From Enterovirga sp. (GTDB lineage Bacteria > Pseudomonadota > Alphaproteobacteria > Rhizobiales > Beijerinckiaceae): DNA of 64,000 bases. The stretch covers positions 10,496 to 74,495 of the forward strand of contig NZ_JAQGKF010000099.1 of assembly GCF_028290205.1 (NCBI RefSeq). Reading direction: 5' to 3'. This document shows positions 1 to 64,000 of the stretch, piece by piece (positions within the stretch are counted from its first letter, which is position 1; every line of letters begins with the position of its first letter). Both the position numbers and the translations under genes were made by a program. Below the pieces are notes generated by a model that worked only from the letters and a program-made list of their open reading frames with translations, was not told where the DNA came from and did not search any database.

Positions 1-615
1 GAGGGCAAAGCCGCGCGGCTCGCCGCGCAGCCGCCCGGCTCCGTGCCCAACACCACGCTGCAGCACTGGCTGTTTGCCGTGGGCAAGGTCGACAAGGCTG
101 ACGCCGAGATCATCTCCATGGGGATCGACGGCACGCAGCAGGCGGTGCTGGTCGGAGCCGTGGAGGGGGCGGCCATCCGCGAGCCGGCTCTGACCATCCT
201 CCAGGGCCGCAATCCGCGCATCAAGCTGGTGGCCACCGGCGGGGAAATGTTCCCCTCCCAGCCCGGCACCGTGGTCGCCGTGACGCCGGCCTTCATGGCC
301 GCGAACCCGGCCGCCGTGCAGGCGCTGGTGGATGCGCTCGTCCGGGCCGACGCGATGCTCAAGGCGAAGCCGGCCGAGGCCGCGCCGTTTGTCGAGCAGT
401 CGCTCGGCAAGGGCATCGTCGACCTCGCGACCATCACCAAGGCGCTGACCTCGCCGGCCTCCCGCTTCATCACCGACCCGCGCGCCATCATCGACGCCAC
501 GGCCAAGATGCAGAGCTACCAGGTCTCCATCGGCACCCTCGACAAGGAGGCGCCCCTGGACGGCCTGTTCGAGCCGCGCTTCTACGACCAGGCGGTGAAG
601 TCGGGCGCCAAGTGA
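1..615 (+). CDS. NitT/TauT-family ABC transporter substrate-binding protein (5'-truncated by window edge)
   Basis: Open frame from the window start to TGA 613-615. SsuA/TauA-like C-terminal lobe, followed by a permease and an ATPase. Confidence 0.8.
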   Translation, partial: EGKAARLAAQPPGSVPNTTLQHWLFAVGKVDKADAEIISMGIDGTQQAVLVGAVEGAAIREPALTILQGRNPRIKLVATGGEMFPSQPGTVVAVTPAFMAANPAAVQALVDALVRADAMLKAKPAEAAPFVEQSLGKGIVDLATITKALTSPASRFITDPRAIIDATAKMQSYQVSIGTLDKEAPLDGLFEPRFYDQAVKSGAK

Positions 616-673
616 CGGGCCCGATCAGGCCGGCCGCCCCCTCCGCTGCGCTGGCCAGTACGGCGAGGGCCGC

Positions 674-1426
674 ATGACCCGCCTCCGCCGCACCGTTCTG
701 GCGGCCCTCGGGCTCGGGCTGTTCCTCCTGGTCTGGGAGGCGCTGCCGCGCTTCGGGCTGCTGAACGCTGCGCTCGTGCCCCCTCCCTCGGCGATCCCGG
801 CCGCGCTCGCGAGCGAGATCCGATCCGGGGTGTGGCTCGCTGCCGTGCTGTCGAGCCTGTCGCATTACGCGACCGGGCTTCTGGTCGGATCGCTGCTTGG
901 CGTGGCGCTCGGCACCGCCAGCGGCATGTTCCGGCTGGTCGAGGACCTGACCGCCTGGATCGTCCGGCTGATCCGGCCGATCCCGGGCCTCGCCTGGGTG
1001 CCGTTCGCCATCATCTGGTTCGGCGTCGAGCCGGCCGCGGCGGTGTTCATCATCGCCATCGGCGTGTTCTGGATCGTGTTCTTCGCGACCCAGGGCGCGA
1101 TCCGCGGCGTCGATCGCGATCTCGTCGAGGTGGCGGAGGCCTTCGGCTTCCGGTCGGCCCGCGCCCGGCTGGTGAAAATCCTGCTTCCGGCCGCCACCCC
1201 CGGCATCATGGTCGGGCTCCGTACGGCGCTCGGCCAGGCCTGGATGGCGGTCGTGGCCGCCGAAATCTTCGGCGTGCCGGGTGTCGGCCAGCGCATGATG
1301 CAGGCCTCGAGCCTGCTCGCGACCGACATTGTGCTCGTCTACATGCTGACCATGGCCGCCCTGTACGGGCTCATCGATTCCGCCTTCGTGGCGGCCCAGA
1401 ACTGGCTGCTCCGATGGCGGACGTGA
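674..1426 (+). CDS. NitT/TauT-family ABC transporter permease
   Basis: Hydrophobic 250 aa; RPIPGLAWVP and EAA-loop (EVAEAFG...KILLPAATPGIMVGLR) motifs. Confidence 0.9.
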   Translation: MTRLRRTVLAALGLGLFLLVWEALPRFGLLNAALVPPPSAIPAALASEIRSGVWLAAVLSSLSHYATGLLVGSLLGVALGTASGMFRLVEDLTAWIVRLIRPIPGLAWVPFAIIWFGVEPAAAVFIIAIGVFWIVFFATQGAIRGVDRDLVEVAEAFGFRSARARLVKILLPAATPGIMVGLRTALGQAWMAVVAAEIFGVPGVGQRMMQASSLLATDIVLVYMLTMAALYGLIDSAFVAAQNWLLRWRT

Positions 1427-2181
1427 TCGACATCCGCGGCCTCGCGCTCACCTATGAGCGCGATGGCCGCCGCACCGAGGTCCTGCGCGGCCTCGATCTC
1501 GCCATCCAGCCCGGCGAGTTCGTGGCCATCGTGGGCGAATCCGGCGTCGGCAAGTCGACTCTGCTGCGGGTGCTGATCGGCCTCGCCCAGCCGAGCGCCG
1601 GCACCGTCGAGGTCCGGCCCTCGCCGGACCGTCGCGAGAGCCGCCTGCCGCCGATGGCCCTGGTGTTCCAGGATTCGCGCCTGCTGCCCTGGCGCCGTGT
1701 GGCCGCTAATGTGGGCTTTGGCCTGGAATGGCGCGGCGTGCCGGCGGCGGAGCGGCGCCAGCGCGCGCAGGCCATGCTCGACCTTGTGCGGCTCGGCGAT
1801 CTCGGCAGCCGCTGGCCGCATCAGCTCTCCGGCGGCCAGCGGCAGCGCGTCTCGCTGGCCCGCGCGCTCGCCGAGGAGCCGGACGTGCTGTTGATGGACG
1901 AGCCGTTCTCGGCCCTGGACAGCCTGACGCGGGAGGACCTCCAGGACGAACTCCTGCGCATCCGCCAGGAGACAGGCCGCACCGTGCTGTTCGTGACGCA
2001 CGACATCGACGAGGCGGTCTACCTGGCCGACCGGGTCATCGTCCTGACCGGCCGCCCGGCCGGGATCGGGGCGGAGATCCGGGTCGACGCGCCGCAGCCG
2101 CGCAACCGGCGCGATCCGCGCCTGGCCGAGACGGCCCGGGCGCTCCGGGCCGAGCTGTCGCAGCGCTCGGCGGAGCTGTAG
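1414..2181 (+). CDS. NitT/TauT-family ABC transporter ATP-binding protein
   Basis: ATG 1414 overlapping the permease end; Walker A GESGVGKST, LSGGQRQR, LLMDEPF, FVTHD. Confidence 0.92.
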   Translation: MADVIDIRGLALTYERDGRRTEVLRGLDLAIQPGEFVAIVGESGVGKSTLLRVLIGLAQPSAGTVEVRPSPDRRESRLPPMALVFQDSRLLPWRRVAANVGFGLEWRGVPAAERRQRAQAMLDLVRLGDLGSRWPHQLSGGQRQRVSLARALAEEPDVLLMDEPFSALDSLTREDLQDELLRIRQETGRTVLFVTHDIDEAVYLADRVIVLTGRPAGIGAEIRVDAPQPRNRRDPRLAETARALRAELSQRSAEL

Positions 2182-2221
2182 CCGGGCAGGGCGCGGTTCG
2201 GCCGGCCCCGCCCGGGGCCGG

Positions 2222-2506
2222 TCACCGCGCCCGGCGCGCACCGTCCAGCGCCGATTGCGGGTCGAAGCTCGCGCCCGGCTCCCCCGAGCGCCCGCCGCAA
2301 TCGCGGCAGATGTGCCGGAACAGGTACTCGCTCTCGCGGTCGCGCCGGGCGAGCTTCTGGTCCAGCGTCTCGGGGCCGGCCGCATAGCCGGAGGGGTTCA
2401 CCGTGATGGCGAGCGGAGGCCCGGCCGGCGGTTCCGCACGCCCCTCCTGGCCGGCATCGAGCAGGAGGGACACCAGGGCGAGCCCGAACGCGAGGGCGGC
2501 CCTCAC
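2222..2506 (-). CDS. small putative secreted hypothetical protein (94 aa) with CxxC
   Basis: GTG 2506; signal-like VRAALAFGLALVSLLLDAG; ICRDCGG near the C-terminus. Confidence 0.5.
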   Translation of the reverse strand: MRAALAFGLALVSLLLDAGQEGRAEPPAGPPLAITVNPSGYAAGPETLDQKLARRDRESEYLFRHICRDCGGRSGEPGASFDPQSALDGARRAR

Positions 2507-2804
2507 CCGCGCCGGGGCCGGACCGCCGGATCGCGGGGCGGGTGCCCCTCGGCCCGAACGGCCGCGTAGACCTGCGAGGCCCGGCCCTCGAGCCCCCAGG
2601 GGCCCGATTCCGGCCCGATCACCCCGGCGGCTCCCAGCGGGATCACGCGTTGGGCGAGATCGGCGAAGATCTGGGCGAGCCCGCTTCGGCTGAGGGGCCC
2701 CGGTTGGGCAGGCATGGCTCGAATCCTCCGATTTCAAAACCATGCCACATGCGCCCTGGACGGTTCCCGACCGCGTCCTGCAGCGAACGTTCATGTCGGT
2801 GCAA

Positions 2805-4205
2805 TCAGGGGTTCGGCCAGGGCGGCAACTCGCCCCGCATGTGCTCGAACGCGGCGGCCACGGAGAGCACGCCTTCATCGTCGAAGCGCCGGCCGGCGAT
2901 CTGCACCCCGATCGGCAGGCCGTCGCCGGTCATGCCGCACGGCACCGAGATCGCGGGCTGCTCGGAGAAGTTGAACGGCACCGTGAAGCCGATATGCTCG
3001 AACGGCCGGGCCGGATCGTGCAGGGGCGAGGCCAGCTCGGCCGCGAAGGCCGCGACGGGCGCCACCGGCGACAGCACGAACGCGAAAGCGCCGGTGGCGG
3101 CGAGGGCGGCGTCCCGCATGGCCCCGAACTGGCTGACGCCGTGATAGACCTCGGCCCCGGTCAGGTCCCGGCCGCCCTCCGCCCACTCGCGGATATAGGG
3201 CAGGATCTTCCCGCGCTGCGCATCGGACAGGGCCGAGATGTCGGCCCAGGCCCGCTGGCGCCAGAAGCGGTCGAGACCGTCGATCATGCTCCGGGTGAGA
3301 AACGGCGCCACGGGCTCGACAACCGCACCCGCGGCCTCGAACAGGCGTGCGGCGGCCTCCACCGCCGCCGCGACCTCCGGATCCACCGGCAGGCCGATGC
3401 CGGCCTCGCGCCAAAGCCCGATCCGCAGCCCTTTCGGGCTCATGGCCCCCGCCTCGAACCGCAGCGCCGCGGGAGGCAGGCTCATGCCGTCGCGCCCGTC
3501 GGGCCGCGACAGCTCCCGCATGGCGAGGGCCGCGTCGGCGACGGTCCGGGTCATCGGTCCGGCGGCGCGGCCCCAATAGGGCGGGTCGACCGGCACACGG
3601 CCGAAGCTCGGCTTCAGGCCGACCACGCCGCACCACCCAGCCGGGAGACGGATGGAGCCGCCGATGTCGGTGCCGAGATGGACCGGGCCGTAGCCGGCCG
3701 CCGCGGCCGCGCCGGCGCCGGCCGAGGAGCCGCCCGGCGTCCGGGACAGGTCCCAAGGATTGCGGCTGACCGGGTGGAAGCTCGACAGTCCCGAGGACAG
3801 CATGCCGTAATCCGGCATGGTGGTCTTCGCCAGGATCACGGCCCCAGCCTCCCGCAGGCGGGCTGCCGGCGGAGCATCGGCCGGCGCGGCAAGGAGTTCG
3901 CGGGCCGCCGTGCCGAGCGGCATGGGATCGCCTGCGGTGGCGATGTTCTCCTTGATGGTGACGGGAACGCCTTCGAGCGCCCGGGCCTCGCCGGCGCGCC
4001 AGCGCCGTTCGGATTCGCGTGCCGCCGCAAGGGCGTCCTCGGGCCTGAACAGGTACAGCGCCCGGAGCTTCGGCTCGAGCCGCTCAACCCGGGCGATGAC
4101 GGCACGGGTGACGTCCACCGGGGACAGGTCCCCGGCCGCGAACCGGCGCAGCAGCTCGGTCGCCGAGAGGTCGGCAAGGGATTCGCCGGACGGAGGTGGG
4201 GTCAT
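2805..4205 (-). CDS. amidase (amidase-signature family)
   Basis: GVPVTIKEN, GGSSAG, GTDIGGSIR: Ser-cisSer-Lys triad motifs. Confidence 0.92.
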   Translation of the reverse strand: MTPPPSGESLADLSATELLRRFAAGDLSPVDVTRAVIARVERLEPKLRALYLFRPEDALAAARESERRWRAGEARALEGVPVTIKENIATAGDPMPLGTAARELLAAPADAPPAARLREAGAVILAKTTMPDYGMLSSGLSSFHPVSRNPWDLSRTPGGSSAGAGAAAAAGYGPVHLGTDIGGSIRLPAGWCGVVGLKPSFGRVPVDPPYWGRAAGPMTRTVADAALAMRELSRPDGRDGMSLPPAALRFEAGAMSPKGLRIGLWREAGIGLPVDPEVAAAVEAAARLFEAAGAVVEPVAPFLTRSMIDGLDRFWRQRAWADISALSDAQRGKILPYIREWAEGGRDLTGAEVYHGVSQFGAMRDAALAATGAFAFVLSPVAPVAAFAAELASPLHDPARPFEHIGFTVPFNFSEQPAISVPCGMTGDGLPIGVQIAGRRFDDEGVLSVAAAFEHMRGELPPWPNP

Positions 4206-4424
4206 GCGGGGCGCCTCGCCGTGAGATGTCGAGGGGCCACCTGGATCACAGCCCGGGGGCGGCGGGAAGCGGCAAGCATGGAGGCGGCGGGCGGCGCGGC
4301 GGCGTGTCCAGGCGTGTCTCGGCCCAAGGCGCGCGGCAGCAAACCTTTCCGGCCGGGCTCGGGCCGGCCGGCCATTGTCGACCGGGAGCCACCGGAGCCG
4401 GCGGCCCCAAGCGGGGGAGGCCGG

Positions 4425-5012
4425 CTACTCGACCTTTTCGTTCGGGTAGACGCCCCAGAGCCGCTCCTGCTTCATGAAGCCGGTGAGGTCGCGGGCGTTG
4501 GGGAGCACGATGACGACGCGGCACCAGCCCTCGCGGCAGCCCTTCACGCTGGCGATCACGTTGGGCTGCAACTGGGCCACCACGGCGGACCTCTCGTCGG
4601 CCCGTTCCAGCAGCGGCAGGGGCTCGGCGCCGTTCTTGGCCCAGGGCATCACCAGCGCGGTGCGCCGTCCCGACAGCAGCGAGTGCAGCACCCAGCCCTC
4701 GGTGCCTTCGGCGTCGCGAATGCGGCGCCACGTCTCGTGTTCGGCCGTGATCTCGACCGGGAGGCCGGCCCGCTGAAACACCCACGCTGTCCTGTGATCC
4801 TTGGACGGCCCCTCGCGCAGGTTCACACGGTCGGTCTTGAGGCTCACGTAGCGGGGCAGCGGCAGGCCCGAGACCTTTCCGGCCGGCAGTTCGGTGGCAG
4901 ACCGGCCGGGCAGGGCGCTGCCAAGGAGGGCGGCGAGGCAGGCTGCGAGAAACGCTGCCGGCCGCAGGCCGCTGCGAGCTGCGGGGTGCTGTCGCATCTG
5001 GACCTCCGCCAT
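4425..5012 (-). CDS. bacterial SH3-domain protein (tandem SH3_4)
   Basis: Signal-like N-terminus; LPLPRYVSLK..VNLREGP and WRRIRD.EGTEGWV repeats. Confidence 0.85.
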   Translation of the reverse strand: MAEVQMRQHPAARSGLRPAAFLAACLAALLGSALPGRSATELPAGKVSGLPLPRYVSLKTDRVNLREGPSKDHRTAWVFQRAGLPVEITAEHETWRRIRDAEGTEGWVLHSLLSGRRTALVMPWAKNGAEPLPLLERADERSAVVAQLQPNVIASVKGCREGWCRVVIVLPNARDLTGFMKQERLWGVYPNEKVE

Positions 5013-5158
5013 GCGTTGTCTAATTCCGATGCTCTGCTAGGAGAGGCGCGCCTTAGCGGCGTTCCGCGCCGGGCGCCAGCGGTCGCTTGCCGCCCCTGTC
5101 TCGCCGGTCACGGTTAAGTTCGGGTGAAAACACGGCCAAGGCCGAGGCGGGGAGAGTG

Positions 5159-6157
5159 ATGGCGGCGCGTAAGAAGCCCCTGGTTGTGGTCACCCGCCGG
5201 TTGCCGAACGCAACCGAGACCCGAATGCGTGAACTCTTCGACGCGGAGCTGAACCTCGACGACAAGGCGATGGGGACGGCCGAGCTGGCCGACGCCGTGC
5301 GGCGCGCCGAGGTGCTGGTGCCGACCGTCACGGACGAGATCGACGCCTCCCTGCTGGCTCAGGCGGGGCCGGACCTGCGGCTGATCGCCAATTTCGGCAA
5401 CGGCGTCGACAACATCGACGTCCAGGCGGCGCTGGCCCGGGGCATCACGGTGACCAACACGCCGGGCGTGCTGACCGACGACACCGCCGACATGACCATG
5501 GCGCTGATGATGGCGGTGGCACGGCGGCTGCCCGAAGGCGCACGGGTCATTCCGCACGACGAATGGGCCGGCTGGTCGCCGACCTGGATGCTCGGCCGCC
5601 GCGTCACCGGCAAGCGGCTGGGCATTGTCGGCATGGGGCGGATCGGCCAGGCCGTCGCCAAGCGGGCGCGCGCCTTCGGCCTTTCCATCCATTACCACAA
5701 CCGCCGCCGCGTCCCCGTCGCCATCGAGGAGGAGCTCGAAGCGACCTACTGGGATTCGCTCGACCAGATGCTGGCCCGCATGGACATTGTCACCGTCCAC
5801 TGCCCGCACACGCCGGCCACCTACCATCTGCTGTCGGCCCGGCGGCTGAAGCTGCTCCGGCCGCAGGCCCTGGTGGTGAACACCGCACGCGGCGAGATCA
5901 TCGACGAGAACGCGCTCGCCCGGCTGGTCGAGTCGGGCGACATCGCCGGCGCCGGGCTCGACGTGTTCGAGCACGAGCCCTCCGTGAACCCGCGCCTCAT
6001 CAAGCTCGCCCGTCAGGGCCGGGTGGTGCTGCTGCCCCATATGGGCTCGGCGACCGAGGAGGGCCGGAACGACATGGGCGAGAAGGTCATCATGAACATC
6101 CGCACCTTCATGGACGGCCACCGGCCGCCCGATCGGGTGCTGCCGAGCATGCTCTAG
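5159..6157 (+). CDS. D-isomer 2-hydroxyacid dehydrogenase (glyoxylate/hydroxypyruvate reductase-like)
   Basis: ATG 5159 after GGAGAG; GIVGMGRIG, VNTARG, GLDVFEHEP, LPHMGSAT. Confidence 0.9.
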   Translation: MAARKKPLVVVTRRLPNATETRMRELFDAELNLDDKAMGTAELADAVRRAEVLVPTVTDEIDASLLAQAGPDLRLIANFGNGVDNIDVQAALARGITVTNTPGVLTDDTADMTMALMMAVARRLPEGARVIPHDEWAGWSPTWMLGRRVTGKRLGIVGMGRIGQAVAKRARAFGLSIHYHNRRRVPVAIEEELEATYWDSLDQMLARMDIVTVHCPHTPATYHLLSARRLKLLRPQALVVNTARGEIIDENALARLVESGDIAGAGLDVFEHEPSVNPRLIKLARQGRVVLLPHMGSATEEGRNDMGEKVIMNIRTFMDGHRPPDRVLPSML

Positions 6158-6618
6158 GCGGCGAGCCGCTTCTCGAGGCGGCGTGCCGCCTCGCCGTCTT
6201 CGTAGTAATCCGCGACCTCGCCGATCACCCCGTAGCCGCCGGCCTCATAGAGCCGGGCGGCCCGCGCATTGTCCGCCCGCACCTCGAGCCGCATGCGGTC
6301 GCAGCCGGCCTCCAGTGCTGCGCGCTCGGCCGCCGCCACCAGCGCCCGTCCAACACCCCGCCCGGCGGCGGCCTGGGCGACGGCCACAGAGGTGAGCCGC
6401 CCGAGCGTCGAGCCGCGCCGGATCTGAACCAGCACGTACCCGGCGAGCGCGCCCTCGCACTCGGCCGCCAGTGCCAGGATGGTGGGCGACCGGATGGCGT
6501 GCAGGAGATCGCGCCGCCCCAGCCGGTCGCCCGGAAAGGCCTCCTCCTCCAGGCGCATGAGCCCGTCGAGGTCGCGCCGCTCCGCCGCTCGGATCGTCGC
6601 CCCGGCCGCGCCCGTCAC
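6154..6618 (-). CDS. RimI-like GNAT N-acetyltransferase
   Basis: GTG 6618 overlaps the opg stop (GTGA); AAGRGVGRAL, LEVRADN..A..LY, YYEDG. Confidence 0.85.
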   Translation of the reverse strand: MTGAAGATIRAAERRDLDGLMRLEEEAFPGDRLGRRDLLHAIRSPTILALAAECEGALAGYVLVQIRRGSTLGRLTSVAVAQAAAGRGVGRALVAAAERAALEAGCDRMRLEVRADNARAARLYEAGGYGVIGEVADYYEDGEAARRLEKRLAA

Positions 6619-8171
6619 TCGGGCGCGGTCCAGGGGTAGGTCCAGGTCTCGGTCAACGCCCGCTCGCCGGCCCGCAGATACGCCCGTAGATCGGTCGACT
6701 GGCCGGGTTCGATGCGCAGATCGAGCGCCGCCCGGAAGCCGCCCGAATGCTCGTTCGGAATCACCGAGGTCGCCACGATGCGGCCGTTGGACGCGTTGGC
6801 CACCAGCTGCACCAGCGCCGGATCGACGAGGTAGAAGCCGAGATTGCCGCCGGCGAAATCGATCAGGAAGCGGCGGAATCCCTTCTCGGCGGGCTCGGCC
6901 GAGCCGCTCGCCCGGGCAGGCGCGGTGAAGGTGTTCACGACCTTGCCGCCGGGATGGAGGTTGCCGCCCGCTGTCAGGCTCTTCAGCCGGTAGGCGTAGC
7001 TGGTCTCCTGCCCGGCCTCGATCGGCCGGGCCGGCGTCCAGTAGGCCACCATGTTGTCGTGGATCTCGGCATTGGTGGGGATCTCGACCAGCTCGACGCG
7101 GCCCTCGCCCCAATGGCCGGTGGGCTCGACCCAGTAGCTCGGCCGCTGGTGGTAGAAGGCCTCGAGGTCCTGGTAGCTGTCGAAGGTGCGGTCGCGCTGG
7201 ATCAGGCCGAAGCCGCGCGGATTGCTGTCGGAGAACGCGGACACGGTGGTGTTGTGCGGGTTGCGCAGCGGCCGCCAGATCCACTCGCCCGAGCCCGAAT
7301 GGATCAGAAGCCCGTCCGAATCGTGCAGCTCGGGCCGGAAATCGTCCCCCGTGCGGCGGTCGTTCTCGCCCGTGAAGAACATGGAGGTGAGCGGAGCGAG
7401 CCCGATCGAGCGGATCGGCCGGCGCGGGAACAGCGTGACGGAGACCTCGATCTCCGTCTCGGGAGCGGGATAGACGTCGAATCGATAGGCGCCCGTGACC
7501 GCGGCCCCATCCAGCAGGCCATAGACGGTGATCCGCTCCACCCCGGGCGGCGGCAGTTCCACCCAGAACTCGCGGAACACGGGGAATTCCTCGGGCTCCT
7601 TGCCGCCCACCCCGACGGAGAGGCCGCGTGCCGAGAGGCCGTAGCGCTGGTCGCGCCCGAGAAAGCGGAAATAGCTGGAGCCCAGAAAGGCGATCAGCTC
7701 GTCGAGCACCCGGGGGTCGTTGAGGGCGTAGTGAATGCGGAACCCGGCGAAGCCGAGATTCACCGGCAGGGGTCGCTCGATCTTGGTCTGCCCGTAATCG
7801 AACAGCTGCGGCTGGTACGGGATCGGGGTCGGCACCCCGTCCCGGATCACGTTCACGACCACGGGGCGGCGATACAGAAAGCCGAGATGGAACAGCTGCA
7901 GGCGGAACAGCCCGCCGCCCTGGGCCAGGAAGGAGCGCTCGGGCCGGAAGCGGATGCTGCGCCAGGCGTCATATTCGAGATTGTTGAGCGGCTCCGGCAG
8001 GGGCGGGACCGCCGCGTCCCACGGCGACGCCGCCAGGTCGCGGGCGCGCCGAATCACATCTTCGAAGCGGAAAGGGATCAGCGGCGGGGCCGCGTTGCCC
8101 TGGGCGGCGGCCGCGGTGGCCGCAAATGTCGCGATCCCGGCAAGGGCCGAGCGGCGGGTCGTATCCGTCAT
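6615..8171 (-). CDS. opgG: periplasmic glucan biosynthesis protein, OpgG/OpgD (MdoG/MdoD) family
   Basis: Twin-arginine TTRRSAL; FLGSSYFR, YGLSARGL, EEFPVFREFW, RPELHDSDGL, TETWTY motifs. Confidence 0.9.
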   Translation of the reverse strand: MTDTTRRSALAGIATFAATAAAAQGNAAPPLIPFRFEDVIRRARDLAASPWDAAVPPLPEPLNNLEYDAWRSIRFRPERSFLAQGGGLFRLQLFHLGFLYRRPVVVNVIRDGVPTPIPYQPQLFDYGQTKIERPLPVNLGFAGFRIHYALNDPRVLDELIAFLGSSYFRFLGRDQRYGLSARGLSVGVGGKEPEEFPVFREFWVELPPPGVERITVYGLLDGAAVTGAYRFDVYPAPETEIEVSVTLFPRRPIRSIGLAPLTSMFFTGENDRRTGDDFRPELHDSDGLLIHSGSGEWIWRPLRNPHNTTVSAFSDSNPRGFGLIQRDRTFDSYQDLEAFYHQRPSYWVEPTGHWGEGRVELVEIPTNAEIHDNMVAYWTPARPIEAGQETSYAYRLKSLTAGGNLHPGGKVVNTFTAPARASGSAEPAEKGFRRFLIDFAGGNLGFYLVDPALVQLVANASNGRIVATSVIPNEHSGGFRAALDLRIEPGQSTDLRAYLRAGERALTETWTYPWTAPE

Positions 8172-8349
8172 GAAGCCTGTCTGCTGACCAGGGAAGGAAT
8201 CGGCCCCGCCTGTCCGGGGGGCTAGGCACCATTATGTGAAGGCAGGGCGCCGGCACGGCAACCCGCGTCCGCCGAGCCTGCCGGTGCCCGATTTCTGCCC
8301 TGCGAATACGAAGGCACTTGCGGCTGGGGGCAAATCACCCTATCTGCGC

Positions 8350-8625
8350 CTTGCCCAATTTCGCACGTGCCTGTGGCCGCGTGCCGGTTGGTGGGCATCC
8401 GGACAAGAGGCCGGACAGCCGCCAGGGTTTTAGGATCGATGCCGGAAGGGCGGGAGCCCCAAGGCGGCGATTCAGGTGGTAACACCGAACCCGACAACAA
8501 CCGGCAGCCGGAGGGAAAACCGGCGAACCCCGCACTCCACGGGGGACGCAGCTTGAAGCAACGACGGACGGGCTTTTTTGGTCTCGTCGGCCCTCCAAAG
8601 GCCGGCACCGAAGAGGCTTGTTTCT
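8350..8625 (+). ncRNA. speF-leader / alpha-r45-like cis-regulatory RNA (boundaries approximate)
   Basis: Long non-coding 5' region of an ornithine decarboxylase containing AGAGGCCGGACAGCCGCCAGGG, GGCAGCCGGAG...CCGGCGAACCCGCACTCC and GGGGACGCAGCTTGAAGCAACGACGGACGGGCTTTTTTGG, which match my recollection of the alphaproteobacterial speF motif. Confidence 0.7.
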
Positions 8626-8833
8626 CTTTGCCGGGCGTGCGGACGGGGCCTCCCCATCCAAACGAAGGCAGCATCTCGGGTCGAGGATCCGCGTCGTTCC
8701 GTGTCTCCAACGCACGGTCGCCGCACCGATTCGAACCCCGAAGACGCCGGGCGGGCAACCGCCTGAACTTAAATCCGAGGACAGGCGGCGAGGGCCGTCG
8801 CGCCTCGATTTGAACCTTTGTGGGAGAGCGCCG

Positions 8834-9994
8834 ATGACCGAGCGCATTCGTGATTTCCTGCGCGACCGCCGCGTGAACGGGCTCGAGGACGGGCCAGTGC
8901 TGGTCGTGGACCTCGAGGTCGTACGCGAGAACTACGCCAAGTTCGCGCGCGCCCTGCCGGACACCCGTGTCTTCTACGCCGTGAAGGCGAACCCGGAGCC
9001 GAAGCTCCTGGCTCTCCTGGCGCGCCTCGGCTCGTGCTTCGACACGGCCTCGGTGACGGAGATTCAGCTCGCGCTGTCCGCCGGCGCCACGGCCGACCGC
9101 ATCTCGTTCGGCAACACGATCAAGAAGGAGCGCGACATCGTCCGCGCTCTGGAACTGGGCGTGCGGCTGTTTGCGGTCGATTGCGAGGTCGAGGTCGACA
9201 AGATCGCCCGCGCCAAGGCGGCGACCGGGGCCGAGGACGTCCGCGTGTTCTGCCGCATCCTGTGCGACGGAGCGGGCGCCGAATGGCCGCTGTCGCGCAA
9301 GTTCGGCTGCGAGCCCGATCTCGCGGTCGACGTGCTGGACCACGCTCACCGGGCGGGCCTCCATTCCTATGGAGTGTCCTTCCATGTCGGCTCGCAGCAG
9401 CCGAACACGGAAGCCTGGGACGGCGCGCTCGGCTCGGCCTCGCGGATCTTCCGCGAGCTCGCCGATCGCGGCATCCAGCTGTCGATGGTCAACCTGGGCG
9501 GCGGTTTCCCGACCAAGTACCTGAAGGACGTTCCGGCGGTCGAAGCCTACGGCGATTCGATCTTCCGGGCGCTCTCGCGGCACTTCGGGAATCGTCTTCC
9601 GGAGACGATCATCGAGCCGGGCCGTGGCATGGTCGGCAATGCGGGTGTGATCGAGTCCGAAGTCGTGCTCGTGTCGCACAAGAGCAAGGCCGAGGACGAT
9701 GTCCGCTGGGTCTTCCTCGACATCGGCAAGTTCGGCGGCCTCGCCGAGACGATGGACGAGGCGATCCGGTACGACATCCGCACCGAGCACGACGAGGACC
9801 GACGCGTCCCCTGCGTGCTGGCCGGACCGACCTGCGATTCGGCGGACGTGATGTACGAGAAGACGCCCTACTGGCTGCCCGTGTCGCTGGAGATCGGCGA
9901 TCTGGTGCAGATCGAGGGCACGGGCGCCTACACGGCGACCTACTCGTCCGTGGCGTTCAATGGCCTGCCGCCGCTGCGCACGCACGTGATCTGA
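8834..9994 (+). CDS. ornithine/lysine decarboxylase (fold-type III PLP)
   Basis: ATG 8834 after GGGAGAG; FYAVKANP, FDTAS, SFHVGSQ, NLGGGF, IIEPGR, GPTCDS. Confidence 0.93.
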   Translation: MTERIRDFLRDRRVNGLEDGPVLVVDLEVVRENYAKFARALPDTRVFYAVKANPEPKLLALLARLGSCFDTASVTEIQLALSAGATADRISFGNTIKKERDIVRALELGVRLFAVDCEVEVDKIARAKAATGAEDVRVFCRILCDGAGAEWPLSRKFGCEPDLAVDVLDHAHRAGLHSYGVSFHVGSQQPNTEAWDGALGSASRIFRELADRGIQLSMVNLGGGFPTKYLKDVPAVEAYGDSIFRALSRHFGNRLPETIIEPGRGMVGNAGVIESEVVLVSHKSKAEDDVRWVFLDIGKFGGLAETMDEAIRYDIRTEHDEDRRVPCVLAGPTCDSADVMYEKTPYWLPVSLEIGDLVQIEGTGAYTATYSSVAFNGLPPLRTHVI

Positions 9995-10004
9995 CGGCGC
10001 CTGC

Positions 10005-10088
10005 GTCTCCCCGTCCACGACGGGGAGACAACTGGCCAGGCGCACTGCGCGCCGGCCGGCTCGACCTCTCCCGCCCCGGCGGGAGAGG
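10005..10088. repeat. pair of related REP-like palindromes (TCTCCC...GGGAGA core)
   Basis: GTCTCCCCGTC-CAC-GACGGGGAGAC (10005-10029) and CCTCTCCCGCC-CC-GGCGGGAGAGG (10065-10088), each a perfect 11-bp stem. Confidence 0.65.
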
Positions 10089-10179
10089 CCCACTTTCGCA
10101 CCCACTCCCGAACGGCGCCCGGATTTCGGGCGTGCGAGGGCCGTTCCCCGCCACACCGCCCGGGAAGGTCTTCACGTCC

Positions 10180-10746
10180 ATGTTCACGATCCGCCACGAA
10201 ACCGTGCTCGACATTCCGGCCCGCGAGGCCCTGCTCGACCGCTGCTTCGGCGAGGGCCGCTTCGGCAAGACGTCGGAGCGGCTGCGCGAGGGCCGGGCGC
10301 CGGCCGACGAGCTGTCGCTCGTGGTCGAGCGGCTCGGAAGACTCGTCGGCACCATCCGGCTCTGGCACGTCGCGGCGGGAGACGGTCGCCCGGCGCTCCT
10401 GCTCGGGCCGGTCGCGGTGGCCCCGGAGCTGCAGGGCCTGGGCCTCGGCGGCAAGCTCGTCCGGGAGGCGCTGGCCCGCGCCGCCGAACTCGGCCACCGC
10501 GCCGTGATCCTGGTCGGGGACGAGCCGTATTATCGGCGCTTCGGCTTTTCGCGCGAGGCGGTGGGCGGGCTCAGCCTGCCCGGCCCCTATGCGGCGGAGC
10601 GCTTTCTCGGGCTCGAACTGGCGCGGGGCGCACTCTTCGGCGCGCAGGGGCTCGTCACCGCCACCGGCCGGCCGGCGCCGCTGGGGGCCGCGGAGCTCCG
10701 GGAGACGGAGCGTGATCGAGGACAAACCCTGCTTCGGGCTGCCTGA
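10180..10746 (+). CDS. YhbS-like GNAT N-acetyltransferase
   Basis: LLLGPVAVAPELQGLGLGGKL, ILVGDEPYYRRFGF. Confidence 0.88.
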   Translation: MFTIRHETVLDIPAREALLDRCFGEGRFGKTSERLREGRAPADELSLVVERLGRLVGTIRLWHVAAGDGRPALLLGPVAVAPELQGLGLGGKLVREALARAAELGHRAVILVGDEPYYRRFGFSREAVGGLSLPGPYAAERFLGLELARGALFGAQGLVTATGRPAPLGAAELRETERDRGQTLLRAA

Positions 10747-10898
10747 CACCGTCCCTGACCCGCGGCACCGGCCCTGACGCCGGTGCCGCGGAGCGCCAGC
10801 CCGCCGGCCGCCGAATCAGCCGGGCCAAGGGATCGGTCGCGACAAACGGCCCGGAACCGGGTAGCACGCTGAGGACAGCGACGGGCCGGGAGCGTGCC

Positions 10899-12134
10899 TT
10901 GACCAACGTGACCATCGACGGCGAGCGGCTGTGGTCCACGCTGATGGAAACGGCCGAGATCGGCGGCACGCCCAAGGGCGGCATCCGCCGGCTCACCCTG
11001 TCCGAGGAGGACCGGCGCGTGCGCGACTGGTTCCGGCAGGCCTGCGAGGCGGCCGGCTGCACGGTCACGGTGGACGGGGTCGGCAACATGTTCGCGCGCC
11101 GGCCGGGCCGCAACGACGCCCTGCCGCCGATCTGCATGGGCTCGCATCTCGACACGCAGCCGACCGGCGGCAAGTTCGATGGCTGCCTCGGCGTCCTGGC
11201 CGGGCTCGAGGTCCTCCGCTCGCTCCAGGCCATCGGCTACGAGACCAATGCGCCCATCGAACTCGTGAACTGGACCAACGAGGAGGGCGCCCGCTTTACC
11301 CCGGCCATGATGGCCTCGGCGGCCTTCGCGGGGGTGTTCACCACCGACTACGTGCTGTCCCGGCAGGACCGGGACGGGGTCGCCTTCGCCGACGCGCTCG
11401 ACGCGATCGGCTACCGGGGCGACCGGCCGGTCGGCGGCCGGCCGCTCTCGGCCATGTTCGAACTGCATATCGAGCAAGGCCCGATCCTGGAGCGGGAGGA
11501 GAAGCTGATCGGCGTCGTCACAGGCGTCCAGGCGATCCGCTGGTTCGAACTCACCGTGACAGGGGCGGCCGCCCATGCCGGCTCGACGCCGATGCCGGCC
11601 CGCCGCGACGCGCTGGTCGGCGCCGCCCGGGCGATCCTGGCTGTGGAGGCGGTCGCGCAGGCCAACGGGCCGCTCGCCGTCGGCACCGTCGGCATCCTGG
11701 AATGCCGTCCGGGCTCCACCAACGTGGTCCCGGGCGAGGTCTTTCTCACGATCGACCTGCGCCATCCGGACGATGCCACGCTGGACCGCATGGAAACGGA
11801 TCTGCGGACCCGGCTGGCGGAGGCACTTGGCGGGCTCGATTTCGCCTGTGAGCGGATCTGGCTGTCGCCGGCCGTGCATTTCGACCCGACCCTGGTCGGC
11901 CTGGTTCGGGACGCGGCGGAGAGCCTCGGCCTGCCGCATCGGGACATCGTCTCGGGCCCGGGGCACGACGCCGCCTATATCGCCCGCGTTGCGCCCACGA
12001 CGATGATCTTCGTGCCCTGCCGCGACGGCATCAGCCACAACGAGGCGGAGGAGACGAGTTTTGCGCAATGCGCGGCCGGCGCGCAGGTCCTGCTCAACGC
12101 CGTTTTGGCCTTTGACCAAACGCTGGAAGGCTGA
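10899..12134 (+). CDS. Zn-dependent M20 amidohydrolase (allantoate amidohydrolase / N-carbamoylase family)
   Basis: TTG start; GSHLDTQPTGGKFDG, NWTNEEGARF, ELHIEQGP, SGPGHDA, GISHN. Confidence 0.9.
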   Translation: MTNVTIDGERLWSTLMETAEIGGTPKGGIRRLTLSEEDRRVRDWFRQACEAAGCTVTVDGVGNMFARRPGRNDALPPICMGSHLDTQPTGGKFDGCLGVLAGLEVLRSLQAIGYETNAPIELVNWTNEEGARFTPAMMASAAFAGVFTTDYVLSRQDRDGVAFADALDAIGYRGDRPVGGRPLSAMFELHIEQGPILEREEKLIGVVTGVQAIRWFELTVTGAAAHAGSTPMPARRDALVGAARAILAVEAVAQANGPLAVGTVGILECRPGSTNVVPGEVFLTIDLRHPDDATLDRMETDLRTRLAEALGGLDFACERIWLSPAVHFDPTLVGLVRDAAESLGLPHRDIVSGPGHDAAYIARVAPTTMIFVPCRDGISHNEAEETSFAQCAAGAQVLLNAVLAFDQTLEG

Positions 12135-12284
12135 CCCGCGCGACCCGGCTGCGTCAGTGGCCGCCCTCGCCATTCGGCCGCCTGTGCTCAGGCGGGCCCT
12201 GGATCGCACCCCGCGCCAACGCGCCTTCGCCGCAATCCGGCAACAACCTTGCGCTCCGCGAGGGCGAATGCCACTTCAGCGGAC

Positions 12285-12485
12285 ATGTTTACCGTCAAAT
12301 CTCACGGCCCGATCGGCGCGACCACGGCCAGCGTCAAGACCGTCCCCGATGTGGACCTCTACGTGGCCCAACTCGCCGCCAAGGGGCACCGCGTCATCAT
12401 GGTGGCGGCCGGCGTTGCGCCGCCCGAGCCCTATGAGAGCTGGCGGACCTCACAGCTCGGGCCCCGCGCCAGGGGCCTGATCTGA
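12285..12485 (+). CDS. small hypothetical protein (66 aa)
   Basis: ATG 12285; GC3-biased codons, protein-like composition. Confidence 0.5.
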   Translation: MFTVKSHGPIGATTASVKTVPDVDLYVAQLAAKGHRVIMVAAGVAPPEPYESWRTSQLGPRARGLI

Positions 12486-12573
12486 TCTCAGCCCGGCCTA
12501 AATCCGCTCGGCGCGAGCCGCGGGACACGGCTGCCCACTTGGACGAAAGGCCCTAGCCCGGTATCGCTCTGCC

Positions 12574-12774
12574 ATGACCATCAACCCGTTTCATCCCTAC
12601 ACCCTCGAAGTCCTGCCTTCCGTGCGCAAGCCCGGTACGTTCGACTGGACGATTCGCCGGAGCGGCAAGCTGGTGCAACGCTCCGACCGGATCCTGCGCA
12701 CGGAGGAGGAGGCCATGGCCTCCGGTGCAAAGGAGATCGAGCGCCAGATCGGCGCCTCCCGCAAGGAGCGCTAG
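12574..12774 (+). CDS. small hypothetical protein (66 aa)
   Basis: HPYTLEV...FDWTIRRSGKLVQRSDR; typical codon bias. Confidence 0.65.
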   Translation: MTINPFHPYTLEVLPSVRKPGTFDWTIRRSGKLVQRSDRILRTEEEAMASGAKEIERQIGASRKER

Positions 12775-12924
12775 GCCGCACCGACCGCGGCCCGCCCTGC
12801 CGCGGCCGCCTTCAGGGCGGGGCGGTGGCGGCGGGCGGTCAGCCTTGCTCCGAGGTGGGAAGACAGGCCGCTGGCGGCCGCGCGCGGACGCGTGGCGGCC
12901 GGGCGGCTCTGCGGCTGCGCCGGA

Positions 12925-13161
12925 TCAGGCCGCGCGCGTCCAGACATTGGCTCCGGAGAAGGCCTCCGGAAGCACCTCGCGCACGCGCCGGACGATCTCC
13001 GCCTGATCGGCCCCGGGCGCGATCGCGACCTCGACCCCGACCTCGGCGTCCTTCTCCGGCCGCACCGTCTTGTAGCTGGCGATCAGGCCCTCTTTGACGA
13101 GGCCGTTCAGCGCCATGTTGAGAGCGCCCCAGCCGACGACGGGCTTCGGCTTTCCAGCCAT
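12925..13161 (-). CDS. small hypothetical protein (~78 aa)
   Basis: MAGKPKPVVGWGALNMALNGLVKEGLIASYK...; GGAG upstream; lies just downstream of tRNA-Arg. Confidence 0.65.
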   Translation of the reverse strand: MAGKPKPVVGWGALNMALNGLVKEGLIASYKTVRPEKDAEVGVEVAIAPGADQAEIVRRVREVLPEAFSGANVWTRAA

Positions 13162-13250
13162 GTCGTGCTCCATTCAGAACGTCGATAGCCCCGCACGCCG
13201 CGAACCGAGTTCGGGCACCGGGGCGCTTCTGTTCAAGGTAGGCCGGAAAT

Positions 13251-13327
13251 TGGCGCGCCCGAAAGGATTCGAACCTCTGACCCCCAGATTCGTAGTCTGG
13301 TGCTCTATCCAGCTGAGCTACGGGCGC
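13251..13327 (-). tRNA. tRNA-Arg (anticodon ACG)
   Basis: Reverse complement GCGCCCGTAGCTCAGCTGGATAGAGCACCAGACTACGAATCTGGGGGTCAGAGGTTCGAATCCTTTCGGGCGCGCCA folds as a canonical 77-nt cloverleaf with encoded CCA. Confidence 0.98.
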
Positions 13328-13489
13328 GCGTCGCGGCGGTGTCCGTCGCGAGGCGGCGGAGATAGAACGGGCGCCCGGGCTTGGCAAGGGGCGTCGTGCG
13401 CTTCCTGTGGGCCGGGGCCGAACAGGCCGGTCGCTTGACCCGACCGGCCCGGGACCCGAAAGTTCGGCGGTCAACACCGGAAGGTTCAC

Positions 13490-15001
13490 ATGCGGCGCAC
13501 AATCCGGGCTTTGCTCGTCCCGTTGCTCCTGGCCGGCTCGCCCGCCCTGGCCGACAAGGCCTCGAACTCGATCCGCTTCGCCTACGATCAGGTGCCGGAA
13601 AACATCGACCCCTATTTCAACAACGTGCGGGCCGGGGTCATCATCAGCCAGCACGTCTGGGACACCCTGATCTATCGCGACCCGACCAGCGGGGCCTATC
13701 GGGGCCAACTCGCCACGGCCTGGCGCTATCTCGACGACAAGACCCTGGAGCTCGACCTGCGGACCGGGGTGAAGTTCCACGACGGCACGGAGTTCACGGC
13801 CGAGGACGTGGTGTTCACGCTCACCTACGCGTCCAAGCCGGAGAACAAGGCGACCACCCAGGCGAACGTGAACTGGATCGCCAAGGTCGAAGCCGTCACG
13901 CCGCACAAGGTGCGCATCCACACCAAGCAGGCCTTTCCGGCCGCCATCGATTACCTGTCCGGTCCGCTCGTGATGCACCCGGCCAAGTACTACGAGCGGG
14001 TCGGCCCCAAGGGCATGAACGAGAAGCCGGTCGGGTCGGGACCCTTTCGGGTGGCGAGCCACGTGATCGGCAAGTCGCTCACGCTGGAGCGCAACCCGGA
14101 CTACTTCAAGGATTCGCCCAAGCCCGCCGCCAAAGTCGGCAAGGTCGAGATCCGCTTCATCCCCGACCGGCAGACGCAGATGGCCGAGGTGATGGCCGGG
14201 GGGCTCGATTTCATCATGAACGTGCCCAAGGACCAGGCCGAGCAGATCGGCGCCGTGCCGGGCTTCCAGGCCCGCTCGGGCGAAACGATGCGCATCGCCT
14301 TCCTGCATTTCAACGCCTTGCCGGACGGCCCCGTCGAGGCCTTCCGCGACGAGCGGGTCCGGCGCGCCTTCAATCACGCCATCAACAAGGAGGCGCTGAC
14401 CAAGGAACTCGTGGGCGGCGGCTCGCGGGCGCTGGTGACGCCGTGCTTCTACGGCCAGTTCGGCTGCACCGATGAGGGCGCGACGCGCTACGCCTATGAC
14501 CCGGCCAAGGCCAAGGCGCTGCTCCAGGAGGCCGGCCATGCCAGCGGCCTCTCGGTGGACTTTTACGCCTATCGCGAGCGCCAGCAGGCCGAGGCCGTCA
14601 TCAACGACCTGCAGGCGGTCGGCATCAAGGCCAATCTGCGCTACCTCCAATACGCCGCCATGCGGGACCAGATGCGGGCCAACAAGGTTGGCATCTCCTT
14701 CCAGACCTGGGGGTCGAATTCCGTCAGCGACGTGTCGGCCTCCACGCCGGTCTATTTCGGCGGCGGCAGCGACGACGTGAGCCGGGACGGGGAAATCCAG
14801 GCCCTCTTGCGGACCGGCGACACCTCGGTCGATCCCGAGGCCCGCAAGGTGGCCTACCGGAAGGCGCTCGCGCTGATCACCGAGCGGGCCTACACGGTGC
14901 CGCTCTACACCGTGCCGAACCACTACGTGGCCTCGGCCAATCTCAACTTCGCGGTGTATCCGGACGAGACGCCGCGGTTCTGGGAGATGACCTGGAAATG
15001 A
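13490..15001 (+). CDS. peptide/nickel-type (family 5) ABC substrate-binding protein
   Basis: Signal peptide; LRTGVKFHDGTEFTAEDVVFT, PVGSGPF, VRRAFNHAINK. Confidence 0.9.
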   Translation: MRRTIRALLVPLLLAGSPALADKASNSIRFAYDQVPENIDPYFNNVRAGVIISQHVWDTLIYRDPTSGAYRGQLATAWRYLDDKTLELDLRTGVKFHDGTEFTAEDVVFTLTYASKPENKATTQANVNWIAKVEAVTPHKVRIHTKQAFPAAIDYLSGPLVMHPAKYYERVGPKGMNEKPVGSGPFRVASHVIGKSLTLERNPDYFKDSPKPAAKVGKVEIRFIPDRQTQMAEVMAGGLDFIMNVPKDQAEQIGAVPGFQARSGETMRIAFLHFNALPDGPVEAFRDERVRRAFNHAINKEALTKELVGGGSRALVTPCFYGQFGCTDEGATRYAYDPAKAKALLQEAGHASGLSVDFYAYRERQQAEAVINDLQAVGIKANLRYLQYAAMRDQMRANKVGISFQTWGSNSVSDVSASTPVYFGGGSDDVSRDGEIQALLRTGDTSVDPEARKVAYRKALALITERAYTVPLYTVPNHYVASANLNFAVYPDETPRFWEMTWK

Positions 15002-15032
15002 GCGGGTCCGCGCCCGGCGGCGCCGGGCAGCC

Positions 15033-15953
15033 ATGACCGGCTTCGTGTTGCGGCGGCTCGCGCTTGCGCTGGCCGTCGGCATCGCAGTGTCCATGCTGTC
15101 CTTCGCGCTGGTCCGCCTGACCGGCGACGTCGCGACGGCGATCGCCGGCGAGGGAGCGCGGGACGAGGACATCCAGCTCGTGCGGCAGACCTACGGTCTC
15201 GACCGCCCGATCCTGGTCCAGTACCTGGCCTGGCTCGGGGAGCTGCTCCGCGGCGAGCTCGGCACCAGCTACTTCTTCAAGTCGCCGGTCTCCGACCTCG
15301 TGCTCAGCAAGCTGCCGGTCACGCTCATCCTGGGCCTGTCCTCGCTGCTGTTTGCGCTTGTCATCGCGGTGCCGCTCGGGGTGCTGGCGGCGCTGCGCCC
15401 CGACAGCGCGGTCGACCGGCTCGCCCTCGGCATCGCGGTCACCGGGCAGGCGATGCCGAACTTCTTTCTGGCCCTGCTGCTGATCATGCTGTTCTCGATC
15501 ACGCTGCGCTGGCTGCCGGTCTCGGGCTCCGGCACCTGGCAGCATTACGTGATGCCCACGGTGGCACTCGGCTATTACGTGGCGCCGGCCTTCATGCGGC
15601 TGATCCGGGCCGGCATGATCGAGACGCTGCAATCCGACTTCATCCGGACGGCCAGGGCCAAGGGCCTGTCGCGCTCGCGCGTGATCCTGCGCCACGGGCT
15701 CCGCAACGCGCTCACGCCCGTCGTGGCGCTGGCCGTGGTGCAGCTCGGCTACCTGCTGGGCGGCTCCGTGGTCATCGAAACGGTGTTCGCCCTCGACGGG
15801 CTCGGCTACCTCGCCTACCAGTCCATCACCCACAAGGACCTGCCCGTGATGCAGGTCGTGGTGCTGATGCTGTCGGTGATCTACGTGCTGCTGACGCTGT
15901 TTGCGGACGTGCTCAACGCGTATCTCGACCCCCGCCTCAGGGCCGCGATGTGA
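15033..15953 (+). CDS. DppB-like ABC permease
   Basis: GLDRPILVQY, FIRTARAKGLS, SVVIETVF. Confidence 0.92.
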   Translation: MTGFVLRRLALALAVGIAVSMLSFALVRLTGDVATAIAGEGARDEDIQLVRQTYGLDRPILVQYLAWLGELLRGELGTSYFFKSPVSDLVLSKLPVTLILGLSSLLFALVIAVPLGVLAALRPDSAVDRLALGIAVTGQAMPNFFLALLLIMLFSITLRWLPVSGSGTWQHYVMPTVALGYYVAPAFMRLIRAGMIETLQSDFIRTARAKGLSRSRVILRHGLRNALTPVVALAVVQLGYLLGGSVVIETVFALDGLGYLAYQSITHKDLPVMQVVVLMLSVIYVLLTLFADVLNAYLDPRLRAAM

Positions 15954-16873
15954 GCGCCCTGGCCAGCAGCGATGGCGGTGCCGAGCCGCTGCCCGTCTTG
16001 ACCCCGGGGTCACCCGGCCGCCCGACCTCCGGCGCGCGCTGGTGGCGGCACAAGAGCCTCGTCCTCGGCGGCGGCGTGTTGGCCGTGATCGTGCTGCTGG
16101 CGCTGTTCGCGCCCCTGCTCGCGCCGCACGATCCCTATGTGCAGAACCTGGCGCGCCGAACCATTCCGCCGGTCTGGTACGACAAGGGCAGCTGGGCCCA
16201 TCCGCTGGGCACCGACGCGCTTGGCAGGGACTACCTGTCGCGCACCATCTACGGCGCCCGCATCTCGCTGCTGATCGGCGTCTCGGTGGCCGTCCTGTCC
16301 GGCCTGATCGGCACGGTGCTGGGCGTTGCGGCCGGCTATTTCGGCGGCCGGGTGGACCTCCTGGTCACCTTCCTGATCACCGTGCGGCTGGCCTTGCCGG
16401 TGATCTTGGTGGCGCTCGCGGCCGTGGCCGTGGTCGGAGGCTCGCTGCCGCTCGTGATCCTGGTCCTCGGGCTGCTGAAATGGGACCGCTTCGTGGTGGT
16501 GATGCGGAGCGCGACCCAGAGCGTGCGGAGCCTCGATTACGTGCAGGCGGCGCGCGCCTCCGGCGCCTCCACGGCCCGCATCATCTGGCGCGAGGTCTTG
16601 CCCAACGTCCTGCCGTTCCTGATCGTCACCGCGACGCTGGAGGCCGCGAGCGCCATCCTGCTCGAGGCGGCGCTCTCCTTCCTCGGGCTCGGCATCCAGC
16701 CGCCCTTGCCGTCGTGGGGCCTCATGATCTCGGAAGCCAAACCCTACATGTTCTTCTCGTTCTGGCTCATCGCCATTCCGGGGGCCTGCCTGGCCACCCT
16801 GATCCTCTCCATCAATCTCCTGGGCGACGGCTTGCGCGACGCCATCTCGCCCGACCGGAGGGCCGCCACGTGA
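15950..16873 (+). CDS. DppC-like ABC permease
   Basis: HPLGTDALGRD, LEAALSFLGLG, PSWG, NLLGDGLRD. Confidence 0.92.
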   Translation: MSALASSDGGAEPLPVLTPGSPGRPTSGARWWRHKSLVLGGGVLAVIVLLALFAPLLAPHDPYVQNLARRTIPPVWYDKGSWAHPLGTDALGRDYLSRTIYGARISLLIGVSVAVLSGLIGTVLGVAAGYFGGRVDLLVTFLITVRLALPVILVALAAVAVVGGSLPLVILVLGLLKWDRFVVVMRSATQSVRSLDYVQAARASGASTARIIWREVLPNVLPFLIVTATLEAASAILLEAALSFLGLGIQPPLPSWGLMISEAKPYMFFSFWLIAIPGACLATLILSINLLGDGLRDAISPDRRAAT

Positions 16874-18261
16874 GCCGCGACGCCGCGCTCGCCCATGCCG
16901 GGCAGCATTTCGACTCGGGCGCCTTCTGGGCCGATCTCGCCCGGCGTGTCGCCATCCCGACCGAGAGCCAGAACCCGGAGCGGGCCGGCGACCTCCGGCG
17001 CTACCTGACCGACGAGATGGGCCCGTCCTTTGCCCGGCTCGGCTTCACCTGGCAGGTGATCGAGGAGCCCAAGGCCAAGGGCCCGTTCCTGTTTGCCGAG
17101 CGGATCGAGGATCCGTCCCGGCCGACCGTGTTCGGCTACGGCCACGGCGACGTCATCCGGGGGCTCGACGACGGCTGGCTGCCGGGCCTCTCGCCCTGGA
17201 CGCTGACCGAGCGCGAGGGCCGCTGGTACGGCCGCGGCGTGGTCGACAACAAGGGGCAGCATTCGGCCAACCTGGCCGCCCAGGCGGCCGTGATCGCGGC
17301 CCGGGGCCGGCTTGGCTTCAACAGCAAGTGGCTCATCGAAATGGGCGAGGAGACGGGCTCGCCGGGGCTGCGCGAGGTCTGCGCCCGGCACCGCGAGCTG
17401 TTCCGCTCCGACGTGCTGATCGGCTCGGACGGGCCGCGGCCCGATCGGCGCCGGCCCGGGATCTATCTCGGCACCCGCGGCGGCGCCTCCATCGACATCT
17501 CGATCGATGCCCGCGAGGGCGGACACCATTCGGGCAATTGGGGCGGGCTCCTGTCGAGCCCGGCCATCCAGCTCGTGCATGCGCTGTCCACCCTGACCGG
17601 CCCGACCGGCGAGATCCGGGTGCCCGAGTGGCGGCCCAAGGGTGGATTGCCGGATCAGGTCCGGCGGGCGCTGGCCGGGCTCGAACTCGACATGGGCGAG
17701 GACGCCCCGGCCATCGACCCCGATTGGGGCGAGCCCGGGCTCAGCGGCCCCGAAAAGGTGTTCGGCTGGTCGTCGCTCGAGATCCTGGCGATGGAGAGCG
17801 GCAATCCCAAGGGGCCGGTCAACGCCGTGCCGCCGCGGGCCTGGGCGCGGGTGCAGCTCCGCTTCGTGGTCGGGGTGGACATGGCCGACATCGTGCCGGC
17901 CCTGCGCCGGCATCTCGACCGGCACGGATTCCACTACGTGTCGGTGGAGCCGGCCCGGGAAGAGGTGTTTCCGGCGACCCGGCTCGATCCGAACAACCCC
18001 TGGGTCGGATGGGCGCTCGATTCCATGCGGCGCACGAGCGGAAAGGAGCCCTCGCTCCTGCCCAATCTCGGGGGCTCGCTGCCCAATGACGCCTTTTCGG
18101 AGATCCTCGGCCTGCCCACGATCTGGGTGCCGCATTCGTTCAACGGCTGCTCGCAGCACGCGCCGAACGAGCATTGGCTGCCGGAACTGGCCCGCGAAGC
18201 CCTGCTCGTGATGACCGGGCTGTACTGGGACGTCGCGGAGAGCGCACCCGGCCGGCGCTAG
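16870..18261 (+). CDS. M20 family metallopeptidase/deacylase
   Basis: GTG 16870 coupled to dppC stop; GYGHGDV, GRGVVDNKGQ, EMGEETGS, QHAPNEH. Confidence 0.9.
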   Translation: MSRDAALAHAGQHFDSGAFWADLARRVAIPTESQNPERAGDLRRYLTDEMGPSFARLGFTWQVIEEPKAKGPFLFAERIEDPSRPTVFGYGHGDVIRGLDDGWLPGLSPWTLTEREGRWYGRGVVDNKGQHSANLAAQAAVIAARGRLGFNSKWLIEMGEETGSPGLREVCARHRELFRSDVLIGSDGPRPDRRRPGIYLGTRGGASIDISIDAREGGHHSGNWGGLLSSPAIQLVHALSTLTGPTGEIRVPEWRPKGGLPDQVRRALAGLELDMGEDAPAIDPDWGEPGLSGPEKVFGWSSLEILAMESGNPKGPVNAVPPRAWARVQLRFVVGVDMADIVPALRRHLDRHGFHYVSVEPAREEVFPATRLDPNNPWVGWALDSMRRTSGKEPSLLPNLGGSLPNDAFSEILGLPTIWVPHSFNGCSQHAPNEHWLPELAREALLVMTGLYWDVAESAPGRR

Positions 18262-18330
18262 ACGCGCCGGACCGGGAATTCCTCTCGGGCGACATGGCGC
18301 GCCCGAGAGGCTGCAGGCATTCGGCCGATC

Positions 18331-18744
18331 TCAGCCGGCCGCGCCGCGCTTGTAGCCGAAGCCCGGCACCACGCAGCCGCACGGCGTCAGAGCCGGCACG
18401 TAGTTGCCGATCGGGCAGCTGCCGCGCGAGGTGACGCAGACAGAGCTCGCCCGGCGACTATGCTGACCGCCGCGGCGGCCATAGGCCGGAGGGGCGTCGT
18501 AATAGCCGGAGCGCGGGCCGTCATAGCCGCGACGCGGGCCGTCATGGCCCCGACGCCCCTCGTAGCCGCCGCCGCGCCGCTCCTCGTAACGGCCGCCGCG
18601 GCGACCCTCATAGCCTGAGCGGCCGTCGTCGTATCCCGGCTTGCTGCCGTAGCCGGGTCCGCCCTGCGGCAAGTAATATTGCGCCGCGGCCGGGGTCGCG
18701 AGACCGGCGACCAGCAGCAGGGTTCCTAAGAGAGCCGATTTCAC
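18331..18744 (-). CDS. secreted Gly/Arg/Tyr-rich low-complexity protein with 4-Cys C-terminal module
   Basis: GTG 18744 after GGAGGAGG; signal peptide AAA-Q; RRGG.Y[ED] repeats; CVTSRGSC...PCGC. Confidence 0.75.
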   Translation of the reverse strand: MKSALLGTLLLVAGLATPAAAQYYLPQGGPGYGSKPGYDDGRSGYEGRRGGRYEERRGGGYEGRRGHDGPRRGYDGPRSGYYDAPPAYGRRGGQHSRRASSVCVTSRGSCPIGNYVPALTPCGCVVPGFGYKRGAAG

Positions 18745-18784
18745 GTTAATTCCTCCTCCGGACGGGCCGGCATTTAAGCTCATC

Positions 18785-18809
18785 AATCTGAACGGGACCC
18801 TTCCGTTCC
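18785..18809 (-). promoter_or_regulatory. candidate EcfG/RpoE2 general-stress promoter
   Basis: GGAAC-N16-GATT on the minus strand, ~40 nt upstream of the 18744 start. Confidence 0.4.
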
Positions 18810-18916
18810 GCAGCGAAACGCGGGCGATCGGAATTTCCGAGCGGTCCCGGCAGGTTGCGGCGTCCGGGGGGCGTCGCTATCTGCCTGTCTCATGCCGCTT
18901 GACCCCGGTTTCAGTC

Positions 18917-19366
18917 ATGGTTTCCACCAACGATGTCGAGCACCTGAAGCTCGTCGCCCTCGACCAGGACGATCTCGCCATCATCTCGGCTCACCTGCAG
19001 GACGCGGTGGTGCGACCCCGCGATCTCGCCTACTTGCCCGAAGACAGGCGCTTTGCCCTGGTGGCGCGGCGCTTCGACTGGACCTGTGGTGAGGCGGAGC
19101 CGCGACGGCGGCTCGCCGGGCTGCATTTCGAGCGCGTCACGCGCTGCCGCAGCAAGGGCGTTGACCGCGACCGTGCGGACGCGCCCCTCAGCCTGCTGGC
19201 CGTGACCTTCGAGGTCAGGGACGCGCCGTCCGGTGTCGCGACCCTCTGCTTTTCGGGCGGGGCCTCGATCGAACTCGAACTGGAGTGCATCGAGGTGCAA
19301 ATGAAGGATCTCGGCCCGGTCTGGGCCACGGCCAAGCGGCCGTCGCACGCTTTGGAGAACACCTGA
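18917..19366 (+). CDS. DUF2948 family protein
   Basis: LKLVALDQDDLAIISAHLQDAV...RFDW...ELECIEVQMKDLGPVW; typical position before hisD. Confidence 0.85.
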   Translation: MVSTNDVEHLKLVALDQDDLAIISAHLQDAVVRPRDLAYLPEDRRFALVARRFDWTCGEAEPRRRLAGLHFERVTRCRSKGVDRDRADAPLSLLAVTFEVRDAPSGVATLCFSGGASIELELECIEVQMKDLGPVWATAKRPSHALENT

Positions 19367-20661
19367 TGGCGCAGCGGCTCGCAGCCGGCGCACCCGGCTT
19401 CGAGCAAGCCTTTGCCGGGCTCCTCGCCACTAAGCGCGAGGCCTCGGTCGATGTGGATACGGGGGTTGCCGAAATCATCGCGGCCGTGCGGACGGGCGGC
19501 GACGCCGCCGTGATCGAGTTCACGCGCCGCTTCGACGGCCACGCCCCGGAGCCCGGGGCCCTGCGCATCGAGGCGGACGAGATCGACCGGGCCGTCGCCG
19601 GCCTCCACGGCGAGGCGGTCGATGCGCTAAGCCTCGCCCGCGACCGCATCGAGGCGCATCACCGGGCGCAGATCCCGACCGACCACGACCAGACGGATGC
19701 GCTCGGCGTCCGGCTCGGCTGGCGCTGGCGGGCCATCGAGGCGGTCGGGCTCTATGTGCCGGGGGGCACCGCCTCCTACCCGTCCTCCGTCCTGATGAAC
19801 GCGGTGCCGGCCAAGGTCGCCGGTGTCGAGCGGGTGGTCATGGTGGTGCCGACTCCGAACGGGCATCTGAACCCGCTCGTGCTGGCGGCGGCGCGGCTCG
19901 CCGGGGTCGACGAGATCTACCGCATCGGGGGCGCCCAGGCGGTCGCGGCGCTGGCCTACGGCACGGAGACGATCCGGCCCGTCAGCAAGATCGTCGGGCC
20001 GGGCAACGCCTATGTGGCGGCCGCCAAGCGGCGTGTCTTCGGGCAGGTCGGGATCGACATGATCGCGGGCCCTTCGGAGGTCCTGATCCTGGCCGACGCC
20101 GGCGCCGACCCGGAATGGGTGGCCGCCGACCTCCTGGCGCAGGCCGAGCACGACACGGCCGCGCAGGCCATCCTGATCACCTCGTCCGCCGAACTCGCCG
20201 ACCGCGTCGCAGCCGCGGTCGAGGCGCAACTCGCGACGCTGCCGCGGCGCGACATCGCGGCTGCGAGCTGGCGCGATCACGGCGCCATCATCACCCTCGG
20301 CAGCCTCGAGGACGCCGTCCCCCTCGTGGATCTGATCGCCCCGGAGCACCTCGAGATCGAGGCGGAGGGCGCCGAGCGCCTGGCCGGGCTTGTCCGCAAC
20401 GCCGGCGCCATCTTCCTCGGCGCCTATACGCCCGAGGCGCTGGGAGACTACGTGGCCGGGTCGAACCACGTTCTGCCGACCGCCCGCTCGGCCCGGTTCG
20501 CCTCCGGCCTCGGCGTGCTCGACTTCATGAAGCGCACGGCCATCCTGGATTGCAGCCGCGAGGCTCTGGCCCGGATCGGGCCGGCCGCAGTCGCACTCGG
20601 CCGGGCCGAGGGGCTGGAAGGGCATGCCCGCTCGGTGCTGATGAGGCTCGATCGCGCATGA
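19366..20661 (+). CDS. hisD: histidinol dehydrogenase
   Basis: [49 protein letters not shown]. Confidence 0.97.
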
Positions 20662-21134
20662 CCGACGGGTGCGCCCGCCTGGTCGCCGTGACACTCGACG
20701 AGGCCTCCATCGGTCGCGGCAACCCGGACCAGGAGCATGAACGGGCGATCGCGATCTACGACATCGTCGAGCAGAACTCGTTCCGCGTCCCCGAATACCC
20801 AACCGGGCCCTATGCGCTCCATCTCGCCCTCGTGGAGAACCGGCTCTGTTTCGAGATCCGGGCCGCCGAGGGGGAGGGCCGCATCACGCACCACCTCTCG
20901 CTGACCCCCTTCCGCAAGGTCATCCGCGACTACCGAATGGTCTGCGAAAGCTATTACGCCGCCATCCGGAGTGCCTCGCCGGCCCAGATCGAGGCCATCG
21001 ACATGGGGCGGCGCGGGCTCCACAACGAGGCATCCGAGCTCCTCGTGCAGCGGCTCGAAGGCAAGGTGGAGATCGATTTCGACACCGCCCGGCGCCTGTT
21101 CACGCTGATCTACGCCCTGCACTGGAAGGGCTGA
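20658..21134 (+). CDS. UPF0262 family protein
   Basis: [44 protein letters not shown]. Confidence 0.88.
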
Positions 21135-21137
21135 GCC

Positions 21138-21596
21138 GTGGCGGGCCCGGACCGCACGGGTGGGCGGCGGGTGCAGTCGGTGCTGTTCGTCTGCGCGATG
21201 AACGCGATCCGGTCCCCGCTGGCCGAGGCCCTGGCGCGGCACTATTTCGGCAAGTCCGTCTATGTCCAGTCCGCCGGGGTCCGCCAGGGGGAGCGCGACC
21301 CCTTCGCCGTGGCCGTGCTGGACGAACTCGGGATTGACGGATCCAAGCACAAGCCCCGCACCCTGGTCGACCTGGAGGAATGGGAGGGGCTGAATTTCGA
21401 CCTCATCGTGTCGCTCTCGCCCGAGGCGCACCACGCCGCGCTGGAGCTGACCCGGACGGTCGCGGCCGAGGTGGAATACTGGCCGACGGCCGACCCGACG
21501 CTGACCCAGGGCACGCGCGAGCAGGTGCTGGACGCCTACCGGGATGTCCGCGACGGGCTCAGCTACCGGATCAGGCTGCGCTTGAAGGGCTCATAG
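21138..21596 (+). CDS. low-molecular-weight phosphotyrosine phosphatase / ArsC-like protein
   Basis: VLFVCAMNAIRSP (CX5R), WPTADP. Confidence 0.85.
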   Translation: MAGPDRTGGRRVQSVLFVCAMNAIRSPLAEALARHYFGKSVYVQSAGVRQGERDPFAVAVLDELGIDGSKHKPRTLVDLEEWEGLNFDLIVSLSPEAHHAALELTRTVAAEVEYWPTADPTLTQGTREQVLDAYRDVRDGLSYRIRLRLKGS

Positions 21597-21917
21597 GCCG
21601 AAGGCGCGCATGGCCGCCGCCGCTGCGAGCCCGGCCAGGAGCGCGGCCAGCTCGTTGCCGGCGAGCCGCGCCGTGAGCACGGCAGCCAGCACGCCCAGAA
21701 TGGCGGGCGGCCCCGCCGCAATCGCAATGGGCACCACCGTCGCGGCCACGATGGATCCGGGCAGGGCTGCGAGGGCGCGCTCGACCGGCGGCGTGATCCG
21801 GACGCGGCTCATCATGGCAACTCCGCCGATCCGCAGCAGATAGGTCAACAGCGCCATCAGGCCGATGGCGAGCCAAGGGCCCGCCGGACCGGCGATCCAG
21901 CCCTCAACGGTGCTCAC
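21591..21917 (-). CDS. azlD: AzlD-family branched-chain amino acid transport protein
   Basis: Hydrophobic 108 aa; TYLLRIGG; overlaps the azlC 3' end. Confidence 0.8.
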   Translation of the reverse strand: MSTVEGWIAGPAGPWLAIGLMALLTYLLRIGGVAMMSRVRITPPVERALAALPGSIVAATVVPIAIAAGPPAILGVLAAVLTARLAGNELAALLAGLAAAAAMRAFGL

Positions 21918-22623
21918 GGTGACATGCTCCGGTGAGGGCGCCGGCCAGCGCTCCGGCCACGATGAAGAGATAGCCGGGCACGAGGGCCTGCACGGCGAGC
22001 GCCACGAGCCCGGCCACTAGCCAGGGTGGGCCGGAGCGCCCGACGCCGCGCCAGAGCGGCACCGCAAAGGCCGCGAAGAAGAACGGCAGCACGAGATCAA
22101 GCGCGTAGCGCTTCGGATCGGTCACCAGCGCGCCCGTGAGATAGCCCGGGATGGTGGCGATCCACCACACCGTCCAGGACAGAAGTCCGGCGCCGAGGAA
22201 GACGCCGGCATCGCGTCCGCCCTCGGCCCGGTGCCGCTCGGCCGCAAGCCAGCTCGCCTCGAACAGAAGAAACAGCGACCCGGCCTGGGCCGGCAGCGAG
22301 GCGCCCTTGAGCCAGGGCTGGAGCGAGGCGCCCATCAGCACGAAGCGGGCGTTCACGGCCGAGGTCACGGCCGCGATGGTCAGGAGCGCGCCCAATGTCC
22401 AGGTCTCGCGCCAGAGTTCGAGAGACAGCATCTGCGAGGCGCCGGCGGTCAGGACCATGCTCATCCCGACCGCTTCCCAGAGCGTCAGGCCCTTCTGCAC
22501 GGAGGCGGCTCCGAAGGCGAAGGCGAAGGCGATCACGCCCGGGAGGCTGGGGGCCACGATGCGGGCGCCCAGCAGGCAGCCCGCCCCGGTGACGACGGGA
22601 CGGGCGTCCGGAATCGGGGGCAT
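21904..22623 (-). CDS. azlC: AzlC-family permease
   Basis: FAFGA, AGASQ, VNARFVLMGASL, W..AT..G. Confidence 0.85.
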   Translation of the reverse strand: MPPIPDARPVVTGAGCLLGARIVAPSLPGVIAFAFAFGAASVQKGLTLWEAVGMSMVLTAGASQMLSLELWRETWTLGALLTIAAVTSAVNARFVLMGASLQPWLKGASLPAQAGSLFLLFEASWLAAERHRAEGGRDAGVFLGAGLLSWTVWWIATIPGYLTGALVTDPKRYALDLVLPFFFAAFAVPLWRGVGRSGPPWLVAGLVALAVQALVPGYLFIVAGALAGALTGACHREHR

Positions 22624-22762
22624 CGTGCTGTCTCGGCGAACCGCGGCTTTGCCGCCCCGGACGCCCGCCGTCAACGCAGGGCTGCGCCTCTCTCGCCTTT
22701 GCGCGCAGGCTTCGCTTAGGATGTCGGCAAGACGAGCCCGCGCAGACGGGCCAGCCGGGAGG

Positions 22763-23746
22763 ATGACGATGACGTTGATCTGGTCACGCCGCCGGATTCT
22801 GGGTGGCGCGGGCGCGCTGGCGGTCGCTGGAGGCCGGCCTGCTTTCGCGCAGAGCTATCCGGTGCGGCCGATCCGCTGGGTGGTGGGCTACCCGCCGGGA
22901 GGCACCACCGATGTGCTGGCCCGTCTGGTGGCGGAGCCGCTGGGCCGGCGCCTCGGCCAGCAGGTCTATATCGAGAACCGGCCCGGTGCCGGCAACAACA
23001 TCGGCACCGAGGCAGTGATCAACGCCGAGCCGGATGGCTACACGATTCTTCTGGTCAATCCGGCGAACGGCATCAACGCGACGCTGTACAAGAAGCTGAA
23101 CTTCAACTTCGTCGAGGATATCGCGCCCGTTTGCGGCATCACGCGTTCGCCGAACATCATGGAGATCACGCCGTCCCTGCCGGTGAAGACGGTCTCGGAG
23201 TTCATCGCGTATTGTAAGGCCAACCCCGGCAAGGTGAATATGGCCTCGTCCGGGCTCGGCACCTCCGTCCACATGTCCGGCGAGTTGTTCAAGTCGATGA
23301 CGGGCGTCGACATGGTGCATGTGCCCTATCGCGGCGCCGGGCCGGCGCTGATCGATATGCTGTCGGGTCAGGCGCATGTCCTTTTCGACAACCTGCCGTC
23401 CTCGATCGAGCACGTGCGTGCCGGCAAGCTGCGGGCCCTCGCCGTGACCACGCTCGAGCCCTCGCCGGCCCTTCCCGGTGTTCCGACCGTTGCCGAAACG
23501 GTGCCCGGCTACGAGGCCACGGCCTGGTTCGGGATCGGGGCGCCCAAGAAGACGCCGCCCGAGCTGATCGCGCGGCTCAACAAGGAGGTGAACGAGATCC
23601 TCCAGGAGCCCGCGATGATCAGGAAGCTCGCCGATCTCGGCGGTGCGCCCTGGCTGCTGACCCCGGCGCAATTCGGTCAGGCCATCGCCGACGAGACCGC
23701 GAAATGGAGGAAAGTGGTCGAGTTTTCGGGGGCCAAGCTCGAGTGA
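22763..23746 (+). CDS. Bug/TctC tripartite tricarboxylate transporter substrate-binding protein
   Basis: Tat-like SRRRIL; YPVRPIRWVVGYPPGGTTD, ENRPGAG, VPYRGAGPA, WFGIGAP. Confidence 0.92.
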   Translation: MTMTLIWSRRRILGGAGALAVAGGRPAFAQSYPVRPIRWVVGYPPGGTTDVLARLVAEPLGRRLGQQVYIENRPGAGNNIGTEAVINAEPDGYTILLVNPANGINATLYKKLNFNFVEDIAPVCGITRSPNIMEITPSLPVKTVSEFIAYCKANPGKVNMASSGLGTSVHMSGELFKSMTGVDMVHVPYRGAGPALIDMLSGQAHVLFDNLPSSIEHVRAGKLRALAVTTLEPSPALPGVPTVAETVPGYEATAWFGIGAPKKTPPELIARLNKEVNEILQEPAMIRKLADLGGAPWLLTPAQFGQAIADETAKWRKVVEFSGAKLE

Positions 23747-23849
23747 CGCCAATGGCGGCGATGGGCGGGGCCGGACGCCCTCGCCAGGTTGAGTTCGATG
23801 CATTCAGCCCCGGTGGCCGGACAGGACGCACACTTTCGGAGAACACCTC

Positions 23850-25196
23850 ATGACCCGTCAGCGCACATCCGAACGCGGCCTCACTGAACTCTACGGCAAC
23901 GATCCGGAGCGCGCCGACGCGCTCGTCTTCGGCCGCAGGGCGGCAGTCGGACGCCGCGGCTTCCTGGGCGGCGCCGGGCTCGCCGCGATGGGAGCCGCCG
24001 TCGGCGGCGCGATCCCGTTCGCGGCGTCCATGCCGGCTGGCCTTGTTCCGGCGGCGCTGGCCCAGGGCTCGCCGGCTCCGGCCGCCAAGGGGCCGCAGCC
24101 ACTCGACTTTCCGGGAAAGAGCAAGGGGCTGACGGTGCTTGGGGACCGGCCGCTAGTGGCCGAGACGCCCGAGCAACTCCTTGACGACGAGGTCACGCCC
24201 TTTGAGAAGTTCTTTATCCGCAACAACGGTCAGCTGCCCGAGGCCGCCGCCAGCGCGGACGGCTGGAAGATCAAGGTCGAGGGCGAGGTCAACACCCCTC
24301 TCGAACTCAGCCTCGGCGAACTGAAGAGCCGCTTCCAGCCGAAGACCTACCGCATGGTGCTGGAATGCGGCGGCAACGGCCGCTCCTTCTTCGTGCCGCA
24401 GGCGCGCGGCAACCCGTGGACGAATGGCGGCGTCGGCTGCGCGGAATGGACCGGCGTGCCCTTGGCCGACGTGCTCAAGGCGGCCGGGCTGAAGCCGAGC
24501 GCGGCCTACACGGCCCATTACGGTGCCGACCTTCACCTCTCGGGAGATCCGGACAAGGAGTCGCTGTCGCGCGGCATGCCCATTCCCAAGGCCATGGAAG
24601 AGCATGGCCTTGTGGTCTTCGCCATGAACGGGCAGCCGCTGCCCACCATTCATGGCGGCCCCGTGCGGCTGCTGATCCCGGGCTGGCCGGGCTCGCTGTC
24701 GCACAAGTGGCTGACCCGGATCGTGCTCCGCGACCGGGAGCATGACGGCCAGGGCATGACCGGCACATCCTACCGGGTGCCGATCCGCCCCATGATCCCG
24801 GGCGGCAAGACCGACGACGCGAACATGCGGATCCTGGAATCCATGCCGGTCCGGTCGATTGTCACCAACCCGCCGAACGGCGCGCGGCTGGCCGCCGGCC
24901 TGCGCGAGGTGCCGCTCCGGGGCGCCGCTTGGGCCGGCGACGACACGGTCAGCAAGGTCGAGGTCTCGTGCGATTTCGGCGCGACCTGGTCGGCGGCGCA
25001 GCTCGCGGCGCCGAAGAACCGCTACGACTGGCAGCGCTGGACGGCGAGGCTGACCCTGCCGTCGGACGGCTATTTCGAGGTCTGGTCGCGGGCGACGGAC
25101 AGCCGCGGCCGGGCGCAGCCGCATGCTGCTGCGAACTGGAATCCGCAGGGCTATGGCGGCAACACGCTCCATCGCGTGGCCATTCTGGTCGGCTGA
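23850..25196 (+). CDS. periplasmic molybdopterin sulfite dehydrogenase (SorT/SorA, sulfite oxidase family)
   Basis: Tat GRRGFL; FFIRNN, LECGGNGR (Mo-ligand Cys), HGGPVRLLIPGW..S.KWL, WNPQGY. Confidence 0.9.
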   Translation: MTRQRTSERGLTELYGNDPERADALVFGRRAAVGRRGFLGGAGLAAMGAAVGGAIPFAASMPAGLVPAALAQGSPAPAAKGPQPLDFPGKSKGLTVLGDRPLVAETPEQLLDDEVTPFEKFFIRNNGQLPEAAASADGWKIKVEGEVNTPLELSLGELKSRFQPKTYRMVLECGGNGRSFFVPQARGNPWTNGGVGCAEWTGVPLADVLKAAGLKPSAAYTAHYGADLHLSGDPDKESLSRGMPIPKAMEEHGLVVFAMNGQPLPTIHGGPVRLLIPGWPGSLSHKWLTRIVLRDREHDGQGMTGTSYRVPIRPMIPGGKTDDANMRILESMPVRSIVTNPPNGARLAAGLREVPLRGAAWAGDDTVSKVEVSCDFGATWSAAQLAAPKNRYDWQRWTARLTLPSDGYFEVWSRATDSRGRAQPHAAANWNPQGYGGNTLHRVAILVG

Positions 25197-25199
25197 CCC

Positions 25200-25583
25200 A
25201 TGCGGAGCAGCACACGGGGAGGGCGCCTGGCTCTCGTCATCGGGCTGGCGGCCGCTTTCGCAACCGGTCCGGCCTGGGCCCAGCCGGCGCCGCGCGAGGA
25301 GCGGGTGGAGGACCTGCCGCCCGGCCCCGGCCGGGAGGAGACCTTCGGCCTGTGCGCCGCCTGCCACGCCTACCGGCTCGTGGCCAACCAGGGCCTGACG
25401 CGTGACAGGTGGGACGAGACGTTGCGCTGGATGACCGAACGGCACAACATGCCGGACATTCAGGGGGAGGACCGCGCGCTCATCCTCGACTACCTGGCGG
25501 CAGCACATCCCCCGAAGACGGCGCCCGCCGCAGGCGGCTTCCGCAACCCGTTTGCCGACGAGGCGCCGGCCCGGCAGCCCTGA
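25200..25583 (+). CDS. monoheme cytochrome c (SorU/SorB-like partner)
   Basis: Signal peptide; CAACH; WM..RHNMP; 3 nt after the sulfite dehydrogenase stop. Confidence 0.85.
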   Translation: MRSSTRGGRLALVIGLAAAFATGPAWAQPAPREERVEDLPPGPGREETFGLCAACHAYRLVANQGLTRDRWDETLRWMTERHNMPDIQGEDRALILDYLAAAHPPKTAPAAGGFRNPFADEAPARQP

Positions 25584-25742
25584 ACCGGTCGCGCGCCGAG
25601 CCGCGCCGCAGGCCGCGGCACCGACAGCCCCGACCTGCGTTGACCCCTGCCGGACCCGGCCGCAAAGCGGCGTGACGGCAGCGCGGCGTTGACGGATCGC
25701 TTCCGGGCTTTCGCCGTTGCGCTCCCTGCACAGGAGATCACG

Positions 25743-26144
25743 TTGTTGCGATTTCTTTTCGCGCTGGCCCTGCCGGCGCTGCTTCTCCCGGTCGGTCCGG
25801 TCGCCGCCCAGGATGCCGCGGCCGGCGAAAAGCTGTTTTCGCAGTGCCGCGCCTGCCACCAGGTCGGAGATAAAGCCCGTAACGCGGTGGGCCCTGTTCT
25901 GAACGGCCTGTTCGGCCGGAAGGCCGGGACGGTCGAAGGCTATTCCTACAGCCCTGCGAACAAGAATTCCGGCCTCACATGGGACGAGGCGACCTTCCGT
26001 GACTACATCAAGGACCCCAAGGCCAAGATCCCGGGGACGAAAATGATGTATCCGGGATTGAAGGACGACGCTCGAATCGGTGATCTCGTGGCCTATCTCA
26101 AGCAGTTCGATGCCGCCGGAAACAGGTCTGCCGGGACGCCCTGA
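25743..26144 (+). CDS. cytochrome c2 (class I)
   Basis: TTG after AGGAG; CRACH, GPVLNG, YS.ANK, KIPGTKM. Confidence 0.92.
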   Translation: MLRFLFALALPALLLPVGPVAAQDAAAGEKLFSQCRACHQVGDKARNAVGPVLNGLFGRKAGTVEGYSYSPANKNSGLTWDEATFRDYIKDPKAKIPGTKMMYPGLKDDARIGDLVAYLKQFDAAGNRSAGTP

Positions 26145-26417
26145 GGTCTTTTGACGCGCCAAGGCTCGCTCGGTAACCGCCGGCGCTATCATAGACACTA
26201 GTCGAAGGAGTGCCGTGGAACCCACATTTGACAAGGACCGTTGTTCGGCAAGGTGGGAAGCTCAGACCCGCGATGACGCGTCTGGGTCGGGCCGGCCAAG
26301 TCCTCCATGCACGCAACATTGTGGCCGAGATGCTCCCGCAAGAGCGTGTCGGTTCGTCAAAGGTGACGATGTTCCGTTGACCCGGGTAGCCGATGCGCTC
26401 TCCCCAACTGCAACTTT

Positions 26418-27140
26418 GTGTCGAACCTGTCGGGGCAGAACATGCACAACGCGCTTCTTGAAAGTCTTGCACCGGCGGACTTGGCCTGTCTCTCGCCCGG
26501 TCTTGCCCGGGTTCAGCTCACGTCCGGGCAGGTTCTTCTGTCGACGGGAACGCCGGCCGAGCATGTCTGCTTTCCCGAGGATGGCCTCGTCTCCCTTCTG
26601 AGCGGGCTCGACGGCCACAGCATCGAGACCGGCCTTGTCGGCCGAGACGGTCTGGTCGGGGTGGCGGTGCTGTTTGGGCACGACCGCATGCCGCACAAGG
26701 CCGTGGTTCAGCTCCCCGGTCCCGCCTGGCGTGTTTCAGCGGCAGATTTCCGCCGCGCGCTGCGCCAGAGCGCCACGCTTCACGAGCACCTGCTGCGCTA
26801 CGCCTGCGACTATGCCGTCCAGGCGGAACAGACGGCCTTTGCGGCCGGCAAATGCACTGTCGAGCAGCGCCTGGCGCGCTGGCTCCTGATGGCCCAGGAC
26901 CGCCTGAACCGCGACGACGTCGATCTCACGCACGAATGTCTGGCCAATACGCTCGGCGTGCGGCGGCCCGGCGTCACGGTCGCGCTGCACGTGCTCGAAG
27001 GCGAGTTCGCCATCCGGTCGCGCCGGGGCCGGATCACGATCCGGTGTCGTGAGCGCCTGAAACGGCTCGCCGGTGCGGCCTATGCGGAGCCGGATCGGGC
27101 GCGCCAGCCGGCCGAGCCGGAACTCATCCAGGCGGCCTGA
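26418..27140 (+). CDS. Crp/Fnr-family transcriptional regulator
   Basis: cNMP-like N-domain (GLVGRDG), EQRLARWLL, HTH LTHECLANTLGVRRPGVT. Confidence 0.9.
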   Translation: MSNLSGQNMHNALLESLAPADLACLSPGLARVQLTSGQVLLSTGTPAEHVCFPEDGLVSLLSGLDGHSIETGLVGRDGLVGVAVLFGHDRMPHKAVVQLPGPAWRVSAADFRRALRQSATLHEHLLRYACDYAVQAEQTAFAAGKCTVEQRLARWLLMAQDRLNRDDVDLTHECLANTLGVRRPGVTVALHVLEGEFAIRSRRGRITIRCRERLKRLAGAAYAEPDRARQPAEPELIQAA

Positions 27141-27171
27141 CCGAGGCCGCGCCGCCCGGGCGGAAGCGCGG

Positions 27172-28260
27172 TCAGCGCCCGGTTCGGATTCTCGTCCAGA
27201 GGCGGGTCACGATCCGCTGCGTCGCCTCGTCATAGGCCGTGTTGGTGAACAGGCGCGCCATGGTGGCCTCGTCCGGAAAGATGCCGGCGTCTTTCAGAAT
27301 CTCGGGTTTCACCAGGTCCTTGGCGGCGAGATTGCCGCCCGCATAGGCCACGAAGTTGGTGTTGGCCGCCGCCACCTCCGGCCGCAGCATGTAGTCGATG
27401 AAGGCGTAGGCCTCGGCAGGGTGCTCCGCCTCAGCCGGGATCGCGAAGGCGTCGAACCACATCAGCGCCCCCTCGCGTGGGATGTGGTAGGCGATCTCGA
27501 CGCCCTTGCCGGCCTCCTCGGCGCGCTTGCGGGCCTGGATGATGTCGCCCGAAAAGCCGACCGCCACGCAGATGTCGCCGTTGGCCAGCGCGTTGATGTA
27601 TTCAGACGAGTGGAACTTGGCGATGTTGCCCCGCACCGCCATCAGCGTCTCGGCAGCGCGCCGGAGATCCGCCTCGGCCTTCGAATCCGGCTCGAGGCCG
27701 ATCGCCTTGAGAACGCCCGGCATCATGTCTTCCGGCGAATCCAGCATGTGAATGCCGCAATCCTTGAGCTTGGCGGCGATCTCGGGCTTCAGCACCACGT
27801 CCCAGGTGGCCGCAGGCATGTCGCCCAGCCGCTCCCTGACCTTGGCGACGTTCACGCCGATTCCCGTCGTGCCCCACATGTAGTCGACGGCATATTGGTT
27901 GCCGGGGTCAAACGCGGCGAGCCGGTTCACGATCTCGGGCCAAGCGTATTTCAGGTTCGGCAGCTTCGTCTTGTCGAGTTTCTGGAACACGCCCGCCTTG
28001 ATCAGCCGCTGCAGAAAGGCGCCGGACGGCACCACGATGTCATAGCCTGACTTTCCGGCCAGCAGCTTGGTCTCGACGATCTCGTTGTTGTCATAGGTGT
28101 CGTAGACGACGCGGATGCCGGTGTCCTTGGTGAAGGACTCCAGCATCTTCGGGTCGATGTAGTCCGACCAGTTGTAGACGTGGACGACGCGGTCCTGCGC
28201 CGCAGCCGCGAAGGACGAGGCGAGCAGGACGAGAGCGGCAAGGACAGGTCGAAGACGCAT
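27172..28260 (-). CDS. potF: putrescine/polyamine ABC substrate-binding protein
   Basis: YNWSDYI, LLAGKSGYD.VVP, YMWGTTG, FHSSEYINALANGD, PREGALMWFD. Confidence 0.9.
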   Translation of the reverse strand: MRLRPVLAALVLLASSFAAAAQDRVVHVYNWSDYIDPKMLESFTKDTGIRVVYDTYDNNEIVETKLLAGKSGYDIVVPSGAFLQRLIKAGVFQKLDKTKLPNLKYAWPEIVNRLAAFDPGNQYAVDYMWGTTGIGVNVAKVRERLGDMPAATWDVVLKPEIAAKLKDCGIHMLDSPEDMMPGVLKAIGLEPDSKAEADLRRAAETLMAVRGNIAKFHSSEYINALANGDICVAVGFSGDIIQARKRAEEAGKGVEIAYHIPREGALMWFDAFAIPAEAEHPAEAYAFIDYMLRPEVAAANTNFVAYAGGNLAAKDLVKPEILKDAGIFPDEATMARLFTNTAYDEATQRIVTRLWTRIRTGR

Positions 28261-28399
28261 TGCCTGAAGAACTCCGGAGCGGGTCGGCGCGAGCGCCGCG
28301 TTGGCCCGGAGAGTAGGGCGCGCGGCGGCCCGCCATCAACCCGCAGGCGCGCGCCGGACCGGAGCGCCGCGCCTGCGCTCCGGAGGTAGCACACGGGTG

Positions 28400-28427
28400 T
28401 TGACGCCGCAGCCCGGCGTGCTAGCCT
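28400..28427 (+). promoter_or_regulatory. sigma70-type promoter
   Basis: TTGACG (28400-28405), 16-nt spacer, extended -10 TG-C-TAGCCT (28419-28427). Confidence 0.6.
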
Positions 28428-28433
28428 GCGTTC

Positions 28434-28504
28434 GAGGTTGGTGGAGCTGCAATCGCGGCACTGGTATCAGCCGACCTCAAGGGGGCCTAGGCCCCCATTT
28501 TTTT
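28434..28504 (+). ncRNA. candidate small structured RNA, unassigned
   Basis: Starts 7 nt after the -10; GAGGTTGG/CCGACCTC closing stem with two internal hairpins; ends in an intrinsic terminator; antisense-oriented between two minus-strand genes. Confidence 0.65.
28481..28504 (+). terminator. Rho-independent terminator
   Basis: GGGGGC-CTAG-GCCCCC followed by ATTTTTTT. Confidence 0.85.
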
Positions 28505-28520
28505 GCCCGGAGGCCGAGGG

Positions 28521-30386
28521 TCAGCTCGGTGCCGGGTCCTTGGCGGCCAGCGCCGAGGCGATCTGGCGGGCGAAGGCCACGGGATCGCGCGGCGTGTCGC
28601 CGTCCTGGATCCGGGCGAGATCGAGCAACGTCCCGGCTGCGTCCGACACGTCCTCTCCGGATTCGACGCGGCGCGCCAGCGTCTGCACCAGCGGATGCCG
28701 GCCGTTCACCTCCAGCACCGGCGCCAGCGCGCCGAGGCCGCGCCCGGCCCGCCGCAGCAGGCGCTGCATCTGCAGGTCCGGACCGTAGCCGGCGGAGGCC
28801 AGGACCACGGCGCTCTCGACCAGCCTATCCGTCGGCCGCACGTCCGACACGTCCTCGCCGAGCGCGGTCTTGAGGGCCTCAATCAGCCCGCCCAGCTCCG
28901 GCGCAGCCTCCGCGGCTTCGCCCTCGGCTGCAAAACGCGACAGGTCGACGGCGCCTTGCGTGATGCTGCGCAGCTTCTTGCCCTCGTATTCGCCGAGATG
29001 ATCGGGCCAGAACGCGTCGACATGGTCCGAGAGAAGCAGCACCTCGAGCCCGCGCGCCCGAAACCCCTCGACCTGCGGCGAGCGGGCGAGCGCGTCGGGG
29101 TCGTCCGCGATCAGGTAGAAGATCTCGTCCTGACCGTCCTTCATGCGGCCGAGATACTCGGCGAGCGAGGTCCAGCCCTCGGCCGTGGAGGAGCGGAAGC
29201 GCAGCAGCGGCGCGATCTCGGCCCGGCGCGCGCCGTCCTCGATCAGCCCCTCCTTCACGACCGGGCCGAAATTCTCCCAGAACCCGACATAATCCTCGGC
29301 GTTCTTGGCCCGGCTGCCGAGTTCGCTCAGCACGCGGCCGGTGACGGCCTTGCGGATGCGGGACAGGGCCGGGGTCGCCTGCAGCATCTCGCGCGAGACG
29401 TTGAGGGGGAGGTCGTCGGTGTCCACCACCCCGGCCACGAAGCGCAGCCAGTTTGGCAGCAATCCGGCCTCATCGGTGATGAACATGCGCCGCACATGCA
29501 GCCTGACCCGGCTCTCGCGCTCGCCTTCGACCGCCGCGAAGGGCTTCATGCCGGGCACGAACAGCAGCGCCGTGAACTCCGTCGCGCCCTCCGCGCGCCA
29601 GTGCAGGGTCGCCCACGGCTTGTCGAAGGCGTGCGCCACATGCCGGTAGAATTCGGCATAGCCGTCTTCGTCGATTTCGCCCTTCGGCTTGCGCCAGAGC
29701 GCCGTGCCCTGATTGCCTGCCATCTCCTCCGTCCCGCCGATGACGATCGGCAGGGCGATGTGGTCGGCCCATTTGCGGATGATGTGCTGCAGCCGGGTGG
29801 GCTCCAGGAACTCCTCGGCATCCTCTTTCAGGTGCAGCACGACGTCGGTGCCGGGCTCGGCCCGGCTCCCTGGCGTCAGCGTGAAGCTGCCCTGTCCCTC
29901 GGACGCCCAGGTCCAGGCCTCGTCCGTTCCCGCCCGGCGGGACACGACCTCGACCCGGTCCGCGACCATGAAGGCGGAGTAGAAGCCGACGCCGAACTGG
30001 CCGATCAGGTTCGGGCGTTCGCCCGGGCTCGCTTCCGCGAGCGACTGGCTGAACGCGCGCGTGCCCGACCGGGCGATGGTGCCGAGGTCGCGGGTCAACT
30101 CCTCCTTGCCCATGCCGAGCCCGTCATCGGTGACGGTGAGCGTGCGGCCGGCCTTGTCGGGCACGATCCGCACCTTGGGGCTCTCCGGCATGGACAGCGC
30201 CGCGTCGGTCAGGGCCGCGAAGCGGCGCCGGTCGGTCGCGTCGGCCGCGTTGGCCACGAGTTCGCGCAGAAAGATCTCCCGGTCGGAATAGAGCGCGTGG
30301 ACGACCAGATCGAGCAACCGCCCGACCTCCGCGCCGAATTCATGCCGCTCGACCGTTCCGGTTGAGGTCTTTTCGCTGTCGCTCAC
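28521..30386 (-). CDS. htpG: molecular chaperone HtpG (Hsp90)
   Basis: GTG after AAGGAGG; [46 protein letters not shown]. Confidence 0.96.
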
Positions 30387-30512
30387 GCCGTTCCTCCTTG
30401 TCCGGCCGCGATATGCAGCCGCCGGGGACACGTTTCAACCGGGTTCGACAGTGGACGCCCGGCCTTCCGTGCGCTTACGGTCCGGCTCCCGCGGCGCCCC
30501 CGAGAGACCTCG

Positions 30513-31949
30513 ATGCCAGCTTTCGACCTCGCCATTCGGGGCGGCACGGTGGTGACCGCAGCCGATACAGTCCGGGCGGATGTCGGCATCCGGGACGGCC
30601 GGATCGTGGCGGTCGCGGAGCGCGTCGAGGGCGCCTCGCGCGAGATCGACGCCTCCGGTCTCCTGGTCCTGCCCGGCGGCATCGACAGCCATGTCCACAT
30701 CGCCCAGGATTCCGGGCCCGGCATCACGATGGCGGATGATTTCGCCTCGGCGACCCGCGCCGCGGCGGCGGGCGGCAACACCTGCGTGATGCCGTTCGCG
30801 ATGCAGAAGAAGGGCGAGAGCCTGCGCGGCGCCGTGGAGGCGTATCGCCGCCTCGCCGAAGGCCAGTGCCTGATCGATGTCGGCTTCCACCTGATCATCT
30901 CGGACCCGACGCCCGAAGTGCTGGGCCAGGAGCTCCCGGCGCTGCTGAAGGACGGTTTCACCTCGTTCAAGGTCTTCATGACCTACGACGACCTGGTCCT
31001 CTCCGACCGCCAGTTGCTCGACGTGTTCGACGTCGCCCGGCAGGAGGGCGCGCTCGTGATGGTGCATGCGGAGGGCTATGACGCCATCCGCTACATGACG
31101 GAGCGCCTGGAGCGCGCCGGCCGCACCGCGCCGATCGGGCACGCGCTGTCCCGCCCCGAGGTCGTGGAGCGCGAAGCCGCGCACCGGGCGATCAGCCACG
31201 CCGAACTCGTGGACGTGCCGATCATGATCGTCCACGTCTCCGGCCGCGAGGCCATGGAGCAGGTGCGCTGGGCGCAGGCGCGCGGCCTCAAGGTCTATGC
31301 CGAGACCTGCCCCCAATACATCACGCTCACGGCCGAGGACCTGGATCGGGTCGACATGGAGGGGGCGAAATACGTGTGCTCGCCGCCGCCGCGGGACCAG
31401 GAGAGCCAGCGCGCCATCTGGGAGGGGATCGAGCAGGGCGTGTTCCAGCTCTTCTCCTCCGACCATTGCCCGTTCCGCTATGACGATCCGAAGGGCAAGC
31501 TGAACCCGCGCGGCCGCTCCTCGTTCAGGTGGGTGCCGAACGGCATCCCGGGCATCGAGACCCGGCTGCCAATCCTGTTCTCGGAGGGCGTGTCCGCCGG
31601 GCGCATCAGCCTGAACCGCTTTGTCGAGCTCACCTCCACAAACCACGCCAAATTCTACGGCCTCTATCCCCGCAAGGGCTCGATCGCTCCGGGCTTCGAC
31701 GCCGACATCACGATCTGGGACCCGGCCCGCCGGGAGACGATCCGGCAGGACGCCTTGCATCATGGTTCCGACTACACGCCCTGGGAAGGTTTCGAGGTGA
31801 CCGGCTGGCCGGTCACCACGGTGGCCGGCGGCCGGGTGGTGTTCGACCGGGGGCGCTTCGTGGACGAGGCTCCGGCCGGGCGCGTGCTCCAGCGGGACCT
31901 GTCGCCCTATGCGGTGCCGCGCGGCCGTGCCCCGGCGCCTTCCGCCTGA
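30513..31949 (+). CDS. hydA: dihydropyrimidinase / hydantoinase
   Basis: PGGIDSHVH, SFKVFMTY, MVHAE, VHVS, ETCPQY, SSDHCPF, PNGIPGIETRL. Confidence 0.92.
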   Translation: MPAFDLAIRGGTVVTAADTVRADVGIRDGRIVAVAERVEGASREIDASGLLVLPGGIDSHVHIAQDSGPGITMADDFASATRAAAAGGNTCVMPFAMQKKGESLRGAVEAYRRLAEGQCLIDVGFHLIISDPTPEVLGQELPALLKDGFTSFKVFMTYDDLVLSDRQLLDVFDVARQEGALVMVHAEGYDAIRYMTERLERAGRTAPIGHALSRPEVVEREAAHRAISHAELVDVPIMIVHVSGREAMEQVRWAQARGLKVYAETCPQYITLTAEDLDRVDMEGAKYVCSPPPRDQESQRAIWEGIEQGVFQLFSSDHCPFRYDDPKGKLNPRGRSSFRWVPNGIPGIETRLPILFSEGVSAGRISLNRFVELTSTNHAKFYGLYPRKGSIAPGFDADITIWDPARRETIRQDALHHGSDYTPWEGFEVTGWPVTTVAGGRVVFDRGRFVDEAPAGRVLQRDLSPYAVPRGRAPAPSA

Positions 31950-31970
31950 CCGCACGACAAGGACACGACG

Positions 31971-32351
31971 ATGGACATGGACCTGCCCGAGGTGAAGGCC
32001 GAGGTCGAGGCGGCGTTCGCGCTCTATGAGCAGGCCCTTGGCGACAACGACGTCGAGACGCTGGAAGCTCTGTTTCGAGACGACCCGCGCACCATCCGGT
32101 ACGGGGTGGGCGAGAACCTCTACGGCATGGACGAGATCCGGGCCTTCCGGCGCGCCCGGTCGCCGGTCGGGCTCGCCCGAACCATCCACCGAACTGTGAT
32201 CACGACCTATGGCCGCGATTTCGCGACGGCCTCGACCCTGTTTCACCGCGACTCCTCGGCCGGCAAGCTCGGCCGTCAAATGCAGACCTGGGTGCGGTTT
32301 CCGGAGGGTTGGCGCATCGTCGCCGCCCATGTGAGCGTGATCGAGGGCTGA
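31971..32351 (+). CDS. hpxZ: HpxZ/AtzH-like (DUF3225, NTF2-like) protein
   Basis: AF..YE.AL..ND, TIRYGVGENLYG..EI.AFR, GRQMQTWVRFPEGWRIVAAHVS. Confidence 0.88.
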   Translation: MDMDLPEVKAEVEAAFALYEQALGDNDVETLEALFRDDPRTIRYGVGENLYGMDEIRAFRRARSPVGLARTIHRTVITTYGRDFATASTLFHRDSSAGKLGRQMQTWVRFPEGWRIVAAHVSVIEG

Positions 32352-32418
32352 CGCCTGCGCTCCGGCGAAGGGCCACGGCGGGTCCGGTCGGTCGAGTAAC
32401 CATCTCGCGCGAAGGTCT

Positions 32419-32446
32419 TTGCCTCCCTGAAAACACGCCGTACGGT
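32419..32446 (+). promoter_or_regulatory. candidate sigma70 promoter for the tRNA-like RNA
   Basis: TTGCCT (32419-32424), 16-nt spacer, TACGGT (32441-32446), ending 8 nt before the RNA 5' end. Confidence 0.5.
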
Positions 32447-32454
32447 TGAGACGT

Positions 32455-32531
32455 GGCCCGATGGGGGAGTGGCGACTCGCAGGCGGTGCAACGCCGAGCA
32501 GCCCCGGTTCAAATCCGGGGTCGGGCCTCCA
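32455..32531 (+). tRNA. non-canonical tRNA-Cys(GCA)-like RNA (atypical or pseudo tRNA)
   Basis: GGCCCGA/TCGGGCC acceptor stem, T73-CCA, CCCCGG-TTCAAAT-CCGGGG T-arm, AGTGG D-loop-like segment, T-GCA-A triplet in a 6-nt loop closed by GGCG/CGCC. Confidence 0.75.
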
Positions 32532-32623
32532 GCGCTCGGGTCCAAGGACCAGCTCTCGCGATCCCCGTCGTCGAAGTCCGGTCAGCTCCCGATCTGGGCT
32601 GGGTCTAGGTGTCGGAGTGGGTG

Positions 32624-33184
32624 ATGCGGGCTCTCGCTGGTGTCGTCCTGGCGTTCGTGGCCGTGGCTGGAAGCGCCGCCGCCAGTGATCCACCGCTGCG
32701 CCCAGACCCTGCCCTGCGGCTGGCCCAGCAATCGCTCCGTCCGCCCACGCGGGCCCCCGCGGCCACCCCCGTGCCCGATGGCGGGCTCGTCGACGCGACC
32801 GATGCCGGGCGTCTGGCCGGCCTGATGCAGAGCTGGGGCTGGCTCGCCAAAGTGTCGAAGGACTCGGCCGGAGACCCGCGCATCGAGAGCAAGATCTCGA
32901 AAAGCACCTTCTCGGTGACGTTCTACGGCTGCGACAAGGGGCAGAACTGCACCTCGGTGTCGCTGGAGACAGCCTATATCGTCGAGCCGAAGGCCAGTCT
33001 CGAGACCATCAACAAATGGAACAGAGAGAAGCGCTGGGGCCAGGCTGCGCTGAATGTGCGCGGCAACCCGACGCTGTCTCTGGCCATCAACCTGGATCAG
33101 GGCGTCAGCCCGAAGAACCTGGAATCGACCTTCGAGCGCTGGCGCACCAACGTGACGGCCTTCGAACAGGCCATCGGCTGGTAG
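32624..33184 (+). CDS. secreted YbjN-domain protein
   Basis: Signal peptide; DSAGDPRI, FYGC...CTS, INKWN.EKRW, NL.QGVS. Confidence 0.8.
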   Translation: MRALAGVVLAFVAVAGSAAASDPPLRPDPALRLAQQSLRPPTRAPAATPVPDGGLVDATDAGRLAGLMQSWGWLAKVSKDSAGDPRIESKISKSTFSVTFYGCDKGQNCTSVSLETAYIVEPKASLETINKWNREKRWGQAALNVRGNPTLSLAINLDQGVSPKNLESTFERWRTNVTAFEQAIGW

Positions 33185-33238
33185 CCGGTCGGCCGGTCGG
33201 CTCCGCGGAGCCGCCGGCCTGTGCAGAGGGGCCCGCGC

Positions 33239-33763
33239 TCAGGTCGGCAGGCGGCCGTCCGGCGTGTAGCGGTCCACGGCCTGCGGCAGCTCGCGGGACA
33301 GACGCGCCAGCAACTCCTCGCGCGACAGGCCGGTCTGCTGCGACAGGGTCGCGAGCGTGTCGGAGCCGATGGCGCGCTCGAGATCGGGCGGCGGCAATTC
33401 GCGGTTCGGTCCGGTGGAGATCCAGGAATCGGCGGCCTCGCCCTGGCCCGCCTGCTTGAAGCGGTCCACCAGTTCGCCGAGGCCTCCGCTGAGCAGGCCG
33501 CCCGCCGTGGCGCCGCCACCGAGGCCGCCCAAAAGGCCGCCCAAGCCGCCCAACCCGCCGACATTGCCGGCGCCACCCTGCTGGCCCATGCCTCCGCCTT
33601 GTTGGCCCATGCCTCCAGCTTGCCCGCCCGGCAGGCGCATGCCGCCCGCGCCCTGCGCGCCACCGAGGCCGTTCAGCATTTCGGCGATCTTGTCCCGGTT
33701 CTGGTAACCGGCGACGGCGAGGAGGCCCAGTAGGGCAGTCATGGACGGGAAGCCGCGGCTCAT
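33239..33763 (-). CDS. yidB: YidB (DUF937) family protein
   Basis: [44 protein letters not shown]; Gly/Gln linker with a GGMGQQGG repeat. Confidence 0.85.
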
Positions 33764-33766
33764 GTG

Positions 33767-34471
33767 TCAATCTCCGTTCGGGAGATTACGCGCGAGAGCC
33801 GATCCGGGTTCCGGGTCCTGGTCGGCGAAGCGCCAGACCCGGGTGAGCTTGATCTCGGCATCCTCGAGCGACCGCGTCACCGGGACGCAATAGCTCGCCA
33901 TCTCGGCGAGCCGGGCCACCGGCAGGTAGCTGCGGCCGGGATCGCCGATCAGCACCGTCGCGCCCCGCCGGGCGAGGGCGTGCAGCCACGCCTCCATCCG
34001 GCCGGCGATGTCGCGGTCGTAGAAGATGTCCCCGGCCAGGACGGCGTCCCAACCCTCGTCGCGCCCGACCAGGTCTTCGTGCCGGACCCGCAGCGCGACG
34101 CCGTTCGCGGCCGCGTTCAGCGGGATGGCTTCGGCCGCGAAATCGTCGATCTCGGCGGCCTCGACCGAGGCCGCTCCGCACCGCGCCGCCGCGATGGCCA
34201 CGAGGCCGGATCCGGAGGCGACGTCGAGCACGCGGCGGCCGGCCAGAAGCTCGGCCCTGTCCAGGCAGAATCGGGCGAGCGCCTGTCCGCCGGCCCAGGC
34301 AAAGGCCCAGAAGGGCGGCGGCAGGCCGATCCCGCCGAGCTCGTCCTCCGTGCGCTGCCACAAGTCGGTGGCCTCGTGCGCGAGGTGGAGGCGGATCTCC
34401 GGAACCAGCGGAACGGGAAGCAGCCGGGTCTCGGCGCGGATAAAGGCGGCGCGGTCGAGGATCGGCGTCAT
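33767..34471 (-). CDS. class I SAM-dependent methyltransferase (lysine methyltransferase / PrmA-like)
   Basis: PPPFWAFAWAGGQALAR, VLDVASGSGL, LAGDIFY, DPGRSY. Confidence 0.88.
   Translation of the reverse strand: MTPILDRAAFIRAETRLLPVPLVPEIRLHLAHEATDLWQRTEDELGGIGLPPPFWAFAWAGGQALARFCLDRAELLAGRRVLDVASGSGLVAIAAARCGAASVEAAEIDDFAAEAIPLNAAANGVALRVRHEDLVGRDEGWDAVLAGDIFYDRDIAGRMEAWLHALARRGATVLIGDPGRSYLPVARLAEMASYCVPVTRSLEDAEIKLTRVWRFADQDPEPGSALARNLPNGD
33787..33812 (-). promoter_or_regulatory. candidate EcfG-type promoter for yidB
   Basis: GGAAC-N17-CGTA on the minus strand, inside the 3' end of the upstream methyltransferase gene. Confidence 0.4.
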
Positions 34472-35610
34472 GCGGGCGCGGCGTCGCCCAGCATCCCGCG
34501 ATACAGCGCCTTCACGCCCTCCATCACGTCCCGTTCGGTGAAGCCGTCGAGCACGCGGCGGCGCGCCGCCTCGCCCATCCGGGCCACCCCTGCGGGATCG
34601 GCGGCGAGGGCCAGAAAGGCGGCGGCCAGCGCGCCCGGGTCGCCCGGCGGCACGATGCGGCCTTCCAGCCCGTCGCGAACCAGACGGCGGCAGCCCGGCA
34701 CGTCCGTGGTCACGACCGCGCGGCCCGAGGCGGCCGCTTCCAGCAGCGTCCGGGGCAGGCCCTCGCCGCCGCGCGACGGCAGGCAGGCGACGTGGTGCCC
34801 GCGCCACACCGCCGCCACGTCGGCCGAGGGGCCGTGCCACGCGATCCCGGGCTCGGCCGACCACGCCCGCAGGTCCGCCTCGCGCAGAGCCTTGGGGTTC
34901 GATGGATCGGGCGCGCCAAAGAGGCTGAGTTCGACATCGGCCCCGGCGGCCCGGGCCAGCCGGGTCGCTTCCACGGCGACGTCGATGCCCTTGGACCAGA
35001 GCATGCGGGACACCACGGCGATCCGCAGCGGCGGATGGGTCGGCAGCGGCGAGGCCCCCCAGACCTCCGGGTCGATGCCGGCACCGCCCACGACCGCGAC
35101 ACGGGCAGGGTCGGAGGGATCGAGCCCGAGCAGGCGGGCGTCGTCCTCGTTCTCGAACAGGTAGCGCGTGCCGCGGCTGGCCAGGGGACCGCGCAGAACC
35201 GACCGGATCGCCAGCCGGGCGGCGCGGCCGACCAGGTCGGGCCTGGCGCCCAGATAGCCGAGCCCGGTCAGGGCAAAGACCCGCCGGTCGATTCCGGCCA
35301 TCAGCGCGGCCGTGCCGCCGAGCAGGATTCCCCGCAGCGCGATGCAGTGGACGATGTCCGGCCGCACGGCCTTGAGGATGGCGGCGAGCCGCCCGGCCGC
35401 GTCGCCGGCCGCGATCGGGTTGAGGCTGCGGCGCTCGGCTTCGAGCGGAACCACCCGCGCGCCCTCGCGCTCGATCGCCTCGCGGTGCTCGCGGACCCGG
35501 GTGATCACCGTCACGTCGAGACCGATCTCCCGGGCCGCCCGCAGCATCGGCAGGAAATGGGAGACGAAGAACCAATCCTCCGTGACCACAAAGGCGAGGC
35601 GGGGGCTCAC
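34468..35610 (-). CDS. glycosyltransferase family 4
   Basis: VVTEDWFFVSHF, FENEDD, KGID, EGLPRTLLEAAASG..VVTTDVPGCR. Confidence 0.92.
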   Translation of the reverse strand: MSPRLAFVVTEDWFFVSHFLPMLRAAREIGLDVTVITRVREHREAIEREGARVVPLEAERRSLNPIAAGDAAGRLAAILKAVRPDIVHCIALRGILLGGTAALMAGIDRRVFALTGLGYLGARPDLVGRAARLAIRSVLRGPLASRGTRYLFENEDDARLLGLDPSDPARVAVVGGAGIDPEVWGASPLPTHPPLRIAVVSRMLWSKGIDVAVEATRLARAAGADVELSLFGAPDPSNPKALREADLRAWSAEPGIAWHGPSADVAAVWRGHHVACLPSRGGEGLPRTLLEAAASGRAVVTTDVPGCRRLVRDGLEGRIVPPGDPGALAAAFLALAADPAGVARMGEAARRRVLDGFTERDVMEGVKALYRGMLGDAAPA

Positions 35611-36245
35611 CTGAGGAACGGGTTGGTGGCCTTCTCCTGGCCGATGGTCGAGCCCGGCCCGTGCCCGGGAAGGAAGGCGACGTCGTCGCCGAGGGGCAGG
35701 AGCTTGGTCGTGATGGACGAGATCAGCATCTCGTGGCTGCCGCCCGGCAGGTCGGTGCGGCCGACGGAGCCCTGAAACAGCACGTCGCCCATGAAGCAGA
35801 ACCCCAGGCTGGGCGCGAACAGCACCACGCTGCCCGGCGAATGGCCCGGGCAATGCAGCACCTCGAAGGTGACGCCGGCGATGTCCAGCGTCTCGCCCTC
35901 CGCGAGGTAGCGGTCCGGCTCGACATTGCGCACGTCGTCCATGCCGTATTGCCGGCCCTGGATCTCAAGCCGCTGCAGCAGCGGCCGGTCGCCCTCGTGC
36001 GGGCCGATGATCTTGACCCCGAGATCGGCCGCGAGTTCGGCCGCACCGCCGGCGTGGTCGATATGGCCGTGGGTCAGGACGATGGCCTCGGCCGTGACGC
36101 CGAGCCGGTCGAGCGCCGCCCGGATGGTCGGCACGTCGCCGCCGGGATCGACCACGACGCCGCGCTTGGTGGCCTCCGACCAGGCGATCGAGCAGTTCTG
36201 CTGGAAGGGCGTGACGGGCACGACCTGGATGTTGAAATCGGCCAT
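35607..36245 (-). CDS. MBL-fold metallo-hydrolase (GloC/YcbL-like)
   Basis: THGHIDHAGG, HCPGHSPG, GDVLF.GS.GRTD, PGHG. Confidence 0.92.
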   Translation of the reverse strand: MADFNIQVVPVTPFQQNCSIAWSEATKRGVVVDPGGDVPTIRAALDRLGVTAEAIVLTHGHIDHAGGAAELAADLGVKIIGPHEGDRPLLQRLEIQGRQYGMDDVRNVEPDRYLAEGETLDIAGVTFEVLHCPGHSPGSVVLFAPSLGFCFMGDVLFQGSVGRTDLPGGSHEMLISSITTKLLPLGDDVAFLPGHGPGSTIGQEKATNPFLR

Positions 36246-36309
36246 GGGGCTCCCTCGGATGGCCGCTGATTGGAGGATCGGCGGGCCCCGGACAAGCCCG
36301 GCACGGCGA

Positions 36310-36765
36310 TCAGGGGAGGGCGACCGCGCCGGAGCCGGGCAGCCGCGACGGATTGGCGCGCGCCGCCCGCTGCAGCGCGGCCAGAATGGACACGGTCACC
36401 AGCCCGCCGATCATGCCGACATGCTCGGCCGCAATGTGGAACGCGTGGACCGAGGCCTCGCCGTCCAGCGCCCAGAAGCGGTGCACGAGCGGAATGGTGA
36501 GCGCGGTGAAGATCCCCAGCGCGCCGGCGCCGAGCCAGGTCAGCCGGTTGCTGATCACGAGGGCGGAGCCGACGAGCTGCACCGTGACGGTGGCGGCCGC
36601 GAAGAGGGCGCCGGGCCGCAATCCGAACCCCTCCAGGACCGCGACCGCGGCGTCGAAGCCAAACAGCTTGTCGAGGCCGCTGCCCCAGAACGGAAAGGTC
36701 AGAAGAATGCGGGCCAGAACGCTGGCCCCCCGATGCAGAAGCAGCGCGTCGATGGTCCTGGACAT
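36310..36765 (-). CDS. DoxX family membrane protein
   Basis: ARILLTFPFWGSGLDK, HRFW, EHVGMIGGL. Confidence 0.85.
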   Translation of the reverse strand: MSRTIDALLLHRGASVLARILLTFPFWGSGLDKLFGFDAAVAVLEGFGLRPGALFAAATVTVQLVGSALVISNRLTWLGAGALGIFTALTIPLVHRFWALDGEASVHAFHIAAEHVGMIGGLVTVSILAALQRAARANPSRLPGSGAVALP

Positions 36766-36904
36766 GAGGCTCCCCAGGTAGGTGAACCGCCCGAAGGCCT
36801 GGCCCGTCGCGGCCGTTGCCATCCGGGACCGTGTGGGGGCCCCGACGAGGCCCGGCGGTCACCGGCCATGGCCTCCCGACGGGCTTGCCGCTATCTCACG
36901 TCCC

Positions 36905-39900
36905 ATGACGAGCGCCAGCGCACAACCCATCGGTCCGGGCGACCGGATCTTCCTGGTCGACGGCTCCTCCTTCGTCTTCCGGGCCTATTTCCAATCCATG
37001 AACCAGGACCGGAAGTACAACACCCGGGCCGACGGGCTGCCGACGGGCGCGGTCCGGCTGTTCTCCACCAAGCTGATGCAGTTCATCCGGGACGGCGCCG
37101 CGGGTGTGCGGCCGACCCACCTCGCCATTGTGTTCGACAAGTCCGAGAGTTCGCACCGGAACGAACTCTACCCCGAATACAAGGCGCATCGGCCGGAGCC
37201 GCCCTCCGAACTCGTGCCGCAATTCCGCCTGATGCGCGATGCGGTGCGGGCCTTCGGCCTGATCCCCGTGGAGCAGGCGGGGTTCGAGGCCGACGACATC
37301 ATTGCGACCTATGCCTGCCAGGCCGCGCGGGCAGGCGCGGAGGCCCTCATCGTCTCGTCCGACAAGGACCTGATGCAGGTGGTCCGCGACGGCGTGACCT
37401 TCTACGATTTCGAGAGCGGCATCCCGGGCAAGCCCGGCTACCGGCCGGAGCGCCGGCTCGACCGCGACGGCGTGATCGAGAAGTTCGGCGTCCCGCCCGA
37501 ACGGGTGCCGGACGTGCAGGCGCTGATCGGTGACCCCACGGACAACGTGCCGGGCGTGCCCGGGATCGGCATCAAGACCGCCGCCCAGCTCATCGGCGAA
37601 TTCGGCAGCCTGGAAGCGCTGTTGGAGCGGGTGGAGGAGATCCGGCAGCCGAAGCGCCGCGAGGCGCTGATCGAGAACGCCGACAAGGCCCGTATCTCGA
37701 AGCAGCTCGTGACGCTGACCTGCGACATGGATGTGGTGGTGCCGATCGAGGAGACCCGCCTCTTCGATCTCGACGCCCGCCGTCTGCTCGGCTTCAGCAA
37801 GGCGCTCAGCCTGACGGCGCTGACTAAGCGCGTGGCCGAACTCTATGACGTCGATCCGGCCGAGGTTCCGGCCGATCCCGCCCTGTCGCGGCGCTGGGAT
37901 GCGGCGGCCGGGGCCTGGCGCGACGACGGCGACGGGGGAGAGGCGGGCGAAGACGGGCCGGCCGGGGAGCTGTCCGGGGCCCCCGCTGCAGCCGGTCCGC
38001 CGGCCGCCGCACCTGCAGCCCCGCAAACCCAGCTCACGCCGCAGACCCTGGTCGCCTCCCGGCAGGCCGAGGCGTCGTCCTTTGCGTGCGACCGGGCGCG
38101 CTACGAGACGATCGCCACGGCCGACGCCCTCGATCGCTGGATCGTCGAGGCGCAGGCGCAGGGGCTCGTGGCGGTCGAGCTCGAGACGTCGTCCATCGAC
38201 CCCATGCGGGCCGAGATCTACGGCATCGGCCTGGCGCTGGCGCCCGGACGCGCCGCCTATCTGCCGCTTCGGCACAGGGCCGGCGACAGCACGGGCGAGA
38301 ATCTGTTCGACGCGGGCTTTCTGCCCGGCCAGCTCGCCGAGGATGCGGCGCTCGCCCGCCTGAAGCCGCTCCTGGAGGACCCGTCCGTCCTGAAAGTCGG
38401 ACAGAACCTCAAGCACGACTGGCTCGCCCTGAAGCGGCGCGGCATCGTGCTCGCGCCGATCGACGACACCCAGCTCCTCTCCTACGCGCTGGATATCGGC
38501 CGCTCCGGCGTGGCCGGGCACCACCTCGAGCAGCTCGCCACCCATTACCTCGAGCATAGCTGCGTGCCCTCGGCCGAACTGCTGGGCCGCGGCCGCAAGG
38601 CCATTGGATTCGACCAGGTGCCGCTCGACCGGGCGACGGAGGTCGGGGCCGAGCGGCCGGACGTCGCGCTCCGGCTCTGGCGGCTGCTCAAGCCGCGCCT
38701 CGCGGCGGAGCGCAAGACCAGCGTCTACGAGACCCTGGAGCGCCCCATGGTGGCGACGCTCGGCCGGATGGAGGCGCGCGGCATCCTGATCGACCGCGAG
38801 ATCCTGTCGCGCATGTCCGGCGACTTCGCCCAGAGCGTCGCGCGGGTCGAGGCCGAGGTGCACGAGATCGCCGGCGAGCCCTTCACCATCGGCTCGCCGA
38901 AGCAGCTCGCCGACATCCTGTTCGGCAAGTTCGGCCTGCCGGGGGCCCGCAAGACGGCCACCGGGCAGTGGTCCACGGGCGCCAGGCTGCTCGAGGATCT
39001 GGCCGAGAGTTCCGAACACCCGCTGCCCCGCAAGGTGCTGGAATGGCGCCAGCTCACCAAGCTCAAGGGCTATACGGACGCGCTGCCGACCTACATCAAC
39101 CCGGAGACCGGGCGCGTCCACACGACCTACGTGCTGGCCTCCACGGCCACGGGCCGGCTGTCGTCCAACGAGCCGAACCTCCAAAACATCCCGATCCGGA
39201 CGGAGGAGGGGCGCAAGATCCGCACCGCCTTCGTGCCCGCGCCCGGGCACAAGCTGATCTCGGCCGACTATTCCCAGATCGAGCTGAGGTTGCTGGCCGA
39301 CATCGCCGACATCCCGCAGCTCAAACAGGCCTTCGCGGACGGGGTCGACATCCACGCAACCACCGCCTCGGAGATGTTCGGCGTTCCGGTGGACGGCATG
39401 CCGGCCGAGATCCGGCGCCGGGCCAAGGCCATCAATTTCGGCATCGTCTACGGCATCTCGTCCTTTGGGCTCGCCAATCAGCTCGGCATCCCGCGCGGCG
39501 AGGCCGGCGACTACATCAAGCGCTATTTCGAGCGCTTCCCGGGCATCCGGGCCTATATGGAGCGGACCAAGAAGCAGGTGCGCGAGACCGGGCAGGTCAC
39601 CACCCTGTTCGGCCGCGCCTGCCACTACCCGGACATCTCTGCCGGCAACATGTCGGTCCGGGCCGCGGTGGAACGCCAGGCCATCAACGCGCCCATCCAG
39701 GGCAGTGCCGCCGACATCATCCGGCGCGCCATGATCCGCATGGACGACGCGCTGGCCGAGGCCCGCCTGTCCGCCCGCATGCTGCTGCAGGTGCATGACG
39801 AACTCGTGTTCGAGGTGCCGGACGACGAGGTCGACGCCACCCTGCCGGTGATCCGCCGCGTCATGGAGGATGCGCCGCATCCGGCCGTGCAGCTCGAGGT

Positions 39901-39952
39901 CCCGCTCGCCGTGGATGCCCGGGCCGGGCCGAACTGGGACGCCGCCCATTAG
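36905..39952 (+). CDS. polA: DNA polymerase I
   Basis: 5'-nuclease (DGSSFVFRAY, EADD, SSDKD, GD.TDN.PGVPGIG) and polymerase motifs A/B/C (ADYSQIELR, RAKAINFGIVYG, QVHDEL). Confidence 0.97.
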   Translation: MTSASAQPIGPGDRIFLVDGSSFVFRAYFQSMNQDRKYNTRADGLPTGAVRLFSTKLMQFIRDGAAGVRPTHLAIVFDKSESSHRNELYPEYKAHRPEPPSELVPQFRLMRDAVRAFGLIPVEQAGFEADDIIATYACQAARAGAEALIVSSDKDLMQVVRDGVTFYDFESGIPGKPGYRPERRLDRDGVIEKFGVPPERVPDVQALIGDPTDNVPGVPGIGIKTAAQLIGEFGSLEALLERVEEIRQPKRREALIENADKARISKQLVTLTCDMDVVVPIEETRLFDLDARRLLGFSKALSLTALTKRVAELYDVDPAEVPADPALSRRWDAAAGAWRDDGDGGEAGEDGPAGELSGAPAAAGPPAAAPAAPQTQLTPQTLVASRQAEASSFACDRARYETIATADALDRWIVEAQAQGLVAVELETSSIDPMRAEIYGIGLALAPGRAAYLPLRHRAGDSTGENLFDAGFLPGQLAEDAALARLKPLLEDPSVLKVGQNLKHDWLALKRRGIVLAPIDDTQLLSYALDIGRSGVAGHHLEQLATHYLEHSCVPSAELLGRGRKAIGFDQVPLDRATEVGAERPDVALRLWRLLKPRLAAERKTSVYETLERPMVATLGRMEARGILIDREILSRMSGDFAQSVARVEAEVHEIAGEPFTIGSPKQLADILFGKFGLPGARKTATGQWSTGARLLEDLAESSEHPLPRKVLEWRQLTKLKGYTDALPTYINPETGRVHTTYVLASTATGRLSSNEPNLQNIPIRTEEGRKIRTAFVPAPGHKLISADYSQIELRLLADIADIPQLKQAFADGVDIHATTASEMFGVPVDGMPAEIRRRAKAINFGIVYGISSFGLANQLGIPRGEAGDYIKRYFERFPGIRAYMERTKKQVRETGQVTTLFGRACHYPDISAGNMSVRAAVERQAINAPIQGSAADIIRRAMIRMDDALAEARLSARMLLQVHDELVFEVPDDEVDATLPVIRRVMEDAPHPAVQLEVPLAVDARAGPNWDAAH

Positions 39953-40097
39953 CGCGGCTCCCGCCCCGGCTCCCGGTTCCCCCGGTAAGCCTTCGCTCAC
40001 TCCCGGCCGCTAGACTCTCCCGAACGATCCAGGCGGCGGGCGGCGGCGGGACCTCACCGGTTCGGCCGCCCTTCGCGCCCGCGGATGTGAGGGGATC

Positions 40098-40487
40098 ATG
40101 ATGCGTCTGCGTCTCGCCGCGACTCTGCTGGGGCTGGTGGTCCTGTCCGGCTCCGCCCTGGCCCGGGACGCCGTCCCGGCGCTGCGCGAGGGCATGCCCT
40201 ATGCGGCGGCGCGGGGCCGGCTGATCGGCAAGGGCTTCCAGCCGGTCGCCTCCGGCAACCGCGACGAGGCCCGCTGCCCGGCCGGTCGGCAGGACGTCTG
40301 CAACGCCTATCCGGAAACGGTGTCCTGCTCGGGCACCGGCGCGGCTGCCTGCCGCTTCATCTTCTCCGGCAAGCGCGGCGTCACCCTGACCGTGGTGGCG
40401 GATGGCGAGGATGTCGGGCGGCTTAAGGTCGTGGCCACGCGCCGCTCCTCCGAGAAGGACGCCAAGTGGCAGCGGGCAGGCCGCTAG
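40098..40487 (+). CDS. secreted hypothetical protein, 4 Cys
   Basis: Signal peptide ALA-R; YPETVSCSGTG...CRFIF. Confidence 0.75.
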   Translation: MMRLRLAATLLGLVVLSGSALARDAVPALREGMPYAAARGRLIGKGFQPVASGNRDEARCPAGRQDVCNAYPETVSCSGTGAAACRFIFSGKRGVTLTVVADGEDVGRLKVVATRRSSEKDAKWQRAGR

Positions 40488-40532
40488 TCGGCGCCCGTCA
40501 CGCCTGCGGCGAGGCCACCCGCCCGGCCCCGA

Positions 40533-40859
40533 TCAGCGGGCACAGATTCGGGTGCCGGTCGCCTCGCTGACCCAGCAGGCCGGATCCTGGCGGCTCTGCC
40601 GGTGCGGCCCGGGCAGCGCCAGGTCGCGGCCCCCCAGGCGGGCAAAGGCGAAGCCCTGCCCGGGCGCGTCGACCTCCATCCGGTAGGTCGGCCTGCCGGG
40701 CGCCGAGATCCGGAAGCTGCCCTTGCGGTCGGTCACCTGGAAATCGCAGGCGTAGCGGCCCTCGTCGCTGGTTTCGCACTGGGCCGGCTTGGCTTCGGCC
40801 AGCCCGGCCGCGAGCAGCAGCCCCGCCGCGGCGAGCGTGAATGCACTTCGTGTCCTCAT
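40533..40859 (-). CDS. secreted hypothetical protein, 4 Cys
   Basis: ATG after GGAGGAG, 19 nt downstream of the flavoprotein stop; signal peptide AEA-K; C..ACD...ACW...ICAR. Confidence 0.75.
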   Translation of the reverse strand: MRTRSAFTLAAAGLLLAAGLAEAKPAQCETSDEGRYACDFQVTDRKGSFRISAPGRPTYRMEVDAPGQGFAFARLGGRDLALPGPHRQSRQDPACWVSEATGTRICAR

Positions 40860-40878
40860 TGGATCTCCTCCGTCGCGG

Positions 40879-41943
40879 TCAGACCAGTTCAGGCGTGACG
40901 GAGAGGGTGGACCCGAGCGGGCCGAATTCTGCAAGGCCGAGCTGGCGGTAGAAGCCGGCCAGCCGTTCCGCATCCGCCTCGAACCAGCCGTGCAGCCAGG
41001 ATCGGTACTGCGCCTCCGCCGCCTCCGGGGCCGCGCCCTCCTGCAGGATCGCGGCCGCGAAATGGGCCGCCATCATGCCCGACATGATTGCTTTCAGAAC
41101 GCCGTGCGAGGACAGCGGGTCGAGCCGGGCCGCTGCATCGCCGACCAGGAACCAGCCCGGCCCGGCCGGCCGTTCGGCCAGGTGCCAGGTCACGTCGGCC
41201 CCGCGCGAGGGGCCGCTCGGCCGCAGCGCCGCAAAGGCGGCGGGCGTCTCGCGGCCGGGCTCGCCTCCGACCGCCAGACGGACCCAGGCATATCGGTCCG
41301 GGCCGACCCGCGCGGTCCAGAGCCAGCCGTCGGGCAGGCTCTCGAGGGCCGGGGCTTCGTCGCGCGCCGGGCAGGAGCCCTCGGCATGGCCGAAGCGGGC
41401 CAGAAGGCGGGGCGAGCGCGGTGTAAGCGGGCCGGACAGCCTGCGGTCCAGCCAGCGGGCATCGCCGCTGGCGTCCACCAGCATGCGGCAGCGCAGGGCG
41501 CCGGCATCGGTCTCCACGTCCCAGAACCCGTCTGGGCTGCGGTTCGCGCCCGTGACACGGGCCGGCTGCCGGATCTCGGCCCCGAGTTCGGCGGCGCGGG
41601 CGAGCAGAAGGCCGTGCAGGGCGGTGCGCCGCACCTGAAAGCCCCGCCAGGCGCCCCCGGCATCCGACCCGAAGGGCTCGAACCGGGCCGAGCCGTTCCA
41701 GGTGATCCAGACACCCGGATGGCGTGCGCCGACGACCGTGCCCAGCCGCCCAGCGAGGCCGAACTGGCCGAGCAGCGGCTCGATGCCCGGGTGCAGCGAC
41801 TCGCCCGGCCGTTCCGTGGCCGAGCCGTCCCGCTCCACCAGGACGACCCACAGGCCCCGGCTCGCCGCCGTGATGGCGGCCGAGCCGCCGGCGGGGCCGC
41901 CGCCGACGATCAGGAGGTCGGGATGGTCGCGTCGAGGCGCCAA
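40879..41943 (-). CDS. FAD-dependent oxidoreductase, LodB/GoxB / Trp-halogenase superfamily
   Basis: IVGGGPAG, RPGESL, LVDASG, VGDAAARLDPLSSHG. Confidence 0.88.
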   Translation of the reverse strand: MAPRRDHPDLLIVGGGPAGGSAAITAASRGLWVVLVERDGSATERPGESLHPGIEPLLGQFGLAGRLGTVVGARHPGVWITWNGSARFEPFGSDAGGAWRGFQVRRTALHGLLLARAAELGAEIRQPARVTGANRSPDGFWDVETDAGALRCRMLVDASGDARWLDRRLSGPLTPRSPRLLARFGHAEGSCPARDEAPALESLPDGWLWTARVGPDRYAWVRLAVGGEPGRETPAAFAALRPSGPSRGADVTWHLAERPAGPGWFLVGDAAARLDPLSSHGVLKAIMSGMMAAHFAAAILQEGAAPEAAEAQYRSWLHGWFEADAERLAGFYRQLGLAEFGPLGSTLSVTPELV

Positions 41944-44453
41944 GGCTGATCGCCCTGCTTCAGCAGAACCTGGCTGCCGGCCACGAAGGCCAGGACAGGC
42001 TCCCGCATCTCGACCAGCACGCTGGTCATGTCGGTCGGGTGGCGCGATTCCGGCCCGGGCCGGAAGGCCTGGAAGCGGTAACGTCGCTCGCCGGAGAGCC
42101 GGGCGGACGCCGCGGTCTCGGCCGCGGCGAGTTCGGTGTCGCCTTCGGGGATGGCCCGGAACGACAGAATGGCCCAGCCGGCCTTGGCCTTCACGGCATC
42201 CACCACGGCCTGCCGGTCCTGCTCCGTCAGGGTCTCGCCCGCCTTCGGCGGCTCCGGATCACGGAGGCCGAGCGCCCAGTACAGGGCGGCGGTCGCGAGC
42301 ACGCGCGCCTTGGTCTCGGGCAGGTCGACCTTGGCCAGGTGAAGCGCGGTCATGCGCTCGAGATTGCCGAGGTAGTCGACCCGGTTGATGTCGGGATAGA
42401 TCGCCCGCTCCGCCCCGTTCACCGTTTCAACGCGCGGCCCGCGCACGCCGTCCCAGGGCATGAAGCGGTCGCCCTCGGCTGGCACGATGCCGAGTTCCGC
42501 GTCCGTGAGCGGAACCACCGTCGGCCAGGGGTAGTCGAAGCCCGGGCCGCGGCGCAGCGGCGAGAAGGTGCGGGAGCTGTCGGGCGCCACGGCCGGCCAG
42601 TAGCTGCCCAGCGCCGCGCAGAGCTTGACGTCCTCGACGAAGGGGGTGCCGAGGCCGAAATTCTGCATAAACGGCTGCAGCGTGTCCGGCTCGGTGTAGC
42701 GCTGGCCGAGGCTCGTGTCCCAGCCCGGATCGAACACGCCGGGCGACGCGTCCGGCAGGCCGGAATAACGGTTGGTGTTGGCGGGTCGGGTGGCGAATTC
42801 CGGCATGGCGGGCGCGTCGGAGCCGGTTCGGGCGGCGGGTTCGGCCCGGGCCCTGTGCTGCGGGACGATGGCCGTGATGGTGGTGTCGTTGATGCTGAAG
42901 CCGAGTGCCAGCGTGACGTTGCCGGCCATGCGGCGTTCGGCGAGCGAGGTCGGCGGCACCGCCCAGAGCGCGCCGCGCAGCGCCTTCGGGACCTCGGTCT
43001 GCCACCAGATGCTGAGGTCGCGCTGGCTCACATAGGGAAAGAAGTCGGGCGGCGCGACCATGCAATAGGCCGGCAGCCGGGTCCGCACGAGGCCGTCGAG
43101 TTGCGGCACCTGCACCCGGATCGCGCCGTCGCCGGCGAAGTCGATGAAGTGCTGCGCCCGGTAGCCACCCCGGGCAATGATGTCCATCAGCTCCGGGTGC
43201 CGGTTCAGATTGTCGATCTGCCCGTTCGGTCCGACCCGGTGGCGAATCGAAACGTATTCCGGCGCCGGCCGGTCCGTGGTCGGGCCGAGCCCGTGCATGT
43301 AGGACGGCGCCGTCTCGGCCCCGCCGGGCAGGATCTGGGCCGTGGAAAAGTACATCACGCCCGGCCGTTTGGCGAAGTCCGGCGGCACTTCGAAGGTGAG
43401 CCAATCGTTCTTGTAGCGGGCCCGCACGGCGAGGGGGCTCGGCTTCGGTTCCAGCACGCCGGAGCCCCAATCGGGCCGGCGCGAGAAGCTGGCGATGGCC
43501 TCGTCCCGGATCACGAACGGAAACTGGTTCAGATCCTCGCCGCGCCAGCTCGCCTCGAAGCCCTCGACCTCCAGGTAGCGGTGAAAGCGGCGCAGCTTCT
43601 CGTTCACGAGCGAGCGCGTCAGCCCGACCCGCAGGTCGAGGCCGGCCAGGCATTCGCGGCCGTCGAACAGCTTGTGCACCGGCACCCAGAAGCCGAGCTG
43701 GTCGTCGCCCTTCAGGTAGTCGCGCGGCAGGGTCTCGGCCTCGTTCCCGGCCAACCGGACGGCCAGATAGGCGGCGAAGCGCTGCGGCATCGGCCGGAAG
43801 TTGAACGGCCGTGCCGGATCGACCGGATCAAAGGCGCGCGCCCGGGCATCGTAGCGGGGCTCGATCGTGCCCATCCGGGCGAGGCCGGTGCGGGCAAAGG
43901 CCAGATCGGCGTGCCGGCCCTGCGGCGATTCCGGACCGCGCCGGTATTCCAGGCTGAACACCGCGACGGCCAGCGGGTGCTCGCCGACGCGCTGGCGGAT
44001 CGCCTCGAGACTGGGCGGCGCGACGCCGTAGCAGTAGTTCTCGACCGCCTCGATCTCGGCCAGGGTCGGAAAGGCGCCGAGCGGCCGCCCGGACCCGTCC
44101 GCCACGACATCGGGCGAGGCGAGCACGTGGTAGAGGAGGCTCGCGGCCGGACTGCCCGGCTCGATGGCGCGCCGGCCCTCCGGGTGAAAGTCGCCGAGGC
44201 CGGGAAGGGTGCGGTCGATATGCCCGAGAGGTTTTGCGAATTCGGCGCGCAGGTCCCGGGCCGCGATGTCGAGCTCGCCCCCGGTCGCCGCCTGGAGAAG
44301 GCGGCGCCAGCCATGCGGGGCGAGGCGCCGGCAGGCGGCCGCGACCCCGTCCACGAGCCGGCGGGGGGGCGCCGCCGCGAGCGCCGCGTCCGGCAGGATT
44401 GCGGCCGCCAATCCAAGCCCGGACCCCTCCAGCATCCCCCGTCGCGTCAGCAT
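41910..44453 (-). CDS. Tat-exported 847-aa protein of unknown function (candidate divergent CTQ quinoprotein)
   Basis: MLTRRGML...ALA Tat signal; strong codon bias; overlaps the flavoprotein start; PFVEDVKLC...SYWPAVAPD segment. Confidence 0.85.
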   Translation of the reverse strand: MLTRRGMLEGSGLGLAAAILPDAALAAAPPRRLVDGVAAACRRLAPHGWRRLLQAATGGELDIAARDLRAEFAKPLGHIDRTLPGLGDFHPEGRRAIEPGSPAASLLYHVLASPDVVADGSGRPLGAFPTLAEIEAVENYCYGVAPPSLEAIRQRVGEHPLAVAVFSLEYRRGPESPQGRHADLAFARTGLARMGTIEPRYDARARAFDPVDPARPFNFRPMPQRFAAYLAVRLAGNEAETLPRDYLKGDDQLGFWVPVHKLFDGRECLAGLDLRVGLTRSLVNEKLRRFHRYLEVEGFEASWRGEDLNQFPFVIRDEAIASFSRRPDWGSGVLEPKPSPLAVRARYKNDWLTFEVPPDFAKRPGVMYFSTAQILPGGAETAPSYMHGLGPTTDRPAPEYVSIRHRVGPNGQIDNLNRHPELMDIIARGGYRAQHFIDFAGDGAIRVQVPQLDGLVRTRLPAYCMVAPPDFFPYVSQRDLSIWWQTEVPKALRGALWAVPPTSLAERRMAGNVTLALGFSINDTTITAIVPQHRARAEPAARTGSDAPAMPEFATRPANTNRYSGLPDASPGVFDPGWDTSLGQRYTEPDTLQPFMQNFGLGTPFVEDVKLCAALGSYWPAVAPDSSRTFSPLRRGPGFDYPWPTVVPLTDAELGIVPAEGDRFMPWDGVRGPRVETVNGAERAIYPDINRVDYLGNLERMTALHLAKVDLPETKARVLATAALYWALGLRDPEPPKAGETLTEQDRQAVVDAVKAKAGWAILSFRAIPEGDTELAAAETAASARLSGERRYRFQAFRPGPESRHPTDMTSVLVEMREPVLAFVAGSQVLLKQGDQPWRLDATIPTS

Positions 44454-44594
44454 GTGCTTCCCCCCTGGTTGCGCATCCTAGGAGCAAGCTTAACCGTGAC
44501 GAGTGACGACATGACGCCGCAGGGCGCTGCGCCCGGTCGCCTTGAGCCCGGGCTCCGAAACGGGCACAAGGCCGGCCTTGCCGCCGGACCCGAT

Positions 44595-45719
44595 ATGCAG
44601 CGTCACGCCCCCGCTCCGGGCAGCCTCGTAGCGGCTCCGGTCGAGCCCCTTCCGCCCGCCCCCCCGCGACTGAGCGGGCGCGCCGCCGCCACCCTGTCGG
44701 TGGAGGACGTCCGCTGCCGCTTCGGCACCAAGACCGTGCTGCGGGGCGTCTCCTTCGAGGCGCCGCCGGCTGCGGTGACGTGCCTTCTCGGCCCTTCGGG
44801 GTGTGGCAAGACCACGCTGCTGCGCATCCTGGCCGGGATCGAGCGGCCGAGCGCCGGCCGCGTCATGCTGGACGGCGAGGAGGTGGCCGGTCCGGCCGTG
44901 TTCGTGCCGGCCGAGAGCCGCCGCGTCGGGCTCATGTTCCAGGATTATGCCCTGTTCCCGCACCTGACGGTGCTGGACAACGTCTTGTTCGGGCTGCGCC
45001 ACCTGCCGCGCGGCGAGGCCCGGCCGGTGGCCGAGGCGGCGCTCGACCGGGTCGGGCTCGCCGGGCTCGCCGGACGGCGGCCCAGCGAATTGTCGGGCGG
45101 TGAGCAGCAGCGGGCCGCCCTGGCCCGCGCGATAGCGCCGGCGCCGCGCGCCCTGCTCTTGGACGAGCCCTTCTCGAACCTGGATCGCGGCCTGCGCGAC
45201 GACCTGCGGGATTCGACCGCGGCGCTGCTGCGGGACAGCCGCATCACCGCGCTGGTCGTCACGCACGATCCCGATGAGGCCATGCAGATGGCCGATCACA
45301 TCGTGCTGCTCTCGGCCGGCGAGGTGCTGGCCGCCGGCCGGGCCGAAGACCTTTATCGCCGGCCCGCCTCCCTGGCCGTGGCCCGCGCGCTGGCGGATGT
45401 GAACGAGGTCCCGGGCCGGATGGCGGGGGGCTGGATCGAAACCGGGCTCGGCCGCTTCCCGGGCCTCGGCCACCACCCCGACGGGGCGGCCGCCATCCTG
45501 GCCATCCGGCCCGAAGGCATCCGCATCGGCCCTGCGGGATCGGGGCGCCCGGGCCGCATCGCGAGCCGCGTGTTCCGTGGCGCCGCCAGTTCCGTCCGGG
45601 TGGAGATCGAGGGCCTCGACGCGCCGATCCGGGCCGTCGTCAACCGGTCTGCCGCGGCCCCCGGCGACCTCGTCTCGGTGGAGGTCGAGCCCGACAGCGC
45701 CTTTGTCTTCCTGGCGTGA
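44595..45719 (+). CDS. fbpC: Fe3+ ABC transporter ATP-binding protein (start uncertain, 44497-44595)
   Basis: GPSGCGKTT, LMFQDYALFPHL, LSGGEQQR, LDEPFSNLD; TOBE-like tail. Confidence 0.88.
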   Translation: MQRHAPAPGSLVAAPVEPLPPAPPRLSGRAAATLSVEDVRCRFGTKTVLRGVSFEAPPAAVTCLLGPSGCGKTTLLRILAGIERPSAGRVMLDGEEVAGPAVFVPAESRRVGLMFQDYALFPHLTVLDNVLFGLRHLPRGEARPVAEAALDRVGLAGLAGRRPSELSGGEQQRAALARAIAPAPRALLLDEPFSNLDRGLRDDLRDSTAALLRDSRITALVVTHDPDEAMQMADHIVLLSAGEVLAAGRAEDLYRRPASLAVARALADVNEVPGRMAGGWIETGLGRFPGLGHHPDGAAAILAIRPEGIRIGPAGSGRPGRIASRVFRGAASSVRVEIEGLDAPIRAVVNRSAAAPGDLVSVEVEPDSAFVFLA

Positions 45720-45948
45720 GGGGCATTGCGGGCCTTGGCAGTCTGTCCAAAAGCGGCGCGGCTGGATCGACCATGGCACCGTTCCTGCCGCGTTGAACGG
45801 CTCGCCGGTCCGAAAAAGCCGCCAAGAGCGTAAATCGTCGCGGGCCTTGGCGGACTTACTCTAATTCTAAACTACGGAAATGGCTTGCTGTTCGGGCCAA
45901 AGCTTGCCATTCGGTCTGGCTATCTTGGTCGGATCCGGAGGATCAACT

Positions 45949-46971
45949 GTGGCTGTCCGCGGCGTTTGCCTGGTTGTGGGGTTTGCTTCGCTCTTGGCTG
46001 GAGCGATCCCGGCCGTGGCCCAGGAGGTCAATCTCTACACGACGCGCGAACCCGGCCTGATCAAGCCGTTGCTCGACGCCTTCACCCGGTCGAGCGGCAT
46101 CAAGGTCAACACGGTTCTGGTCGACAAGGGACTTGCTGAGCGGGTCGCAGCGGAAGGTGAGCGCTCCCCGGCCGACGTGCTGATGACCGTGGATGTCGGC
46201 AATCTGATGGAACTGGTCGACAAGGGGCTGGCCCAGCCGGTCGCCTCGCCGGCGCTGGACGCCGCCATTCCGGCCCATCTGCGGGCGGCCGACGGCCGCT
46301 GGTACGCGCTCTCGCTGCGGGCCCGGGTGGCCTATGTCGATGCCGGCCTCGGTGATGTGCAGGCGCTGACCTACGAGGAGCTCGCCGACCCGAAATGGAA
46401 GGGCAAGATCTGCATCCGGTCGGGTCAACACCCCTACAACACCGCCCTGATCGGCGCCTACTTGGCCCGCCACGGCGAAGAGAAGACGGAGGCGTGGCTG
46501 CGCGGGCTCAAGGCCAATCTCGCCCGCAGGGCCGGAGGCGGCGACCGCGAGGTGGCGCGCGACATCAAGGCCGATCTCTGCGATCTGGGGCTGGCGAATT
46601 CCTATTACGTCGGCCTGATGCGGGGCGGGAAGGGCGGGGCCGAGCAGAAGAGCTGGGCGGACGCCATCAAGGTGGTGCTGCCGACCTTCGCGGGCGGCGG
46701 CACGCATGTGAACGTGTCCGGGGCCGTGGTCGCCCGCAACGCGCCCAACAAGGATGCCGCCGTGAAGCTGCTGGAATTCCTCGTGACCGAGGAGGCCCAG
46801 GCCATCTACGCACAGAGCAATTACGAGTACCCGGTCCGGGCCGGGGCCAAGGCGGACCCGATCATCGCGGCGCTTGGACCCCTGAATCCGGACACCACGC
46901 CGCTTCCCGAGATCGCCAAGAACCGCAAGCTCGCCAGCATGCTGGTCGACAAGGTCGGGTTCGACAACTGA
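45949..46971 (+). CDS. fbpA: Fe3+ ABC transporter substrate-binding protein (FbpA/FutA/AfuA)
   Basis: GTG after GGAGG; NLYTTRE, ERSPADVLMTVD, RSGQHPYN, GGDR, NSYY (Fe-ligand Tyr pair). Confidence 0.9.
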   Translation: MAVRGVCLVVGFASLLAGAIPAVAQEVNLYTTREPGLIKPLLDAFTRSSGIKVNTVLVDKGLAERVAAEGERSPADVLMTVDVGNLMELVDKGLAQPVASPALDAAIPAHLRAADGRWYALSLRARVAYVDAGLGDVQALTYEELADPKWKGKICIRSGQHPYNTALIGAYLARHGEEKTEAWLRGLKANLARRAGGGDREVARDIKADLCDLGLANSYYVGLMRGGKGGAEQKSWADAIKVVLPTFAGGGTHVNVSGAVVARNAPNKDAAVKLLEFLVTEEAQAIYAQSNYEYPVRAGAKADPIIAALGPLNPDTTPLPEIAKNRKLASMLVDKVGFDN

Positions 46972-47026
46972 GCCCGACCAGCCGGCGGGAGCCGAGCGCT
47001 CCCGCCTGATCCGCAAGGCCCTTCCG

Positions 47027-48712
47027 ATGAGTTCCGTCGCCCTCGAAGCCGGCTCCGCCTGGGACGCCCGCGCGGCCGCGCCGCGCCGCCCGGCTCGCGG
47101 CCTGGGTCATGCCGTGTTTCTGTCGGCCGCGATTCTGGTCGCCGTGGCGCTGATCGCCCCCGTCGCCTCCCTGGCCGTCAGCGCCCTCCAGGGCTCGGCC
47201 GGGTTGTGGCCCCACCTCGTCGCCTATGTGCTGCCGCAGGCGCTGCGCGACACCGTGCTTCTGCTTCTCGGGGTGGGCCTCCTGGTTCTGGTGGTCGGGG
47301 TCGGCACCGCCTGGCTCGTGGCTGCGCACGATTTTCCCGGCCGCCGGCTGGTCGAATGGATGCTGGTCCTGCCGCTCGCGGTGCCGACCTACATCGTGGC
47401 CTATGCCTATCTCGACCTCCTGCATCCGGTCGGTCCGGTGCAGACGGGCCTTCGCCACCTGTTCGGGATCGCGAGCCCGCGCGACCTGCCGTTTCCGGAG
47501 GTCCGCTCCCTGCCGGTCTGCGCCCTGCTGATCGGCTTCGTGCTGTATCCCTACGTCTACCTGCCGGTCCGGGCCGTGTTCCTGCTCCAGGGTGCGGAGG
47601 TGCTGGAAGCCGCCCGCACCCTCGGGGCCGGCTCCGCCCGCACCTTCTGGCGGGTCGCCCTGCCGCTGGCCCGGCCGGGCATCGCGGTCGGAGCGAGCCT
47701 CGCCCTGCTGGAAGCCCTGAACGACATCGGGGCGTCGGAATTCCTGGGCGTGCGCACGCTCACGGTCTCGATCTATGCCACCTGGGTGAACCGGTCGGAC
47801 CTGCCCGGCGCCGCGCAGATCGCCTTGCTGCTGCTGGTGGTGGTGCTGGCGCTGCTGGCCGCGGAGGCCTGGGGCCGTCGGCAGGGCCGCTACGTGGCCG
47901 GCCGGAGGACACCGCAGAGGCGGCCGCTCTCCGGCAGCCGGGCCGGGCTCGCGCTTCTTGCCTGCGCGGCCCCGATCACGGTCGGCTTCGTGGCGCCGGC
48001 CGGCTACCTGCTGGTCGAAGCCTCCAAGCGGGTCGCCTTTGCGGGCGTGTCGGCCGGTCTCGCCCGCGAGACGCTGAACACGGTGCTGCTCTCCGCCGGC
48101 GCCACCGTCCTGACGGTCGGGCTCGGGCTCGTCCTCGCATCGGGTGCGCGGCTCTATGCCCGGCGCGTGCCGTCGCTGTGGCTGCGGGCGGCCGGATTCG
48201 GCTACGCCCTTCCGGGCACCATCCTGGCCGTGGCGCTGCTCGGCCCGCTCGCGGGCTTCGACCGGATGCTGGCCGCCGTCACGCGCGACCTGTTCGGGGT
48301 GACGCTCGGGCTGCTGGCCGGCGGCACCGCGGTGGCGCTGATCTACGCCTATACGGTGCGGTTCCTGGCGATCTCGATCGGCGCCGCCGAAGCCGGGCTG
48401 GCCAAGCTGCCGGCCTCGCAGGACGAGGCAAGCCGCGTGCTCGGGCAGGGTACGCTCGGCACGTTCCGGCTGATCCACGTGCCCTTCGCCTGGACGGCGG
48501 TGGCGAGCGGCGCGCTGCTGGTCTTTGTGGATTGCATGAAAGAGCTGCCCGCGACGCTGCTGCTGCGGCCGCTCAACGTCGAGACCCTGGCCACGCACCT
48601 GTATGGCGAAGCGGCGCGGGGCACCTACGAGGACGGCGCCGTCGCGGCGCTGATCATCGTGCTGATCGGCCTGTTGCCGCTGACGCTGCTGTCGCGCCTC
48701 GGCCCGCGCTGA
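47027..48712 (+). CDS. fbpB: Fe3+ ABC transporter permease
   Basis: Two EAA-loop halves; LYPYVYL, MKELPATLLLRP.N.ETLAT. Confidence 0.92.
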   Translation: MSSVALEAGSAWDARAAAPRRPARGLGHAVFLSAAILVAVALIAPVASLAVSALQGSAGLWPHLVAYVLPQALRDTVLLLLGVGLLVLVVGVGTAWLVAAHDFPGRRLVEWMLVLPLAVPTYIVAYAYLDLLHPVGPVQTGLRHLFGIASPRDLPFPEVRSLPVCALLIGFVLYPYVYLPVRAVFLLQGAEVLEAARTLGAGSARTFWRVALPLARPGIAVGASLALLEALNDIGASEFLGVRTLTVSIYATWVNRSDLPGAAQIALLLLVVVLALLAAEAWGRRQGRYVAGRRTPQRRPLSGSRAGLALLACAAPITVGFVAPAGYLLVEASKRVAFAGVSAGLARETLNTVLLSAGATVLTVGLGLVLASGARLYARRVPSLWLRAAGFGYALPGTILAVALLGPLAGFDRMLAAVTRDLFGVTLGLLAGGTAVALIYAYTVRFLAISIGAAEAGLAKLPASQDEASRVLGQGTLGTFRLIHVPFAWTAVASGALLVFVDCMKELPATLLLRPLNVETLATHLYGEAARGTYEDGAVAALIIVLIGLLPLTLLSRLGPR

Positions 48713-48745
48713 GACGCGGCGGGCCGCCGCAAGGCCGCCGGGGAG

Positions 48746-49027
48746 CTAGACCCGCGGGACCGGGCGGGCCGCAACCCGGGCCCGGATGGGCCGGCGCTCG
48801 ACCAGGACCAACCGGGTACCGGCCGCGATGGACACGGTGTGGGGCGGCAACTTCGGCAGGTGCGGCCGCACGTCGTCCTCGGAGACGCCCATCAGCCCGG
48901 CGGCGATTTCGATCTGCGCGTCCGGATCCGACGACAGGCCCTGCGCGGCGGCCACCGCCTCGTCGATGGTCGGATATTCGCGGCGGACGCGAGGCGGCGG
49001 AAGCACCTTCTTATGCTTCGGCTTCAT
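48746..49027 (-). CDS. small conserved-looking hypothetical protein (93 aa)
   Basis: RREYPTIDEAVAAAQGLSSD..AQIEIAAGLMG; coding-like codon usage. Confidence 0.7.
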   Translation of the reverse strand: MKPKHKKVLPPPRVRREYPTIDEAVAAAQGLSSDPDAQIEIAAGLMGVSEDDVRPHLPKLPPHTVSIAAGTRLVLVERRPIRARVAARPVPRV

Positions 49028-49051
49028 GTTCGAGGGCCCTTCCAGGACGAT

Positions 49052-49066
49052 TGCTGCAATGCAGCA
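49052..49066. promoter_or_regulatory. perfect 15-bp palindrome, PhaR/AniA-box-like
   Basis: TGCTGCA-A-TGCAGCA, 25 nt upstream of the 49027 start; contains CTGC-N3-GCAG. Confidence 0.5.
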
Positions 49067-49112
49067 TAGATGGGATTCGTTGTCGAGTTTCGCTATGGCA
49101 TCCGGCCCCACA

Positions 49113-51074
49113 TCACTCCAGCCGTTCGTCGTTGCGCTGCAAGGAGAGGAGCAGCGGGAAGAACGGGTCGGCGCCCAGGGCGCTGCGCCAGCGTTCGCCG
49201 AAGCGCCGGCGCTCGGCCTCGAAACGGGCCCGCCTCGCGCCTTCGTGACGGCGGGAGGCGGATTCGTGGTGCCGCAGCACCGCGCTCGGGCAGAGGAGGT
49301 TTCGCAGCCCCAGCCGACTCAGCCGCAGGCAGAAATCGACGTCGTTGAAATCGACCGCGAAGCTTTCGTCGAAGCCCCCCACCGCGTCGAAATGCGCCCG
49401 GGACACCGCCAGGCATGCGGCCGTGACGGCGGCCACCTCATGCGTCGCGAGGTCCCGGCCGAGATGGTCGCAGCTTCCCTCCGGCTGGTTGCGGCCGAAA
49501 TGGCCGGCATAGCCGCCCCAGCCCAGCACCACCCCGGCATGCTGCACGCGCCCGCCCGGATAGAGCAGGCGCGCCCCGACCGCGCCCACCCCGTCCCGGA
49601 CCGCGTGGCGAACGAGGTCGCGCAGCCAGAAGGGCCCGAGCACCTCCGTGTCGTTGTTGAGCAGCACCACCACGGCCGCTCGGGTCGCCGCCACGGCCCG
49701 GTTGACGATGTGGGGGAAGTTGAATTCGCCCGGCACGGCGACCACGCGGCAGTTCGGCCGCCGGCGCAACGCGTCCAGATAGTCCAGGGTCTCCGCGCTC
49801 GTGGAGCCGTTGTCGGCCACCACCACCTCGAAATCCGGATGGTCGGTGCCCTCGATCACGCTCTCCACGGCGACGCGCAGGAGGTCCAATCGGTCGCGCG
49901 TCGGGATCACGATCGCGGCCGAGTCGGACCCGCCTGAGGCGGCTCCGGTTCCGGGCGTCTGGGCGAGGCTCGGCAGGTCGCGCGCCTCGTCGCCCAGGCG
50001 GTGCACCGCCGGCCGGGGCAGATGCGCCACGCGGCCGGCGGGCAGGTGTTCGGCCGCCGCGACCAGCAGACGCCGGGCGAGGGCGGGCTCGGGCCCCTCG
50101 ATCCCGGCCGCGAGCTGCCGGGCCGTGCTGACGTCCCAGAGCTGGAGGCCGGCGATCGGCGCGCCGCCGGCGACGTAATCCGGGCTCCAGTCGGGTTCGA
50201 GCCTGACGGTCGCGAGCGCGCCGGAGGGAGCCAGGAGGGCGGCGTCCGAATAGAGCAGCGCGAGCCCGGGCGTCGCCGCCCAGGCGGCCCGCAGCGACAG
50301 CACCGTCCAGGGCGGCAGCCGGTCCCCGGGCGACAGGTGTGCGACGCAGCCCGACGGGAGGTCCGCGCTCCAGGGGCCTTGCTGCCGGCCGGCCGCGGGC
50401 CTGACCGTGACCCGGTCGTCGAGCCCCAGCCGGGCCGCTGCCGCCGTCGCCGGAGCCGCGGCGGCCGGCCCGGCCGCGACCAGCACGCGCCAGAGGGGGT
50501 CCGCCTGGCCAGCAAGGGTCTCCAACGTGGACGAGAGGGGGGCGGTCGCGCCCCCGGGCCAGTGGAGCAGGAAGGCGATCTCCGGGGCCGCCTCCGGCGC
50601 GGCCGGGCGGTCGAAGCGGTCCGGCTCGGGCGGGCGCGAGCGCCGGTCGGCAAAGGCCTGAACCCGCGACAGCGGCTCCTGCAGCAGCCCGGCCCGGACC
50701 GCGTTGACGCGTCCTCGCCGGGTGCGGACCAGCCCGGGAACGGCCTCCTTCAGAAGGGCGGCCGGGCTTCGGGCAAGCAGACGCAGCCGCATCTGCCACG
50801 GCGCCAGGCTCCGGGCCCGCTCCATCCGGAACAGGGCCGCGTCGGGCAGGTCGGCCAGGATCTCGTAGCGGACGAGCCGATCCGGCATGAGCCCGAGCCA
50901 GCGCGCCTGGCCGAACACCGCGGCCGGCATGATCCAGTCCAACGCCTTGCCGTCGGCCAGCCAGGCCCGGAACAGCGGCCGGACGGGGTGCGACGCGAAG
51001 CTCTGCGCGTAGTGCAGCTCGAGCCAGCGGCCCCGCAGCCGCTCCACGTCCGACGAGCCGGCGACGCTCAGCAT
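49113..51074 (-). CDS. glycosyltransferase family 2 (tandem domains)
   Basis: IVIPTRDR, VVADNGS, FNF..IVN, LLNNDTE, AVTAACL, FNDVDFCLRL, HHESASR. Confidence 0.9.
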   Translation of the reverse strand: MLSVAGSSDVERLRGRWLELHYAQSFASHPVRPLFRAWLADGKALDWIMPAAVFGQARWLGLMPDRLVRYEILADLPDAALFRMERARSLAPWQMRLRLLARSPAALLKEAVPGLVRTRRGRVNAVRAGLLQEPLSRVQAFADRRSRPPEPDRFDRPAAPEAAPEIAFLLHWPGGATAPLSSTLETLAGQADPLWRVLVAAGPAAAAPATAAAARLGLDDRVTVRPAAGRQQGPWSADLPSGCVAHLSPGDRLPPWTVLSLRAAWAATPGLALLYSDAALLAPSGALATVRLEPDWSPDYVAGGAPIAGLQLWDVSTARQLAAGIEGPEPALARRLLVAAAEHLPAGRVAHLPRPAVHRLGDEARDLPSLAQTPGTGAASGGSDSAAIVIPTRDRLDLLRVAVESVIEGTDHPDFEVVVADNGSTSAETLDYLDALRRRPNCRVVAVPGEFNFPHIVNRAVAATRAAVVVLLNNDTEVLGPFWLRDLVRHAVRDGVGAVGARLLYPGGRVQHAGVVLGWGGYAGHFGRNQPEGSCDHLGRDLATHEVAAVTAACLAVSRAHFDAVGGFDESFAVDFNDVDFCLRLSRLGLRNLLCPSAVLRHHESASRRHEGARRARFEAERRRFGERWRSALGADPFFPLLLSLQRNDERLE

Positions 51075-51120
51075 GCGGGCGGCACGTACCCGCCAGGGCC
51101 GGCGCCGGCCAAGGGGCCGC

Positions 51121-52164
51121 TCAGGGGTCGAGCGCCTCTTCGTCGCAGATCACCTGGCCGACCTGGGAGGCCTGCTGCTGCAAGTCGAGCGGGGCGGCAT
51201 GCCGGACGGGCGCCGCACCCTCCGCATGGCGCAGGAAGAGCCGCATGACGTGGCGCAGGCCGGCCTCGTTGATGGAGCGCAGGTTCTCGCCGAAATACCG
51301 GGCCATCGTCGAGGGGGCGGTCGCGACCTCGTAGGAGGGAAAGTAGAACACGTTCGGCCGCGCGCGGCAGACCTCGTCCGCCACGACCCGAAGCGCGGAT
51401 TTCGTGTAGCTGTTCGAAACCAGCACGTGCCGGTCCTCCACCGTGGCGATGATCGGGATGGGCGACACCGTCAGCACGACCCGGCTTGCCGGGTTCAGCT
51501 CCCGCAGCCCGTCCAGAAAGGCCAGCATGTCCTCCGTCATCGACGCCACCGTGCCGTTCACCGGCCCGTAGCGGTCCCGGTCCCATTCGCCCCCCATCAC
51601 GCCGGGCGGCACCGGCAGGGCGGCGCCATCCTGACGGTCGATCCAGCCCTCGGTGAGCCCGAAGGTGAACACCAGGGTGTCCAGGGTGCGCCAGAGCTCG
51701 CGCACGCAGGCGAGGTGAAAGTCCCGCGCCGCCGCGACCTCCTCCTCCGTCGCGAACCCGTCCGGCTCCATCGAGGGCCGGAACGGATCCACGTAGCGGC
51801 CGTCCTCGCGCCGCCACGCGACCAGAGCGGGCTTGAAGGTGCCGACGGAACGCTGGAAAAGCTGCAGGAGATGCCGGGTCGTGTAGACGTTGCCGTAGCG
51901 CGCCGAGAACCGGGTCTCCGCCTCCTGCCGGGTCCGGTCCGCCCGGGCGGGCGGCGCTTCGGTGACGTGGTAGGTGTATCCCGCCTCCTGCAGCACCCGG
52001 GCGACCTCCTGGGCGAAGCAGCTCCCGGCCGTGGCGATCTTCTCGTGCCGCGTGAGCTGAAACGCCTCGGGTCGGGTCGGGTCCAGGGCGAAGGGCGGCA
52101 CGCCGGCCACCGCCTTGCGCCAGTAGCGCTCGGCCGGTAGCGTCGCATAGGGGTGGTCCGCCAT
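51121..52164 (-). CDS. GSCFA domain-containing protein
   Basis: IATAGSCFAQ, FSARYGNVY, FTFGLTEGW, LTVSP.P, YFPSYE. Confidence 0.92.
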   Translation of the reverse strand: MADHPYATLPAERYWRKAVAGVPPFALDPTRPEAFQLTRHEKIATAGSCFAQEVARVLQEAGYTYHVTEAPPARADRTRQEAETRFSARYGNVYTTRHLLQLFQRSVGTFKPALVAWRREDGRYVDPFRPSMEPDGFATEEEVAAARDFHLACVRELWRTLDTLVFTFGLTEGWIDRQDGAALPVPPGVMGGEWDRDRYGPVNGTVASMTEDMLAFLDGLRELNPASRVVLTVSPIPIIATVEDRHVLVSNSYTKSALRVVADEVCRARPNVFYFPSYEVATAPSTMARYFGENLRSINEAGLRHVMRLFLRHAEGAAPVRHAAPLDLQQQASQVGQVICDEEALDP

Positions 52165-52285
52165 ACGTTCTCTCCACATCGCGCATTCCGCGACAGCCTC
52201 CCTCGCGAAGCGTCTTACCGGCCTCCTCGCCGGCCGGCCAGCAGCCCGATCTTCAGGCGGCGCCGCCCGCTCGCCTCATATCGCG

Positions 52286-53179
52286 GTGGTCGGGCATTGC
52301 CAGGGCTCGGCCGTGGCGCAGGCCTTGCGCGTTCTCCTGCCGGATGCGGAGGTGAGGTACCGCTCGCTCTACGGAATGCGGGACAGGCGCGCCGGTATCC
52401 AGGCCTTCCTGCGGCAGAACGCGGCGGCCGATGCCGTCTTCGCCTCCGAACTCGCGCAGGGCGACCTGCCCGAGGACGCGCGCGCCCACCTCATGCCAAC
52501 GGTCCTGTTCGCGGCTTTCCACCCCGACCTCGTCTATGTCGGCGACGCGGCAGGCCCGGCCGGCCGGCACGTGCCCTCGCCGGTGGGAAGCTACCATTCC
52601 GCGCTCGCCCTCTACGGTTTTCGGCGCGGCCTGTCGGCCGAGGACACGCTGAAGCTCTTCTGCGAGCCGGTCTACCGGCATGTCGGCTACCTGGACGCCT
52701 GGGAAGCGGCGACCGGGACGCAGCTTCGGCTGGCCCGGGAGGTGGGTTGGGATTTCGGGCCGTTGCTGGCGCGCTGGTCACGCCGCGGGGCGTTCATGCA
52801 TTCGGTCAATCACCCGCGCATGTTCGTCGCCGCCGACCTCGCCCGCGCCCTTCTCGATCGGGCCGCCATCCCGTTCGTTGATTTCGACATCGAGCCCTTT
52901 CTCCATGACGAGTTGCTCGCCCAGGGCTCCTGGCCGGTCTATCCGGAGATCGGGCGGGTCTACGGCCTCTCTGGGGGCTACAGCTTCCTGCCGCGCTCGC
53001 GCCGGGGCAGCAGGCGACCGCAGCCGATGACGCTCGGCCGGTTCGTGGCCGAGAGCTTCGCGCTCTACCGGCAGCGGCGGAGCGCCGAGCTGAGCTGCCC
53101 CCGGGTCGAGACCTGGCTCGCCGAAGCGGCCCTCCCGGGGGACCTCGGCGAACTCGCCGGCGTGCCGAACCCCCGCTAG
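52286..53179 (+). CDS. WcbI-family polysaccharide biosynthesis putative acetyltransferase (start uncertain)
   Basis: VVGHCQ, F.AFHPD, FMHSVNHP, WPVYPEI. Confidence 0.8.
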   Translation: MVGHCQGSAVAQALRVLLPDAEVRYRSLYGMRDRRAGIQAFLRQNAAADAVFASELAQGDLPEDARAHLMPTVLFAAFHPDLVYVGDAAGPAGRHVPSPVGSYHSALALYGFRRGLSAEDTLKLFCEPVYRHVGYLDAWEAATGTQLRLAREVGWDFGPLLARWSRRGAFMHSVNHPRMFVAADLARALLDRAAIPFVDFDIEPFLHDELLAQGSWPVYPEIGRVYGLSGGYSFLPRSRRGSRRPQPMTLGRFVAESFALYRQRRSAELSCPRVETWLAEAALPGDLGELAGVPNPR

Positions 53180-54429
53180 GCCATGTTGTTGCGGATCACG
53201 GCTGCGAGGCCGCACAGCACCGCCCAGCCCACGAGACCCGCCACCACCGTGCCGGCAATCATCCAGGCCCGGCGCGGATAGCGCGGCAGCTCCGCCGGAA
53301 CCGGCTTCACGAAGCTCGTCAGGTAGATCTGCTTCGACAGGCTGGCCGCGCGTGCTCGCTCCAAGGCCGAGGTGGCGCTGGTGTACTGGGCCTCCGCCAC
53401 CTGCCGTTCCAGGTTGGTGGTGGCGAGCCGGGTCATGGAGGCCGAGAGGGTCGGGCCCTCGGCCGACGCGGTGCGCGTGAGTTCGCCCTGCAACTGCTCG
53501 ATCTGGCGTTCGGCGGCCTGGATCTGCAGGCGCAGGTTGCGCATCTGCGGCGCGTCGGCCGAGATCGTGCCCTTGCTGGCGTTGTACTGCGCCTGGAGCT
53601 GCAGGAGCTGCGTCCGCACGGCGGCGAAGACCAGCCCGGCCTTGTTCGTTTCGGCGGTGGCGTCGAGCATGCCCTCCTGGTTGCGGACGACCTCCAGCGC
53701 GCCCCGCACCGCCGCGAGCCGCTTCGCCGCGAGCTCGTGCTCGCGCGTGGCGTGCTCCAGGGCTTCGCGGCGGCTGCGCTCGTTCATGTCGTTGATCAGT
53801 TGTTCGCTGGCCGCCACCACAGCGTTCGCCAGCCGCACCGCGTCGTCCGGCGTGAAGGCCCGGACCTCGAGCTCCACGATGCCGCCCGGCATCCGGATGT
53901 TGGCTGCCGACATGCGGCGCCAGTAGCGCGCGATCCGCTCGATCGGCATGTCCGGGTCCAGCCGGGAGAAGTAATCCGCCTCGGGATGGGCAAAGACCTC
54001 CTTCAGGTTCGCCGTCGCGATCAGGTGATCCACCAGAGTCCGGCTTGCCACGTAGTTGGTGACGACCTGCGTGTCCTGGATGATCTGCACGGACGGCACG
54101 CCCGTCATCGCCGTGAGGGCGTCCAGGCCTGCCGTGACGCCGCTCCGCACGGCGAAACGGGCCTCGGCCACGTATTGGTTCGAGGCCCAGAGGCCGTAAT
54201 AGACGACGGCGCAGGTGCTCGGGATCGCCACGGCCAGGAGGAAGGTCGCGATCACGAAGAGCCGGACGAACCGCTGGCCCCGCCGCGCCCGGAAGCCGTC
54301 CGAGGCGCCGCGGCGGCCGGACGAGAAGCGCAGGATGCGGGCCGCCTCCGACAGCTGGCGCGAGACGAACTGCGCCCGCTGCTGCGGCGTGAGCGGCCCG
54401 GGCGGCGTGATGATCGGTTCCGCGCTCAT
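53176..54429 (-). CDS. kpsE: capsule export inner-membrane co-polymerase KpsE/CtrB/WcbD-like
   Basis: TM + Y.AEARFAVR, V.AFTP.DA, coiled coil, P..P.YPRR + C-terminal TM. Confidence 0.85.
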   Translation of the reverse strand: MSAEPIITPPGPLTPQQRAQFVSRQLSEAARILRFSSGRRGASDGFRARRGQRFVRLFVIATFLLAVAIPSTCAVVYYGLWASNQYVAEARFAVRSGVTAGLDALTAMTGVPSVQIIQDTQVVTNYVASRTLVDHLIATANLKEVFAHPEADYFSRLDPDMPIERIARYWRRMSAANIRMPGGIVELEVRAFTPDDAVRLANAVVAASEQLINDMNERSRREALEHATREHELAAKRLAAVRGALEVVRNQEGMLDATAETNKAGLVFAAVRTQLLQLQAQYNASKGTISADAPQMRNLRLQIQAAERQIEQLQGELTRTASAEGPTLSASMTRLATTNLERQVAEAQYTSATSALERARAASLSKQIYLTSFVKPVPAELPRYPRRAWMIAGTVVAGLVGWAVLCGLAAVIRNNMA

Positions 54430-54472
54430 CGGCTTCTGCGACCCTTCCTTCGGTCCCGCCTGCAATCCGGCG

Positions 54473-55126
54473 TCACCGGTTCAGCCGGCTGTACATCTCG
54501 ACGGCCTGATCCACGTCCTCGAACATGAGAATGCGGCCATCCACCAGCACCGCCCCGCGCGTACAATACTGCTTCACCGTGGCGACCGAATGGGAGACCA
54601 CGATCAGATCGGTGTTCTCGCGGCGCCGGCGGAAGACCTCCTCGCAGCGAGCCGCGAAGCGCTCGTCGCCCACCGCCGTGAGCTCGTCGATCAGGTAGCA
54701 ATCGAACTCGATGGCCATGGACAGGCCGAAGGCCACCCGGGCGCCCATGCCGGACGAATAGGTCTTCATCGGGGCGTCCATGTACTCGCCGATCTCGGCG
54801 AAATCCTCGACGAAGCGCGAGACGCGCTGCGGGTCCTCGCCGTAGATCCGGGCCACGAAATGCAGGTTCTCGCGGGCCGACATCAGCGGGTGGAAGCCGA
54901 CCCCGAAGCCGAGCGGCCATGACACCCGGGCCGTGCGCCGCACCCGGCCGGAATTCGGCAATTCGGTTCCAGCGATGATCCTGAGCGTGGTCGATTTGCC
55001 GGCGCCGTTGACGCCGAGCAGGCCGTAGCTCCAGCCCGCCTGGAAGGTGGCCGAGACGTGGTCGAGCACAATCCGGCGCGTCCGCTCGGTCTTGTAGAAC
55101 TTGAAGACGTTCGAGAGCTGGATCAT
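54473..55126 (-). CDS. kpsT: capsular polysaccharide export ABC ATPase
   Basis: GVNGAGKST, SWPLGF, YSSGMGAR, YLIDE, VSHS. Confidence 0.92.
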   Translation of the reverse strand: MIQLSNVFKFYKTERTRRIVLDHVSATFQAGWSYGLLGVNGAGKSTTLRIIAGTELPNSGRVRRTARVSWPLGFGVGFHPLMSARENLHFVARIYGEDPQRVSRFVEDFAEIGEYMDAPMKTYSSGMGARVAFGLSMAIEFDCYLIDELTAVGDERFAARCEEVFRRRRENTDLIVVSHSVATVKQYCTRGAVLVDGRILMFEDVDQAVEMYSRLNR

Positions 55127-55434
55127 GGCTCGGTGGCGACGGCCCGTGATGCCGAGCCTGGGGCTGCCCGAACTGTCCGGGGCCCCGGCTTCGGGACGAG
55201 AGCCCCTGCCCAGCTTTCGTGGCTCTTTCAAGACGGGCCCGGCGGATCCCCGCCCGGGCCGCTGGCTTCCGGCCGGCGGAGCGCCTAGATAGCGCGCTCC
55301 CTCCGGATCGAGCCGCTTCGCCAATGATCCCGCCCATCGCTGTTTCGCGCCCGAGCCTCTCGGGCGAGCCGACTTGGCCGGGACCCGGCTCGCCGTCGGA
55401 CCGCTGACCGGCCCGGGAGGCGGTCACCCAACCC

Positions 55435-56484
55435 ATGCTGTTCAGCGTCCAAGCCGATACGGGATCTGCGATCACCGGCTACCTCGTGCCGGACAGCCAC
55501 TCGGCCCGTACCAGTGTGGTGGTGTCGAGCGACGGCGTGGAACTCCTCCGGATGGAGACGGCGGAGAGCCGCGACGCGCTTGTGCAGGCGGGGCGCCACG
55601 ATACGGGGCTGTGCGGCTTCACGGTGGACGAGGGCGTCGTGCCGGGCCTCGCGGGGCTCGCCGATGTCGAACTCCGGGAGGCCGAAAGCGGCATCCTGAT
55701 CTACCGCCGCTGCCCGCCCGAGGCCGTTCTCGAAAAGAAGCTGTTCCGGCTCGAGACCAACCTGTTGCCGCTGGCCAAGCTCGACCGGGCCATCCGGCCG
55801 GCCTTCCGGTTCCACTATCCCAGCATCGACCGGCACGGCCTCGAAACCACGCAGCAGATCTTCCTGCTCGAGAACCACGGCTCGCTCTATGCTAGCGGCC
55901 GCGTGACGCTCCGGTCCTATGAGGGCTACCTCGAGAAGGGCTATGCCTCGATCGCTCTGATTCAGGAGCCCTTCGACGAACTGGCCGAGCGCATTCTTGT
56001 GCTGCGGCTCATCGGGCAGGGGTTCAGCAGCTTCCTGGGGCCGCGGGACGCTTCGCTATTCGAGACCGCTGTGGCCCTCGCGACCGAGCTTCCGATCGAT
56101 GGGAGCCCCAAGGACATGCGCCGCGCCCTGCGGGGCATGCCGGAAAGTGCCGCCAACGCCCTGTCCAACCCGCTTGCCCGGCAGCTCACCACCCGGTCCC
56201 CCGGGGAGCAGCTGACCAGGACAGCCGTCAGCGCGAGCCTGACGGCGCTCGCCTCCTTCGAGCTGATTGGGCTGCGTGACCGCGCCGACGCTTTCGTCGA
56301 GACCCTGGCCGACATGCTCGCGATCGAGACGGACGCCCTGCCGGCCCTCGAGCCGATCGGGGCCGTGAAGCAGCTCGGTCAGCTGCTTCGGCAATGCCCG
56401 CCCGCCGAACTCCTGCTGGAACACGACCTCGCGTTGTATGAGCAGGTGCGAGGCGCCTTCAAAAAGTCCGGAATCGAGCCGTAG
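55435..56484 (+). CDS. capsule-locus hypothetical protein (possible degenerate sulfotransferase fold in C-terminal half)
   Basis: 349-aa ORF whose stop directly abuts the second kpsE; weak motifs IALIQEP..ELAER and SFELIG. Confidence 0.7.
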   Translation: MLFSVQADTGSAITGYLVPDSHSARTSVVVSSDGVELLRMETAESRDALVQAGRHDTGLCGFTVDEGVVPGLAGLADVELREAESGILIYRRCPPEAVLEKKLFRLETNLLPLAKLDRAIRPAFRFHYPSIDRHGLETTQQIFLLENHGSLYASGRVTLRSYEGYLEKGYASIALIQEPFDELAERILVLRLIGQGFSSFLGPRDASLFETAVALATELPIDGSPKDMRRALRGMPESAANALSNPLARQLTTRSPGEQLTRTAVSASLTALASFELIGLRDRADAFVETLADMLAIETDALPALEPIGAVKQLGQLLRQCPPAELLLEHDLALYEQVRGAFKKSGIEP

Positions 56485-57909
56485 ATGTCGTCCTCAACCG
56501 AGCGAGCGGGACGAACCGGCCGCCCGGTCTTTCTGGCTGGGTTGATGGCTGATTTGAGATCGCAGACAGCTTCTGACCGCGTCCTGGATGTCACCGGAGA
56601 GGTCATCGGACCGGCACCGGCCTCAGGCGGCCTGGTGGAACGGGGAGCAAGTGCGGCCCGGAGCGCGGCAGCCCGTCTGAGGGCCGGCAACCTGTTCCGG
56701 AACCGCCAGCAGGCGGTGGACGCGAAGGTCACCTACCTGCCGAGCGAGGACGTTCCGCAGCGCGAGCTGCCGATCCGCCGCATCACGTTCCTGGCCTTCG
56801 TCGTGCTGCCAGCCTTGCTGTCGCTGCTCTATTTTACCCTGCTGGCCACCGATCAGTACACGGCCGAGATGCGCTTCGTGATCCGTCAGGGCGGGCAGGA
56901 CGGGATCCGGTCCCTGCTGTCGGGGAGCACCGGGGGCGGGGGCGCGGCCAATGTCGGCGCCATGATGTCGTCGCTCGGCGGGGGCTCCTCGGCCAGCACG
57001 GCGACCGAGGACGGTCACATCGTCACGAGCTACATCCACAGCCGGGCGATGATCGACGACATCAGCAAGACCGTGGGCCTGCGGGAGCTCTTCGCCCGGC
57101 CTGAAATCGATTTCTATGCCAGGTTGCGGGATAACACCTCGGCGGACGACCTGCTCGCCTACTGGAACACGATGGTCGGCACGGGCATCGACGCGACCTC
57201 CGGGATCATCACCGTCACCGTGCGGGCCTTCCGTCCCGAAGACGCTGTTCTGGTGGCCAAGGCTATCCAGGACCTGTGCGAGAAGCTGATCAACGAGATT
57301 TCCGGGCGGGCGCGGCAGGACGCGCTCCGGCGTGCCACCGAGGAGGTGGCCCGGGCCCAGGCGATGATGACGGCGGCCATCGGCGAGATGGAGCGCTACC
57401 GCAACGAAGAGGGCATGATCGACCCGGTCCAGACCGCGACCGAGACCGGCAAGCTGCTGACCAAGGTGCTGACCGACCAACTCGCGGCAGAGGGCCAGCT
57501 CTTTGTCGCGTCCCGCTCGCTGGAGGCGGATTCGCCGACCGTCCGCAATCTGCGCAGCCGCGTCGACACGCTGCGGGCGCAGACCGCAGCGTTGCGGTCG
57601 CAACTGGCCGGCAACAGCGCCGAGAACCGCAACGTGGCTGGGGCGCTGGTCAAGTTCGAAGAGATCATGGTCAAGCAGAAGGTGGCCGAGAGCCTGTACT
57701 CGATGGCCGAATCCGGCCTCGACCGCGCGCGCCGGACGGCCGAGGCCCGTTCGACCTACCTGACCCCCTTCGTGCCGCCGAGCCTGCCGGAGGATCCGAG
57801 CTATCCGAAGCGCCTTCTCTTCCCGCTCGCCATCGGCGTGATCTGCCTGGTTCTGTGGAGCATCGTCACCCTGATCTGTGCCTCGGTGCAGGACCACCGA
57901 CTGCGCTGA
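56485..57909 (+). CDS. kpsE: second KpsE/CtrB-like capsule export protein (start may be downstream)
   Basis: TM + YTAEMRFVIR, V.SYIHSR, VRAFRPEDA, P.LPEDPSYPKR + TM. Confidence 0.85.
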   Translation: MSSSTERAGRTGRPVFLAGLMADLRSQTASDRVLDVTGEVIGPAPASGGLVERGASAARSAAARLRAGNLFRNRQQAVDAKVTYLPSEDVPQRELPIRRITFLAFVVLPALLSLLYFTLLATDQYTAEMRFVIRQGGQDGIRSLLSGSTGGGGAANVGAMMSSLGGGSSASTATEDGHIVTSYIHSRAMIDDISKTVGLRELFARPEIDFYARLRDNTSADDLLAYWNTMVGTGIDATSGIITVTVRAFRPEDAVLVAKAIQDLCEKLINEISGRARQDALRRATEEVARAQAMMTAAIGEMERYRNEEGMIDPVQTATETGKLLTKVLTDQLAAEGQLFVASRSLEADSPTVRNLRSRVDTLRAQTAALRSQLAGNSAENRNVAGALVKFEEIMVKQKVAESLYSMAESGLDRARRTAEARSTYLTPFVPPSLPEDPSYPKRLLFPLAIGVICLVLWSIVTLICASVQDHRLR

Positions 57910-57917
57910 GCCAGCCC

Positions 57918-58829
57918 GTGACCCCGGCTTGGCTGGGCAGCCTGCCGCGATCGCAGACGGCCCGCGGCATCGGGCTGATGCTGCTCGGCATTCTGATCTT
58001 TTCGCTGAACGACGTGCTGGGGAAGTGGCTGGTCGCGACCTATTCGGTCGGGCAGGTGCTGCTGTTTCGGAGCCTGGCGGCGCTGCTGCTGCTCCTGCCC
58101 TTCCTGGTCCGGGCCGGCGCCTGGCGGATCACGGCCGGCGGGCGGCCGGGGTTGCAGGCCTTGCGGGCCGTGCTGTCCACCGCCGAGGTGCTGCTGTTCT
58201 ACTGGGCGGTGGTGTACCTGCCGCTCGCGGACGCCATGACGTTCTGGCTCGCCGCCCCGATCTATGTCGCCGCGCTGTCGCCCGTGCTGCTGGGCGACCG
58301 CATCGGCTGGCGCCGGTGGGCGGCGATCGGGGTCGGTTTCGGCGGTGTGCTCGTGGCCCTGCAGCCGTCGGCCGCGACCCTGACCTGGCCGGCTGCCATC
58401 GCAATGGCCGGCAGCGTGGCCTTTGCCCTGATGATGGTGACGGGCCGCCTCCTCAAGGACGTGCCGGACGTGACACTGGTGTTCTGGCAGACGGCGGGAG
58501 CTCTGGCAGCCGGAATCGTCACGGCGCCGCTCGGCTGGGTGACCCCGACGGGGCCCGACCTCGCTTTGCTGTCGCTGCTTGGCGTCGTGGCGCTGGCCGC
58601 GCATCTGTGCGTGAACCGCTCCCTCAAGCTTGCCGATGCCGCCACCGTGACGCCGTTCCAATACACGCTGCTGCTCTGGGCCGTGCTGTTCGGGTTCGTG
58701 GTGTTCGGGGACGTGCCGCGTCCGTCCATGCTCGTCGGGGCCGCGGTCATCGTGCTGGCCGGCCTCTTCATCCTGTTCCGGGAGAGCCGGCGTCGCGCGC
58801 CGTCGCCCCCGGTGGCGACCGGACTCTGA
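57918..58829 (+). CDS. DMT/EamA family transporter
   Basis: GTG 57918; ten TM-like segments; LGDRIGWRRW, PFQYTLLLWA. Confidence 0.9.
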   Translation: MTPAWLGSLPRSQTARGIGLMLLGILIFSLNDVLGKWLVATYSVGQVLLFRSLAALLLLLPFLVRAGAWRITAGGRPGLQALRAVLSTAEVLLFYWAVVYLPLADAMTFWLAAPIYVAALSPVLLGDRIGWRRWAAIGVGFGGVLVALQPSAATLTWPAAIAMAGSVAFALMMVTGRLLKDVPDVTLVFWQTAGALAAGIVTAPLGWVTPTGPDLALLSLLGVVALAAHLCVNRSLKLADAATVTPFQYTLLLWAVLFGFVVFGDVPRPSMLVGAAVIVLAGLFILFRESRRRAPSPPVATGL

Positions 58830-59220
58830 TCCGGCTCCGCCTGCCGCCCTGGCGGGACGGCGGGAGCCCGCGCCGGCCCCGCCCGCCTTCACAATGTGTC
58901 CGCAATCAAACAAATGGCCGCGAAGATCAGGCGCGCGGCACCGCCCCCCATGGGCGAAGTCAGCTCAAGCTGTCCTGAGATGTGCTGCGCACATGGCTCG
59001 TCCAATCGGCGTCCGCGCGCGCTGCTTGACCCTGGAATTCCGTTCTGTACGGGTACAAAGCTTGCTGCGGCGCTCGTCGGGTTGGGGGCGCGTCATTCAT
59101 CAGGGCCGCAATTGTGGGTCGGCCTCCATGGTCGAGGCTGGGCCGGTGTCTTAGAGGGGTTGAGTTGACAGGCGATCAGGACACTCCGCTGAAACGGCCG
59201 GTTTTCACCAGTCGCATTGG

Positions 59221-60315
59221 GTGCGGACGTTGAAGCGCAAGGTTCGGGTCGGCCTCGTCGGAGTCGGCAACTGCGCCTCGTCCTTCGTCCAGGGGCTGAC
59301 CTACTACGCGGGCGCGGCCTCGAACGAGCCCGTACCCGGCCTGATGAACGTCGACCTCGGCGGATACCATGTCGGCGACATCGAGATCTCGGCGGCGTTC
59401 GACGTCAGCGCCCGCAAGGTCGGCCTCGACGTATCCGAGGCGATTTTTGCGCCGCTGAACAACACGCACAAATTCTCCGATGTCGGGCCGTCCGGGGTCC
59501 AGGTGCAGCGAGGGCCGACGCTCGACGGCATCGGCCGCTACCTTCAGGATCGGATCGAGGAATCCGACGCGCCGGTCGCGAACGTCGCCGACGTGCTGCT
59601 CGCGACCAAGACCGACATCCTGGTCTCCTACCTGCCGGTCGGGTCGCAGCAGGCGACCGAGTTCTATGCCGAACAGGCGATCGCGGCCGGATGCGGGTTC
59701 GTGAACTGCATCCCGGTCTTTATCGCCTCCGACCCGGCCTGGCGGCGCCGGTTCGAGCAGCGCGGGCTGCCCATCATCGGGGACGACATCAAGAGCCAGG
59801 TGGGCGCCACCATCGTCCACCGGACGCTGGCCAATCTGTTCCGGGACCGGGGCGTGCGGCTCGACCGCACCTACCAGCTCAATTTCGGCGGCAATTCCGA
59901 CTTCCAGAACATGCTGGAGCGCGAGCGGCTGGAATCGAAGAAGATCTCCAAGACCCAGGCCGTCACGAGCCAGCTCGACATCCCGCTCGGCCCCGATCAG
60001 ATCCATGTCGGGCCGAGCGACTACGTGCCCTGGCTGACCGACCGCAAATGGGCCCATATCCGGCTCGAAGGCACGACCTTCGGCGGCGTGCCGCTGAACG
60101 TCGAGCTCAAGCTCGAGGTGTGGGATTCGCCGAATTCGGCCGGCGTGGTTATCGACGCGGTCCGCTGCGCCAAGCTCGCGCTCGATCGCGGCATCGCCGG
60201 GGCTCTGGTCGGACCCTCGAGCTACTTCATGAAGTCGCCGCCGCGGCAATTCACCGACGACGAGGCGCGTGAGCGCTGTCGGGCCTTCGTGGACGGGAGC
60301 GCGCCGGGTGAGTGA
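59221..60315 (+). CDS. ino1: myo-inositol-1-phosphate synthase (bacterial type)
   Basis: [43 protein letters not shown]. Confidence 0.95.
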
Positions 60316-60913
60316 GGCGGCCACCACCGTCTTTCTGGTCCGGCACGGCGCGCACGATCTGCTCGGCCGCATCGTGGCCGGCCGGATGGAGGGGGTCGCG
60401 CTCAATCCGGAAGGGCGGGCCCAGGCTGCCCGTGCCGCCGCGCGGCTCGCCCGCGAACGCATCGGCGCCCTGTACGCCAGTCCGGTGCAGCGGGCGCGGG
60501 AGACGGCGGGCCCGATCGCGGCCGCGCTCGCTCTGCCGGTCGGCGAGGCGCCCGGTCTGACCGAACTCGATTACGGAAGCTGGACGGGGCGGGACCTCGC
60601 CGGGCTTGATGACGACCCGCGCTGGTCCGACTGGAACCACCGCCGCGCCAACACCCGCATTCCGGACGGGGAGAGCATGGCCGAGGTGTCCGCTCGCGGC
60701 GCCCAGGCGATCGAGGGCTGGCGCCGGTCCCATCCTGGCGAGGGCGTTGCCGCGACCACGCATGGCGACGTCATCAAGGCCGTGGTCTGCGGCCTGATCG
60801 GCCTCTCCTTCGACCGGGTGCACGATTTCGAGGTCGGGCCCGGCTCCGTGACCAGCCTCGTGGTCTGGCAGGGCGGCGGCAAGCTTCTGACCCTGAACGA
60901 GATCCCGGCGTGA
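60308..60913 (+). CDS. histidine phosphatase family protein
   Basis: [30 protein letters not shown]. Confidence 0.9.
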
Positions 60914-62004
60914 AGATCGTCGTCTTCGGCCTGACCGTGTCGTCTTCGTGGGGCAACGGCCACGCCACGCTCTGGCGCGGGCTGGCCGGCGCGCTCGCCC
61001 GGCGCGGGCACCACGTCGTGTTCTACGAAAAGGACACGCAATGGTACGCGGCCGCGCGCGACCTCCACGACTGGCAGGCCGGCGAACTCGTGATCTATCC
61101 CGACTGGGCCGACATCGCCGGCCGCGCCGCCGATGACATCGCCTCGGCCGACGTCGCCATGGTGACGTCGTACTGCCCGGACGCGATCCGGGCCACCGAA
61201 GCGGTCCTCGGAGCCTCCCGCGCCACCCGGATCTTCTACGACCTCGACACGCCGGTCACCCTGTCGCGCCTCGCTCAGGGCGTCGATTACATCGGGCCGG
61301 ACGGTCTCGGCGGGTTCGACCTCGTGCTCAGCTACACGGGCGGGCGGGCGCTGGACGACCTCCGGCTCCGCCTCGGCGCGCGCCGCGTCGCGCCGCTCTA
61401 CGGCCATGTCGATCCGGCCGTGCACCGCCCGACCCAGCCGAGCGAGCGCTTCCGGGCCGATCTGTCCTATCTCGGCACCTATGCGGCCGACCGACAGGCG
61501 GCGCTCGAACAGCTGTTCATCGCGCCGGCCCGCGAGCTGCCGGATCGCCGCTTCCTGATCGGCGGGGCCCAGTATCCGCAGAACTTCCCCTGGACCGAGA
61601 ACATCTTCTTTGTCCGGCACCTGCCGCCGGCCGAGCATCCGGCCTTCTTTTCGTCCGGCCGCCTCACGCTCAACGTCACCCGCGAGGCGATGGCCGCCAT
61701 GGGCTGGTGCCCGTCCGGCCGGCTGTTCGAGGCTGCGGCCTGCGGCGCGCCGATCCTGACCGACAGCTGGGAGGGTCTCGAGAGCTTCTTCGCGCCCGGT
61801 CGCGAGATCCTGGTCGCGTCCACGACCGCGCAGGCGGTCGACGCGCTGGCGCTCGGCGATGCCGAACTCGCCCGCATCGCAGCGGCCGCCCGCGAGCGGG
61901 TGCTGGCGGAACACACCTCCGACCGCCGGGCCGTCGATTTCGAGAATGCGCTGGACCTCGTCCGCGCGCCCGCCCGCCGTGATTTCGCTTCGGCCGGAGC
62001 CTGA
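60910..62004 (+). CDS. CgeB-like glycosyltransferase
   Basis: SSWGNGHAT.WRGL, YDLDTPVT, LSYLGTY..DR, RLFEAAACG. Confidence 0.88.
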   Translation: MKIVVFGLTVSSSWGNGHATLWRGLAGALARRGHHVVFYEKDTQWYAAARDLHDWQAGELVIYPDWADIAGRAADDIASADVAMVTSYCPDAIRATEAVLGASRATRIFYDLDTPVTLSRLAQGVDYIGPDGLGGFDLVLSYTGGRALDDLRLRLGARRVAPLYGHVDPAVHRPTQPSERFRADLSYLGTYAADRQAALEQLFIAPARELPDRRFLIGGAQYPQNFPWTENIFFVRHLPPAEHPAFFSSGRLTLNVTREAMAAMGWCPSGRLFEAAACGAPILTDSWEGLESFFAPGREILVASTTAQAVDALALGDAELARIAAAARERVLAEHTSDRRAVDFENALDLVRAPARRDFASAGA

Positions 62005-62006
62005 CC

Positions 62007-62810
62007 ATGTGGGGCATCGTACCGGCCGCCGGTCGCGGCAGCCGCATCCAGCCCCTCGCCTTTTCCAAGGAACTCCTGCCGGTCGGCTCACGCCTCGAGG
62101 ACGGGGTGGAACGCCCCTGCGCCGTGAGTGAATACCTGGTCGAACGGATGATCCGGGGCGGGGCCAGCAAGATCTGCTTCGTGATCTCGCCCGGCAAGTC
62201 GGACATCCTCGCCTATTACGGCGCGGGCTACCGGGACGCGGCCTTCGCCTATGTGGTGCAGCCGCGGGCGGCCGGGCTCTGTGACGCGATCTTCCGGGCC
62301 GCGCCCCTGATCGCGCCGGACGAGCCCGTGATGGTCGGCCTGCCCGATACCGTGTGGTTTCCGGACGATGCGCTGGCCCGCCTGCCCGACGACCAGCTGT
62401 CGTTCCTGCTCTTCCCCGTCGACAACCCGGCTCAGTTCGATGCCGTGGTGCAGGACGAAACCGGCCGCGTCTTGGAGATCCAGGTGAAGCGGCCGGACGC
62501 GCGGTCGAACTGGATCTGGGGCGCGTTCAAGATGCCCGGACGCGTCCTGCACGAGCTCGTCGCCCTTTGGCACGAGCGCAACCGGGAGGACGAGTACATC
62601 GGTACCTTGGTGAATGCCTATCTGGCCGCCGGCGGCCGCGCCGTGGGCGTCCGGGCCGGCGAAAGCTATGTCGATGTCGGCACGCTCGGCGGGTATCGCT
62701 CGGCCGTCACCCTGCTGGGCGAAGCCGGCGCGGGCCGTTTCGGCTCGGGCGCGCATGTCGGCCTCGCCCGGCCCGACGGACAGCGCGGGGACCCGGAGCC
62801 TACGCGATGA
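62007..62810 (+). CDS. sugar-phosphate nucleotidyltransferase
   Basis: GIVPAAGRGSR...KELLPV, GLPDTVWFP, YVDVGT. Confidence 0.9.
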   Translation: MWGIVPAAGRGSRIQPLAFSKELLPVGSRLEDGVERPCAVSEYLVERMIRGGASKICFVISPGKSDILAYYGAGYRDAAFAYVVQPRAAGLCDAIFRAAPLIAPDEPVMVGLPDTVWFPDDALARLPDDQLSFLLFPVDNPAQFDAVVQDETGRVLEIQVKRPDARSNWIWGAFKMPGRVLHELVALWHERNREDEYIGTLVNAYLAAGGRAVGVRAGESYVDVGTLGGYRSAVTLLGEAGAGRFGSGAHVGLARPDGQRGDPEPTR

Positions 62811-63583
62811 ACCAGCCTCTTCCGGCTGAGGAGATCCGGCGGCGGGCCGAACAGCTCGGCCCGTGGTTCCACAACATCGACCTCGGCGGCGTCTGGACCG
62901 CGCCGGGGCATTTCCTCGGCGATTATCCGAACGTGAAGTTCCAGGGCTTCGCGCACGTGCTGCCGGCCGATCTCACCGGCAAGTCGGTGCTCGACATCGG
63001 CTGCAACGGCGGCTTCTACGCGATGGAGATGAAGCGGCGGGGCGCGGCCCGCGTGCTGGGCATCGATTTCGACGAGGATTACCTCGCCCAGGCCCGCTTC
63101 GCGGCCGAAGTAAAGGGCTACGACATCGAGTTCGCGCAGCTCTCCGTCTACGACGTGGCCGCGCTGGGTGAGCGCTTCGACCTCGTGGTCTTCATGGGCG
63201 TGCTCTACCACCTGCGCCACCCGCTGCTCGCGCTCGACCTGATCCACGAACACGTGGCCGGCGATCTCCTCCTGTTCCAGTCCATGCAGCGCGGCTCGGC
63301 CGAGATCGACGCCGTGCCCGAGGATGCCGACTTCTTCGACCAGGCGATGTTCGACCGGCCCGGCTATCCCAGGATGCACTTCATCGAGAAGAGCTACGCG
63401 GGCGACCCCACCAATTGGTGGGCGCCCAACGCTGCCTGCTCGGCCGCCATGCTGCGCTCGGCCGGGTTCGAGATTCTGGAGCACCCCGAGAGCGAGGTGT
63501 TCCTGTGCCGGCGCACCGAGATCGAGACGCCGCCCTGGTCGGGGCCCGTCTATCCGGCCCGGGGAAAGGAGACCGTCCGATGA
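62807..63583 (+). CDS. TIGR04290-family SAM-dependent methyltransferase
   Basis: LGPWFHNIDL...HFLGDYP, VLDIGCNGGFY, MGVLYHLRHP, NWWAPN. Confidence 0.88.
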   Translation: MNQPLPAEEIRRRAEQLGPWFHNIDLGGVWTAPGHFLGDYPNVKFQGFAHVLPADLTGKSVLDIGCNGGFYAMEMKRRGAARVLGIDFDEDYLAQARFAAEVKGYDIEFAQLSVYDVAALGERFDLVVFMGVLYHLRHPLLALDLIHEHVAGDLLLFQSMQRGSAEIDAVPEDADFFDQAMFDRPGYPRMHFIEKSYAGDPTNWWAPNAACSAAMLRSAGFEILEHPESEVFLCRRTEIETPPWSGPVYPARGKETVR

Positions 63584-64000
63584 TCGAAGCCGCGATGATC
63601 TGGAACGAGCCGAACAACAAGTCGCATTGGGACCCGGCCGTCGACCCCGACTGGACCAAGTTCGCCGCGATGGCCAAGCTCGCCGGGCAGGCCATCCGGG
63701 CCGAGAACGCCACCCTGCCGCGGGTGCTGGGCGGCATGTCGCCGATCGACCCCTCCTTCGTGAACCGGCTCGCCGGCTACGGGCTGATGGACCATGTCGA
63801 CGCGCTGGCCGTGCACGGCTTCCCGCTCGACTGGAACCTGTGGTCGATCCACGACTGGCCCGCCAAGCTGGACGAGATCCGGGCCGTCACGGACAAGCCG
63901 ATCTGGGTGTCCGAGGTCGGCATCTCGACCTTCGGGGCGGAGGAGGTCCAGCTCTGGGGCCTGCGCCGCACGGCCGAGCTGCTGCGCGGCCGCGCCCCCC
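63580..64000 (+). CDS. glycoside hydrolase (beta-xylosidase-like, clan GH-A), 3'-truncated by window edge
   Basis: IWNEPNN (acid/base), HGFPLDW, W.SEVG (nucleophile). Confidence 0.82.
   Translation, partial: MIEAAMIWNEPNNKSHWDPAVDPDWTKFAAMAKLAGQAIRAENATLPRVLGGMSPIDPSFVNRLAGYGLMDHVDALAVHGFPLDWNLWSIHDWPAKLDEIRAVTDKPIWVSEVGISTFGAEEVQLWGLRRTAELLRGRAP

Follow-up and report, generated by a model that had tools for sequence, protein, structure and literature searches.

A putative 71-nt small RNA gene between potF-like and htpG genes in Enterovirga, with related copies in three species and a candidate lipoprotein mRNA target

Lineage-specific small RNAs (sRNAs) are common. In E. coli, the sigma-E-dependent sRNA MicL reportedly represses Lpp, a small and abundant lipoprotein; it is processed from within cutC and pairs in the lpp coding region. 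DicF, IpeX and AgvB/AsxR are sRNAs of E. coli prophages that have promoters and terminators of their own. The alphaproteobacterial sRNAs represented in Rfam include AbcR/ar15, ar14, ar45, ar7, ar9, ar35, BjrC and MmgR. Met2624, a Methylobacteriaceae-specific sRNA of ~300 nt, is found only in Methylorubrum and Methylobacterium (bioRxiv 10.1101/2022.01.24.477521).

The element that we describe here, from the genus Enterovirga, comes from the same bacterial class as the alphaproteobacterial Rfam sRNAs, with a similar size, a stand-alone intergenic position and an intrinsic terminator, and it shares with AbcR a location adjoining ABC-transporter genes. It differs from them in having no single-stranded CU-rich anti-Shine-Dalgarno loops, in a proposed seed that is formed by the 3' strand of a hairpin together with a bulge, in its occurrence in 3/15 species of the genus, and in matching no Rfam model. 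Like Met2624, it is a lineage-restricted sRNA candidate of the same family-level group with limited covariation (bioRxiv 10.1101/2022.01.24.477521), but it is 71 nt long, found in Enterovirga only and unrelated to Met2624. Its likenesses to the prophage sRNAs and to MicL concern the genomic context and the candidate target, and are given with those below.

The window, by which we mean the whole 64,000-nt stretch that was analysed (contig NZ_JAQGKF010000099.1, positions 10,496 to 74,495 of the forward strand), comes from a MAG of the genus Enterovirga (assembly GCF_028290205.1; G000). A preliminary description of this stretch had proposed an unannotated, structured sRNA of ~71 nt with its own promoter and terminator between two protein genes, and the letters that it listed for promoter, stem, hairpins and terminator are all present in the window sequence at the positions given here (in the lines below, G004 and G002 are two other Enterovirga species and C126 is the contig that carries a second copy in the window genome):

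27172-28260, minus strand: gene for a PotF-like periplasmic binding protein, orphan and divergent from the element (NF007962, E = 1e-127)
28400-28405, plus strand: -35-like hexamer TTGACG (window sequence)
28419-28420 and 28422-28427, plus strand: TG and, after a 16-nt spacer from the -35-like hexamer, TAGCCT (window sequence)
28418-28427, plus strand: extended -10 region GTGCTAGCCT, within which GTGCTA is invariant in 4/4 copies (alignments)
28434-28504, plus strand: predicted primary transcript of 71 nt (+1 placed from the sequence)
28434-28441, plus strand: 5' strand of helix P1, GAGGTTGG (RNA GAGGUUGG), partner 28471-28478
28442-28444, plus strand: 5' strand of helix P1b, UGG, partner CUG at 28461-28463
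28446-28459, plus strand: P2 hairpin GCUGC-AAUC-GCGGC (fold and alignment)
28454-28469, plus strand: invariant 16-nt block CGCGGCACUGGUAUCA, proposed seed, covering the 3' strands of P2 and P1b and the bulge
28461-28470, plus strand: string CTG-GTAT-CAG (letters present)
28464-28470, plus strand: unpaired 3' bulge GUAUCAG, proposed toehold (minimum-energy folds of the G004, G002 and C126 copies; consensus fold)
28471-28478, plus strand: 3' strand of P1, CCGACCTC (RNA CCGACCUC), partner 28434-28441
28481-28496, plus strand: stem of the intrinsic terminator, GGGGGC-CUAG-GCCCCC, followed by the tail ATTTTTTT (A then U7) to 28504
28521-30431, minus strand: htpG, convergent with the element (NF003555, E = 2e-199)

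Profile matches agree with the earlier reading of both flanking genes as potF-like and htpG on the minus strand. The last base of the element, 28504, lies 16 nt past the htpG stop codon and the terminator stem 24 nt from it. The 71-nt RNA of the window folds at -36.9 kcal/mol (z = -4.0 against dinucleotide shuffles), and the opposite strand at -25.3 kcal/mol (z = -1.5). A search with Rfam 15 returned no match in the window at gathering thresholds, and at E ≤ 10 only two spurious ones (15.3 and 7.2 bits vs thresholds of 32 and 100); three homologous loci (L002, L011 and L014) were likewise negative against Rfam, and ARAGORN predicted 0 tRNA or tmRNA genes in 28300-28600. These covariance-model and ARAGORN results bear out the earlier statement that the element is not recognisable as SRP, 6S, tmRNA, AbcR or MmgR. 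The family appears to be new and absent from Rfam, although a stand-alone sRNA of the Hfq type would be of a familiar kind.

Related sequences were searched for by BLAST of the module against 60 relatives, by covariance models and by pattern matching. The sole BLAST match was in G004, at 77% identity and in another genomic context. A covariance model built from the window and G004 sequences (R1) added two copies, one in G002 and one on contig C126 of the window genome, and a second model (R2) was built from all four. The window copy scored 80-91 bits (80.4 bits alongside the other copies), and the other matches were:

G000:C126:2048-2106: covariance-model match, 67.8 bits
G004:C5:53223-53284: covariance-model match, 85.2 bits
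G002:C127:11284-11346: covariance-model match, 70.2 bits

There are in this way four related copies in three Enterovirga species, two in the window genome and one each in G004 and G002, and the module is present in 3/15 species of the genus. R2 scored 4/4 copies at 68-85 bits and nothing further above 28 bits in the 15 genomes of the genus or in 161 genomes of the family; weaker matches (L015-L022, 19-28 bits, in genus and family) were rejected since they lay in coding sequence or had no terminator. An exact search for the 19-nt core in 185,579 species genomes found G004 only, and a 24-mer with up to 3 mismatches matched 400 family genomes at the control rate. Overall, searches of family genomes (59 to ~400 genomes, depending on the search) found nothing similar outside Enterovirga. 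The core pattern had 0 matches in metagenome and viral collections, relaxed core patterns gave 59 viral and 6 metagenome matches that were all rejected by covariance model or inspection, and BLAST of the module against phage and plasmid collections found no match. This distribution suggests a young sRNA family, probably confined to one clade of Enterovirga (Rhizobiales).

Similarity between the non-orthologous loci is confined to a module of ~90 bp that runs from the -10 box to the terminator. HtpG proteins of the sRNA-bearing species are only 71-79% identical, and neutral intergenic DNA should therefore be unalignable between these species. Within the module, 4/4 copies have the hexamer GTGCTA (TGnTA, an extended -10) unchanged, 12-14 nt before the first base of P1. 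P1 starts at or beside the predicted 5' end, a linker of 2-6 nt separates the hairpin from the terminator, and each of the four copies has an intrinsic terminator of its own whose stem sequence is different every time (U-tails of 5-8 nt, with all four U-tracts on the plus strand). The -35 is unconserved, the other three copies having GGGACA, GTGACG and none in its place (weak matches).

The promoter proposed in the preliminary description thus held in part. Its letters are present and GTGCTA is conserved, but a sigma-70 scan made no call in the window, because TAGCCT matches TATAAT at only 3/6 positions, and the -35 did not hold up across copies. The -10 hexamer of the window copy is weak by E. 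coli standards. On its own sequence the window promoter is weak, and the conservation of GTGCTA in the four copies lends it some support. The terminator was called on the plus strand only (1 site vs 0.4/kb expected from shuffles). The earlier argument that a plus-strand terminator has no protein gene to serve here is in keeping with this call and with the convergent orientation of htpG, but the stem of the window copy is a perfect palindrome and may also stop htpG transcription, with only UU following it on the minus strand.

The body of the RNA is predicted to be one long hairpin composed of P1 (8-9 bp), P1b (3 bp) and P2 (4-5 bp), in which 6-7 unpaired nt, GUAUCA(N), bulge from the 3' side between P1b and P1. 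The G004, G002 and C126 copies each fold separately into this architecture (z = -4.1 to -5.5). The long stem and the first hairpin of the preliminary description are both recovered: 8/8 pairs of P1, formed by the two strands listed above, are kept in all copies (with UGG/CCG replaced by CAG/CUG in the C126 copy), and P2 is seen in folds and alignment. Its second hairpin, CTG-GTAT-CAG, is absent from the minimum-energy fold and unconserved in the homologues, and the three-way junction gives way to a single long hairpin with a GUAUCAN bulge, in which the CUG at 28461-28463 pairs with UGG/CAG to form P1b. In G004 the 3' arm of the would-be second hairpin reads CAA and the CUG is used by P1b, so that both the hairpin and the junction are unsupported.

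Where the copies differ, they do so in a pattern that argues for a paired RNA. The 5' strand of P1b is UGG in the window and CAG in the other three copies, which changes U-G to C-G and G-U to A-U (consensus YRG paired with CUG), and the P2 loop varies (AAUC, CCUC, UCGC, UUCGC). P1b and P2 have changed in their 5' strands only, while their 3' strands and the bulge have stayed the same, as is expected if the block is constrained by more than its own hairpin. This block, CGCGGCRCUGGUAUCA, is identical in the four copies except for one A/G position (A in two, G in two). It takes the place of the AATC and GTAT loops that had been suggested as target binders, since the AAUC loop is variable and the 16-nt block is the constrained element. 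Across the alignment, 57/57 cells are standard pairs, vs 26-52% when partners are slid by 1-3 columns, and there are 7 additional pair types including one double compensatory change. With four sequences, this covariation falls short of statistical significance (97-119 of 500 shuffles do as well). G-U pairs fill seven of the 57 paired cells; read on the opposite strand they would turn into A-C mismatches, and these pairs together with the U-tracts assign the RNA to the plus strand.

On comparison of its copies, the module has the marks of a structured unit that is conserved, tied to one strand and equipped with transcription signals of its own. With four copies in three species, compensatory and wobble changes, terminators of their own, a fixed distance to the -10 and no Rfam match, sequence comparison upholds the earlier proposal of a self-contained, unannotated plus-strand sRNA gene of ~71 nt, and we think it very probable that the potF-htpG interval contains a real ncRNA gene that is transcribed independently.

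The four copies lie in different surroundings. Adjacency of potF and htpG is seen in the window genome only among the relatives compared, so that the suggested comparison of potF-htpG intergenic regions has no counterparts to draw on, the htpG genes of other Enterovirga having unrelated 3' regions, and the genes around the window copy are of a housekeeping kind (a sulfite-oxidase-like enzyme, cytochrome c, a Crp/Fnr regulator and an amidohydrolase). The C126 copy is at the 3' end of, and convergent with, an operon for an SDR, two permeases, a PotD-type binding protein, an ATPase and hydantoinase A/B, and its U-tract ends ~25 nt from the stop codon of the convergent hydantoinase B gene; the downstream genes are convergent for both copies of the window genome. 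The G004 and G002 copies are flanked by a tail-fibre gene (Peptidase_S74 and PHROG tail-fibre matches) and an endolysin gene (Amidase_2 and PG_binding_1) and lie on the strand opposite to these; the small ORFs neighbouring the module differ between the two genomes. G009 has the tail-fibre and endolysin genes ~80 bp apart with no module between them, and the syntenic phage-like region of the window genome (C175) has neither the endolysin nor the module. None of the four copies has a candidate partner gene linked to it.

A tail-fibre-like gene is present in 13/15 genomes of the genus with core-like divergence, so that the cluster has a domesticated (GTA-like) look, unlike a mobile prophage. The likeness to the E. 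coli prophage sRNAs, and to morons, is that in 2/3 species the module is self-contained, on the opposite strand and between tail-fibre and endolysin genes, a classical moron position (a self-contained unit between phage late genes). The differences are the domesticated look of the Enterovirga cluster, the housekeeping neighbourhood of the window-genome copies and the lack of a homologue in phage and viral collections. Because the copies are at unrelated loci, the module behaves like a small portable transcription unit, apparently of ~90 bp and made up of an extended -10, an RNA body and a terminator.

When the whole genome was scanned for duplexes with the invariant block, most matches were GC-rich coding ones of the GGUGCCGGUGCCGC type, and one was a leader. 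The leader, on contig C196, reads 5'-GAUACCAGUGCUGCG-3' and pairs with 15 of the 16 invariant bases in 15 contiguous bp (14 Watson-Crick and one G-U; -29.6 kcal/mol). It lies ~45 nt upstream of the ATG of a 40-codon gene, the product of which (MKKIFAIAAVAGVVLSAGAC|IGKGKAPPPAPVPTAIITKG) has a lipoprotein-type signal peptide and no family match in Pfam or NCBIfam. The locus is conserved in five Enterovirga species, including all three sRNA-bearing genomes. Its leader box, CGATACCAGTG(C/A)TGCGTACCA, is identical in G000, G004, G002 and G008 and has one C-to-A change in G009, the leader being variable among the five species outside the box; neither the box nor the 40-aa gene was found outside the genus. 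The box starts ~8 nt past a conserved -10 (CCTATAGC), which would put it at the 5' end of the mRNA, and the leader is predicted to be nearly unstructured. The variable seed position (A/G) faces U, so pairing is possible for all four sRNAs.

When full-length RNAs were cofolded, the gain for the window copy was -11.5 kcal/mol, equalled by 1 of 1500 random translation-initiation regions (top 0.1% of predicted sites); ~3-5 other translation-initiation regions in the genome are expected to score as well as the lipoprotein leader. The gain was only -7.1 kcal/mol for the C126 copy. No detectable sRNA, including a diverged one with the same seed, was found in G008 or G009, though these keep the leader box, and another factor must therefore also constrain the box. 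Co-variation between sRNA and target is not visible, because both are invariant. An origin of the sRNA by inverted duplication of the target leader was considered and rejected, the similarity ending at the 15-mer. Two local candidates were also rejected: the initiation region of potF ranks 3321 of 4663 and has no predicted seed pairing, and that of the binding protein at C126 ranks 1184 of 4663. The mRNA 5' end, roughly the first 20 nt, of the conserved 40-aa putative lipoprotein is the best candidate target that we can name, and we name it tentatively, at rather less than even odds.

Should this target be right, the element would resemble MicL in being a short sRNA that has the mRNA of a conserved and very small envelope lipoprotein as its best target and possibly its only one (here a prediction); an intrinsic terminator and a host that encodes Hfq are further points in common. 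The two have no homology in sequence or structure. The Enterovirga sRNA has a predicted promoter of its own in place of an origin within cutC, and it is predicted to pair at the very start of the leader, ~45 nt before the AUG.

The way in which the sRNA may act can be outlined as follows. An RNA of ~71 nt would be transcribed from the extended -10 promoter, and its invariant block would serve as a seed for base pairing in trans. The GUAUCA bulge would be the toehold, nucleating on GAUAC at the 5' end of the lipoprotein mRNA, and the duplex would spread to 15 bp as P1b and P2 open. Hfq could assist this pairing: a homologue with 58% identity to E. coli Hfq is encoded on contig C113, and the copies end in a hairpin with a U-tail of 5-8 nt, as expected of an Hfq-dependent sRNA (at least 5-6 U). 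As to outcome, we lean towards repression at about 60:40, by blocking of the unstructured CA-rich leader or by duplex-directed decay; the position of the site would suit stabilisation or protection of the 5' end just as well.

Taken as a joint statement, a real sRNA gene that acts by base pairing through its invariant block, this reading has in our estimate a probability of about 0.55. Two other readings also accept the RNA. It may bind a protein, as a decoy, sponge or cofactor, with the block and bulge forming the protein site and the leader match being coincidental. An asymmetric internal loop between helices, when conserved, is a common form of protein-binding site, and the loop found here fits that form; the block is moreover largely sequestered in P1b and P2, with 6-7 nt unpaired, the leader box persists in the two species that have no sRNA, and a Watson-Crick complement of the core 11-mer is expected ~1 time per genome by chance. 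What speaks against coincidence is that the complementarity takes in 15 of 16 invariant nucleotides with the sole variable position facing U, and that the pairing site is the most conserved stretch of the mRNA, at an unstructured 5' end; nor is a candidate partner gene linked to any copy. We consider protein binding improbable. Much the same weight goes to a trans-acting sRNA with other targets, either ABC-transporter binding proteins (cf. AbcR) or coding sites of the kind that dominated the duplex scan. Both copies of the window genome adjoin PotD/PotF-type ABC-transporter loci, and several coding sites hybridise as strongly as the C196 site or more strongly when G-U pairs are allowed. The low ranks of the potF and C126 binding-protein initiation regions count against the transporter version, and as to the coding sites, GC-rich matches are expected in any genome of 70% GC and these make no Watson-Crick use of the AU-rich GGUAUC part of the block.

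The remaining readings dispense with a trans-acting RNA, and we think each of them very unlikely. The module could be a remnant at the DNA level or of a mobile element (a moron scar, an operator or a recombination site) that makes no functional RNA, as its place between tail-fibre and endolysin genes in two species, the empty ~80-bp interval in G009 and the three unrelated kinds of locus might suggest; yet the G-U wobbles and compensatory changes fit an RNA from one strand only, promoter box and terminator are kept in every copy, the terminators looking functional for all their differences in sequence, terminal repeats and flanking homology are absent, and the viral, phage and plasmid collections hold no match. 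Lower still in our estimate is a role as terminator or insulator of htpG (at C126, of the hydantoinase operon), in which case any plus-strand RNA would matter only in blocking, as a cis-antisense transcript, the read-through from htpG to potF. The perfect palindromic stem does begin 24 nt past the htpG stop and the C126 U-tract comes within ~25 nt of a convergent stop, but the minus-strand hairpin is followed by UU only and goes uncalled in the scan; the upstream hairpin and seed are what is conserved while the terminator sequence differs per copy; the convergent tail-fibre gene of G004 ends ~270 nt away and so does not share that copy's terminator; and the 3' regions of other Enterovirga htpG genes are unrelated. 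A type I toxin antisense or a small-peptide gene was considered and rejected as well: there is no hydrophobic ORF, the sole ORF on the opposite strand (28336-28461, 41 aa) encodes a hydrophilic, Arg/Pro-rich product, and indels between copies are not multiples of 3, which speaks against small-peptide coding.

Returning to the base-pairing sRNA, its fullest form is one that we offer as a doubtful proposal, somewhat less likely than the lipoprotein target by itself. It describes a recent sRNA of one Enterovirga clade that would use its hairpin's 3' strand as the seed, made accessible by a conserved bulge toehold, and that would have evolved to pair with an older and highly conserved lipoprotein leader box, a functional analogue of MicL and Lpp with an unrelated architecture; the 90-bp module would have moved as a unit between chromosomal sites, one of them in the lysis region of a phage-like cluster that has become domesticated (GTA-like).

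No general principle is changed by these findings, and everything past sequence comparison is prediction. If confirmed, the element would be a new sRNA family for a poorly studied alphaproteobacterial genus and an unusually tidy case, with a 71-nt RNA, a 16-nt invariant seed and one strongly predicted target. That one module is found at loci of three unrelated kinds, of which one is phage-derived, bears on how sRNA genes spread within genomes. The distribution is nested, since three of the five species with the target have the sRNA, and this nesting lets one ask how a new sRNA may be recruited to an existing mRNA control element.

In five Enterovirga species, two strikingly conserved non-coding elements were found at the gene whose mRNA leader is the best candidate target of the sRNA (the predicted 71-nt RNA between potF and htpG).

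Contig C196:4843-5078 of the window's genome (also loci L105 540-780 and L107 1545-1780), plus strand: putative lipoprotein gene, 40 codons, monocistronic

One element is a promoter box, CTGTGGCTTTTTCGCACTAGAG...CCTATAGC, and the other is a near-invariant, 5'-terminal leader box of 21 nt, CGATACCAGTG(C/A)TGCGTACCA. Within the leader box lies a direct repeat, TACCA-N8-TACCA. Rfam gave no match here. The leader box is kept in two species without the sRNA and must therefore have another ligand.

Around the sRNA copies, two further features were recorded.

Window 28359-28383, in the gap that separates the potF start codon from the sRNA promoter: inverted repeat of 9 bp, perfect, CCGGAGCGC-N7-GCGCTCCGG
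L002 1601-1855 (species G004), plus strand: ORF of 84 codons, MASKTTFVVQGFELKRKRL..., starting 11 nt past the sRNA terminator

A regulator may bind at the inverted repeat, or the repeat may form a potF leader hairpin. The ORF had no family match, a Pfam search of the overlapping frame returned nothing, and no counterpart lies downstream of the sRNA copy in G002, another Enterovirga species.

The only other intergenic instance of the 9-mer is on contig C50 of the window's genome.

Contig C50, near 5311 (L106), minus strand: non-coding stretch containing CTGGTATCA

A GACCCGC-GTC-GCGGGTC hairpin stands before it, and a short hairpin and a T-run come after it. We consider it probably a chance match, because a search of this genome with R2, the covariance model built from four sRNA copies, did not report it.

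Elsewhere in the window, Rfam identified known RNA elements, including ar45 and a speF leader in tandem, the latter immediately downstream.

8353-8577, plus strand: ar45, an alphaproteobacterial sRNA (44.5 bits, above gathering score)
8585-8735, plus strand: speF leader (44.7 bits, above gathering score)
13254-13327, minus strand: ordinary tRNA gene (68.3 bits)

A phage-like cluster encoding a tail fibre that carries a Peptidase_S74 chaperone domain, an endolysin and several unknown ORFs was also observed.

L008 (G004 contig NZ_CAXTAZ010000005.1, 48001-56000): phage-like cluster
Contig C175:1-8000 of the window's genome (L102): phage-like cluster
L100 (G009, a species with the leader box and no detectable sRNA): phage-like cluster

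The endolysins of G004 and G002 carry an additional PG_binding_1 domain; that of G009 is shorter, and the cluster copy of the window's genome lacks an endolysin. Synteny is retained, with core-like divergence, in 13/15 Enterovirga genomes, and this pattern suggests a domesticated element, for example a GTA.

Follow-up and report, generated by a model that had tools for sequence, protein, structure and literature searches.

A tRNA-Cys-like RNA with a six-nucleotide anticodon loop and a 13-bp acceptor/T stack in Enterovirga and other Hyphomicrobiales

The locus and its transcript

The DNA analyzed here, referred to below as the window, is a stretch of 64,000 nucleotides from Enterovirga sp. A gene for a tRNA-Cys-like RNA is found at positions 32455-32531 of the forward strand, with the sequence GGCCCGAUGGGGGAGUGGCGACUCGCAGGCGGUGCAACGCCGAGCAGCCCCGGUUCAAAUCCGGGGUCGGGCCUCCA. 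The upstream neighbors are htpG (reverse strand), an amidohydrolase gene, and an AtzH-like gene (both forward), and the downstream neighbors are the genes for a secreted YbjN-domain protein (forward), YidB (reverse), and a GT4 glycosyltransferase (reverse). The features of the locus are as follows.

32396-32403, forward strand: GTAACCAT, a CtrA-type motif resembling TTAACCAT, located about 58 nt before G1
32419-32446, forward strand: putative promoter with TTGCCT (-35) at 32419-32424, a 16-nt spacer, and TACGGT (-10) at 32441-32446, the -10 element ending 8 nt before G1
32455-32531, forward strand: tRNA-Cys-like RNA, whole gene of 77 nt with encoded CCA (ARAGORN, orthologues, and the family covariance models R1 and R2)
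32455-32461, forward strand: acceptor stem, 5' strand GGCCCGA, which pairs with TCGGGCC at 32521-32527
32464-32478, forward strand: D arm of the ordinary Cys type, with G10-C, G11.U, and G12-C plus G13.A22, and the loop AGUGGCG including G18G19
32481-32496, forward strand: anticodon arm AGGCG/CGCCG, here 4 bp plus an A.G mismatch
32486-32491, forward strand: hexaloop GUGCAA, with GCA at 32488-32490
32502-32520, forward strand: T arm CCCCGG-TTCAAAT-CCGGGG, with a 6-bp stem, the loop UUCAAAU, and the additional pair C48-G65a
32528, forward strand: U73, the discriminator, followed by CCA at 32529-32531
32532-32685, forward strand: 3' trailer into ybjN, whose probable start is ATG 32624 (RNA contig; YbjN Pfam match)

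The first-pass annotation had described a 77-nt sequence with a fully paired acceptor stem, U73, an encoded CCA, a perfect T arm, and the anticodon hairpin GGCG-[GTGCAA]-CGCC. All of these are present in the sequence, and the hairpin was confirmed with ARAGORN, which reports the 77-nt element as tRNA-??? with the two-nucleotide anticodon "gc", equivalent to a 6-nt anticodon loop. The CysRS identity set (U73 and G34-C35-A36) is also present. The canonical 12-bp stack of a 7-bp acceptor stem and a 5-bp T stem is replaced by one of 7 + 6 = 13 bp. The canonical 7-nt anticodon loop with U33 is replaced by the hexaloop in the window copy, and 41 of the 45 family loops are not 7 nt in length.

The Rfam tRNA model (RF00005), which finds the tRNA-Arg of the window, did not match the element even at E <= 10 when applied to a 301-nt slice, and no known Rfam family was found for it. 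The element lies below the Rfam tRNA gathering threshold of 29 bits; the canonical tRNA-Cys of the same genome scores 63.8 bits. Eight further family members gave no Rfam tRNA match at E <= 1, and the heptaloop form from genome G011 alone passes the threshold, with 33.5 bits. That the element is a non-canonical tRNA-derived RNA is well supported, as are its family and structure.

The region of the element is identical, with no substitution or indel, in soil-metagenome Logan contigs from three different studies, and the GUGCAA loop is exact in six Enterovirga species. Because the three independent assemblies agree and the orthologues share the loop, an assembly indel was rejected as the source of the 6-nt loop, which is real.

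A 234-nt contig from a soil metatranscriptome spans positions 32455-32685. It begins exactly at G1, leaves the upstream DNA uncovered, and enters ybjN. A transcript, on which the earlier reading depended, has therefore been found, and the element is transcribed with a start at or beside G1, as observed in this one assembled RNA contig, which extends past the 3' end of the element and comes from the study that supplied the best-matching DNA contigs; some DNA carry-over is possible. The TTGCCT-N16-TACGGT promoter that had been proposed is present and is conserved in the closest orthologues (as TTTGCA ... GTA(C/A)GGT in genomes G002 and G004), but it is not detected by a generic sigma-70 consensus scan. 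Throughout the family a TAnnnT box is found 7-9 nt 5' of G1, and the predicted start is within 0-3 nt of G1. Promoters of the ECF sigma-F type have the form GTAACC-N16-CGAA, and this assignment was rejected for the window sequence on the basis of spacing.

No intrinsic terminator was found 3' of the window element. Some of the orthologues have a terminator directly 3', and those in genomes G001 and G010 share a bidirectional one with a convergent two-piece tmRNA. The RNA contig, which reaches ybjN from G1 without an intervening terminator, would be compatible with a cis-acting 5' leader for the ybjN mRNA. However, the downstream genes and their orientations vary (a tail-to-tail tmRNA in G001 and G010, a GT4 gene, or an SDR gene on the opposite strand), and a terminator is found right after the element at several loci, so that a leader function is barely credible.

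The neighbors in other genomes include an ABC ATPase with HlyU, ffh with tmRNA, and carB-greA upstream with a GT4 gene downstream. In another context a putative VWA/CoxE-like gene and a gene for a 174-aa protein are located upstream and a putative SDR gene downstream. No conserved partner gene was found across the loci examined, and a linked partner (ybjN, GT4, or others) was rejected because the neighbors differ between genomes. The GT4 gene of the window was likewise rejected as an orthologue of the GT4 gene of the other clade, the identity being only 28-32%. No aminoacyl-tRNA-dependent transferase was found within about 4-6 kb of the element in 35 loci.

Secondary structure and distribution of the family

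The structure was tested with an alignment of 34 sequences and a cloverleaf consisting of a 7-bp acceptor stem, a 3-bp D stem, a 5-bp anticodon stem, and a 6-bp T stem. Pairing is found in 97.5% of the cells, changes on both sides occur in 16 of the 21 pairs, and 0 of 500 shuffles were as good; the element is therefore beyond chance. Sliding of the register in the same alignment causes pairing to collapse. All seven pairs of the acceptor stem are formed (99.5% of cells paired, with both-side changes in 6 pairs), and covariation is found at all 5 pairs of the anticodon stem. Compensatory changes are present in all four helices and across several families of the order.

The sixth pair of the T stem, formed by C48 and the additional G, is CG in 24 and GC in 5 distinct sequences and is never unpaired; it is A-U in one copy from Enterovirga rhinocerotis. 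The alternative 8/5 arrangement, which uses a U8.G pair, lacks covariation and is lost wherever C takes the place of the G (4 of 28 cells). Either an 8/5 or a 7/6 geometry with 13 bp had been allowed in the first-pass annotation. The 13-bp stack stands, and the covarying sixth T pair favors the 7/6 split, which fits every member; the 8/5 split is less supported.

The 4-nt D-loop hairpin suggested earlier fared less well. GAGU-GGCG-ACUC does form as part of the minimum free energy fold of the window sequence, but it is only 64% paired across the family, with two of its four pairs mostly mismatched, and a D loop of the tRNA-Sec type was therefore rejected by covariation. The D-stem pair 11:24 varies among GU, AU, and GC, which supports a D stem of the Cys type. 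The variable region is short (4-5 nt). The favored geometry, as predicted from the alignment, is thus a 7/6 arrangement with a 13-bp stack, an ordinary Cys D arm, and a short variable loop, and it is therefore not tRNA-Sec-like. The analogy to tRNA-Sec that had been drawn is not supported: the family neither conserves a 4-nt D loop nor carries a long variable arm, its split is 7/6 rather than 8/5, and no SelB-like factor was found in the window genome.

At least 45 distinct sequences belong to the family, with seven members added by a metagenome scan. Five other Enterovirga species have a 77-nt orthologue with 83-94% identity, and the loop is GUGCAA in all of them. A covariance model built from the Enterovirga variants was run on 15 genomes of the genus. 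The variant was detected in the window genome (G000) and in G001, G002, G004, G008, and G010, and E. rhinocerotis (G009) has four copies. In genomes G011 and G012 the element is 79 nt long and its loop is a normal CUGCAAA. The variant was not found with this model in the complete Enterovirga genome G014.

The variant is also present in other genera of the same family as the window genome and in other families of the same order. A specific DNA pattern, searched against one genome per species for 185,579 species, matched 34 loci, all of them in Hyphomicrobiales. These span Enterovirga (including E. rhinocerotis DSM 25903 and CN4-39), Salinarimonas ramus, Methylobacterium MAGs, and MAGs assigned to Beijerinckiaceae or Hyphomicrobiales. 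From these searches the family appears to be confined to Hyphomicrobiales and previously uncurated. Searches of plasmids, phages, and viral contigs gave no family match, and with no integrase nearby an origin from a mobile element, plasmid, or phage was rejected. The cultured hosts are Enterovirga rhinocerotis DSM 25903, Enterovirga sp. CN4-39, and Salinarimonas ramus CGMCC 1.9161.

The patchy features of this distribution might suggest a decaying spare copy of tRNA-Cys with no function. The variant is missing from G014, two of the four E. rhinocerotis copies are without CCA and one is without GCA, one MAG copy has ACA in place of CCA, and the element is missed by standard tRNA models. Against decay stand the compensatory changes in all four helices, the invariance of the loops, U73, G18G19, and the T loop, the conservation of promoter motifs in upstream DNA that is otherwise unalignable, and the observed transcript. 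A recent horizontal spread of near-identical copies is excluded by the arms, which differ completely in sequence. Random decay in the relatives had been named as the mark of a pseudogene; the pseudogene reading is largely refuted by the covariation and is very improbable.

Relation to the canonical tRNA-Cys and variation of the anticodon loop

The window genome is a 3.64-Mb MAG that is 96% complete, and it contains a normal 74-nt tRNA-Cys(GCA) on contig C51 at positions 1653-1726. With the covariance model the canonical tRNA-Cys was found in 13 of the 15 Enterovirga genomes; the two unmatched genomes (G007 and G012) are incomplete MAGs. It coexists with the variant in every checkable genome of the family to which the window belongs (GTDB Beijerinckiaceae). 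The separate canonical gene and the relatives sharing the same deviations, for which the earlier annotation had proposed a search, were thus both found. In the order-wide scan the E-value cutoff was near the canonical score, so that a second tRNA-Cys gene in other families is not separable. A single CysRS (PF01406) is present per genome. No SelB-like open reading frame was found in the window genome, a 96%-complete MAG, by a crude motif scan that did find EF-Tu and IF2. A second CysRS and a SelB-like factor were therefore dismissed within the scope of the PF01406 search of each genome and the motif scan of the window genome.

The element and the canonical tRNA-Cys share the pairs G1-C72, G2-C71, C3-G70, and C4-G69, as well as U8, GCA, A37, U73, and CCA. 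They also share the D arm (G10 to G13, the AGUGG loop, and G13.A22) and a T loop of the form UUCRANU. It is clear from the two sequences that the window element is a paralogue of tRNA-Cys with common descent. The element differs by three additional bases, located 5' of position 33, in the variable loop, and as a G 3' of the T stem. The last of these pairs with C48 to give the 6-bp T stem and 13-bp stack, and the anticodon loop is closed to 6 nt. The element is further distinguished from the canonical gene by having no Rfam tRNA match, by faster evolution, and by a TAACCAT promoter motif that the canonical gene does not have. The mean pairwise identity within Enterovirga is 88% for the variant versus 96% for the canonical tRNA-Cys, and the substitutions in the variant are all in stems or junctions. 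The variant therefore evolves faster than the near-invariant canonical tRNA-Cys, and does so via compensatory changes.

Among the 45 distinct members, the anticodon loop is 6 nt in 33, 5 nt in 8, and 7 nt in 4. The hexaloop is GUGCAA in 22 members, and AUGCAA, ACGCAA, GCGCAA, CAGCAA, and GUGCAG are also found. The pentaloop is CGCAA (8 members) and the heptaloop is CUGCAAA or CCGCAAA (4 members). GCA is retained in 44 of 45 members and is followed by A in 43 and by G in 2. The base 5' of GCA (position 33) is U in 30, C in 12, and A in 2. U73 is found in all intact members, and G18G19 and the T loop are invariant. The sequences of the anticodon stem are wholly different between clades with pairing maintained.

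The major determinants for CysRS are U73 and GCA, and U73 alone allows minihelices to be charged (PMC9976931). On this basis the bases read by CysRS are frozen, and the geometry needed by the ribosome (a 7-nt loop with U33) drifts. The first-pass annotation had proposed that the stems and the CysRS identity set are retained while the decoding geometry is altered. This is borne out by the compensatory evolution, by the loops of 5, 6, or 7 nt, and by U, C, or A at position 33. The further proposal, that such a pattern points to an RNA retained for processing or aminoacylation and not for translation, is partly supported by these comparisons, which fit retention for charging or recognition in place of routine decoding.

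An equivalent description of the hexaloop is a canonical loop in which a Watson-Crick 32:38 pair is formed and one base is inserted 5' of position 33. Such 8-nt loops, once opened, might in principle read triplets.

An atypical but decoding-competent tRNA-Cys, in which the 32:38 pair opens on the ribosome to give an 8-nt loop, could provide additional or specialized decoding of Cys codons when CtrA is active. The conserved GCA and the purine at position 37 would be explained, and in several members a 5-bp stem is followed by a closing A-U or G-C pair, as in the arm of the 76-nt relatives L103 and L104, which have a 7/5 stack. The loop is fully canonical (CUGCAAA) in G011, G012, and GEM2, of which G011 passes the Rfam tRNA threshold, and 13-bp tRNAs such as tRNA-Sec function on ribosomes (PMC7609411). 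This reading has to accommodate, however, the repeated changes in loop length (5, 6, and 7 nt) and the C or A at position 33 in 14 of 45 members. Most members close the loop with a strong G-C or C-G pair, and opening of the pair in the window element would leave 3 bp and a mismatch. A near-invariant canonical tRNA-Cys is present in the same genomes, and the complete genome G014 does without the variant. Decoding by the variant is accordingly considered unlikely.

The upstream CtrA-type motif and candidate functions

A motif of the form [G/T]TAACC, TTAAC, or TTAAT is found at -75 to -45 in 24 of 43 non-redundant family loci versus 0 of 19 canonical tRNA-Cys loci. It lies in upstream DNA that is otherwise unalignable, and two members (L091 and L094) have a complete TTAA-N7-TTAAC box. 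The window genome has 46 other tRNA promoters, and the [G/T]TAACC-type motif is absent from all of them. In many clades an inverted repeat, TCACG-N4/5-CGTGA, overlies the spacer and the -35 region.

The sequence TTAACCAT is an ungapped CtrA binding motif (PMC6180460). A CtrA motif, defined as TTAA-N7-TTAA or TTAACCAT, is found in the promoter region of the element. The window genome contains a CtrA orthologue (83% identity to a Caulobacter CtrA query) and 27 TAACCAT sites, 22 of which are outside called open reading frames. Of 13 genes located 3' of TAACCAT sites, 10 were scanned; these are cpaB, flgB, a MipZ/ParA-like ATPase, amiC, flagellin, flhA, fliF, a lytic transglycosylase, a polysaccharide exporter, and an OmpR-type regulator, a set that resembles a CtrA regulon. 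Because the motif marks flagellar, pilus, and cell-wall genes in the window genome, the motif upstream of the element fits a CtrA box, as judged from the motif itself. This CtrA-type promoter motif is new and was unforeseen in the first-pass annotation.

The combined observations suggest that the element is an RNA that is charged by CysRS, is not a routine decoder, and is controlled by CtrA, a reading that we give about an even chance of being correct. The single CysRS of the cell would charge the element with cysteine. The element would not be selected as a routine decoder of UGU and UGC, because neither its loop geometry nor position 33 is constrained. Control of its expression by CtrA would tie it to the cell-cycle and motility program. 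Candidate uses of the RNA, with or without its cysteine, are as a Cys donor for a non-ribosomal transferase, as a reporter of cysteine or CysRS status, and as a ligand that titrates CysRS.

Control by a regulated promoter would also suit a tRNA-shaped regulator or decoy for which the amino acid is not needed. Such an RNA might bind and titrate a tRNA-binding protein, be it CysRS or a modification enzyme, nuclease, or toxin, or might act through its loop or 3' trailer. tRNA-like regulators exist, for example the tRNA-Other of B. cereus. Two motifs are conserved in the element's own promoter, TAACC(AT) and, for many clades, TCACG-N4/5-CGTGA; no conserved protein partner is found nearby, and the gene is accessory and its copy number varies (four in E. 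rhinocerotis). That U73, the encoded CCA, and GCA are strictly retained points instead to aminoacylation itself, and no target complementarity or binding partner was identified; this function seems unlikely.

In its fullest form, the charged RNA reading would place the element in a new class of Hyphomicrobiales RNA, a 7/6 small-loop paralogue of tRNA-Cys that is charged yet unused in translation, is switched by CtrA together with the genes for flagella, pili, and division, and serves as a cysteine donor or a signal of cysteine status for a non-ribosomal process timed to the cell cycle. This complete proposal is tentative and is regarded as doubtful rather than probable. If true, it would be the first case of a cysteine tRNA serving outside protein synthesis and of a tRNA-like RNA in a CtrA regulon. 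Literature searches gave no described equivalent of the family and no tRNA-like CtrA target.

Second tRNA copies that keep the signals for charging and lose the geometry for decoding are rare. The clearest precedent, the glycine tRNAs that feed the cell wall, exposed whole pathways that use aminoacyl-tRNA off the ribosome. The family may thus offer a testable entry to tRNA-dependent cysteine chemistry in alphaproteobacteria with a possible link to the cell cycle, and it also probes the tolerance of CysRS, EF-Tu, and the ribosome for loop and stack geometry. Such genes, being invisible to the Rfam tRNA model, are likely to be missed in annotation or labeled as pseudo-tRNAs.

The non-proteinogenic tRNAs described previously include the tRNA-Gly isoacceptors of S. 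aureus that serve FemXAB (discussed in PMC9976931). Like these, the element is an additional isoacceptor that keeps its aminoacyl-tRNA synthetase identity and deviates in the parts read during translation; the analogy is functional only. The S. aureus isoacceptors have a normal 7-nt loop, a 7/5 stack, and known transferases, whereas no transferase is found near the element.

The acceptor/T arrangement is 8/5 or 9/4 in tRNA-Sec and 8/4 or 9/3 in the allo-tRNAs and selC* tRNA-Cys, and the latter two have long variable arms and often linked selB* and cysS* genes (PMC7609411; PMC5389517). The element resembles tRNA-Sec in having an arrangement other than 7/5 and a total stack of 13 bp. It differs from tRNA-Sec, whose split is 8/5 or 9/4, in its 7/6 split and normal D arm; tRNA-Sec has a long variable arm and a D arm of 6 bp with a loop of 4 nt. 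Like the selC* tRNA-Cys (Mukai et al. 2017, PMC5389517), it combines U73 and GCA with a non-canonical body and occurs beside a normal tRNA-Cys. The selC* tRNAs and allo-tRNAs have a 12-bp stack, a long variable arm, and a 7-nt loop; the element has a contracted anticodon loop and a variable region of 4-5 nt. Unlike the selC* systems with selB* and cysS*, no second CysRS was present, and no SelB-like gene was found, in the genome of the element. No tRNA in the reviews of non-canonical tRNAs consulted here combines a 7/6 stack with an anticodon loop of 5-6 nt and a short variable loop.

A 76-nt form of tRNA-Cys (L103 and L104) is found in relatives with large genomes. It shares with the element the GUGCAA arm (6 bp + 6 nt), U73, and CCA, together with the promoter motif (TTAACC, at -58) and a -35 region overlain by a TCAC..GTGA repeat. 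It differs from the element in its 5-bp T stem, which gives a normal 7/5 stack of 12 bp, and in its D loop.

Promoter repeat and 76-nt tRNA-Cys and tRNA-Cys-like genes

An inverted repeat, TCACG-N4/5-CGTGA, is conserved upstream of many family members at about -45 to -25 from G1, the first base of the element, where it overlaps both the -35 hexamer and the spacer. Examples are found at loci L077, L079, L091, L094, and L096, and also at L103 and L104. The promoter of the window element itself is without this repeat.

The tRNA-Cys-like gene at L103 and L104 (genomes G394 and G421, of 7-9 Mb) is 76 nt long. The stack is a normal 7/5, but the anticodon arm is GAGCA-GUGCAA-UGCUC. The promoter of this gene contains TTAACC at -58 together with the TCAC..GTGA repeat, features that place the gene and the window element in one lineage. 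No match to it was obtained with the Rfam tRNA model. The same model also gave no match to the 76-nt tRNA-Cys of L100-L102 (genomes G284, G357, and G442), in which the acceptor and D arm are canonical, the T stem is 6 bp, and the loop is CGGCAAA with G at position 33.

Genomic neighbors and copy number

In the clade with acceptor GACCCG... (L052, L057, L066, L082, and L112-L114), the element is flanked by carB-greA and a GT4 glycosyltransferase gene. The GT4 gene starts 27-34 nt past the CCA on the same strand, and a terminator is absent between the two. Given this spacing and orientation and the missing terminator, the element and the GT4 gene are probably co-transcribed. A different neighbor, a tmRNA gene, is found at two loci.

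L005 1144-1577 (genome G001): variant and permuted (two-piece) tmRNA gene, tail-to-tail
L006 1166-1577 (genome G010): variant and permuted (two-piece) tmRNA gene, tail-to-tail

At both loci the 3' ends of the variant and the tmRNA overlap by a few bases in the ARAGORN call, and a bidirectional terminator hairpin is common to the two genes.

Four copies of the variant are present in Enterovirga rhinocerotis DSM 25903 (G009; L011, L018, L027, and L029), with anticodon loops of ACGCAA, GUGCAA, GCGCAA, and GCUAAA. The CCA end is gone from two of the four, one of which is missing GCA as well, so the copies without CCA look like decaying duplicates. Three of the four reside on small contigs, adjoining RTX-repeat and SRAP genes.

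The ybjN start, other RNAs, and regulators

The listed ybjN ORF starts at GTG 32609 of the window. The metatranscriptome strain, however, carries a 1-nt deletion at 32619, and ATG 32624 is the first codon of the signal peptide, which makes 32624 the likelier start. Additional RNA calls and CtrA-like regulators were noted in the window and elsewhere in the genome.

8353-8577 (+): alphaproteobacterial sRNA ar45; Rfam match above threshold, 44.5 bits
8585-8735 (+): speF leader, directly after ar45; Rfam match above threshold, 44.7 bits
Contig C219:1378-1463 (-), outside the window: second "tRNA-???(gg)" called by ARAGORN, 86 nt
Contigs C201:12380-13057 and C50:24830-25510, outside the window: two CtrA-like response regulators

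The C219 call is most likely a false positive within GC-rich DNA, since its acceptor pairs are mismatched and CCA is absent. The C201 and C50 regulators are 83% and 67% identical, respectively, to an approximate Caulobacter CtrA query sequence; with two such regulators, the genome may contain a CtrA paralogue besides CtrA.

What the first reader, a model, noticed from the sequence alone, without database searches (positions are those of the whole stretch)
40533..44453. Candidate new quinoprotein system: Tat-exported orphan with a CTQ-like motif plus a LodB-like flavoprotein
Seen: an 847-aa Tat substrate with no domain I can name, whose 3' end overlaps a 354-aa flavoprotein (GGGPAG, GESL, GDAA..LDPLSSHG; GWLWTARV rather than the halogenase WxWxIP), followed by a small secreted protein. 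Residues encoded at ~42576-42650 read P-F-V-E-D-V-K-L-C-A-A-L-G-S-Y-W-P-A-V-A-P-D. Known: LodA/GoxA oxidases carry P-W-Q-A-D-F-x-x-C and a downstream W-W-P-x-x-x-P, where the Cys and Trp form cysteine tryptophylquinone with the Asp four residues before the Cys essential; their adjacent LodB/GoxB flavoprotein matures the cofactor. A short Cys-Trp spacing (6) exists in the CTQ of the quinohemoprotein amine dehydrogenase gamma subunit. Inference: a highly divergent, Tat-exported (folded, cofactor-loaded) CTQ enzyme with Cys-Trp spacing 7, possibly an H2O2-producing amino-acid or amine oxidase of an undescribed family. The motif match is by eye and overall similarity to LodA is not apparent.
Basis: partly seen in the sequence, partly recalled or inferred. 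Interest (0 to 1): 0.9.

Follow-up and report, generated by a model that had tools for sequence, protein, structure and literature searches.

The report
Unnamed quinoprotein-like enzyme with flavoprotein maturase
Two overlapping genes encode a large exported protein of an unnamed, widespread family and a flavoprotein of the type that builds the cysteine tryptophylquinone (CTQ) cofactor; together they probably form a third, structurally new class of CTQ enzymes, predicted here but not shown chemically.

Summary
An 847-aa protein with a twin-arginine (Tat) signal is followed, with a 34-nt overlap, by a 354-aa flavoprotein. The motif PFVEDVKLCAALGSYWPAVAPD is present.

The large protein matches no Pfam, NCBIfam or PDB sequence. 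A confident AlphaFold model (pLDDT 89.6) has no Foldseek match in the PDB, LodA/GoxA included. The family is large: 1,082 clusters at 50% identity, in at least ten phyla.

Asp608, Cys612 and Trp619 are essentially invariant (135 of 136 representatives found without a word index). Their register, P-Ar-x2-D-x3-C ... Ar-W-P-x3-P, matches the CTQ sites of LodA and GoxA. The D-x3-C-x6-W spacing resembles D33/C37/W43 of the quinohemoprotein amine dehydrogenase small subunit.

A flavoprotein gene lies directly downstream in 72 of 72 loci with room for it, and no other neighbour is conserved. Its best curated match is always QhpG, with GoxB second or third. It lacks the halogenase lysine and the WxWxIP motif. 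The genome has no other CTQ substrate.

Most likely (about 0.6) this is a new CTQ-type quinoprotein matured in the cytoplasm and then exported by Tat. Membership of the LodA/GoxA family is not supported; there is only weak local similarity. The small secreted protein downstream is not a conserved part. No chemistry was tested.

The parts
41910..44453 (-). 847-aa precursor of the putative quinoprotein, from an unnamed family
   Evidence: ORF. No Pfam, NCBIfam or PDB sequence match. More than 667 close homologues and 1,082 representative clusters. AlphaFold model pLDDT 89.6, pTM 0.90, with no PDB fold match.
44370..44453 (-). Twin-arginine (Tat) signal peptide, residues 1 to about 28 (RR at 44439-44444)
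   Evidence: MLTRRGMLEGSGLGLAAAIL...ALAAAP read directly. MTTRRxFL is conserved in proteobacterial, actinobacterial, Gemmatimonadota, planctomycete and other homologues. NCBI names several homologues 'twin-arginine translocation signal domain-containing protein'. No dedicated predictor was run.
42579..42644 (-). CTQ-like site: P604-F605-x-E607-D608-x-K610-L611-C612 ... Y618-W619-P620-x3-P624-D625. Proposed Cys612-Trp619 cysteine tryptophylquinone with Asp608.
   Evidence: D608, C612, W619, P620, P624 and D625 are invariant in 80 loci and in 118 sequences. They hold in 134-136 of the 136 representatives found without a word index that cover the site. The register is the same as LodA, GoxA and LodA-like sites and as Asp33/Cys37/Trp42-Trp43 of QhpC (PMC7876137).
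43029..43148 (-). Local similarity to the LodA_N signature (FIDFAGDGAIRV...PAYCMVAPPDFFP against WYDDTSDGPVTA...PAWVVVAPPNYAP)
   Evidence: hhalign P=0.003-0.008 and probability 5-10%. 0 of 60 column shuffles of a diverse LodA profile reached the score, z about 6. 1 of 30 shuffles of a narrow profile did reach it. Suggestive only.
40879..41943 (-). 354-aa FAD-dependent monooxygenase, putative cofactor maturase (GxGxxG at 41887-41904; R74-H75 at 41719-41724; GWLWTA at 41311-41328; GDAAxxLDP at 41116-41142)
   Evidence: Best NCBIfam matches are QhpG 133 bits, GoxB 94 and LodB 71, all below their cut-offs. QhpG is also top in 9 of 9 distant orthologues. There is no halogenase Lys or WxWxIP. No signal peptide. 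It is the only QhpG-like gene in the genome.
41910..41943 (-). 34-nt overlap between the two genes (translational coupling)
   Evidence: Read directly. Similar overlaps of 31-46 nt occur in Streptomyces, Gemmatimonadales and Ancylobacter loci.
40533..40859 (-). Small Sec-signal protein gene 19 nt downstream. It is a local passenger, not part of the conserved module.
   Evidence: Ribosome-binding site and ATG read. The only homologue among 80 loci is in L018 and lies about 2 kb beyond the flavoprotein gene there. No third conserved neighbour family was found.

Best explanation
The two genes form a self-contained module for a protein-derived quinone enzyme of an undescribed family.

Proposed mechanism:
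- The 847-aa precursor folds in the cytoplasm.
- The co-translated FAD monooxygenase has no signal peptide. It hydroxylates Trp619, and the indole becomes cross-linked to Cys612, giving cysteine tryptophylquinone (CTQ). Asp608, four residues before the Cys as in every known CTQ enzyme, assists biogenesis and/or catalysis.
- The finished, folded enzyme is then exported by the Tat pathway to the periplasm.
- There it most likely oxidises a primary amine or amino acid. O2 is the probable electron acceptor, because no haem or cupredoxin partner is conserved next to it.

Shown here: the gene pair and its overlap; the Tat motif; strict co-occurrence; invariance and register of the Asp/Cys/Trp motif; the maturase-type and non-halogenase character of the flavoprotein; the absence of any other CTQ substrate in the genome.

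Inferred: that the flavoprotein acts on the large protein; that the product is CTQ at Cys612-Trp619; the order of maturation and export; the oxidase chemistry.
For: 1. Linkage. A flavoprotein orthologue (E 1e-32 to 1e-138) lies immediately downstream on the same strand in 72 of 72 loci that have room. These span Alpha-, Beta- and Gammaproteobacteria, Streptomyces, Gemmatimonadota, Planctomycetota, Verrucomicrobiota, Chloroflexota, Acidobacteriota and Cyanobacteria. It is also present beside a distant member without a signal peptide. No other neighbour is conserved in more than 7 of 80 loci.

2. Site. Cys612 is the only invariant Cys. D608, C612, W619, P620, P624 and D625 are invariant and hold in 134-136 of the 136 representatives found without a word index that cover the site.

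3. Register. P(-8), aromatic(-7) and D(-4) before the Cys, and aromatic(-1), P(+1), P(+5) and N/D(+6) around the Trp, match LodA-like proteins, LodA and GoxA. QhpC has D33-x3-C37-x5-W43 with a W42-W43 pair (PMC7876137).

4. Flavoprotein. QhpG is the top NCBIfam model in 10 of 10 members, at 93-133 bits over model positions 1 to about 323. GoxB is second or third. A genuine LodB-like control scores 127 bits on QhpG. In 62 orthologues plus the window's own protein, the halogenase Lys position is His in 60 and never Lys, and WxWxIP is replaced by GWxW followed by T/S/I and an invariant Ala, close to GWWY(S/A)A of LodB-like proteins.

5. No competing substrate. The genome is 96% complete and has no LodA_N, LodA_C or QH-AmDH_gamma match. 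It has only this one QhpG-like gene.

6. Compartment logic. A Tat signal on the large protein and none on the flavoprotein fits maturation before export. Tat signals also occur in group II LodA-like proteins (PMC4417212).
Against: - No chemistry was done; the cofactor is inferred.
- The large protein has no significant sequence or fold similarity to LodA/GoxA or any solved structure, so the argument rests on short motifs plus gene linkage.
- The motif pattern was defined after the fact, and a strict LodA-subgroup matrix does not pick the site.
- The CTQ-region profile alignment alone is marginal: 5 of 100 shuffles reach it.
- The Cys612-Trp619 distance in the model could not be measured.
- Among PDB sequences the flavoprotein is closer to true halogenases (8ZOP, 184 bits with the family profile) than to P. 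putida QhpG (65 bits). A genuine LodB-like control shows the same ranking.
- All curated maturase cut-offs are missed.
- Many family members lack a Tat signal, so export is not intrinsic to the family.
Confidence: 0.6

Rival explanations
1. The flavoprotein does modify the large protein, but the product is not CTQ. It could be a hydroxy-Trp or Trp-quinone without the thioether, a cross-link to another residue, or a redox-inactive structural cross-link.
For: The same linkage and invariance data apply. QhpG on its own only dihydroxylates Trp, and the thioether forms later (PMC7876137). Other invariant residues lie close by: E607 and R628 throughout, and K610 in the close homologues.
Against: The only invariant Cys lies 7 residues from an invariant Trp, with Asp at -4, exactly as in all three known CTQ enzymes. 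Every characterised member of this maturase group makes CTQ (PMC11951088).
Confidence: 0.15
2. The pair is a two-subunit periplasmic flavoenzyme. The signal-less flavoprotein is the catalytic subunit and rides out on the large protein's Tat signal ('hitchhiking'), and there is no protein-derived cofactor.
For: One Tat signal serves two tightly coupled genes. Tat hitchhiking is an established mechanism (general knowledge). The pairing is strict.
Against: Many family members, including the filamentous cyanobacterial ones, have no Tat signal yet keep the pair. The flavoprotein's nearest curated families are maturases that act on a protein Trp. This reading gives no reason for the invariant D-x3-C...W site matching CTQ sites.
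Confidence: 0.1
3. The two proteins are independent enzymes of one small-molecule pathway. The flavoprotein hydroxylates an aromatic metabolite and the large protein acts on it, with no post-translational modification.
For: The halogenase/monooxygenase fold often acts on small aromatics. The large protein has no recognisable domain.
Against: The two proteins sit in different compartments in most lineages (Tat against no signal). No transporter, regulator or further pathway gene is conserved nearby. The genomic contexts are unrelated: urease, xanthine dehydrogenase, iron transporter. Overlapping, coupled genes fit a stoichiometric partnership.
Confidence: 0.08
4. The large protein is a true but extremely diverged member of the LodA/GoxA superfamily, sharing ancestry and an active-site core. 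It concerns ancestry and is compatible with the best explanation.
For: Two motif matches occur in the same order. The first is the LodA_N signature DG-x-V-x-A...PAW-x-V-x-PP-(N/D)-(Y/F)-x-P, with hhalign score 36.2, P=0.003 and 0 of 60 shuffles reaching it. The second is the CTQ Asp/Cys and Trp blocks in exact register. Cys-Trp spacing is already highly variable inside the LodA family: 13, 16, 20, 34, 35 and 65.
Against: No Pfam LodA_N or LodA_C hit even at E up to 10. HH-suite probability is only 5-10%. 1 of 30 shuffles of a narrower profile equals the score. Foldseek with a pLDDT-89.6 model lists no LodA/GoxA chain among its 50 best hits, and its best E-value is 0.64.
Confidence: 0.3

Closest known systems
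LodA/LodB and GoxA/GoxB: CTQ-dependent L-lysine epsilon-oxidase and glycine oxidase with their flavoprotein maturases (Pfam LodA_N PF17990 and LodA_C PF18417; PDB 3WEU, 2YMW, 6BYW)
   Same: - Two-gene architecture: a large protein followed by a flavoprotein of about 350 aa.
- The flavoprotein has LodB/GoxB size and lacks the halogenase Lys and IP.
- The P-Ar-x2-D-x3-C and Ar-W-P-x3-P blocks are in the same register.
- Some LodA-like groups also carry Tat signals (PMC4417212).
- There is a weak local match to the LodA_N signature.
   Different: - No match to LodA_N or LodA_C models and no fold match to LodA/GoxA structures.
- Cys-Trp spacing is 7, against 13-65.
- The flavoprotein scores higher on QhpG than on GoxB or LodB, and far below their cut-offs (94 and 71 bits against 400).
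Quinohemoprotein amine dehydrogenase (QHNDH): gamma subunit QhpC with CTQ, and flavoprotein QhpG (PDB 1JMX, 7CTQ)
   Same: - Short-range CTQ geometry: D33-x3-C37-x5-W43 with an aromatic-Trp pair, against D608-x3-C612-x6-W619 with Y618-W619.
- QhpG is the best-scoring curated model for the flavoprotein.
- Maturation happens in the cytoplasm before export.
   Different: - The substrate is an 847-aa protein rather than a 9-kDa peptide.
- There is no radical-SAM QhpD, QhpE protease, ABC exporter or dihaem subunit nearby, and no QH-AmDH_gamma in the genome.
- The flavoprotein lacks the C-terminal ~100 residues of QhpG; the match covers model positions 1-323 of 423.
- Its score of 133 bits is below the cut-off of 240.
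Variant-B flavin-dependent halogenases (CmlS 3I3L, CndH 3E1T, Bmp2 5BVA, 8ZOP)
   Same: The FAD-binding fold and the GxGxxG, GESL and GDAAxxxDP motifs are shared. These are the best PDB sequence matches for the flavoprotein.
   Different: The catalytic Lys is replaced by His, and WxWxIP is replaced by GWxWTA, throughout the family. A genuine LodB-like maturase shows the same PDB ranking, so this ranking reflects which structures have been solved.

Membership tests
LodA/GoxA family CTQ-dependent oxidases | Match to the Pfam LodA_N (PF17990) and LodA_C (PF18417) models | tested here: not met
   No hit at E<=1 in hmmscan. No hit in the whole genome at E<=1 for LodA_N or E<=10 for LodA_C. The NCBIfam scan gave nothing.
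LodA/GoxA family CTQ-dependent oxidases | Fold shared with the LodA (3WEU/2YMW) and GoxA (6BYW) structures | tested here: not met
   Foldseek of model m53be83665be6 (pLDDT 89.6, pTM 0.90) against the PDB gave a best E of 0.64, with no LodA/GoxA chain among the 50 hits listed. Domain-wise structural alignment was not possible.
LodA/GoxA family CTQ-dependent oxidases | Conserved Cys and Trp that form CTQ, with Asp four residues before the Cys | tested here: met
   D608-x3-C612 and Y618-W619-P620 are invariant. The register equals LodA D512/C516/W581, PlGoxA D678/C682/W697 and the LodA-like proteins. Only the sequence pattern was tested, not the chemistry.
LodA/GoxA family CTQ-dependent oxidases | Adjacent lodB/goxB-type flavoprotein gene | tested here: met
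   72 of 72 loci with room downstream.
LodA/GoxA family CTQ-dependent oxidases | CTQ cofactor and H2O2-producing amino-acid oxidase activity | not testable with these tools
   Needs expression, quinone staining, mass spectrometry and activity assays.
QhpG / LodB / GoxB CTQ maturases (NCBIfam NF049967, NF038171, NF038174) | Score above the curated equivalog cut-off | tested here: not met
   QhpG 133 against 240, GoxB 94 against 400, LodB 71 against 400. The same holds in 9 orthologues. A genuine LodB-like control also misses all three cut-offs (184, 135 and 127 bits).
QhpG / LodB / GoxB CTQ maturases (NCBIfam NF049967, NF038171, NF038174) | These are the nearest curated families; halogenase fold without halogenase catalytic residues | tested here: met
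   QhpG ranks first and GoxB second or third in 10 of 10 members. His replaces the Lys, and GWxWTA replaces WxWxIP.
QHNDH system (qhpABCDEFG) | Small gamma subunit (QH-AmDH_gamma), radical-SAM QhpD and a dihaem alpha subunit | tested here: not met
   No QH-AmDH_gamma in the genome (best E 0.84). No conserved neighbour other than the flavoprotein.
Flavin-dependent halogenases | Catalytic Lys and the WxWxIP motif | tested here: not met
   The position aligned with the Lys of 8ZOP, CmlS and CndH is His in 60 of 63 and never Lys. The IP pair is replaced: the Ile position is Thr in 57 of 63 (otherwise Ser or Ile) and the Pro position is Ala in 63 of 63.
Tat-exported proteins | N-terminal S/T-R-R-x-F-L-K-like motif followed by a hydrophobic region | tested here: met
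   T-R-R-G-M-L-E followed by GSGLGLAAAIL, conserved as TRRxFL in homologues. Judged by eye; no predictor was available and export was not tested.

The most novel reading that the evidence does not exclude
This is the founding example of a third structural class of CTQ enzymes. The scaffold of about 800 aa has no relative among solved structures. It carries a short-range Cys-x6-Trp quinone like the tiny QHNDH gamma subunit, but is matured by a single LodB-sized flavoprotein without radical-SAM help. The family has about 1,000 sequence clusters across at least ten bacterial phyla, all annotated as hypothetical. It may be the evolutionary bridge between the LodA/GoxA and QHNDH cofactor sites.
Probability: 0.45. 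Interest if true: 0.85.

Novelty: new variant of a known kind. Interest (0 to 1): 0.72.

Why it matters
A March 2025 review lists CTQ only in QHNDH, LodA and GoxA (PMC11951088). A further scaffold carrying CTQ, with about 1,000 sequence clusters, would have several consequences.

- It would greatly enlarge the known set of protein-derived quinone enzymes.
- It would offer a simple two-gene system for studying how a flavoprotein builds a quinone inside a large folded protein.
- It would open a reservoir of amine or amino-acid oxidases, of unknown substrate, for biosensing and biocatalysis.
- It would give a function to a widespread 'hypothetical' gene pair in soil bacteria, Streptomyces and cyanobacteria.

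The prediction can be tested directly by co-expression, quinone staining and peptide mass spectrometry.

Tried and rejected
- **Direct family or structure assignment of the 847-aa protein.** Pfam, NCBIfam, PDB phmmer and a PDB profile search all came back empty.
- **First AlphaFold run (31 sequences).** It left residues 501-605 unmodelled and its Foldseek search was uninformative. It was replaced by a 118-sequence run.
- **Halogenase reading of the flavoprotein.** Rejected: there is no catalytic Lys and no WxWxIP.
- **PDB ranking as evidence against a maturase.** Halogenases outrank QhpG, but a genuine LodB-like control behaves the same way, so this is not informative.
- **The small secreted protein as a third component.** Rejected.
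- **Objective position matrix of the LodA CTQ blocks scanned over the genome.** Built from one narrow subgroup, it was too specific and did not rank the site.
- **hhalign restricted to the CTQ region.** It aligned only the YWPAVAPD/FWPARVPN block, with p about 0.05 against shuffles.
- **RNA evidence.** Only soil metagenome DNA runs hold the sequence.
- **Cys-Trp distance.** Model coordinates are not exposed, so it could not be measured.
- **Earlier scan notes.** Sequence look-ups found no look-alike windows.

Full report
**1. Observation**

The window, a soil-metagenome genome with about 71% G+C, carries three genes on the minus strand.
- An 847-aa ORF lies at 41910-44453.
- A 354-aa ORF lies at 40879-41943. 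Its TTG start is 34 nt inside the end of the first gene.
- A small gene starts 19 nt further on, with a GGAGGAG ribosome-binding site and an ATG at 40859.

The large protein begins MLTRRGMLEGSGLGLAAAIL..., a twin-arginine motif followed by a hydrophobic stretch. The flavoprotein has GGGPAG, PGESLHPG, DGWLWTARV and GDAAARLDPLSSHG, and no signal peptide. Residues 604-625 read PFVEDVKLCAALGSYWPAVAPD and are encoded at 42579-42644.

**2. The large protein is an unnamed but very large family**

It has no Pfam or NCBIfam hit. It has no PDB sequence match, either as a single sequence or as a profile.

A word-indexed search found more than 667 homologues at 50% identity or more, all 'hypothetical' or 'Tat signal domain-containing'. 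An exhaustive HMMER search of 1.84 billion cluster representatives found 1,082 clusters at E<=1e-3 and 549 at E<=1e-30. A scan of one genome per species found 261 loci. They come from Alpha-, Beta- and Gammaproteobacteria, Streptomyces, Gemmatimonadota, Planctomycetota, Verrucomicrobiota, Chloroflexota, Acidobacteriota and Cyanobacteria.

A first AlphaFold model from 31 sequences was poor around the motif. A second, from 118 sequences, is confident: mean pLDDT 89.6 and pTM 0.90, with only the signal peptide and loop 540-560 below 50. Foldseek against 350,542 PDB chains gave no match better than E=0.64, and no LodA or GoxA chain among the hits listed. By this test the fold is unlike any solved structure.

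**3. The gene pair is the unit**

I extracted ORFs from 80 loci and searched them with the window's flavoprotein. In every one of the 72 loci with sequence downstream of the large gene, an orthologue (E 1e-32 to 1e-138) lies directly downstream on the same strand, usually overlapping. The eight loci without it are cut by contig ends. Four of the 72 have the flavoprotein split between frames.

A distant member without a signal peptide (P0376) also has the flavoprotein. Clustering of all flanking ORFs showed no other family present in more than 7 of 80 loci. The surrounding genes differ completely between loci, and in the window the neighbours are polA and an iron ABC transporter.

The small secreted protein has a single homologue among the 80 loci, in L018, and it is not adjacent to the pair there. 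It is therefore a local passenger.

**4. The site**

In alignments of 31, 81 and 118 sequences, D608, K610, C612, W619, P620, P624, D625 and R628 are invariant. Cys612 is the only invariant cysteine. The locus scan used the peptide CAA[LYF]G[AS]YWP as one of its patterns, which could bias this result. I therefore repeated the test on the 150 best representatives from the search that uses no word index. Of the 136 that cover the site:
- 135 of 136 have Asp at position 608.
- All 135 with a residue at position 612 have Cys.
- 135 of 136 have Trp at position 619.
- K610 is less constant, at 111 of 136.

Comparison with genuine LodA-family proteins that I fetched, and with LodA and GoxA in the PDB, shows the same register:
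- LodA-like: L-P-W-Q-G-D-T-A-F-C ... S-F-W-P-A-R-V-P-N
- This protein: T-P-F-V-E-D-V-K-L-C ... S-Y-W-P-A-V-A-P-D

The shared positions are P(-8), aromatic(-7) and D(-4) before the Cys, and aromatic(-1), P(+1), A(+2), P(+5) and N/D(+6) around the Trp.

The known CTQ residues sit at these positions. They are LodA D512/C516/W581 (PMC4417212), PlGoxA D678/C682/W697 (numbering, with Asp678 from PMC7876137), and Asp33/Cys37/Trp42-Trp43 in the QHNDH gamma subunit (PMC7876137). [quoted passage not shown]

Cys-Trp spacing is already variable within the LodA family, at 13, 16, 20, 34, 35 and 65 residues. It is 6 in QhpC and 7 here.

The composite pattern occurs once in 4.7 million residues of this genome's six-frame ORFs. 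This is a post-hoc pattern, and a strict matrix from one LodA subgroup did not recover it.

**5. The flavoprotein**

- **Curated families.** NCBIfam ranks QhpG first (133 bits, model positions 2-324 of 423), then GoxB (94) and LodB (71). All are below their equivalog cut-offs. Nine orthologues from other phyla give the same order, with QhpG at 93-128 bits.
- **Control.** A bona fide LodB-like protein next to a LodA-family gene scores GoxB 184, LodB 135 and QhpG 127, also below the cut-offs. So this flavoprotein is about as close to QhpG as a real LodA-family maturase is.
- **Size.** At 330-370 aa it is LodB/GoxB-like. It lacks the C-terminal ~100 residues of QhpG.
- **PDB ranking.** The best PDB matches are variant-B halogenases (8ZOP, CndH, CmlS, Bmp2), ahead of P. 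putida QhpG. The LodB-like control shows the same ranking. The QhpG paper itself notes that CmlS is the closest structure to QhpG and GoxB.
- **Halogenase residues.** In 62 orthologues plus the window's own protein (63 sequences), the position aligned with the halogenase catalytic Lys is His in 60 and never Lys. WxWxIP is GWxW followed by T/S/I and an invariant Ala, close to GWWY(S/A)A of LodB-like proteins. This makes it a monooxygenase of the CTQ-maturase type, not a halogenase.
- **Other substrates.** The genome is 96% complete. It has no other QhpG-like gene and no LodA_N, LodA_C or QH-AmDH_gamma match. The neighbour is the only plausible protein substrate.

**6. Is it a LodA homologue?**

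Profile-profile comparison with LodA-like alignments finds one local match. Residues 436-475 (FIDFAGDGAIRV...PAYCMVAPPDFFP) align to the LodA_N signature (WYDDTSDGPVTA...PAWVVVAPPNYAP).
- With narrow profiles the P-value is 0.003-0.008 and the probability 5-10%, and 1 of 30 column shuffles reached the score.
- With a more diverse LodA profile the score rose to 36.2, and 0 of 60 shuffles reached it (null 19.7 +/- 2.6).

The CTQ region alone aligns only the Trp block, at p about 0.05. The two matches are in the same order in both families.

Together with the negative Pfam and Foldseek results, this leaves distant common ancestry possible, at about 0.3. It does not justify membership of the family.

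**7. Mechanism proposed**

The precursor folds in the cytoplasm. The co-translated flavoprotein hydroxylates Trp619, and Cys612 cross-links to the indole to give CTQ, with Asp608 assisting. Tat then exports the finished enzyme.

The absence of any conserved haem or copper partner suggests O2 as the electron acceptor, making it an oxidase like LodA and GoxA. The substrate cannot be inferred from gene context. Confidence in the CTQ reading is about 0.6.

The rivals are:
- a different Trp-derived modification (0.15);
- a two-subunit flavoenzyme exported by Tat hitchhiking (0.10);
- an unrelated small-molecule pathway (0.08).

Family members without a signal peptide, such as those of the filamentous cyanobacteria, keep the gene pair. 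This argues against hitchhiking as the reason for the pairing.

**8. Novelty**

The accessible literature lists CTQ only in QHNDH, LodA and GoxA (PMC11951088). I found no paper that describes this family, though the library searched is incomplete.

Earlier notes from this scan (e1-4078313, e1-5095307) describe similar 'sister families' of LodA in other genomes. They agree with my reading, but I could not confirm that they concern the same family.

I rate this a new variant of a known kind: a quinoprotein plus flavoprotein maturase, on a new scaffold.

**Limits**

- There is no chemistry.
- Model coordinates could not be read.

Noticed in passing
L089-L097 (Aerosakkonema, Argonema, Scytonema, Calothrix, Tolypothrix); representatives P0248-P0390: Filamentous cyanobacterial and many distant family members start at the position of residue 33 (M-x-L-I-x-E-V-K...C-x-R-L-A) and have no Tat or other signal peptide. 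The cyanobacterial loci and the distant member P0376 still keep the flavoprotein neighbour; the other distant members were not checked. The family therefore has exported and cytoplasmic branches.
   Followed up: partly
P0291, P0298 (Peptidase_S8 N-terminal fusion); P0381 (Ferritin-like PF12902 fusion); P0263 (PG_binding_1 fusion); L002 4314-5057 and 9572-11053: Some family members are fused to a subtilase, a ferritin-like domain or a peptidoglycan-binding domain. The Gemmatimonadales locus is flanked by two Peptidase_S8 genes. This recalls the QhpE subtilase of QHNDH and the iron-protein fusions of LodA-like proteins, but it may be coincidence.
   Followed up: no
L047, L068, L070, L087: In four loci the flavoprotein gene is split between two frames, which could be a frameshift, a pseudogene or an assembly error. 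Kaistia terrae (L036, L037) and one uncultured proteobacterium (L068, L069) carry two copies of the module.
   Followed up: no
window 40533-40859 (-) and 40098-40487 (+): Two small Cys-containing secreted proteins converge just downstream of the module. The first is probably co-transcribed with it (19-nt gap, good ribosome-binding site). Its only homologue among the 80 loci is in L018 (uncultured Enterovirga sp.), where it is not adjacent to the pair.
   Followed up: partly
L112-L121, L015-L017: Within genuine LodA/GoxA-family proteins the Cys-Trp spacing of the CTQ site ranges over 13, 16, 20, 34 and 35 residues, and is 65 in LodA. Two members (L120, L121) do not match the simple [WFY]W[PA]xxxP pattern after the Cys.
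   Followed up: partly
window 44640-48712 (+): An Fe(III)-type ABC transporter (ATPase, periplasmic binding protein, permease) is transcribed divergently from the module. It is not conserved next to the module elsewhere.
   Followed up: no
window 42960-43020 (residues about 538-560 of the 847-aa protein): This protein and its closest relative carry an extra insertion of about 12 residues (…APAMPEFATRPA…) in the one internal loop that AlphaFold leaves at low confidence. The loop is variable across the family.
   Followed up: no
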